A program made the position numbers and the translations under genes. A DNA stretch of 37,248 nt from Octopus sinensis (lineage: Eukaryota): positions 1 to 37,248 of the forward strand of contig NW_021836836.1 of the NCBI RefSeq assembly GCF_006345805.1. The letters run 5' to 3'. The notes under the pieces are model-generated. The model was not told the DNA's origin. It saw only the letters and a program-made list of their open reading frames with translations, and ran no database searches. Below, in pieces: positions 1 through 37,248 of this stretch (positions are counted from its first letter, which is position 1; every line of letters starts with the position of its first letter).

Positions 1-215
1 CCTTTGAAATACAGGTACAAACAGAAACAGGAAGTAAGAGTGAGAGAAAGTTGTGTGAAAGAGTACAAGCAGGGATCACCACCATCGTTGCCGGAGCCTC
101 GTGGAGCTTTAGGTGTTTTCGCTCAATAAGCACTCACAGCGCCCAGTCTGGGAATCGAAACCGCGATCCTACAACCGCGAGTCCGCTGCCCTAACCACTG
201 GGCCATTGCGCCTCC
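1..215 (-). mobile_element. tRNA-derived SINE, family D, 5' part (cut by window start)
   Basis: Minus strand begins ggaggcgcaatggcccagtggttagggcagcgg...gtttcgattccc (A- and B-box-like); near-identical to the copy at 7810-8200. Confidence 0.85.
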
Positions 216-430
216 GGCACGCTGTGCACCGGTAGAGGCAATGTCTATTTGATGGAGAGAATGAGCTTACGTACAGCACAAACATTTGATCACTGTAAGC
301 AAATCTCGTCAGGGTTTTTTCAGGCAGTTCAGTAAGAAATTGCAGAATTGTCTTTCTTGGTCTACAAGAGACTACAAACAGAGCAACAACAGAACAAAGG
401 AAACAAATTATTTTAGCAAGAGACTATTAT

Positions 431-831
431 TCTTTTATTCTTTTACTTGTTTCAGTCATTTGACTGTGGCCATGCTGGAGCACCGCCTTTAGTCGAACAA
501 ATCGACCCCGGGACTTATTCTTTGTAAGCCCAGTACTTATTCTATCGGTCTCTTTGGCCGAACCGCTAAGTTACGGAGACGTAAACACACCAGCATCGAT
601 TGTCAAGCAATGCTAGGGGGACAAACACACACACACACACACATACACACACATATATATATATATACATATATACGACAGGCTTCTTTCAGTTTCCGTT
701 TACCAAATCCACTCACAAGGCATTGGTTGGCCCGGGGCTATAGCAGAAGACACTTGCCCAAGCTGCCACGCGGTGGGACTGAACCCGGAACCGTGTGGTT
801 GGTTAGCAAGCTACTTACAACACAGACACTC
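431..831 (-). mobile_element. tRNA-derived SINE, family A, full length
   Basis: Head with A box tggctgtgtgg-like and B box ggttcagtccc, central (CA/TA)n tract, 3' (TAAAAGAG)n-like tail; matches many copies in the window. Confidence 0.9.
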
Positions 832-1073
832 ATTCATAACTTTGTTTTAAATACCTTATAACCTCTCAATCCTGAACAATTAATAATCTATGAAGAAAAA
901 GAAGTGAATTATTAAAGGAAAATCAGATTCCATTAATGCCTTCTAAACTGCGATTATTTTCCACTGATATTAAATATCTCGCTTCATAAAATCTTTAATT
1001 TCATTTATTTGCCTCAGGTAATGTAATGCTGACAAGTTTTAATAAGAACAAAATAGCACTATAGATGCCTGTC

Positions 1074-1488
1074 TTTCTTTTGTCTTTGCTTGTTCCAGTC
1101 ACTAGACTGCAGCCATGCTGGGGCACTGCCACGAAGGAATATTTTAGTTAAATGAATTGACCCCAGTACTTTTTATTTCTTCCAAGCCCGGTACTTATTC
1201 TATCAATCTCTTTTGCCAAACCACTAGGTTACAGGGATGTAAACACACAAACACCAGTTGTCAAGTAGCAGCAGATGACAAATAGAGACACAAAAAGACA
1301 CACACACACACACACATATAAATACAAAAGACTTCTTTCAGTTTCCACCTACCAAATCCACTCACAAGGCTTTGGTTGGCCTAGGGCTATAGTAGAAGAC
1401 AGTTGCGCAGGGTGCAATGCAGTGGGACTGATCTCAGAGCCATGCATCTGGGAAGCAAACTTCTTACCACACAACCACACCAGCACCT
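1074..1488 (-). mobile_element. SINE family A, older diverged subfamily
   Basis: Same architecture with many substitutions and a variant 3' segment. Confidence 0.8.
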
Positions 1489-1518
1489 AAGACTAGAAGT
1501 TTTTAAAATCTCTACAAT

Positions 1519-1954
1519 ACTCTTTACTCTTTTACTCAGTCATTTGACTGCGGCCATGCTGGAGCACTGCCTTTAATCGAGCAACTCGTCCCCAGGACTT
1601 ATTCTTTTTGTAAGCCCAGTACTTATTATATCGGGCTCTTTTTGCTGAACCCTAAGTAACGGGGACATAAACACACCAGCATCGGTTGTCAAGCAATGCT
1701 AGGGGGACAAACACAGACACACAAAACATATACACACACATACATATATTATAATATATATATTATAATATAATATATATATATATATATACATATATAC
1801 GACAGGCTTCTTTTCAGTTTCCGTCTACCAAATCCACTCACAAGGCTTTGGTCTGCCCGAGGCTATAGTAGAAGACACTTGCCCAAGGTGCCACGCAGTG
1901 GGACTGAACCCGGAACCATGTGGTTGGTAAACAAGCTACTTACCTCACAGCCAC
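1519..1954 (-). mobile_element. SINE family A
   Basis: Close match to other family A copies. Confidence 0.9.
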
Positions 1955-2024
1955 AGCAATGAGTATGAAAAACAAAATTTTCATTTTTGTGTAATTTAGA
2001 CAACAGTTTATTCACTGCAACCTG

Positions 2025-2062
<38 letters not shown>

Positions 2063-2579
2063 ATATGCACCCACAAACTTATATATCACTATCCAGCACT
2101 TAATATGAGATTGTCAGGATGAGTAGCAAAATTCTGATATTTTAAACCTCCAATCATCCCATCATACTTATACTATCCTGGATGCATTCTGAATTATCTC
2201 CAATGCCAAAAAAAAAAAAAAACACTTGAGGTTACTACTCTAGTATTAAATGTTGTTGTCATCACAGTTGGTGTTGTTGTTGTTGTTGTTGCAGTTCTGG
2301 TTATGGCCCTCTCTTGCCTTCCCACCCAGGAATGAAGGTGAATAAAGTGAAGTGAAATATAAACCATTTGAATGAAAAAATTGAAGAAGATAAATATTTC
2401 AGACTAAAAACCAAAAACCATCCATCTCTCCACCCTGTTAATATTTTTAAAAATTCATTTGTTCCATTTTGATGTTCTTTTTCATAAATCTAAACATGTG
2501 TGTGTCTCCCTAAACTCTCTGCACATGAAATGTCAAGGATTTTCAATGAAGAACTGTATCAGTGAGTTATAACTAACTA

Positions 2580-3108
2580 CATCATCATCATCATCATCGT
2601 TTAACATAGTCTTTCCATGCTAGCATGGGTTGAATGATTTGACTGAGGTCTGGCGAACCAGATGGCTGCACCAGGCACCAATCTTGATCTGGCAAAGTTT
2701 CTACAGCTGGATGCCCTTCCTAACGCCAACCAATCCGAGAGTGTAGTGGGTGCTTTTTAAGTGCAACCGGCATGAGGGCCAGTCAGGTGGGGTCGATTAA
2801 ATAAGTACCAGTTACGCACTTGGGTCGATGTAATCGATTTAATCCATTTGTCTGTCCTTGTTTGTCCCCTCTGTGTTTAGCCCCTTGTGAGTAGTAAAGA
2901 AATAAGTACTTAGCCCCTTGTGGGTAATAAAGAAATAGGTACTGGCAACGGCCACAAAAGGAATTGTTTTTTTTCTCATTATTTTACGTGTCACCTGCAA
3001 ACCGGCACAAGTGCCAGTAAGGCAACACTGTTAACGATCACGCTTGAATGGTGCTTTTTACGTGCCACTGGCACGAACACCAGTTAGCCACTCTGGTAAC
3101 GATCACGT
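2580..3108 (-). mobile_element. RTE-type LINE 3' UTR with (GAT)n tail, interrupted by a SINE B fragment
   Basis: (cat)n at 2580, palindrome ccatgctagcatgg 2615-2628, ggatgcccttcctaacgccaacc core; homologous to the UTR that follows an RTE-like ORF end at 28717-29106. Confidence 0.75.
2790..2942 (+). mobile_element. SINE family B, 5'-truncated, with duplicated 33-bp 3' end
   Basis: Matches the 3' half of 19961-20192; ttagccccttgtg...aaagaaata(a/g)gtac occurs at 2877-2909 and 2910-2942. Confidence 0.85.
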
Positions 3109-3355
3109 GTAGTATGACACCCCCACCACACACACATTGATTTATTGCCATCTATGTACGCAAACTTCCATGTAAACAATTGTGGGCACACACGTACACA
3201 CGCACATTGAGCGAGTGTCTTTGTGGGGATGTTTTTCACTCCCCTCTACATTGTTTGACAAACGGTGTTGGTTTGTTTACCTCCTGGTAACTTAGTGGTT
3301 CAGCAAAAGAGATCGAATAGAATAAATAGCAGACATAAAAGAAAGCCTAAGACAT

Positions 3356-3785
3356 ACTCTTTTACTCGTTTCAGTCATTTGACTGCGGCCATGCTGGAGC
3401 ACCGCCTTTAATCGAGCAACTCGACCCCGGGACTTATTCTTTGTAAGCCCAGTACTTATTCTATCGGTCTTTTTTGCAGAACCGCTAAGTGATGGGGACA
3501 TAAACACACCAGCATCGGGTGTCAAGCAATGTAGGGGGACAAACACAGACACACAAACACACAATACCACACATATATAGTATATATATATATAATATAT
3601 ATATCTATATATACACACATATATATAACAGGCATCTTTCATTTCCATCTACAAATCTAACACACGGCTTTGGTCGCACGAGGCTATAGTAGAAGACACT
3701 TGCCCAAGGTGCCACGCAAGTGGGACTGAACCCGGAACCATGTGGTTGGTAAACAAGCTACTTACCACACAGCCACTCCTGCGCC
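3356..3785 (-). mobile_element. SINE family A, inserted into an older plus-strand A-related copy (about 3205-3345 and 3791-3854)
   Basis: Full-length match; both flanks are consecutive pieces of a degenerate A 3' half. Confidence 0.85.
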
Positions 3786-4139
3786 TATGGTCGTGATTTG
3801 TTAATGGCTGCACTCCAAAATAGTCAGTGACTGAAACAAGTAAATAATAAGAGACACACACACACACACACACACACACATAAGTATGTGTGGATTGAGA
3901 TGATGCAAAATATAAATACTCGGAGTATATTTCCCCAAGTAATAAACACATCTGTCAGCGATATTGATAAAATGGACAGATATTTATTTTATTAGTCTCA
4001 TACAATTGTCATATCCAGAGTCCTAGACTTTAGATCAAATTATGTGCGTGGTTGCTTGTGCATGTTTTTGCGCATGAACATGTATGTGTGTGTATATATC
4101 CTTACACATATACATACATATTTACGTACACACAACACA

Positions 4140-4372
4140 TCTATATATATATACAATATATATATATATATTATATATCTATATATCTATATCTATATAT
4201 ATCTATATATATATAATATATATATATCTATCTATATATTATATATATATCTATATATATCTATATCTATTATATATTATATATATCTATATCTATATAT
4301 ATCTATTATCTATATATATATATATCTCTATAATATCTATATCTATTCTATATCTATATATATATCTATATC

Positions 4373-4406
<34 letters not shown>

Positions 4407-4625
4407 CTATATATATATATATATCTATATCTATCTATATCTATATATATATATATCTATACTATAATAGATACTATATATCTATATATATCTATATCTA
4501 TATATATATATATCTATATCTATATATATCTATATCTATATATATATATCTATATCTATATATATCTATATCTAATATATATATCTATTATCTATATATA
4601 TATATATATATTATATATATATATC
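4140..4625. repeat. (TA)n/(TATC)n compound microsatellite, continuing as CA/TA tracts to about 4965
   Basis: Direct inspection; explains the Ile/Tyr-rich spurious ORFs. Confidence 0.95.
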
Positions 4626-4897
4626 ACACACATACACACACACACATACATACCTGTATGAGTGTATGTGTGTGCCCATATGCACATTTGTAGACATAGA
4701 AATTTTGTGTACGTAGCTGGCAATAAATCAATGTGTATGTGTGTGTGTGTACATGTATGTACACATAACTATATATATATATATACACACACACACAAGT
4801 ATGTTTGTGTGTGTATGTGTGTGTGTACCTATATATATACATATATATACATACATATATTACAATATAATATATACATATATACACCACACACACA

Positions 4898-4941
<44 letters not shown>

Positions 4942-5796
4942 ATACATACAATACACACACACATTGTGTGTGCATTGTTACGCAGACAGTACTGAAAAGT
5001 ATCATCTAATATCCCACCAGCAATATAGCTGCAACACTACATCCACTTCCCCCTCCGCCTCCTCCTTCAGCCCACCACAACCACCACCATCACCACCACC
5101 TCAGCGACCACCATCATCTCCACTACCTCCCAGCTTAGCAGCTAGCATTTCATTTCGGAGACATCTCAGAACCAACTTCTTTCTCATTTTTTTTTAATTC
5201 ACTCATTTCCTTCTTGTTTTTTTTTTTCATAATACGCAAAAATGATCTTTAGCTGTGAGATAAATAATTTATTGGCTTCTCTTGAGTGATAATGATATCC
5301 TTAAATCACGACTATTACTCTGAGCATATTTTATCTTCTGCTAATACAGGAAAAATATAACAATTTTTTTTTTAAACAAAAAGTCAGAAAAAAATTCAAA
5401 CAAAAAGGAAAAGGTGTGGGGATGCGGAAGTGAGTAAAAAAAATTTGATATTTTATTTTTCTTTTTTCAATTGAAATCAAATTAAATGTCTAAATATCCA
5501 TGATGAGTTGGTCTTAATAAGATTATAATGTTTTTGGACTGTTAACAAGTTTGGATATAAATCATTATTTGTTTTTAGACATACTTATATCTTGTATAAT
5601 GTTTCACCTGAATTAACCTATGAGGGTCATCAGGTGTCGTATATCTGGATGGCATATGTCTATATGGGTCACTGGTTCAGGAGTTTAAAAATAAAAGGTG
5701 GGGCTGAATTCAATTTATTCTTTTATTCTTTTAATTGCTTCAGTCATTTCACTGCAGCCATGCTGGAGCACTGCCTTGAAGGATTTTAGTCAAACA

Positions 5797-6124
5797 GGCG
5801 CAGGTGTGGCTGTGTGGTAAGTTGCTTGTTTACCAACCACATGGTTCCGGGTTTGGTCCCACTGCGTGGCACCTTCGGCAGGTGTCTTCTACTATAGCCT
5901 CGGGCCGACCAATGCCTTGTGAGTGGATTTGGTAGACGGAAACTGAAAGAAGCTCGTCGTATATATGTAATATAATATATGCGGCGTGTGGTGTTTGTGT
6001 GTCTGTGTTTGTCCCCTAGCATTGTTTGACAACCGATGCTGGTGTGGTTATGTCCCCGTTACTTAGCGGTTCGGCAAAGAGAGACCGATAGAATAAGTAC
6101 TGGGCTTACAAAAGAATAAGTCCC
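5797..6124 (+). mobile_element. SINE family A, 3'-truncated
   Basis: Head at 5797; similarity stops at aataagtccc and switches strand. Confidence 0.9.
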
Positions 6125-6125
6125 A

Positions 6126-6225
6126 GCTATAGTAGAAGACACTTGCCCAAGGTGCCACGGAGTGGGACTGAACCCGGAACCATGTGGTTGGTAAACAAAC
6201 TACTTACCACACAGCCACTCCTGCG

Positions 6226-6227
<2 letters not shown>
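6126..6227 (-). mobile_element. SINE family A head only, fused tail-to-tail with the preceding copy
   Basis: Reverse complement of the first about 100 nt of family A. Confidence 0.9.
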
Positions 6228-6287
<60 letters not shown>

Positions 6288-6581
6288 GGATTTAATGTAC
6301 AATATATGGATTTATATAATTCAGTGGTAATAATAATATAAAAAAGGTCCTTTGGTGGACCAGGCTACAAACCACATAGTAAACCAATATGTAGGGGCAT
6401 AATGTGGAGTGTTATGCAGTTGAAATTCAGTCAATCCAATCAGAGAAGATTATTTCATGAAGGGTACATAGACTATAAAGAAAGTTGGCTGTGAATCGCT
6501 CATCATCCTATGGGGATCAACTAATGAAATATATATGTATTCGTCTCATACCTCCTGACTTTCTTTACATTTGAAAAACAT

Positions 6582-7149
6582 GACCCCCTTTAGTCATGAA
6601 TGACCATGGGATTGCGCCTAGTAAGATCCCCTCCAAGGCACAAGTCTGGGTAAGGTTGTGTACGGAAGACCAGCAGTCACCCATAGATACCAGCCTTCCC
6701 TCTCTATGCCGCCGATGTTATCCAAGGGAAAGGCAAAGGGGCTGATACAGCTTGGCACCTGTGACGTCGCAACTCATTTCTACAGCTGAGTGAACTGGAT
6801 CAATGTGAAATGAAGTGTCTTGCTCAAGAACACAGCATACAGCCTGGTCCAGGAATCAAACTCATTACCTCATGATTGTGAGCCCAACGCTCTAATAATC
6901 TTTATTGCCCACAAGGGGCTAAACACAGAGGGGACAAACAAGGACAGACAAATGGATTAAGTCGATTATATCGACCCCAGTGCGTAACTGGCACTTATTT
7001 AATCGACCCCCAAAGGATGAAAGGCAAAGTCAACCTCGGCAGAATTTGAGCTCAGAACGTAAAGACGGACGAAATGCCGTTAAGCATTTCGCCCGGCGTG
7101 CTAACGATTCTGCCAGCTCGGCTCTAGCCACTGATTCATGCGCCTTCAC
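6582..7149 (-). mobile_element. tRNA-derived SINE family C, split by a SINE B insertion
   Basis: 6582-6894 plus 7121-7149 match the intact copy at 31633-31978. Confidence 0.8.
6895..7120 (-). mobile_element. SINE family B
   Basis: Matches 19961-20192; flanked by a gctcta duplication (6889-6894, 7121-7126). Confidence 0.9.
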
Positions 7150-7204
7150 CAAATATTCTGTGTGTGTGTGTGTATGTATATACACACACACACACATACA
7201 AAAT

Positions 7205-7370
7205 ACAACAGGCTTCCACACAGTTTCCATCTACTAAATTCACTCACAACCCATTGATCAGTTCAGGGCTGTAGGCAGAAGACACTTGCCCAAGGGTGCT
7301 GCACAGTAGGGACTGAACCTGAAGCCATGTGGTTACAAAGCAAGCTATTTAATCACACAGCCATGCCTGG
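7205..7370 (-). mobile_element. SINE family A, old 5' half
   Basis: Degenerate match to the family A head. Confidence 0.7.
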
Positions 7371-7542
7371 CCTAGCGAAGCCAATAAATAATTTTTTAAA
7401 TTGTTCAACAATGAGATTAATAATGCGAAAACTTCTAATCTTGTTAACAAAGGCCATTCAGCTGATTGTTATTCAGAAGCATGCTCTAATTTCTGGTCTA
7501 CAGACATGCTGTCTTCTCTTCGCCTGTTCTATTGCTATTATA

Positions 7543-8200
7543 TATGGATACATGGAAGCACTCCGTCGGTTACGACGACGAGGGTTCCGGATGATCCGAA
7601 TAAACAGAACAGCCTGCTCGTGAAATTAACGCGTAAGTGGCTGAGCACTCCACAGACACGTGTACCCTTAACGTAGTTCTCGGGGATATTCAGCGTGACA
7701 CAGAGAGTGACAAGGCCGGCCCTTTGAAATACAGGTACAACAGAAACAGGAAGTAAGAGTGAGAGAAAGTTGTGGTGAAAGAGTACAGCAGGGATCACCA
7801 CCATCCCCTGCTATTATATATGGATATATGGAAGCACTCCGTCAGTTACGACGACGAGGGTTTCGGTTGATCCGAATCAACGGAACAGCCTGCTCGTGAA
7901 ATTAACATGTAAGTGGCTGAGCACTCCACAGACACGTGTACCCTTAACGTAGTTCTCGGGGATATTCAGTGTGACACAGGCTGGCCCTTTGAAATACAGG
8001 TACAACAGAAACATGAAGTAAGAGTGAGAGAAAGTTGTGGTGAAAGAGTACAGCAGGGATCACCACCATCCCCTGCCGGAGCCCTGTGGAGCTTTAGGTG
8101 TTTTCGCTCAATAAACACTCACAACGCCCGGACTGGGAATCGAAACCGCGATCCTATGACCGCGAGTCCGCTGCCCTAACCACAGGGCCATTGCGCCTCC
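7543..8200 (-). mobile_element. SINE family D, full length plus a tandem duplicate of its 3' 279 bp
   Basis: tRNA-like head ending 8200; 12-bp TSD attgctattata at 7531-7542 and 8203-8214; internal duplication junction at about 7810. Confidence 0.9.
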
Positions 8201-8389
8201 TCATTGCTATTATAACAACCTCTGCTACTCGGAGCTGAATAACTGGCCAAATACACTCACCTCCTCATTTCATTACTTATATTGCATCCATCACTGCACA
8301 AACCACCAACCCAAGTCCTTGCTCATCCCTCTGGAACTCACTCTCCCTGCTCCTGCTTCTCGTGACAATGTCAACTTACAACTGTTTAA

Positions 8390-8776
8390 CCTTTTAGAAT
8401 TCAGATTATTCTATCGAATGTAATGCTTTTACACGCACTTTCTTTTCAATTAATCATTAATTTATAGCTCCAAAATTTCGATGATGTCATTCTTTTACTC
8501 TTTTACTCTTCTACTTGTTTCAGTCATTTAACTGCGGCCATGCTGGAGCACCGCCTTTAGTCGAGCAAATCGACCCCGGGACTTATTCTTTGGAAGCCCA
8601 GCACTTATTCTATCGGTCTCTTTTGCCAAACCGCTAAGTGACGGGGACGTAAACACACCAGCATCGGTTGTCAAGCAATGCTAGGGGGACAAACACAGAC
8701 ACTGTTTCCATATTTCCTGAGCGCCTATTAGTAATTGTTCCACTGTTGTTTTTTGTTTTCCCGTTTGGATTAAAAT

Positions 8777-8808
<32 letters not shown>

Positions 8809-9105
8809 ATATATATATACATATATACGACAGGCTTCTTTCAGTTTTCCATCTACCAAATCCACTCACAAGGCATGGTCGGCCCGGGGCTATAGCAGAA
8901 GACACTTGCCCAAGATGCCACGCAGTGGGACTGAACCTGGAACCATGTGGTTGGTTAGCAAGCTACCTACCACACAGCCACTCCTGCGCCATTGTATATT
9001 TTATAATGGCATTGAAGAGTAGGTGTGATAGGCTGGATCTGGCTGGCTAGAACATAAAACCAGAAGTATATTTGGGCCAGAAATGGCCAGTTTGAATGTT
9101 AATAG
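8390..9105 (+). mobile_element. piggyBac-type MITE (about 210 bp when empty) carrying a SINE A insertion
   Basis: TTAA at 8386-8389 and 9106-9109; degenerate ccctttagcatt/aatgctaaaggg termini; internal match to the other three copies. Confidence 0.7.
8492..8990 (-). mobile_element. SINE family A, full length, inside the MITE
   Basis: Close match to family consensus. Confidence 0.9.
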
Positions 9106-9204
9106 TTAAGCAGGATGTTAACAGCATGATCCACCAGTTTCTCATGCACTTTGCTGGATTTGAGGGAATATATATTAAAACTTCTGCTTTTTGCAGCATT
9201 CTGA

Positions 9205-9298
9205 GGCACAGGCGTGGCTGTGTGGTAAGAAGTTTGCTTCCCAACCAGATGGTTCTAGGTTCAGTCCTATTGACACCTTGGGCAAATTTCTTCTGCTA
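9205..9298 (+). mobile_element. SINE family A head fragment
   Basis: A-box and B-box-like motifs, degenerate. Confidence 0.65.
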
Positions 9299-9439
9299 AG
9301 GTTCCAGGTGATGGTGGTGGTAGTGATGTTGGCTACAGTGGTAGTGGTATTGGCTATAGTGGTAGTGGTGGTGGTGGCTGTGATGATGGGGATGAGGAGC
9401 CATGGAGTTAGTGATAGTGGTAGTAGTAGTGGTGTGATG

Positions 9440-11770
9440 TAGGTGGTAATATCATGGTGATGGTGGTGGTGGTGGTGGATGGTGGTTACAGTGGTGGCAG
9501 CTTGATAGAGGTGGTCATTTCATGGTGGCAGTGGTGTGATGTAGGTGGTAACATCATGGGGGTAGTGGTGGTGTTGATGGTTGTGGTATGATGTAGGTGG
9601 TAACATCATGATGGTGGTGGTGGTGGTGGTGTTGTTGATGGTTGTGGTATGATGTAGGTGGCAACATCATGATGATGGTGGTGGTGGTGGTGTTGATGGT
9701 TGTGGTATGATGTAGGTGGTAACATCATGATGGCGGTGGTGTTGTTGATGGTTGTGGTATGATGTAGGTGGTAACATCATGATGGTGGTGGTGGTGTTGT
9801 TGATGGTTGTGGTATGATGTAGGTGGCAACATCATGATGATGGTGGTGGTGGTGGTGGTGTTGTTGATGGTTGTGGTATGATGTAGGTGGTAACATCATG
9901 ATGGTGGTGGTGTTGTTGATGGTTGTGGTATGATGTAGGTGGTAACATCATGATGGTGGTGGTGGTGTTGATGGTTGTGGTATGATGTAGGTGGTAACAT
10001 CATGATGGGTGGTGGTGTTGTTTGTGGTGTGGTATGATGTAGGTGGTAACATCATGATGGTGGTGGTGGTGTGGTGGTGTTGGTGTTGGTTGTTGGTTTG
10101 TTGTTATGATGTAGTGGTAACATCATGATGATTGTGGTGGTGGTGGTGGTGTTGTTGATGGTTGTGGTATAATGTACGTGGTAACATCATGATGGTGGTG
10201 GTGGTGTTGATGGTTGTGGTATGATGTAGGTGGTAACATCATGATGATGGTGGTGGTGGTGGATGGTGGTGGTGGTGGTGGTGGTGGTGTTGATGGTTGT
10301 GGTATGATGTAGGTGGTAACATCATGATGATGGTGGTGGTGGTGGTGGTGTTGTTGATGGTTGTGGTATGATGTAGGTGGTAACATCATGATGGTGGTGG
10401 TGGTGTTGATGGTTGTGGTATGATGTAGGTGGTAACATCATGATGGTGGTGGTGGTGGTGGATGGTGGTGGTGGTGGTGGATGGTGGTGGTGGTGTTGAT
10501 GGTTTGGTATGATGTAGGTGGTAACATCATGATGGTGGTGGTGGTGTTGATGGTTGTGGTATGATGTAGGTGGTAACATCATGATGGTGGTGGTGGTGTT
10601 GTTGATGGTTGTGGTATGATGTAGGTGGTAACATCATGATGGTGGTGGTGGTGGTGGTGGTGGTGGTGGTGGTGTTGTTGATGGTTGTGGTATGATGTAG
10701 GTGGTAACATCATGATGATGGTGGTGGTGGTGGTGGTGGTGTTGTTGATGGTGTGGTATAATGTCGTGTTAACCATCATGATGGTGGTGGTGGTGTTGAT
10801 GGTTGTGGTATGATGTAGGTGGTAACATCATGATGATGGTGGTGGTGGTGGTGGTGGTGTTGTTGATGGTTGTGGTATGATGTAGGTGGTAACATCATGA
10901 TGATGGTGGTGGTGGTGGTGGTGTTGTTGATGGTTGTGGTATAATGTAGGTGGTAACATCATGATGGTGGTGGTGGTGTTGATGGTTGTGGTATGATGTA
11001 GGTGGTAACATCATGATGATGGTGGTGGTGGTGGTGGTGTTGATGGTTGTGGTATGATGTAGGTGGTAACATCATGATGATGGTGGTGTGGTTCTGGTGT
11101 GGGGTGGTGGTGGTGTTGATGGTTGTGGTATGATGTAGGTGGTAACATCATGATGATGGTGGTGGTGGGGTGGTTTTGATGGTTGTGGTATGATGTAGTG
11201 TGGTAACATCATGATGGTTGGTGGTGTGTGGTGTTGTTGATGGTTGTGGTATGATGTAGGTGTAACATCATGATGGTGGTGGTGGTGGTGGTGGTGTTGA
11301 TGGTTGTGGTATGATGTAGGTGGTAACATCATGGTGGTGATGGTGGTGGATGGTGGTTGTAGTGGTGGCAGTGGTGTGATGTAGGTGGTAGCATCATGGT
11401 GGTAGTGGTGGTGGTGGTGGTGTTGATGGTTGTGGTATGATGTAGGTGGTAACATCATGATGATGGTGGTGGTGGTGGATGGTGGTGGTGGTGGTGGTGG
11501 TGTTGATGGTTGTGGTATGATGTAGGTGGTAACATCATGATGATGGTGGTGGTGGTGGATGGTGGTGGTGGTGGTGGTGGTGTTGATGGTTGTGGTATGA
11601 TGTAGGTAGTGGTAGTGGTGTGATGTAGGTGGTAACATCATCATGATGGTGGTAGTGGTGGTGGTGGTGGTGGTGGATGGTGGTTGTAATGGTGGCAGCT
11701 TGACATAGGTGGCAATTTCATGGTGGTGGCGGTAGTGGTATGATGTAGGTGGTAATGTCATGATGATGGT
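9440..11770. repeat. Minisatellite, roughly 40 units of gttgatggttgtggtatgatgtaggtggtaacatcatgat(ggt)n
   Basis: Direct inspection; unit about 45-70 bp depending on (ggt)n length; count estimated. Confidence 0.95.
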
Positions 11771-11929
11771 AGTTGTGTCCCCATGGTGGTTGTGATGCTG
11801 GTATTGTTTTTTTATTACAGGTTATTTCAATAACTCTGCCACTGAATCAAGATGAAAATGTTTAAACCAATTCCATAACAACATCACCATTCAGGTGTGG
11901 GAGGTGGAGCAGTGACGTGGGGGTGGAGG

Positions 11930-12075
11930 TACTACTATTAATACTACTACTACTCCTACTACTACTCCTACTACTACTACTACTACTCCTACTACTACTC
12001 CTACTACTACTACTACTACTCCTACTACTCCTACTACTACTACTACCACCACAACTACCACCACAACTACCACTA
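11930..12075. repeat. (CTA)n/(CCA)n trinucleotide tract
   Basis: Direct inspection. Confidence 0.95.
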
Positions 12076-12349
12076 TCTTACTGTTGGAATAGGTAAATAT
12101 ATTTACATGGTTCCAAAATAAAAGTTAACTGTTTAGCAATGGAATTTTTGTTCTACCATTTTCTTTTTTTCCTCATTTTTGTATTTGTGAAGGGATTTTG
12201 CTGGGAAGGAAGAGGTTTCTGGTGCTTTTTTTCTTCATTTTTTATCAAAAGAGGGGGCATGAAACGTTCTTGTTTATTTTGGGGTTTTTGTTGTTGAGGT
12301 TTTTTTGTCGTTTGTTTACATATGCATGTATGTCTATTTGTGTGTCTGA

Positions 12350-12394
<45 letters not shown>

Positions 12395-12967
12395 CAAACC
12401 TGCAAAAGTAAATACACATTAATATATATATGTCCATATATATATATATATGTGTGTGTTTGTATGTGTGTGTCTGTGTGTGTATATATATATATGTATG
12501 TATGTATTTATTCAAAGAGACAAGAGACTATGAGGAGCTCAAAGAACTATCAGTCTATGTAAACTGAAGAAAAGGAAAGGAAGAGAGACAGGAAGAGTGA
12601 ATAAATGCAAGACAGAGAGAAAGAGAGAGAGAGAGAGAGAGAAGGAGTAAGCGAAAGAGACAGAAAGAGAGTGCCATACAAAGAGAGAGAGAGAAATGTA
12701 GGGGGGTGGTAAAAGAGATATAGAGGGAAAGACAACGGGGGGGAGAAAGAGTAACTGAGGCACATATACTCAACTGCCCTTATATGGACATGTAAACAAC
12801 TTGTTTACTCACTTTCAAATAAATTATTTGAATTCTGTTTTGATTTCATGATGGTCGGTTGGCCGGCCGGCCGGCTGGTTGTTTATATAAACCATGCAGA
12901 AGGGAACCACGTGCTTTTGTGTCATCTACTTTTCAGCTTCAATATCCCATCCAAGTTCAAACCCTGC

Positions 12968-13203
12968 ACTCTTTACTCTTTTTACTCTTTTACTTGTTTC
13001 AGTCTTTTGACTGCGGCCATGCTGGAGCACTACCTCCAATCGAGCAAATCGACCCCGGGACTTATTCTTTTTGTAAGCCCAGTACTTATTCTATCGGTCT
13101 CTTTTTGCCGAACCGCTAAGTGACGGGGACATAAACACACCAGCATCGGTTGTCAAGCATGCTAGGGGAACACACACAACACACACAACACACACCTACA
13201 ATA

Positions 13204-13246
<43 letters not shown>

Positions 13247-13406
13247 TACGACAGCTTCTTTCAGTTTCCGTCTACCAAATCCACTCACAAGGCATTGGTC
13301 GGCCCGGGGCTATAGCAGAAGACACTTGCCCAAGATGCCACGCAGTGGGACTGAACCCGGAACCATGTGGCTGGTTAGCAAGCTACTTACCACACAGCCA
13401 CTCCTG
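12968..13406 (-). mobile_element. SINE family A, full length
   Basis: Close match to family consensus. Confidence 0.9.
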
Positions 13407-13604
13407 TTTTCTATCCTATTTTTATTTGCTCCACCCACCATCGAAGGGGATCGATTGTAACTGAGTTGAGGCAGGAGACAACACAAGGACACATAAATTT
13501 CAATGGAAGGAAGGAAGGAAGGAAGGATGATAGAATCGATCGGTCGATTGGAAGTCTGCAGCTATCCTTCCAATGAAATTTATGTCCTTGTGTTATAGGG
13601 TTGG

Positions 13605-13925
13605 CTGGCTGGCTGGCTGGTGGGATGGTGGGATGGATGGTTAGAAAAACCATTGGATGGTTTGAAAGATGGATGCATGCATGCATGGTCGAATGGATAG
13701 ATGTTTGAAGAGCCTGATGGATGAACTGATAGATGGATAGGAAATGGATGGATGGATGGATATCAGGATAGTTTGATGGATGGATACTGAATGGATGGGT
13801 GGACGAATGGATAAATGCATGTATCCTTGGGTGGATGGAGAGATAAATGGATAATTAGATGGATGGATGCATGGATGCGTACACTGTTGGATGGTTGGAG
13901 GGATGGAGGGATTGATGGATAGCTG
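13605..13925. repeat. Degenerate (GGAT)n tetranucleotide satellite
   Basis: Direct inspection. Confidence 0.85.
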
Positions 13926-14395
13926 AATGGCCAATCCACCACCAGTTTAACACCATCTTCTGCCCCTTAATCATCTTTCATGTGATGTGGTCTAAGTGCC
14001 ACAATCTGTGGGATGGTGTCATGTTGTGAGGTGTGGTGTGCTCTAGAGTGGTAAACACCAGTGTGGTATTGGTGCAGTCCAGTGAATAGTAGTATAGGAT
14101 GGTGTAATATCATGTGGAGTACTGTGGTATATAATGAACTGCAATGTGTTACGGTTTGGTTCAGTGTTGGGAGGTAGTCATATGTGGTGTGATGTAATGT
14201 CATGTAGTACGCAGCAATAACATGTGGTTTCATGCAGTATATAATACAGTATGGCCTAGTGTGGTGTAGTCTTGTGTTGAGTGGTGTAGTTTAGCCCTTT
14301 AGCATTCAGATTATTCTGCCAAATGAAATGCTTATTTATTCACATTGTTTTGAATTAATCATGCATTGTCTCATAGCTTTGAGATTTCAATGATG

Positions 14396-14556
14396 ATCAT
14401 CATCATCATTTAATGTCCATGTTCCGTGCTAGCGTGGGTGGGACGTTACCACAAGAGCCAGCCAGGCCAAAGCCTGCACCAGACTTCTCTGATTGTACTG
14501 GCAGGATTTTTACAGCTGGGTGCCCTTCGTAACACCAACCTCTCAGCAGAGTGGAC
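14396..14556 (-). mobile_element. RTE-type 3' end with (GAT)n tail (3' part of the chimera)
   Basis: (cat)n, tttaatgtccatgttcc, ttttacagctgggtgcccttcgtaacaccaacc; homologous to 2580-2750, 25253-25420 and 28930-29106. Confidence 0.85.
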
Positions 14557-14564
14557 AATAGAGA

Positions 14565-14858
14565 GTGAGGCCGTGCTTTCACGGTCTGTATTCATACTGG
14601 AAATCAAGATTGAGCAAGCTTTTGCCCTTTTGCTCAACATAGGGTTTCAGTCCGTACTGAGCTCAGGACGCCTGTGTTACTGTTTGACAGACATACCACC
14701 CCAGTCAAACTCCCCGACCAACATTGTTCTCGACTAAGTTTCATGCATCCGTGCCCGCAAAAGTGCTCAACATGCACCGTGTGCTTCGCACCAGATAATG
14801 AATCACCACTCAGCAATGGCCTGATCCCTTCTCCATCGAGTGAGTGAGCAAACTACAG
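14565..14858 (-). rRNA. 28S rRNA-derived pseudogene fragment (domain V region around the P-loop), not a functional rRNA gene
   Basis: Minus strand has ggggagtttgactggggtggtatgtctgtcaaacagtaacacaggcgtcct and agcaaaagggcaaaagcttgctcaatcttgatttccagtatgaatacagaccgtgaaagcacggcctcac, matching conserved LSU GGGGAGUUUGACUGGGGCGG and GAGCAAAAGGGCAAAAGC...GAAUACAGACCGUGAAAGC; several differences are CpG-type transitions. Confidence 0.92.
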
Positions 14859-15126
14859 AATGATGTGATTGTATGTTTCTAGAATAATATTATAGGGGAG
14901 CTAAGAGGGGCCAGATCTGACCAGTTTGAACATAAAACGGGTAGAATATTTGGGCTGGATATGGCTGGTTTAAATGCTAAAGGGTTAGAGCAGTGTGATG
15001 TCACATGGAGTGGTGGAGTGCATGCCATTGTGCAGCACAGTGCAGTGTGGTGGAGAACTGTGAAGTAATTTGATGTGCAGCTCATTGCAGTTAGATCTGA
15101 TGTTGTGTGATTTCTTGCAATACAAT

Positions 15127-15548
15127 ACTCTTCATTCTTTTACTTGTTTCAGTCATTTGACTGCAGCCATGCTGGAGCACTACCTCCAATCGAGCAAATC
15201 GACCCCAGGACTTATTCTTTTGTAAGCCCAGTACTTATTCTATCGGTCTCTTTGCCGAACCGCTAAGTAACGGGGACATAACACACCAGCATCGGTTGTC
15301 AAGCAATGCTAGGGGGACAAACACAGACCCAAAACACACCGCATATAATATATATATATATTATATATATATAATTATACATATATACGACGGGCTTCTT
15401 TCAGTTTCCGTCTACCAATCCACTCACAAGCTTTGGTAGGCCCGAGGCTATAGCAGAAGACACTTGCCCAAGGTGCCACGTAGTGGGACTGAACCCGGAA
15501 CCATGTGGTTGGTAAACAAGCTACTTACCACACAGCCACTCCTGCGCC
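15127..15548 (-). mobile_element. SINE family A, full length
   Basis: Close match to family consensus. Confidence 0.9.
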
Positions 15549-15904
15549 TATGGTATAATTCATCACAATACAGCAGAGAGCAGTGGGGTGTAACAACGAC
15601 AATGTGAATTCTAGTGCAGCACATGGTGCACCGTGGTGTGATGTAGCAGTGTAATATTATGATGATGGCATGTGTAATGCAGTGTAGTGTAGTGTACTGT
15701 TGTTTGTTGTAGTGTGTGGTATGGTAAAGCATAATGTAGCAGAGTGTGTGCTAACATTTTAGATTTAGTTACAGTTCTAATGTGTAACCAGTCATCGAAC
15801 TTTTGATATAAAATAACTTATACACAATTTGTAAAGCAGCAAGGTATAATAATAATAAATTATTTTACACCTTTGTGTTTGCTTTCCATCTTCCTTTTGG
15901 CTAC

Positions 15905-16250
15905 CTATTATTTTATTAATATTATTATTATTGTTATTATTAATACCATTATTATTATTATTATTATTATTAATACCATTATTATATTATTATTATTATT
16001 AATACCATTATTATTATTATTATTATTATTATTAATACCATTATTATTATTATTATTATCATTATTATCATATTATTAACATTATTATTATTATTATTAT
16101 GATTATTATTATTATGATTACCATTATTATTATTATTATTATGATCATTATTATTATTATTATTATTATTACCATTATTATTATCATTATTATTATTATT
16201 ATCATTATTATTATCATTATTATTATTATCATTATTATTATTATTATCAT
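15905..16250. repeat. (ATT)n/(CAT)n trinucleotide tract
   Basis: Direct inspection. Confidence 0.95.
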
Positions 16251-17210
16251 TGCTTCCCTCTTTCATTTATTTATTTCCTTAGTTTTCTCAGAGTTAATCA
16301 AACAAAACTAATATAATTATTTAAACCAAATACCTTCATTACTTGGCTCGTTTTGTATTTTGGGGGGATTTTTGGGGGGGGATTTTTTTTTGGAGGGGAG
16401 GATTCTTTTTTTTACATTTTTATTATATTTATTTATTCACACTTTCATTATTATTATTTTTTTTTTTGCCTTCTTTATCTTTCAGGAACAGTTATTTAAA
16501 ATAATATAGCCACCATACTGTACAAACATTGTTCCCTCCTCCATCCATTCTGCTACACTACAAACCATAACCACCACCACCACCACCACCACCACCACAT
16601 ATACCTTAAAAATACAAAAAAAAAATTTTTTTTTTAAAAATCTACCAACCTAGAACAAAATAAAAAATAAAACGTACATGACATAAAAATTGAGAAAAAA
16701 AAACCACCGACAGCAATACTAATAAAAGCTGTCTATAAAGCAGCAAAAGGAGGAGGAGGCTGGAAACAACAACTGCCTCACAACAACTACTACAAATAAT
16801 AATAACGATGATGGTGATGATGATGATGATGATGAGAAAAACAACGCAAGAAACACCAAACTGAGAAAATTGGCAATGTTTGACAAGCAATAAACCAGTC
16901 AAAATCACAAATTATCTTGCATCAATGAAGCTTAGTATACAAGAAAGATTTCAAAACCCCCACACCCCACCCCACTCCAAATAAAAAATAAATAAATAAA
17001 GTGAAAGCAAATAAAATGAAATATAAAAAATCACTGCTCTGCATACACATATGCACTCTCACCACGACCACCACTGCTACCATACGAATGCACTCCCCAC
17101 CTCTCCTTGCCAAGAAAAAAACAAAAACCCTAATTCAGTCATATTTTTAGAATTGTTATGCCACAAACCACCATGTAATACCACAAATATAATACTAAAT
17201 ACAGAGTTTA

Positions 17211-17211
<1 letters not shown>

Positions 17212-17247
<36 letters not shown>

Positions 17248-17249
17248 GC

Positions 17250-17291
<42 letters not shown>

Positions 17292-17315
17292 AATGATGAT
17301 GATGATAATAATAAT
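17212..17315. repeat. (AAT)n/(GAT)n tract
   Basis: Direct inspection. Confidence 0.95.
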
Positions 17316-17722
17316 GACAGAAATATATGAATTAATGATATTAAAAGATAAAAGAATTTTAGAGGAAAAAAGTTTGCGAAAAATTTTGAGAAATGTAATG
17401 AAAAAAATTAAAACAGAAAAAGCAAAAAAGAAAATCTGTCAAAAGAAATTTGGAAATTTGAAAAAAAAAAAATTGGTAGAAATTTGAAAAAAAAATCATC
17501 AAAATTATGATTTCCTAATTTATAATAAGAATAATAATGATAAATAATATATTTTTATTTTATTTTATCCAAAACTATTTTTTTTTTTTTTTTTTTTTTG
17601 CGGATAAATAGAAGCAATAAATTATAATCTAAGATTTAGAAAGACAACACACACACACACAAACACAGGCAAACATTAACACTGCAACCACTTCTGTTGC
17701 TATACATATATATATATATATA

Positions 17723-17766
<44 letters not shown>

Positions 17767-17793
17767 TTATCTGCATGTGTGTGTGTATGTGTG

Positions 17794-17928
17794 TGTGGCT
17801 GTGTGGTCTGAAAGCGCATTTGGCAATCACAGCTTTAGTTTCAGTTCTACTAGGAGGCACCTTCTATTATAGCCCCAGGCCAATCAAAGCCTTGTGAGTA
17901 GATTTGGTAAGCAGAAACTGAAAGAGGC
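17794..17928 (+). mobile_element. SINE family A, old head fragment
   Basis: Degenerate match. Confidence 0.6.
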
Positions 17929-17947
17929 ACATTGTGTGTGTGTGTGC

Positions 17948-18131
17948 ATATCAATATCATCATTTAACATCAATTTTTCCAAGCTGGCATGGGTTGGATG
18001 GTTTGATACGAACAGACAAGTCAGGGGGCTCTGCAATTTCACTTGGCTTGATGGGGTTTCTTCTCAAACACAACATAATACCAAAGGTTTCGATCATTGC
18101 CTCCATAAGGCCCAACACTCGAAAGGAGCTC
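17948..18131 (-). mobile_element. RTE-type LINE 3' end, internally deleted
   Basis: (cat)n tail and ccaagctggcatggg hairpin region; minus strand tttgagaagaaaccccatcaagccaagtga matches the ORF end at 28740-28765. Confidence 0.65.
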
Positions 18132-18299
18132 AACCACATTGCCTCTGTGGTGGGGAAGACGATCATAATCGCCAACTTGGATGTTGTGTTAGAACTCAGA
18201 ATACAGCCTTATTTATCAAAATTACTAGGATCAAACCCTTCAAATTGGTGCCCTAGTATGGCCACAGTCCAATAACTGAAAGATATATATATATATATA

Positions 18300-18464
18300 G
18301 GTGCAGGAGTGGCTGTGTGGTAAGTAGCTTGCTTATCAACCACATGGTTCCGGGTTCAGTCCCACTGCATGGCATCTTGGGCAAGTGTTTTCTGCTATAG
18401 CCCCGGGCTGACCAATGCCTTCTGAGTGGATTTGGTAGATGGAAACTGAAAGAAGCCTATCGTA

Positions 18465-18506
<42 letters not shown>

Positions 18507-18741
18507 ATATATGTATGTGTGTGTATATGTTTGTGTGTCTGTGTTTGTCCCCCCACCATCCCTTGACAACCGATGCTGGTGTGTTTACGTCCCCGTCACT
18601 CAGCGGTTCGGCAAAAAGAGACCGATAGAATAAGTACTGGGCCTACAAAGAATAAGTCCCGGGGTCGATTTCCTTGACTAAAGGTGGTGCTCCAGCATGG
18701 CCGCAGTCAAATGACTGAAACAAGTAAAAAAAAAAAAAAGA

Positions 18742-18742
<1 letters not shown>
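18300..18742 (+). mobile_element. SINE family A, full length
   Basis: Head ggtgcaggagtggctgtgtgg; ends aaacaagt(a)n. Confidence 0.9.
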
Positions 18743-18777
<35 letters not shown>

Positions 18778-19097
18778 CACACACACACACACACAAACAT
18801 GTACAATCCTCCACACTAACCTGCACTCTACCTCTCACACCTCCATACTACCACTATCACATTACAACCACTGCAAGGGAGAGGTTTTTGTAATTGTATA
18901 GATCTTCTATGAATACCAGCTAATTTTGCTCAGAACATACCTGATCATTTTTAAAAGCAAAAATGGATACGCTTACCTATATAATCTGAGATATACAAAA
19001 TGAGGTGAGACTGCCATGCATGGAATATCAGACAAAACGTTAATGTCACCATGAGCTCTGGTACACAACAATAACAAGCAGAGAGAAGACTTGTATA

Positions 19098-19482
19098 TCT
19101 CTCTCTATATAAACGGCAGTTTGTCTGTGTGTGTTTCTGTGTGTCTGTTTGCTTGTACCCTCACCCTGACCACGGCTTTCAACCGATTCTGATGAAACTT
19201 GACACACACATAGCCCAATGTCATAATTCAAAACTAACGCAGCGAAAATTTTGAAAAGTTCCCCCAGTTCTGAAAAAAATCGATAAATTCGACATGGGGT
19301 CGAGAATCAGAAACACAAACCACAGACTGTCTAGGGGACGCAACTCGACCTTTTTAACTCTCAAAAAAAATTTACCATCATTTTTTTTCCATTTTTTTTC
19401 CTATTTTTTGGCTATAACTCTCTAAAAATGCTTTATAGTTATTTCCCTTACAAACCTGAGCAACGCCGGGCGATACTGCTAG
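19098..19482 (+). mobile_element. Non-autonomous Helitron, complete
   Basis: A|TC 5' end at 19097/19098, CTAG|T 3' end at 19479-19483, subterminal GC-rich cctgagcaacgccggg, no TSD; acggctttcaaccgattctgatgaaacttg resembles the motif I recall from small invertebrate (Lep1-like) Helitrons. Confidence 0.8.
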
Positions 19483-19501
19483 TAGTATATAAATACAGGA
19501 A

Positions 19502-19734
19502 AAAGTCGCTGAGCTGGCAGAAACGTTAGCACACCGGGCGAAATGCTTAGCGGTATTTCGTCTGCGTTACATTGTGAGTTCAAATTCCGCTGAGGTCGAC
19601 TTTGCCTTTCATCCTTTCGGGGTCGATAAATTAAGTACCAGTTACACACTGGGGTCGATGTAATCGACTTAATACCTATGTCTGTCCTTGTTTGTCCCCT
19701 CTGTGTTTAGCCCCTTGTGGGTAATAAAGAAATA
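19502..19734 (+). mobile_element. SINE family B
   Basis: 18-bp TSD agtatataaatacaggaa at 19484-19501 and 19735-19752. Confidence 0.9.
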
Positions 19735-19743
19735 AGTATATAA

Positions 19744-19900
19744 ATACAGGAATGGCTGAGTGGTAAGTACATTCCTTCCCAACCTCATGATTTTGGGTTC
19801 AATCCCATTGCATGCACATTGGTAAAGTGTCTTCTACTTAGGCCCCAGGCTACCCAAAGCCTTGTCAATGGGTTTGGTAGATGGAAACTGAAAGAAGCCT
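19744..19900 (+). mobile_element. SINE family A, old 5' half
   Basis: Degenerate head through gaaactgaaagaagcc. Confidence 0.7.
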
Positions 19901-19960
19901 CTCATGTGTGTGTGTGAGTGAATGTGTGTGCTATTGTCTCTTCACTTTGGTATAGTGTGA

Positions 19961-20192
19961 AGGCGGCGAGCTGGGAGAATCGTTAGCATGCCGGGCGAAA
20001 TGCTTAGCGGTATTTCGTCTGCCGCTACGTTCTGAGTTCAAATTCCGCCGAGGTGGACTTCGCCTTTCACCCTTTCGGGGTCGATTAAATAAGTACCAGT
20101 TACGCACTGGAGTCGATGTAATCGGCTCAATCCATTTGTCTGTCCTTGTTTGTCCCTTCTGTGTTTAGCCCCTTGTGGGTATTAAAGAAATA
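19961..20192 (+). mobile_element. SINE family B, full length
   Basis: Head aggcggcgagctggg...gagttcaaattcc; 12-bp TSD ggtatagtgtga at 19949-19960 and 20193-20204. Confidence 0.92.
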
Positions 20193-20204
20193 GGTATAGT
20201 GTGA

Positions 20205-20412
20205 TGGTTGTAAGTGATGTCACCACCATGCAAGCAGTGTCCTCAGTTTCCAATCTTCCAACATATATCCGATCGTGGGAAAATATTACCTTACTTGGAG
20301 ACAGGTGAGGATTGGCAACAGGAAGGGTACCCGGCCAGAGAAAGTCCACCCCAACAAGTTTCGTCTGACTCATGCAAGCATGAAAACTGTATGTTAAACA
20401 ATGATGATAATA
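20205..20412 (+). mobile_element. Retroposon family E: shares the aggaagggca-type core, terminal hairpin and (GAT)n tail with the RTE-type UTR
   Basis: ggattggcaacaggaagggtacccggcc; tcatgcaagcatga at 20370-20383; ttaaacaatgatgat. Confidence 0.6.
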
Positions 20413-21183
20413 ACATTTCGAAACTACCCCTGTGGCAACATTATAAGTTGGGGGTCCAAGTCAAGCAAGCCAAGCCAAGCCGCACAACAAGGGTCAAGCT
20501 GCAATAACATTGTTCAGTGGACCCATTATCTCTTCTAAAATTGCCTTATTATCTCAACTCTTTATAAGCCTGGTACAAAGCCAAATTATATGTTGACTAC
20601 CTGAACACAAACCTCCCCTCTTCTTCTTCTTCTTCTTCTTCTTATTATTATTATTATGAGAAAGGCTTGCTTTACAGTCTCTTTCCATTCCAATCAACAA
20701 GTTGATCTATTAGCTTCACTTTACAAATTATCTCCGTAACACATCAGAAACAGAACCAACCTATCCGTCTATACCCCGACCATCCTGCCACCACCATCTG
20801 GTTTTAACTGAGGGCTTTTCTATGGATCATTCACTTTGCTTTCACAGTAATCACACTGACAAAGAGGGGTTACACTTTTCTGAAGGATTTCATTAGCTAA
20901 GTAAGTGCGACTAATTCTACTACTCCCTTGCCTTCCAGCCAGAAGCCTTTGTGTGTCCCCGAGGAACCAATCTAGCAGAACTTCATATTAAAGCTGTTTC
21001 TTCCACTCGGCTTACATGTTACATGCGTACAAGCACAGAGATGCACAAATTGTTTGCCATAACTCTGTGTGTGTGTGTGTTTGTGTATGTGTGTGTGTGC
21101 GTGTGCATGCAAGTATACACATACACACATACAGCTATATATATGCATGCATATACAGTATACAGACACAAAGAAAGAAGCCA

Positions 21184-21218
<35 letters not shown>

Positions 21219-21473
21219 ATATATATATATACACACACATAATGTATGTGTATTTATATATATATATATATACACACACATAATGTATGTGTATTTATAT
21301 ATATATACACACACATAATGTATGTGTATTTATATATATATATATGTGTGTGTGTTTGTGTAATCATGTGTGTGTATACACATACAGTGTATACATGACT
21401 GTATGTATTTACATCTCCCATACAGTGTGATGTAAACATTTTCATACAAACTAATATACACCCTTTAAACAGC

Positions 21474-21517
<44 letters not shown>

Positions 21518-21789
21518 GAAATATATGTTTTTACACAAATATATACAAATGCATATACAGGACAACACATACATCTACATATATGTCTACATCATATTCT
21601 TTTACCATGTTGGTCTGGAGAGGATGAGACTTGTTAAAGTTGTACTCCACAGCCAGATCACCTCCCTTGCCATCAGCATAAGGTCATTTTGTAAAGTATA
21701 GACATTCATCTATACACACCAGCAACAATCATCATCAACATTTTATCTTTGTTTTCTATGTTGGCATTGGTCAAACAGCTCTCTCTCTC

Positions 21790-22010
21790 TCTTTTACTCT
21801 TTGACTTGTTTCAGTCATTTGACTGCGGCCATGCTGGAGCACCGCCTTTAATCGAGCAACTTGACCCCGAGACTTATTCTTTTGTAAGCCCAGTACTTAT
21901 TCTATCGGTCTCTTTTGCCGAACCGCTAAGTGACAGGGACGTAAACACACCAGCATCAGCTGTTAAGCAATGCTAGAGGGACAAACACAGACACACAGAC
22001 ATATACACAC
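21790..22010 (-). mobile_element. SINE family A, 3' half only
   Basis: Match stops in the central CA tract. Confidence 0.85.
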
Positions 22011-22017
22011 ACATACA

Positions 22018-22110
22018 TTCTCACTTTCCCAAGCTTCAAACTAATACACCTACTTGTTGTTCATACACCTGTCTTCATCTTATGTTTTTCTATAAATTTC
22101 AACTATATAT
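22018..22110 (+). mobile_element. Fragment of the putative Penelope-like terminus seen at 26868-27070
   Basis: ctaatacacctacttgttgttcatacacctgtcttcatcttatg resembles 27003-27070. Confidence 0.45.
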
Positions 22111-23169
22111 ATATATAAATTAAATTAGTGATAAAACCACTATTAGGCAAAACAAACAGATAGTATACTCCCTAATATCATTATTATATATATATTATAT
22201 ACACACACACACGTGTGTGTGTGTATGTTGAATTGGGACATGATGACCTATTAGCATATGTCATCATCTAAAGAGGATCCAAAGTGATGTTGATGATGAA
22301 ATATGTAATATAAGATAAAATATTGAGATCAATATGATAAAATAACATCACTATAAGCAACGCACTAGCATGGCCATAGTTGAAAATCTGAAAGAATAGA
22401 AGGGGATTCATCTATTCAGCTCTGTCTTTCTATATATATATGCACACATATACACAGACGAATACACACAGATAGAAAATGTTTTCTTTCAATTAATACA
22501 TATTCATAAGACTAGCAAAAGGGAAAGCAACCAGCTGTAATAACAAGAGGCAAATAGTAATGACAAAAAAAATTCAGAGATAACTGAGGATATGACTGTT
22601 GTCTCTATTGTATCTGCCAGAGAAAAAAAGAAAGCTCCAGACACACCCAACTAAATTGTTCCAATAAAATCAATCTATGAATAATTGAGAAGCTCCCTTT
22701 CCAAAATTCAACTATAAAGTCTTGTAAGTGAATTCAGTAAATGGAAAATGAAAGAAGCCTATCTATGTGTGTGTGTGTGTTTGTGTGTGTGGAGATGAAA
22801 AATTTCTCCAAGCGATCAGCTCGACAAATCGTTAAGATATTTTCTTAGCATGAAACCAATGGTAGCCTTAATATACAAGTAAAGATTCTTTATCCACCAA
22901 TGCAATGTTGAGCACTCTTTCTCACTGTTCGACATTTATGTGTGTGTGCGTTTGTGTGTGTGCATGTGTATATAAGCATATATATATCATCATCATCATA
23001 CACACACACACACATATCCTCATCATCATCTCTATACATATAAAATTCTTTGTCATTCTGTCTGTCTTTACAAGGTAAACCCCATGAGTGTCAACATGTA
23101 ATTTTTATTTCCATTTCGATAAAAACAATATAACATTTTCTCAAAATTAATGTTTCTTTAGTCAACTAT

Positions 23170-24050
23170 AGTACAGGATACTTTATACCACCACTACAAC
23201 AACAACGACATCACATTTTGCAGATGGGAGTGTATGTGTGTGTTTGCACATTTGTTATGTACAACATAGTAAAACACATTTTATACAATGATCACAATGA
23301 CACATTTTGTATATGAATGCGAACATGTCTGTCAGTGTTTCTGTGTTTGCACGTTCGTTACATATGACACAGTAAAGAAGATTTTATACCACAAGGACAA
23401 CACGTTTTGTATATGTGTCTGTCAGTGTGTGTGTTTGTGCATTACTCTTTTACTTGTTTCAGTCATTTGACTGCGGCCATGCTGGAGCACCGCCTTTAAT
23501 CGAGCAACTCGACCCCGGGACTTGTTCTTTTTGTAAGCCCAGTACTTATTCTATCAGTCTCTTTTGCCGAACTGCAATGTAACGGGGACGTAAACACACC
23601 AGCATCGGTTGTCAAGCAATGCTAGGGGGACAAACACAGACACACAAACAAACACACATACATATATATACATATATACGACAGGCTTCTTTCAGTTTCC
23701 GTCTACCAAATCCACTCACAAGGCATTGGTCGGCTCGGGGCTATAGCAGAAGACACTTGCCCAAGATGCCACACAGTGGGACTGAACCCAGAACCATGTG
23801 GTTGGTTAGCAAGCTACTTACCACACAGCCACTCCTGCGCATTTGTTACATATGACATAGTCAAGGGCATTTTATACCACCACCTCCATGGTATATTTTG
23901 TATATGAGTGTATATGTGTCTGTGAGTGTGTGTGTATTTGCCCATTTGTTATGCACCATGAAGTAAAGGACATTTTATGCACCACCATGATACATTTTGT
24001 ATATGAGTATGTGTTTGTGAGTGTGTGTGTGTTTGTGCATTCATTACATA
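23170..24050. repeat. Diverged tandem repeat of about 100 bp, 5-6 units, split by a SINE
   Basis: Recurring gtaaaggacattttatac...cattttgtatatg...gtgtgtttg..catttgttat motif. Confidence 0.7.
23444..23840 (-). mobile_element. SINE family A, full length
   Basis: Close match; gcatt on both sides. Confidence 0.9.
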
Positions 24051-24138
24051 AATGTATGTCTGTGTGTGTCTGTCTAAGTATATGTATGTGAGAATGTATG
24101 TATGTGACAATGTATATGTATGTGTGAGTACATGTGCA

Positions 24139-25190
24139 ATTGTCAATTACACAGATGTAAACTGGCCATGTCAAAGAGCTAAAGTGGCTCCACCTAATGA
24201 ATTGGTTGATAAACTCAATCATGAACTTCAAAAGTTAACAGATACATCAGAGATGACTTTCCTTCCATTCACATAACAGTCGATCAAGAGCAGGCAGTTC
24301 AATACCCTGTTGAATTTCTGAACATACTCAAACCCACTGGGACACCACTGCATACCTTGACACTAAAACTGGATACTCTTTTACTCTTTTACTTGTTTCA
24401 GTCATTTGACTGAGGCCATGCTGGAGCACCGCCTTTTAGTTGAGCAAATCGACCCCGGGACTTATTCTTTGTAAGCCCAGTACTTATTCTATTGGTCTCT
24501 TTTGCCGAACCGCTAAGTGACGGAGACATAAACACACCAGCATCGGTTGTCAAGCAATGCTAGGGGGACAAACACAGACACACAAACACACACGCACATA
24601 TATATATATATATATATACATATATACGACGGGCTTCTTTCAGTTTCCGTCTGCCAAATCCACTCACAAGGCTTTGGTCGGCCCAAGGCTATAGCAGAAG
24701 ACACTTGCCCAAGGTGTCACGCAGTGGGACTGAACCCGGAACTGTGTGGTTGGTAAGCAAGCTACTTACCACACAGCCACTCCTGCACCTATTATGGATG
24801 CTTCCATTATGTTGCTTGACAAACCTTGACAAACCTTGCCTGTGAAATGGAACTCAATAGTTACTTCCATGAAGCCCCGTGTCCTACAGGCAACAAGCAT
24901 AACAGGTAGTCACAATGGAGGAAAATGTGTTTATTCCAAAAATTCCTCTCATACATAAATGATCCATTTGAACTAAGTTTTGGCCAAACTAAGTTTTGGT
25001 ATTTCAATTAACAAATCTCAGAGTCAATCCCTTAAGGTAGTTGAACTTCATCTCTATACTACATGCTTCTCCCGTGGCCAACTCTATGCTGGTTGCTCAC
25101 GAGCTAGAAGAAGCAACAATTTTTTATTCATTTCGACACCAACAAAAAATTACACAAAGAATATTGTTTACCCTAAAGTGCTTCAAGACC
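24139..25190 (+). pseudogene. Helitron RepHel Pif1-like helicase C-terminal remnant (frameshifted, split by a SINE)
   Basis: NYTDVNWPCQRAKVAPPNELVDKLN; DQEQAVQYPVEFLNILKPTGTPLHTLTLK; ENVFIPKIPLI; SINKSQSQSLKVVELHL..CFSRGQLYAGCSR..TKNIVYPKVL correspond to the YPxEFLNSL, TINKSQGQ(S/T)L, FSHGQLYVAxSR and TxNIVYxEVL motifs. Confidence 0.92.
24376..24790 (-). mobile_element. SINE family A inside the Helitron helicase remnant
   Basis: Full-length match; tggat at 24370-24374 and 24795-24799. Confidence 0.9.
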
Positions 25191-25252
25191 GACAGATTTT
25201 CAGTTCAAAAATTCTGTTATTACAATTTAGATATTTTAAAAATAAAATATAG

Positions 25253-25536
25253 ATCATCATCAACATCATCATCGTTTAAAATCCGCTTTTCATGCTAGCA
25301 TGGGTTGGACGGTTCAACTGGGGTCTGGGAAGCCAGAAGGCTGCACCAGGCCCAGTCTGATCTGGCAGTGTTTCTACAGCTGGATGCCCTTCCTAACGCC
25401 AACCACTCCGTGAGTGTAGTGGGTGCTTTTTACGTGCCACCGGCACAGGTGCCAGATGAGGCTGGCAAACGACCACGATCAGATGGTGCTTTTCACGTGC
25501 CACCGGCATGGAGGCCAGGCGAGGCTGGCAACAGCC
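25253..25536 (-). mobile_element. RTE-type 3' UTR with (GAT)n tail
   Basis: Homologous to 2580-3108 and 28800-29106. Confidence 0.8.
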
Positions 25537-25702
25537 AAATAATTATGAGAAAAAAATATATCTTCATATTTATTGTTTACTAATTTGAATAAAAACAGCA
25601 GAAACGCAAGCAATGCAGGGTAATTCAGCTAGTACATATATATACAACACACACATACATATATATCATCATCATTTTATGTGTGTGTGTGTGTAGACAA
25701 AG

Positions 25703-26054
25703 ACATAGCTGTGTGATAAGAAGCTTTCTTTCCAGCCACAAGGTTCCGGGTTCAGTCCCACTGCATGGCACCTTGGGCAAGTGCTTTCTACTATAGCCTA
25801 AGGACCAGCCAATGCCTTGCAAGTGGATTTGGTAGACGGAAACTGAAAGAAGCCCATCGTATATATGTAGGGGGGGCACCATCACTTGACAACTGACGTT
25901 GGTGTGTTTATGTCCCCATAACTTAGTGGTTTTGCAAAAGTGACCAACAGAATAAGTAGTAGGCTTATAAAGGGGTCAATTTCTTCAACTAAAAACCCTT
26001 TAAGGTGGTACTCCAGCATGGCCACAGTCAAATGACTGAAACAAGTAAAAGAAT
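25703..26054 (+). mobile_element. SINE family A, older subfamily
   Basis: Head, short central tract and aaacaagtaaaagaatag tail. Confidence 0.8.
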
Positions 26055-26511
26055 AGCAGAATATATGAATATATCTTGATTCACTAGAAGCAACAAACTA
26101 CGGGAATCAATGAGAGTATAGAGCATTCATTAATATGTTATAACTGAAAGGCTCCAGTTTCCAGGACTCGGGGTTACTCATTTCCGGTCATCAACTGGTA
26201 ATAAAAGCCTGCTTTTCTTTCGAAATATGAAACAAAAGTTTGAAGAAAACGTTTTTCTTTGTCTTCCTTTATTCAAAAAAAAAAAAAACCTTTGTGAGTG
26301 GCATGTGCAAAAGCAGCTGCTTCAAGCTCATGTTTTTGATTTCTCTTCTGGTTCTTGTGGTAATATTGTGTTTCAAACTTCACACGAGTAAAACCATTCT
26401 AATAACTTCACTCATGAAACTGCATGTGTTGTTTAAGTAATACTGTTGATCAATACTTTTCATGACAATGACTGTATGTTTTGCATTCACTCATGCAGCT
26501 GTCTATATATA

Positions 26512-26745
26512 TATTTCTTTATTACCCACAAGAGGGTAATATTACCACATAGAGGGGACAAACAAGGACAAAGTATTAAGTCGATTATATCGACCCCAGT
26601 GTGTAACCGGTACTTAATTTATCGACCCCGAAAGGATGAAAGGCAAAGTCGACCTCGGCGGAATTTGAACACAGAACGTAACGGCAGACGAAATACGGCT
26701 ACGCATTTCGCCCAGCGTGCTAACGTTTCTGCCAGCTCGCCACCT
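26512..26745 (-). mobile_element. SINE family B
   Basis: 12-bp TSD tgtctatatata at 26500-26511 and 26746-26757. Confidence 0.9.
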
Positions 26746-26867
26746 TGTCTATATATACACATATACGCAGGTGTCTATATATACACATATGAACACTCAT
26801 ATACATATTTAAATACACATTGTGTATGTGCGTGTATGTGTTTATATATATATTTATGCATGTATGT

Positions 26868-27070
26868 ATAACGCCATGTTGGATCGTTAGCCCCTACACG
26901 CAATTTTTTTCTCTCCTTGTTTCTTTTCTGTGTATCTTTCTGTTGAAGAGCATAGGCTCGAAACATAAAAGACTTGTTTTATTTCTATTCCTGAGTGCCA
27001 TACTAATACTTTGTTTGTTTGTACTCCACCTGCCTTTGTCTTTTGTTTATTTTTGTAAACCTTCCCGTTA
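26868..27070 (+). mobile_element. Putative Penelope-like element terminus with a hammerhead-like motif
   Basis: tcttt-ctgttga-a-gagc(atag)gctc-gaa-acat-a-aaaga at 26935-26972; pyrimidine-rich body ending in (ta)n. Confidence 0.55.
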
Positions 27071-27239
27071 TATATATATGTATAATTTTATTTGTTAGGG
27101 AATAAAAATTCCGGCATAGCAGGGGTTCAAATTATTCTCAATGAAGAAATATATATTTTCATTTAGAGATAGTAGGCCCCTTCATCCCACCATATAAAAA
27201 GTATTTTTATTTTAAATACCTACTACTTTATAAGTTACA

Positions 27240-27505
27240 GGGATTGTCAAGCAGTGGTGTGGACAAACACAGACACATACACACAACTTTATATATATAT
27301 ATATATGTGTGTGTGTGTATGTATGTATGTATGTATATACCAGGCTTCTTTCAGTTTCAATCAACCATATCCTCTCACAAGACTTTGATCACCTGAGGTC
27401 ATTGAAGACACTTGCCCAAAAGACTTGTTTTATTTCTATTCCTGAGTGGGCTTGAACCCAGGACCATGTAGTTAGGAAGCAAGCTTCTTACCACATAGCC
27501 ACGCT
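27240..27505 (-). mobile_element. SINE family A, old copy containing a templated insertion
   Basis: Degenerate match to the family A 5' two-thirds. Confidence 0.75.
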
Positions 27506-27620
27506 TAAAAATTCAGTAAGATTTCTTTCATATAAACTGACTGGTTATGGAGGTCCAGTGGAGTAAAATAAGAATCAAAGGAATCCAAAAGCAGAAAATG
27601 GTTGTTAACCACTGGATCAA

Positions 27621-27827
27621 TCCTTTAGCATTTAAACTGACCCATACCCAGCCAAAATATTCTTACATTCAGGTACTCTTCTTATACCTTACCTCTCCTA
27701 AGTCATTCTAAAAATAAACAACCCCATCGCCCAAATCTCAAAGCTACAAGATAAAGGCGTGATTAAATTCAAAACAATATAAACAAATGAGCATTGCACT
27801 TGAAAGAGAAAGCTAAGCGCTAAATGG
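27621..27827 (-). mobile_element. piggyBac-type MITE, uninterrupted, diverged
   Basis: cctttagcattt ... gcgctaaatgg followed by TTAA (27828-27831); interior is the reverse complement of the other copies. Confidence 0.7.
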
Positions 27828-28157
27828 TTAAAGCGTGATGAAGGGCCAAGCCCATGTGTACATGTGCACAAGTACAAAAAAGTCTGTTATTGGAAGCAAC
27901 CTTGGAATCATTTATCATTGAAAAAAAAAAACAGAAAAAAAAAGAAACTCTCTCTACACCAAACATACTTGCATGCAATATAAAATATATCAAATTCTAA
28001 TAAAGAACTTCCCTTCTTGACAGTGTCATAGGAAAAGTGTATTTGGCATGACCACATTGGTAGGACAGTATTGCATTACTGCCTTTATTCAGTCTATTAA
28101 ATCAGAAATCTGTTGAACAAGGTCCATTAAATTCAAGATTTAATGTGTATATGTTAT

Positions 28158-28213
<56 letters not shown>

Positions 28214-28384
28214 GTGTTTATATATTAATGTGTGTGTGTATGTATGTATGTATGTATGTATGGATATATATATATGTATGTATACACACACATACACACA
28301 TTCACATTTATTTTTATATAAATACATGTCTGTATAAATATGTGTACGTGTATATATATATATATATATATACATATATATATT

Positions 28385-28420
28385 ATAATAATAATAATAA
28401 TAATAATGATAATAATAATA

Positions 28421-28451
<31 letters not shown>

Positions 28452-28470
28452 TAATAATATAATAATAATA
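28385..28470. repeat. (AAT)n microsatellite
   Basis: Direct inspection. Confidence 0.95.
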
Positions 28471-28615
28471 AGGAATAAATTATTATTCCAACCTTACAGG
28501 TAAAATTCAGTATAATAATATTGGACTGAATTTCGTAATATATGATGTATAATATATGTATATAACTAATTAAGAGACAAATCACCAGTCCATAACTCAG
28601 TCGATGAAGAACCCG

Positions 28616-28668
<53 letters not shown>

Positions 28669-28716
28669 TGAATATAATTGTGTGTGTGTGCACATGCATG
28701 TGTGTATGTATATATA

Positions 28717-29106
28717 GACCTTTTGGAGATATGCCATGTTTGAGAAGACCCAGCAAGCCAAGTGAGATTGTAGTCGTGGCCGATGCCAGTGTCGCATAGC
28801 TGGCTCATTCACAAGCAGTCTTCCATCGTTGGTTGATGTGCCATGCTGGTGGCACATAAAAAACAGCATCCCAGTATGACTGAAGTTGGTGCTGCCTGAC
28901 TAGCACGCATGCCAGTGGCACGTAAAAAAAACACCCACTAAACTCTTTGGGGTTGTTAGCATTAGGAAGGGCGTCCAGCTGTAAAAATCTTGCCAAATCA
29001 GATTGGTGCCTGGTACAACCTCTTGGCCTGCCAGTTCTCAAACAATTCAGCCCATGCCAGCATGGAAAGCAGATGTTAAACAACAAAGATGATGATGATG
29101 ATGATG
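28717..29106 (+). mobile_element. RTE-type LINE 3' end: last codons, about 340-nt 3' UTR, (GAT)n tail
   Basis: Reads (T)FWRYAMFEKTQQAK* (stop 28763-28765), resembling the D..LWR..V.. end of RTE ORFs; then tggcacgtaaaaa modules, aggaagggcgtccagctgtaaaa, ccatgccagcatgg, (gat)n. Confidence 0.7.
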
Positions 29107-29111
29107 CTTTG

Positions 29112-29124
29112 GGGAGAGAGAGAG

Positions 29125-29158
<34 letters not shown>

Positions 29159-29309
29159 GATAGATAGATAGATAAGATAGACAGACAGACAGACAAGATA
29201 GATAGATAGATAAGATAGATAGACAGACAAGATAGATAGATAGATAGATAGATAAGATAGACAGACAGACAAGATAGATAGATAGATAGATAGATAAGAT
29301 AGACGGATG

Positions 29310-29350
<41 letters not shown>
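29112..29350. repeat. (AGAT)n/(AGAC)n compound microsatellite
   Basis: Direct inspection. Confidence 0.95.
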
Positions 29351-29351
<1 letters not shown>

Positions 29352-30608
29352 TATTAGATCATCCCATAAGTGATGTCCAGACTTCTATATTTTCAATTTG
29401 TGAATGCTTTAACAGTATTTTAGAATGTCTAATGGCATCAAGCAGGATAATCTAATTGAAATTTCACGAATTATAGCTCTTCAAATATGGAAGTGCCTAA
29501 GGAGCATATAATACTTCATGAGTCTAAAAAGGGCAACTCTGCAGCTAAAGCGACTTCAAATATCCACTCAGCTTATGGAGAAGAGTGCAGAAGTGGAGAT
29601 TTCAGCCTTCATTCATCATCATTGTTCGACCGTGGTTGAGACAATGGAATTTACCATGCTACGCCAGACTTCACGGTCCATCATGGAATTACGGAGGTCC
29701 TGTTGCTGGATGCCTGTATCCCTGGAGATTACATCAGGGTAGGAGAGTGTGTGCCCTCTGGTATTGTGAGTAGATAGCTTCCAGAGGAGAAGAGTAGAAA
29801 TTGCCTCGTTTTCAGCTCTACAACAATGTCCAGCAAACTGGACTCTTCTACCTTTCACAAGAGATGATACAGGTGGTAATTTCCCATATATTTGTACTTT
29901 GGTTGGATGGTGCCTCCACGAGAGATTTTGAGCTCTCATAAGGAGGCGAGTGTAGGTTCCATCCAACCACCTCTCAAGCTTCTTTGATAACGTCCAGGTT
30001 TCTGAGCCATATAGTAGAATTAGTTTGACTGTGGCTTTGAAGATTTCAAGTTTGAAGTCTCTACTTAGATTTGATGACCAGATCTTATGCATGTCCAAAC
30101 AAGACATCCAATTAAGTTTGATGTCAAGTGCCTTTTGATAGAACTTGAAAAAGATCTTGTAGTTTCAGTTGAAGAATTGGCAAACAAGCTTTGTTCAAGC
30201 CATACAATTGTTCACTGCCATCTTCAACAGCTTGGAAAGGTCCCAAAACTCTGAAAATGGGTACTTCGTGATTTATCTGAAGCCAACCGCAAATCCCAAA
30301 TGAACACCTTCTCTTCTCTTTGTTCTCATGGACTCATCTCACCCTTTTTAGACAGGCTGGTGACCGGTGACGTAAAATGGGTCTTTCATCAAAATGTTAA
30401 GAATTGTAGACATCGGCTTGGTGAAGGGGAAAAAGCCCAATCACAACCAAAAAGGGAATTCCATGCAAAGAAGGTCCTTCTTTCTGTTGGTGGGATTGCA
30501 ATGGAATCATCCACTTTGAGTTGATACCAACTAATGCAACAATCAATGCTCAAATCTACTGTCAGCAATTAGACCATTTAAACGCTGCTTTAAAGAAGCA
30601 GTGTTCAA
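29352..30608 (+). pseudogene. mariner transposon remnant (5' end plus transposase fragments at 29487-29610 and 30101-30608), split by an RTE insertion
   Basis: TA then ttagatcatcccataagtgatgtcc (putative TIR); MEVPKEHI..KKGNSAAKATSNIHSAYGEEC..RSGDFSL; KWVLRDLSE; FLDRLVTGDVKWVF; KKVLLSV(W)WDCNGIIHFELIP..TINAQIYCQQLDHL (WVPHEL, TGDEKW and LCVWWD motifs of DD34D transposases); one in-frame stop and a frameshift. Confidence 0.92.
29611..30100 (-). mobile_element. RTE-clade LINE, 5'-truncated ORF end with (TGA)n tail and no 3' UTR
   Basis: FKATVKLILLYGSETWTLSKKLERWLDGTYTRLLMRAQNLSW...RRVQFAGHCCR...DREVWR; LLYGSETW is typical of the RTE C-terminal region; stop runs directly into tgatgatga. Confidence 0.92.
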
Positions 30609-30732
30609 ATACTCACAAGGCTTTGGTCGGCTTAAGGCTATAGCAGAAGACACTTGCCATGCAGTAGAACTGAACCTGGAACCAGGTGGTTGGGAAGCAA
30701 ACTTCTTACCACACTGTCACACCTGTGCCTCC
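30609..30732 (-). mobile_element. SINE family A head fragment
   Basis: Reverse complement of the family A head. Confidence 0.75.
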
Positions 30733-30995
30733 ATAGATAGATAGATAGATAGATAGGCAGGCAGGCAGGCGGGCGGGCGGGCGGGCGGGCGGGCGGACGG
30801 ACGGACGGAGGACGGAAGACGGACGGACGGACGGACGGACGGAACGGACGGACGGACGGACGGACGGACGGACGGACGGACAGACGGACGGACGGTACGG
30901 ACGGACGGACGGACGGACGGACGGACGGACGGACGGACGGACGGACAGACAGGCAGGCAGGCAGACAGACAGACAGACAGACAGATAGATAGATA
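30733..30995. repeat. Compound tetranucleotide array AGAT-AGGC-GGGC-GGAC-AGAC-AGGC-AGAC-AGAT
   Basis: Direct inspection. Confidence 0.95.
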
Positions 30996-31632
30996 TGTAT
31001 ACATACATACTTAAATACATGCTCTCATATATATTCATAAAAACACACACACAAACACATACACTCACACACACACACACACACACTCTCTCTCTCTCTC
31101 ACTCACATATATACATCTTTTAAACTGGTTTGAAGTTGTTGCCAAGTTCTTTCTCCACCTTCCAGTCATGACATCTGTTATTTGAAAATTACAACTAACT
31201 TATAAAAATAAAACAGGCAGAAAGAAAACTAAAAAAAAAAAAAAAGAAAAGAAAAACAAGAAGAAAAATGTAAGAAACCTCACCTACTACCCTACTACCC
31301 ACCCCCCGTAATTTCATTACAATCCAAAGAAGAATCAGCCAGCCAGACCTCTTCATTTAAACGAAGAGTGCAAACAGTTCAAAGACCAAATAAACATTGG
31401 TTGAAAAATGACATGTCAAAACAAAAAAAAAAATTAAAATAAATAAAGGAGAAAAAAAACAGAAATAGATATTCCTTTTATCTTTTCTTTTGGTTGCTTC
31501 AGTAATTGGACTGTGGCCACACTGGGGTAGTGCCTCGAAGAGTTTAGTCAAGACAAACTGGCACTACTGTTCTTGGTTTTTATAAATCTGGATACTTATA
31601 CTATCTCTTTTGCTGAACTGTTAAGTTACACA

Positions 31633-31978
31633 GTCTGTGAAGGCGCATGGCTCAATGGTTAGAGTGTCGAGCTTACGATCGTGAGGTTGTGAGCTCGAAT
31701 CCCGGACCGGGCTGCGTGTTGTGTTCTTGAGCAAGGCACTTTATTTCACGTTGCTCCAGTTCACTCAGCTGTAGAAATGAGTTGCGACGTCACAGGTGTC
31801 AAGCTGTATCGACCTTTGTCTTTCCCTTGTATAACACTGGTGGCGTGGAGAGGGGAGGCTGGTATGCATGGGCGACTGCTGGCCTTCCATAAACAACCTT
31901 GCCCGGACTTGTGTCTAGGAGGGTAACTTTCTAGGTGCAATCCCATGGTCATTCATGACCGAAGGGGGTCTTTACCCT
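31633..31978 (+). mobile_element. tRNA-derived SINE family C, full length
   Basis: A box tggctcaatgg, B box gagctcgaatccc, cttgagcaaggcacttt central segment (CORE-like by recollection); 12-bp TSD ttaagttacaca at 31621-31632 and 31979-31990. Confidence 0.9.
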
Positions 31979-32075
31979 TTAAGTTACACAAGAACATAAA
32001 ACAAAAAAAGGAAAAACGCAAGTTGTCATTTGGTGAAGAGGGACACATACATTGAGACACACACACACACACACA

Positions 32076-32224
32076 TCATCATCATCATCATTTAGCGTCC
32101 GTTTTCCATGCTAGCATGGGTTGGACGGTTTAACTGGGGTCTGTGAAGCCGGAAAGCTTCATCAGGCCCAGTCAGATCTGGCAGTGTTTCTACGGCTGGA
32201 TGCACTTCCTAACTCCAACCACTC
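32076..32224 (-). mobile_element. RTE-type 3' UTR fragment with (GAT)n tail
   Basis: (cat)n; ccatgctagcatgg at 32106-32119. Confidence 0.8.
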
Positions 32225-32314
32225 CATATATACATACATATATATATGTATATACATACATACATGTATATACATATATACATGTATATACATACATTTA
32301 TACATATCACCGTA

Positions 32315-32740
32315 ATTGTTCGACCGTGGTCGAGACAATGGAATTTACCATGCTACGCCAGACTTCACGGTCCATCATGGCATTACGGAGCTCCTGTTGC
32401 TGGGTGCCTGTATCCCTGGAGATTACATCAGGGTAGGAGAGTGTGCGCCCTCTGGTATCATGAGCAGATGGCTTCCAGAGGAGAAGAGTAGAAAGTACCT
32501 CGTTTTCAGCTCTACAACAGTGTCCAGCAAACTGGACTCTTCTACCTTTCACAAGAGATGACACAGGTGGTAGTTTCCCATATATTTGTACTTTAGTTGG
32601 ATGATGCATCCACGAGAGATTTTGAGCTCTCATAAGGAGGCGAGTGTAGGTTCCATCCAACTACCTCTCAAGCTTCTTTGATAACATCCAGGTTTCTGAG
32701 CCATACAGTAGAGCTGGTTTGACTGTGGCTTTGAAGATTT
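32315..32740 (-). mobile_element. RTE-clade LINE fragment, same family as 29611-30100
   Basis: DGTYTRLLMRAQNLSW...DREVWRSMVNSIVSTTVEQ; nucleotide match to the first copy. Confidence 0.9.
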
Positions 32741-32749
32741 TATATACTG

Positions 32750-32860
32750 AAGGGTGGTCTCTAGACACTGAACCTTACAGAGGAGATGACAAAGGACCAA
32801 GACATCTGGCACCTTGCTCTACACAAGAAGACCCGCACCTACAGCAGAAGTGTTAATGCC
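32750..32860 (+). mobile_element. Possible RTE ORF C-terminal fragment of another family
   Basis: TLNLTEEMTKDQDIWHLALHKKTR resembles the ORF ends at 28717 and 18040-18131. Confidence 0.45.
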
Positions 32861-32879
32861 ACTGCCCCTGATGAAGGGG

Positions 32880-33160
32880 ATTGGTCGGGCCGAGGATATA
32901 GCAGAAGACACTTGCCCAAGGTGCCACGCAGTGGGACTGAACCCGGAACCATGTGGTTGGTAAACAAGCTACTTACCACACAGCCATTCCTATATATATA
33001 TATGATGGGCTTCTTTCAGTTTCCAGTTACCAAAACCACTCATAAAGCATTGGTTAACCCAGAGCTATTGTCAAAGACACTTGCCCAAGGTGCCACACAG
33101 TGGGACTGAACCCGGAACCATGAAGTAACAAAGTGAGCTTCATAACCACACAACGACGCC
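32880..33160 (-). mobile_element. Two tandem SINE family A head fragments
   Basis: gacacttgcccaaggtgccac..agtgggactgaacccggaaccatg occurs twice. Confidence 0.8.
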
Positions 33161-33574
33161 TACATTTACAAATATTTCCTCAGAGCAATGCCAGCGTTAC
33201 ACTATCCTACATTTACAATGCTGCGCTTGGCTCTAATCTACTACAGTATACTATATTGGTGGCCCCATTATTAAGAAATGTTAAAAGGCCCGTGAATGAA
33301 TAGTTTCATTTTAAACTCTGATTTGGCCTAGAGTTCAGCACATGGGCACAACCCCTGGCCTTTAATCGGCTTCAGCTGTCAACTCCCCCCACCACAACCT
33401 GATTCCTAATCTCCACTATACCCCCCCTCTCGCATCTCTTACTTGATAAAGAACTGGGAAGACTAATGCTTTGTGTGTGGAACTATATATATATATACAT
33501 AAATATGTGTCTGTGTGTCTGTATACAAGTGTATATAAATACGTTGTGTGTGTATGTGTATCACCATTGTAATG

Positions 33575-33817
33575 TCCACTTTTCCATGGTTGCATGAGTT
33601 GCAACACCCACACACATATGTATATATGTATGTATGTGTGTATATATATATACATATATATATATACAATATATATATATATCACACACACACGTATGTA
33701 TATATATATATATATATATAACATATATATATATATACACACACACACACGTATGTATATATATATATATATACACACACACACGTATGTATATATGTAT
33801 ATATATATACATACATG

Positions 33818-33865
<48 letters not shown>
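33575..33865. repeat. (TA)n/(CA)n compound microsatellite with a repeated cacacacacgtatgtatata unit
   Basis: Direct inspection. Confidence 0.9.
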
Positions 33866-33866
<1 letters not shown>

Positions 33867-34593
33867 TGGAGGTCTTCTAACATTGGAATGCATGAATCAA
33901 TTTACGGTACACAAATTAGGGTCAACTCCGAGGATATATATATGAATAGTAAATCAATGCGAGCAGCAGTAAATCAATGTTGTTGTTGTTGTTAGTGGTG
34001 GCAGTGGTGGTGTGGATGGTCATGGTTGGTGGCTGACTGAGGTAGATGTGTGATGGTGTTGGCAGCAGAGCACCACTGTTCAGATTGCTGGCAATGCAGA
34101 GAGAGAGAGAGAGAGAGAGGGATGGGTATAGAAAGAGAGAGAGAGAGAGAGAGTAAAGACAGACAGTGATGGAAGCAAATGAGCAAATTCCAGTTCAAAG
34201 CCACCAATTCTAAAGAAACCCAAAATAAGAAAAATAGATTAAATAAATAGATTAAGCTTTCCAAATTCGATGAATCTCTTTCCTGCCCCCTATTCTCACT
34301 CTCCCTAAACACAGTCACCATGATTAGCAACTTCATTCAGGATTTCCATATTAAATGCCAAGTATATATATACACACACACACACACACACATACTCTCT
34401 CTCTCTCTCCCACTCTCTTTCTCTCTCTTACACATACACATGCACTCAAGCATACACATTGCACACCCATGCACACACAAACACATAGCTTACATACAAA
34501 TACTTCCTTCCCCAGGAAGCTTTTCATTATACAAACTATCCATTGGATTAGATTTGTATTCAGAGGTTTATAGTACATTGTAGCATGACATAC

Positions 34594-34644
<51 letters not shown>

Positions 34645-35235
34645 TACATATATATATACATACATACACACACATCAATAGCATTAAGGCAAGGAACATG
34701 GTATTTATATACTATTGACAACAAAACACTTATCAATTTTATCTATTCTCCTATCTCCTCTCCTCTTCTCCATCTCTTCGGATTCCTCTTCTCTTATTTT
34801 CAAACACACAGTAATACACATTCTTTTATACTTGGCCAACACCACAGCAGTACCATTATTTACATAAATCTAAAAGTGAATGAGGAAACCACTATGTGGT
34901 GATTTGATATGCTAGAAATAAAAACAAAAAAAAAATCACTTGCAATTTATCACCTTATTTTAAAAAACAAAAACACAGAAGTACATTAAATAATTGTTTT
35001 TTAAACTTTTTTTTAAAGCCAAGACAATACAAGTTGTAAGAATTAATACAAGTCGATGGTACTGTTTGTAAGTTTTACCTTGCATATCACGATTTTTAGG
35101 TCAGAACCTCTTTAGGAAACCTTGAGGTCTGCTCACAACACACATCTCAGAAGATTTCCTGAAGAAGGAATCCAAACCCCAAAATATTAAAACACATATA
35201 TATATGTGTGTGTGTGTGTATGTGTGTGTGTGTGT

Positions 35236-35446
35236 GTGTGTCTGTGTTTGTCCCCCTAGCATTGCTTGACAACCAATGCTGGTGTGTTTACGTCCCCGTC
35301 ACTTAGCGGTTCGGCAAAAGAGGCCGATGAATAAGTACTGGGCTTACAAAAGAATAAGTTCCAGGGTAGATTTGCTCGACTAAAGGCGGTGCTCCAGCAT
35401 GGCCGCAGTCAAATGACTGTAACAAGTAAAAGAGAGTAAAGAGTAA
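35236..35446 (+). mobile_element. SINE family A, 3' half
   Basis: Match from the central TG tract to the gagtaaagag tail. Confidence 0.88.
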
Positions 35447-35585
35447 CTAGAAATCCGAGCATCAATTTAAATTTCTCATTTCCTCTTTTTAATTATCGTT
35501 ATACAATCTGTGAGGCATATTTTACGCATATTGAACAATACTTTGGATTTGCAAAGTGTTCCTTTTATAATCTATAGCAGTTTAA

Positions 35586-36053
35586 CCCTTAAGTATTCAA
35601 ACTAACTATATCTGGCCAAAATATTCTGTTTTATGTTTAAATTGGTCAGGTCCGACCTCTCACACCTACCCTACAATGTCACTCTATGAATAAGCAACCA
35701 CGTCGTCAAAATCTCAAAGCTATGAGATAATGCAGGATTAATTCAAACAATGTGAATAAAGGAGATGTACTCGCATAGCAAGTGACTTGATCTGAGATCG
35801 TGTGCTGGAACGAAAACAATTGCAGCGTGGAAGGTGTTTGTAAGCCATTTAAGAAACACACAAAAGCCGTTCAATTCACTCCAACATTTAAGTTTAATTT
35901 GTCAAAATATTTTCGCCGCTTTAAGATCGCGACCTGTTCACTGGCAAAAATCCGTGCTGCATCTGAGAAAGTAACAGTTAGTTCGTCAGATATATGTACG
36001 TATGTATGTGTGTATGTGAATGAACAAGTATTGCATTTGCATTTAACAAAGGG
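35586..36053 (-). mobile_element. piggyBac-type MITE carrying a 253-bp insertion
   Basis: TTAA-ccctt at 35582-35590 and aaaggg-TTAA ending 36057; interior matches the other copies. Confidence 0.7.
35761..36013. mobile_element. Unclassified short retroelement with a hammerhead-like motif on the minus strand
   Basis: Flanked by atgtgaat(a/g)aa at 35750-35760 and 36014-36024 (putative TSD, 1 mismatch); ends in (tatg)n; motif at 35898-35948. Confidence 0.55.
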
Positions 36054-37248
36054 TTAACTGAATACTACATTAACCAGGTTTATACATGAAGTGCTAAAAG
36101 GGGTGCTAGTCTGGATTATAATTATACCCTCAAATTTTATATACATGTCTTGCAAACAACTTGCACATGCAAGTGCTACCAGTTAAAAGCTCCGTATACC
36201 GGAAGCTAGCAAGTGTATGGGGTCATCAGGAGAGAAGGCGCGCCATTTCGGGGCCTACCTCTCGACGGCATCAATGCACACCAGCCCCCCTCACTGATAT
36301 GAGGCCCCGCTTGCTAGATCAGCTGGTTATGAAGAACTCAATATACTTCTAGCCATCACTCATTGTCTTTTTAACCAAATCCAGTAGCTAGCCTTCTCCA
36401 CTTATGTATATATATATGTATGTGTGTGTGTGTTTGTGCATATACACAAAGGTTAGTGACATTCTAGTAAATAACTAATAATTTTTTTTTAAAACTCTTT
36501 TTAAATCTGTTTTTTATACTTAGTAAAACCGTATCAAGTAATTTTCACAAAGACTTTTAAAAATATGGAGAGAGGGGGTGGGAAGAGACAGACAAACAGA
36601 TGGAGAAGAGAATGAAAGAGAGAGAAAAATCAATCACAATCAAGAAAATATGGTCCAATGACTTCTTTAATCCTACTTCACAGTTATGACGCTAAAAAAA
36701 ACATGGGGCTGTCTTTTGTCCTGCAATCTACAAGTCTGCCTGTGGATTTAGGTGATTCCAAGATTTTGTCTTGATTGATAAAAAGAAGCTAAATACAGAT
36801 TCGCAGGAGTAATGTCACTGCAAATGGAACGAGAACACAGTTCTTGGTGATATAATCTCTTAAACGTTTATTCTACATGTGAAGAATAACCAAGTTCTTG
36901 TGGAGGATTTTAAAGACATAGTTAATAGCTTTACTGTGAAAAACAATTTTGACAAAGTGTATATTTTCCCTCTCTTTTGCATCCTCTAAAATGCTATCTC
37001 ACAGTGCCACTAAGATGAAAAATGTAATTTACGCTGTATAGTTTATTGGACACTGTAATATCTTCATGCTTGCATAAGGATTAAGGATTTCAACATACTG
37101 TACTTAACAGGCATTTTTTATGTATATATATATATATATAGATATATATATATATATATGTGTAATTATTATATATATATATAATATTTGTTGTGCAAGA
37201 CTTTTCATGTGATATATATATATAATTATATATATATATATATATATG

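What the first reader, a model, noticed from the sequence alone, without database searches (positions are those of the whole stretch)
14389..14865. 28S rRNA-RTE chimeric retrocopy inserted as one unit: possible rRNA-headed SINE or template-switch retrogene
Seen: on the minus strand, about 295 nt of 28S rRNA (14858 to 14565, including the P-loop motif) is fused through about 8 unassigned nt to an RTE-type 3' end with (GAT)n tail (14556 to 14396), both in sense orientation. The 463-bp unit is flanked by a 7-bp duplication aatgatg (14389-14395, 14859-14865). It interrupts a MITE whose other copies in this window have that site only once, so it arrived as a single insertion. Established: LINE RT template switching produces U6-L1-type chimeras, and 28S-derived SINEs are known in mammals. 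Inference: either a one-off switch from an RTE-tailed RNA onto 28S rRNA, or a member of a 28S-headed, RTE-mobilised SINE family. I know of no such family in cephalopods but could not search.
Basis: partly seen in the sequence, partly recalled or inferred. Interest (0 to 1): 0.85.

Follow-up and report, generated by a model that had tools for sequence, protein, structure and literature searches.

The report
One-off 28S rRNA–SINE chimeric retrocopy
A 292-base piece of the octopus's own 28S ribosomal RNA was copied into the genome fused to a short mobile element in a single event; this is a known kind of accident (as with U6/L1 and 28S/L1 chimeras in mammals) and not a new mobile-element family, though it recurs in this genome at a fixed point of the 28S.

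Summary
On the minus strand, 14860-14569 is a host 28S fragment. Twelve unassigned bases follow, then a 161-nt retroposon module ending in (TGA)n (14556-14396). A 7-bp duplication flanks the whole unit. It sits in a 228-bp MITE whose 41 or more other copies have the site once.

The junction occurs once in 2.72 Gb, so this is a single chimeric retrocopy, not a 28S-headed SINE family. The "RTE 3' end" is really the 3' module of a very abundant SINE-type family. It shares only its last 14 nt, AACAA(TGA)n, with an abundant RTE-like LINE, two copies of which lie in this window.

The 80% identity to 28S is mostly CpG decay. Non-CpG divergence is 6%.

New context: at least nine independent 28S fragments in this genome start within the same 10 nt (reference 3766-3775), at the 3' foot of a GC-rich expansion segment. 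Six are followed directly by a sense-oriented SINE piece. Most end before the recently reported octopus-specific H88 break of 28S, 35 nt beyond this copy's end.

Verdict: real, and a new member of a known kind. I could not separate template switching from RNA ligation before reverse transcription. Moderate interest.

The parts
14859..14865 (.). Target-site duplication, copy at the element's 5' side (aatgatg on +, catcatt on -). Its last 2 nt (TT) can also be read as the first 2 nt of the 28S piece.
14569..14860 (-). 28S rRNA fragment, host reference positions 3768-4078 (L1-stalk side of domain V through the P-loop to just before helix 88). It carries two deletions of 9 and 5 nt.
   Evidence: Non-CpG divergence is 13/215; CpG positions changed are 32/77.
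14557..14568 (-). 12-nt linker TCACTCTCTATT, not assignable to either partner.
14410..14556 (-). Body of 'unit C', the 3' module of a very abundant SINE-type family. It starts at the family's recurrent module boundary GTCCACTCTGCTGAG.
14396..14409 (-). Microsatellite tail ATGATGATGATGAT, i.e. (TGA)n/(GAT)n.
14389..14395 (.). Target-site duplication, copy at the element's 3' side.
14290..14388 (.). Left part of the interrupted host MITE. The MITE is 228 bp without the insert, has CCCTTTAGCATT/AATGCTAAAGGG inverted ends and is flanked by TTA.
14866..14987 (.). Right part of the interrupted host MITE.
29613..30164 (-). Context: 5'-truncated 3' end of the abundant RTE-like LINE. Its ORF stop codon is the first unit of the terminal (TGA)3. 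This LINE is the likely source of the reverse transcriptase.
32307..32820 (-). Context: second 5'-truncated copy of the same LINE's C-terminal coding region.
32078..32224 (-). Context: a second, 5'-truncated unit-C-type copy (72% identical to 14396-14560), placed after a TA/TG microsatellite.

Best explanation
A single target-primed reverse transcription event made this insertion.

1. An endonuclease and reverse transcriptase nicked a MITE copy at ...CAATGATG^. The enzyme most likely came from the abundant RTE-like LINE whose transcripts end in AACAA(TGA)n.
2. It primed on the (TGA)n tail of a roughly 160-nt SINE-type RNA ('unit C') and copied that RNA to, or very near, its 5' end.
3. It then continued on host 28S rRNA, entering near nt 4078-4090. 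That point is 23-35 nt upstream of the free 3' end that the octopus H88 break creates.
4. It ran 5'-wards for about 300 nt and stopped at nt 3768, at the foot of a GC-rich expansion segment.
5. The cDNA end was joined to the second nick 7 bp away, with 2 nt of microhomology, which produced the 7-bp duplication.

The product has no copies and has since decayed, mainly at CpGs.

Shown: the anatomy, the single insertion, single-copy status, host origin of the 28S part, and recurrence of the 5' end.

Inferred: which enzyme acted, template switching as the joining step, and the reason for the stop at 3768.
For: - One 7-bp duplication flanks the whole 463 bp. The uninterrupted site is seen in at least 41 other MITE copies.
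- Both parts are in sense orientation, with the cellular RNA at the 5' side and the retroelement tail at the 3' side.
- The junction is unique in the genome.
- The 28S part matches host-specific expansion-segment sequence. It is 94% identical at non-CpG sites, and 30 of the 32 changes at CpG positions are transitions.
- The junction coincides with the recurrent 5' boundary of unit C. Copies L037, L038 and L040 start at the same base.
- Parallel cases: a 28S piece is followed directly by a sense SINE in L064 (SINE_A from nt 1), L074 (SINE_B from nt 12), L028 and L063 (last 45-49 nt of SINE_B) and L077. That is 6 of 17 short fragments, binomial P 0.0003-0.01.
- Nine loci whose sequence I read start at 28S 3766-3775, corrected P about 4e-5 to 2e-4. 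L074 carries a snap-back inverted copy of 3768-3782.
- The 200 nt upstream of 3768 are 72% GC with -0.56 kcal/nt, against -0.31 to -0.39 downstream.
- The LINE with the same AACAA(TGA)n terminus has at least 12,564 candidate copies, two of them in this window.
- Precedent: 18 28S/L1 chimeras in primates, 83% in sense and often starting at one 28S position (10.1101/2025.02.02.635956).
Against: - The 12-nt linker is long for non-templated addition and remains unexplained.
- The entry point into 28S is internal, 23-35 nt short of the H88 break, so a clean end-to-end jump is not shown here.
- The rough tail consensus gives 11.9% non-CpG divergence against 6.0% for the 28S part. However, that consensus mixes subfamilies, and the best genomic matches are 88-91% identical.
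- Target-site duplications could not be found by a simple search in the other chimeras.
- The LINE's clade was not tested by phylogeny.
- No reads and no other species could be examined.
Confidence: 0.75

Rival explanations
1. RNA ligation before reverse transcription. A cleaved 28S fragment was ligated to the 5' end of the unit-C RNA, as an RtcB-type ligase joins U6 to L1 RNA, and the ligated RNA was then retrotransposed as one template. The anatomy would be the same and only the joining step differs.
For: - The junction lies at the 5' boundary of unit C.
- Octopus 28S is naturally cleaved nearby, at H88 (PMC13321053).
- In L064 the 28S piece ends 3 nt before that break and is joined to nt 1 of SINE_A.
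- The primate study leaves ligation open as a mechanism.
Against: Twelve extra nt sit at the junction, which a clean ligation does not predict. The window's 28S end is not at a known cleavage site. DNA sequence alone cannot separate ligation from template switching.
Confidence: 0.17
2. Two separate insertions. A unit-C copy inserted first with the 7-bp duplication, and a 28S retro-fragment later landed exactly between the 5' duplication copy and the unit's 5' end.
For: SINE-rich DNA makes adjacency common. L056 and L071 show 28S pieces in messier SINE contexts.
Against: - The 28S piece has no tail and no duplication of its own.
- It would have to hit a window of about 12 nt, in the same orientation.
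- Five other loci show the same architecture.
- The non-CpG age of the 28S part is compatible with that of the tail.
Confidence: 0.03
3. Member or founder of a 28S-headed, RTE-mobilised SINE family.
For: rRNA-headed SINEs exist. SINE28 comes from the 28S 3' end, and HaSE3 has a 5S head on a SINE with an RTE-related tail (PMC4758252, PMC3272025).
Against: The junction pattern GAAAGYRYGGCC-N(0-30)-GTCCACTCTGC occurs once in 2.72 Gb. No other hit covers both halves. The other 28S chimeras have different 3' partners and different junctions.
Confidence: 0.02
4. Assembly artefact, or a DNA-level rDNA orphon into which a retroelement inserted.
For: The window is a whole 37-kb unplaced contig. Many DNA-level rDNA pieces are scattered over the chromosomes.
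Against: A precise 7-bp duplication sits inside a MITE that is otherwise colinear with at least 41 copies. No 28S lies beyond either end. CpG decay shows long residence as ordinary genomic DNA.
Confidence: 0.03

Closest known systems
[quoted passage not shown]
   Same: A 28S fragment of a few hundred nt (median 269, range 50-482) is fused 5' to a retroelement 3' part. Most are in sense. The 28S start position is recurrent. All are single-event insertions.
   Different: Here the partner is a SINE-type module with a (TGA)n tail and a presumed RTE-like enzyme, not L1 with poly(A). The recurrent start is at a different 28S position: by my own mapping it lies about 125 nt 5' of the P-loop in yeast terms, whereas the human start at about 3636 is further 5'. 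The host is a cephalopod.
U6/L1 and other bipartite chimeric retrogenes (template-switch model; RNA-ligation model for U6)
   Same: A cellular RNA at the 5' side with a fixed 5' end, a variable-length retroelement 3' part, one target-site duplication, and no amplification.
   Different: The acceptor here is a fragment of a long rRNA rather than a whole small RNA. The donor appears to be copied to its own 5' end.
rRNA-headed SINEs: SINE28 (28S 3' end, mammals) and HaSE3 (5S head, SINE body, RTE-related tail, Helicoverpa; PMC3272025)
   Same: rRNA-derived 5' part joined to a LINE-recognised 3' tail. Such families probably began as chimeras of this sort.
   Different: Those are multi-copy families with a constant junction. 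This element is single-copy, and its 28S piece is internal to 28S with no known promoter.
Octopus-specific H88 break of 28S rRNA (PMC13321053)
   Same: The break motif TATG/CGTC is present in this genome's 28S. It lies 35 nt 3' of where the window's 28S piece ends. One sister chimera (L064) ends 3 nt before it.
   Different: The window's junction is not at the break. The recurrent 5' end at 3768 is not a reported break.

Membership tests
LINE-mediated chimeric retrocopy (U6/L1 type, 28S/L1 type) | Two unrelated RNA-derived parts fused head to tail in the same orientation, with the cellular RNA at the 5' side | tested here: met
   28S at 14860-14569 and unit C at 14556-14396, both on the minus strand
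LINE-mediated chimeric retrocopy (U6/L1 type, 28S/L1 type) | The 3' part ends in the retroelement's own tail, and one target-site duplication flanks the whole | tested here: met
   (TGA)n tail at 14409-14396; 7-bp aatgatg at both ends
LINE-mediated chimeric retrocopy (U6/L1 type, 28S/L1 type) | The empty site shows one insertion | tested here: met
   At least 41 paralogous MITE copies are uninterrupted at the site. The true orthologous or allelic empty site was not available.
LINE-mediated chimeric retrocopy (U6/L1 type, 28S/L1 type) | The joining step is a template switch by the reverse transcriptase | not testable with these tools
   DNA alone cannot separate this from prior RNA ligation
SINE family with an rRNA-derived head | Many copies share the same head-body junction and have different target-site duplications | tested here: not met
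   The junction pattern occurs once in the genome. No other hit spans it.
SINE family with an rRNA-derived head | Own (internal) promoter in the head | not tested
   The piece is internal to 28S. No promoter assay or motif test was done.
RTE-clade LINE (as the origin of the tail and source of the enzyme) | The 161-nt 3' part is the 3' end of the LINE | tested here: not met
   Only the terminal 14 nt AACAATGATGATGA are shared. The rest scores no better than shuffled sequence.
RTE-clade LINE (as the origin of the tail and source of the enzyme) | Single ORF of about 1000 aa with AP endonuclease and reverse transcriptase | tested here: inconclusive
   Open frames reach 1051 aa and end in this C-terminus. 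Relatives 46-61% identical carry Exo_endo_phos_2 + RVT_1, with ORFs of about 1011 aa on 3.6-3.8 kb contigs. No full copy from this genome could be read.
RTE-clade LINE (as the origin of the tail and source of the enzyme) | Very short 3' UTR made of a short tandem repeat | tested here: met
   In the copy at 29613-30164 the stop codon TGA is the first unit of the terminal (TGA)3. The same is described for RTE-2_OV (PMC9115989).
RTE-clade LINE (as the origin of the tail and source of the enzyme) | The reverse transcriptase falls inside the RTE clade in a phylogeny | not tested
DNA-level rDNA orphon | rDNA continues beyond the fragment, or spacer sequence is attached | tested here: not met
   There is only one LSU hit in the window, and both flanks are MITE

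The most novel reading that the evidence does not exclude
Retrocopy ends in this genome may record the ends of real 28S RNA species.

The stretch between nt 3768 and the octopus-specific H88 break (reference 4113/4114) would be the preferred acceptor for template-jumping reverse transcriptases. The break exposes a free 3' end in an extremely abundant RNA, and synthesis then halts at a fixed point, 3768. That halt could be a hard stop at the GC-rich expansion segment or a second, unreported RNA end.

The window's element would then be one fossil of a lineage-specific process. Such fossils could be used to date the origin of the H88 break.
Probability: 0.3. Interest if true: 0.6.

Novelty: new member of a known kind. 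Interest (0 to 1): 0.4.

Why it matters
By itself the element is a dead-on-arrival retrocopy with no sign of function.

Its value is as a clean, well-bounded example showing that chimeric retrocopies also arise in a cephalopod, with a SINE RNA as donor and a microsatellite-tailed, RTE-like enzyme.

The class it belongs to is more useful. At least nine independent copies share a 28S 5' end, and several 3' ends lie near the newly described H88 break. Genomic retrocopies could therefore be mined as a record of rRNA fragment ends and of reverse-transcriptase stops in octopus. They also show the raw material from which rRNA-headed SINEs could arise.

Tried and rejected
- SINE-family hypothesis: rejected by whole-genome DNA and pattern searches.
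- "The 80% identity means an old or foreign 28S": rejected. Non-CpG divergence is 6%, and host-specific expansion sequence is matched.
- "Unit C is the LINE's 3' end": rejected beyond the last 14 nt. The apparent LINE-plus-unit arrangement at 32078-32660 is better read as two neighbouring insertions separated by a microsatellite.
- Site-specific rDNA element as the cause of the shared 28S 5' end: rejected, because the upstream flanks of the nine loci are unrelated.
- Homology of the octopus hot spot with the primate 28S start at about 3636: rejected by my own coordinate mapping through the Rfam model. Both sites do lie just 3' of a GC-rich expansion segment.
- Exact-match search for target-site duplications around the other chimeras: nothing convincing.
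- Search for the LINE partner by sampling reverse-transcriptase hits: the one locus fetched was a poly(A)-tailed LINE.
- One multi-source Rfam call failed.

Full report
**What is there**

Read on the minus strand, the region runs as follows:
- MITE sequence;
- CATCATT (14865-14859);
- 28S-like sequence starting (TT)CTGTAGTTTGCTCAC;
- ...GAAAGCACGGCC (ends at 14569);
- TCACTCTCTATT (14568-14557);
- GTCCACTCTGCTGAG...GGACATTAA (14556-14410);
- ATGATGATGATGAT (14409-14396);
- CATCATT (14395-14389);
- MITE sequence.

Rfam finds one family in the whole window. LSU_rRNA_eukarya matches 14538-14885(-) at 126.8 bits, E 3e-30. Its outermost parts are weak over-extension into the flank and the tail.

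The window is the whole of contig C13307 of a 2.72-Gb, 13,516-contig genome. That genome's 28S carries the motif TATG/CGTC. PMC13321053 reports this motif as conserved in incirrate octopuses.

**The 28S part**

A complete rDNA unit (18S, 5.8S, 28S) lies on L042. I use its LSU hit, L042:3938-8854 (4917 nt), as a coordinate label only. This copy contains a low-GC stretch around 3000-3400 that is probably not rRNA.

The window piece aligns to reference 3768-4078 at about 80% identity. It includes species-specific expansion-segment sequence, so it comes from the host.

I compared it with a consensus of eight long rDNA copies:
- 32 of 77 CpG positions are changed, 30 of them by transitions;
- only 13 of 215 non-CpG positions are changed (6.0%);
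- 41 CpGs have fallen to 11.

The low identity is therefore CpG decay of a CpG-rich sequence after it left the rDNA. It does not indicate great age or a foreign source.

Using the rate in PMC13282606 (Jukes-Cantor distance 0.065 for about 18 My), 6% non-CpG divergence suggests roughly 15-20 My. All sites together would give about 45 My. This is an order-of-magnitude estimate only.

**The tail part**

The 161 nt at 14556-14396 belong to a very abundant family:
- 2743 and 815 first-look candidates in two genome searches;
- about one copy per 15 kb of the DNA I hold.

All copies end in GTTAAA(C/T)(A/G)ATGATGATGA....

Some copies are about 310-nt dimers of two related half-units with a common 5' end (L035, L036, L039). 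Others start exactly at GTCCACTCTGCTGAG, right after TA-rich microsatellites (L037, L038, L040). The window's junction falls at this same boundary. I call the module unit C.

**Is it an RTE 3' end?**

Not literally. The window holds two 5'-truncated 3' ends of an abundant LINE (32307-32820 and 29613-30164, both minus strand).
- Its 117-aa C-terminal peptide has at least 12,564 candidate copies in the genome. The 150 that were scored are 88-94% identical (the window's own copy aside), and open frames reach 1051 aa.
- Relatives in public data that are 46-61% identical have Exo_endo_phos_2 + RVT_1 + this C-terminus. Their ORFs are about 1011 aa on contigs of 3.6-3.8 kb.
- In the 29.6-kb copy the stop codon TGA is the first unit of a terminal (TGA)3, and the element ends there.

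A single long ORF, virtually no 3' UTR and a trinucleotide-repeat tail are what is described for RTE elements and for RTE-2_OV of Octopus vulgaris (PMC9115989). No phylogeny was done, so clade membership is likely but unproven.

Unit C shares only its last 14 nt, AACAATGATGATGA, with this LINE. The rest scores no better than shuffled sequence. Unit C is therefore a SINE-type module that carries the LINE's terminal signature, not LINE body.

**One insertion**

The 7-bp aatgatg flanks the whole 463 bp. The host element is a 228-bp MITE (14290-14388 plus 14866-14987) with 12-bp inverted ends and TTA on both sides.

Joining the flanks in a script gives a sequence that other copies cross without interruption:
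- window copies at 27619-27832 and 35583-35760;
- at least 38 genomic copies at 83-87% identity, aligned from query 301 to 528 across the join at 406/407.

Each of these holds the site once.

The 28S piece has no tail or duplication of its own. The unique flanks outside the MITE have no second copy in the assembly, so no allelic empty site is available.

**One copy**

No other genomic hit spans both halves. The degenerate junction pattern GAAAGYRYGGCC-N(0-30)-GTCCACTCTGC matches only the window. This rules out a SINE family in this genome.

**The wider pattern**

The pattern GTAGTTTCCTCGCTCACTCGATGGAGAAGGGATCGGG (reference 3772-3808, up to 3 mismatches) occurs 38 times. Most hits are long DNA-level rDNA pieces, many of them with spacer attached.

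Nine loci with unrelated flanks begin within reference 3766-3775:

| Locus | Place | 28S reference span |
|---|---|---|
| window | C13307 | 3768-4078 |
| L056 | C16:49.50 Mb | 3767-4253 |
| L070 | C25:28.88 Mb | 3766 to the 3' end |
| L025 | C3:58.30 Mb | 3767-4285 |
| L071 | C6737 | 3770-3930 |
| L074 | C6:61.20 Mb | 3772-3843 |
| L075 | C21:25.58 Mb | 3768-3924 |
| L076 | C22:8.72 Mb | 3773-3837 |
| L077 | C25:18.63 Mb | 3775-3908 |

A tenth locus, C4:96.14 Mb, is inferred only from its query range.

L074 carries an inverted copy of 3768-3782 abutting the sense copy. This looks like a snap-back at a cDNA end.

Among the 20 read loci whose 5' ends lie in 3671-3815, nine fall in this 10-nt window. 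The corrected P is about 4e-5. It is about 2e-4 if I assume that 23 unread fragments all start elsewhere.

The site is on the 3' strand of the helix below a 155-nt octopus insertion near the L1 stalk. The 200 nt upstream are 72% GC and fold at -0.56 kcal/nt, against -0.31 to -0.39 kcal/nt downstream.

**Partners of the other fragments**

Of 17 short 28S fragments, six are followed within 12 nt by a sense-oriented SINE piece, with no matching SINE 5' part upstream:
- the window (unit C);
- L064 (SINE_A from its first base);
- L074 (SINE_B from nt 12);
- L028 (last 49 nt of SINE_B);
- L063 (SINE_B 433-477);
- L077 (a diverged SINE_B-like 3' half, judged by eye).

With SINEs at 11.6% of an octopus genome (PMC13282606), the binomial P is 0.0003-0.01.

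A fixed 5' end of the cellular RNA with a variable length of retroelement 3' part is the hallmark of U6/L1-type chimeras. The same has been described for 28S/L1 in primates: 18 loci, 83% in sense, often starting near one position.

**Relation to the H88 break**

PMC13321053 reports that incirrate octopus 28S is cleaved after transcription in helix 88, at TATG/CGTC. In my numbering that is 4113/4114, which is 35 nt 3' of the window's 28S end.
- Fourteen of the 17 short fragments end before it.
- L064 ends at 4110, 3 nt short of the break, and is fused to nt 1 of SINE_A.
- Three copies have only the 5' side. About 6-12 have only the 3' side.

This suggests that ends of 28S copies pile up at the break. 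I could not read those flanks, and small indels can mimic one-sided copies, as with C11:55359072 and C16:49503348.

**Mechanism**

The best reading is one target-primed reverse transcription event. It began on the (TGA)n tail of a unit-C RNA, moved to 28S rRNA at or near the unit's 5' end, and stopped at 3768.

Joining of the two RNAs by ligation before reverse transcription gives the same DNA and cannot be excluded. The 12-nt linker is unexplained by either model. It could be partly unit-upstream sequence (compare GCACTAAGTCCAC in dimers with TCACT...GTCCAC here) or untemplated.

Two successive insertions, a SINE family and an artefact are each unlikely, for the reasons given under the rival explanations.

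**Novelty**

The kind is known. As far as my four literature searches reach, it has not been described in a cephalopod, with a SINE donor, or with a microsatellite-tailed RTE-like enzyme. The recurrent 28S 5' end and the possible link to the H88 break are the parts worth following up.

Noticed in passing
L041 (G000:C18:17536000-17545999) 1-3810 and 4318: An open frame of at least 1269 aa with a central RVT_1 domain ends about 510 nt before a 28S copy that begins at reference 3392, next to the classic R2 target ...TAGC|CAAATGCC. This looks like an intact-looking R2-type element in an rDNA copy. Groups of rDNA pieces elsewhere start at reference 3341 (6 loci) and 3392 (3 loci).
   Followed up: partly
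L042:3938-8854 (28S reference), positions about 3000-3400: The reference 28S has a 33-46% GC stretch just 5' of the R2 target site, unlike the rest of the gene. It is probably a remnant insertion, so the 4917-nt numbering is only a label.
   Followed up: no
window 8384-9102: Another copy of the same MITE is interrupted by a full antisense SINE_B (8492-8990) only 2-5 nt from the site hit at 14389-14395. This is either a possible local target preference (GATGATG/ATT) or chance.
   Followed up: partly
L037:1501, L038:1501, L040:1501; window 32078-32224: Monomeric unit-C copies start at or near the module boundary directly after TA-rich microsatellites. This suggests insertion into microsatellites, or microsatellite growth at their 5' ends.
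   Followed up: no
L074 (G000:C6:61195027-61198063) about 1480-1515: An inverted copy of 28S 3768-3782 abuts the sense copy (GAGGAAACTACGGAA-TA-GTAGTTTCCTCG). This is a snap-back or foldback exactly at the recurrent 5' end.
   Followed up: partly
G000: C9:67991660, C3227:6625, C12:8549469; and C2:61773606, C6:32042611, C13:37838221, C10:105053243, C730:9051, C12688:3307: These 28S copies hold only the 35 nt 5' of the H88 break, or only the 35 nt 3' of it. They are candidates for retrocopies ending or starting at the natural rRNA break. Their flanks were not read.
   Followed up: no
L070 (G000:C25:28875942 region): A 28S copy runs from the recurrent 5' end (3766) through the H88break to 45 nt past the Rfam 3' end of 28S. 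The template was therefore uncleaved at H88, and possibly a precursor.
   Followed up: partly
window 13500-13930, 15900-16260, 29150-29350: Three simple-repeat tracts: a GGAT/GGAA-type minisatellite, a long (ATT)n tract with ATTAATACC interruptions, and a (GTCT)n/(ATCT)n tract.
   Followed up: no
window 13000-13406 and 15150-15544: Two antisense SINE_B copies (93-100% alike in blocks) bracket the region. SINE_B ends in 8-nt tandem repeats (AGAGTAAA), a different tail type from unit C.
   Followed up: no
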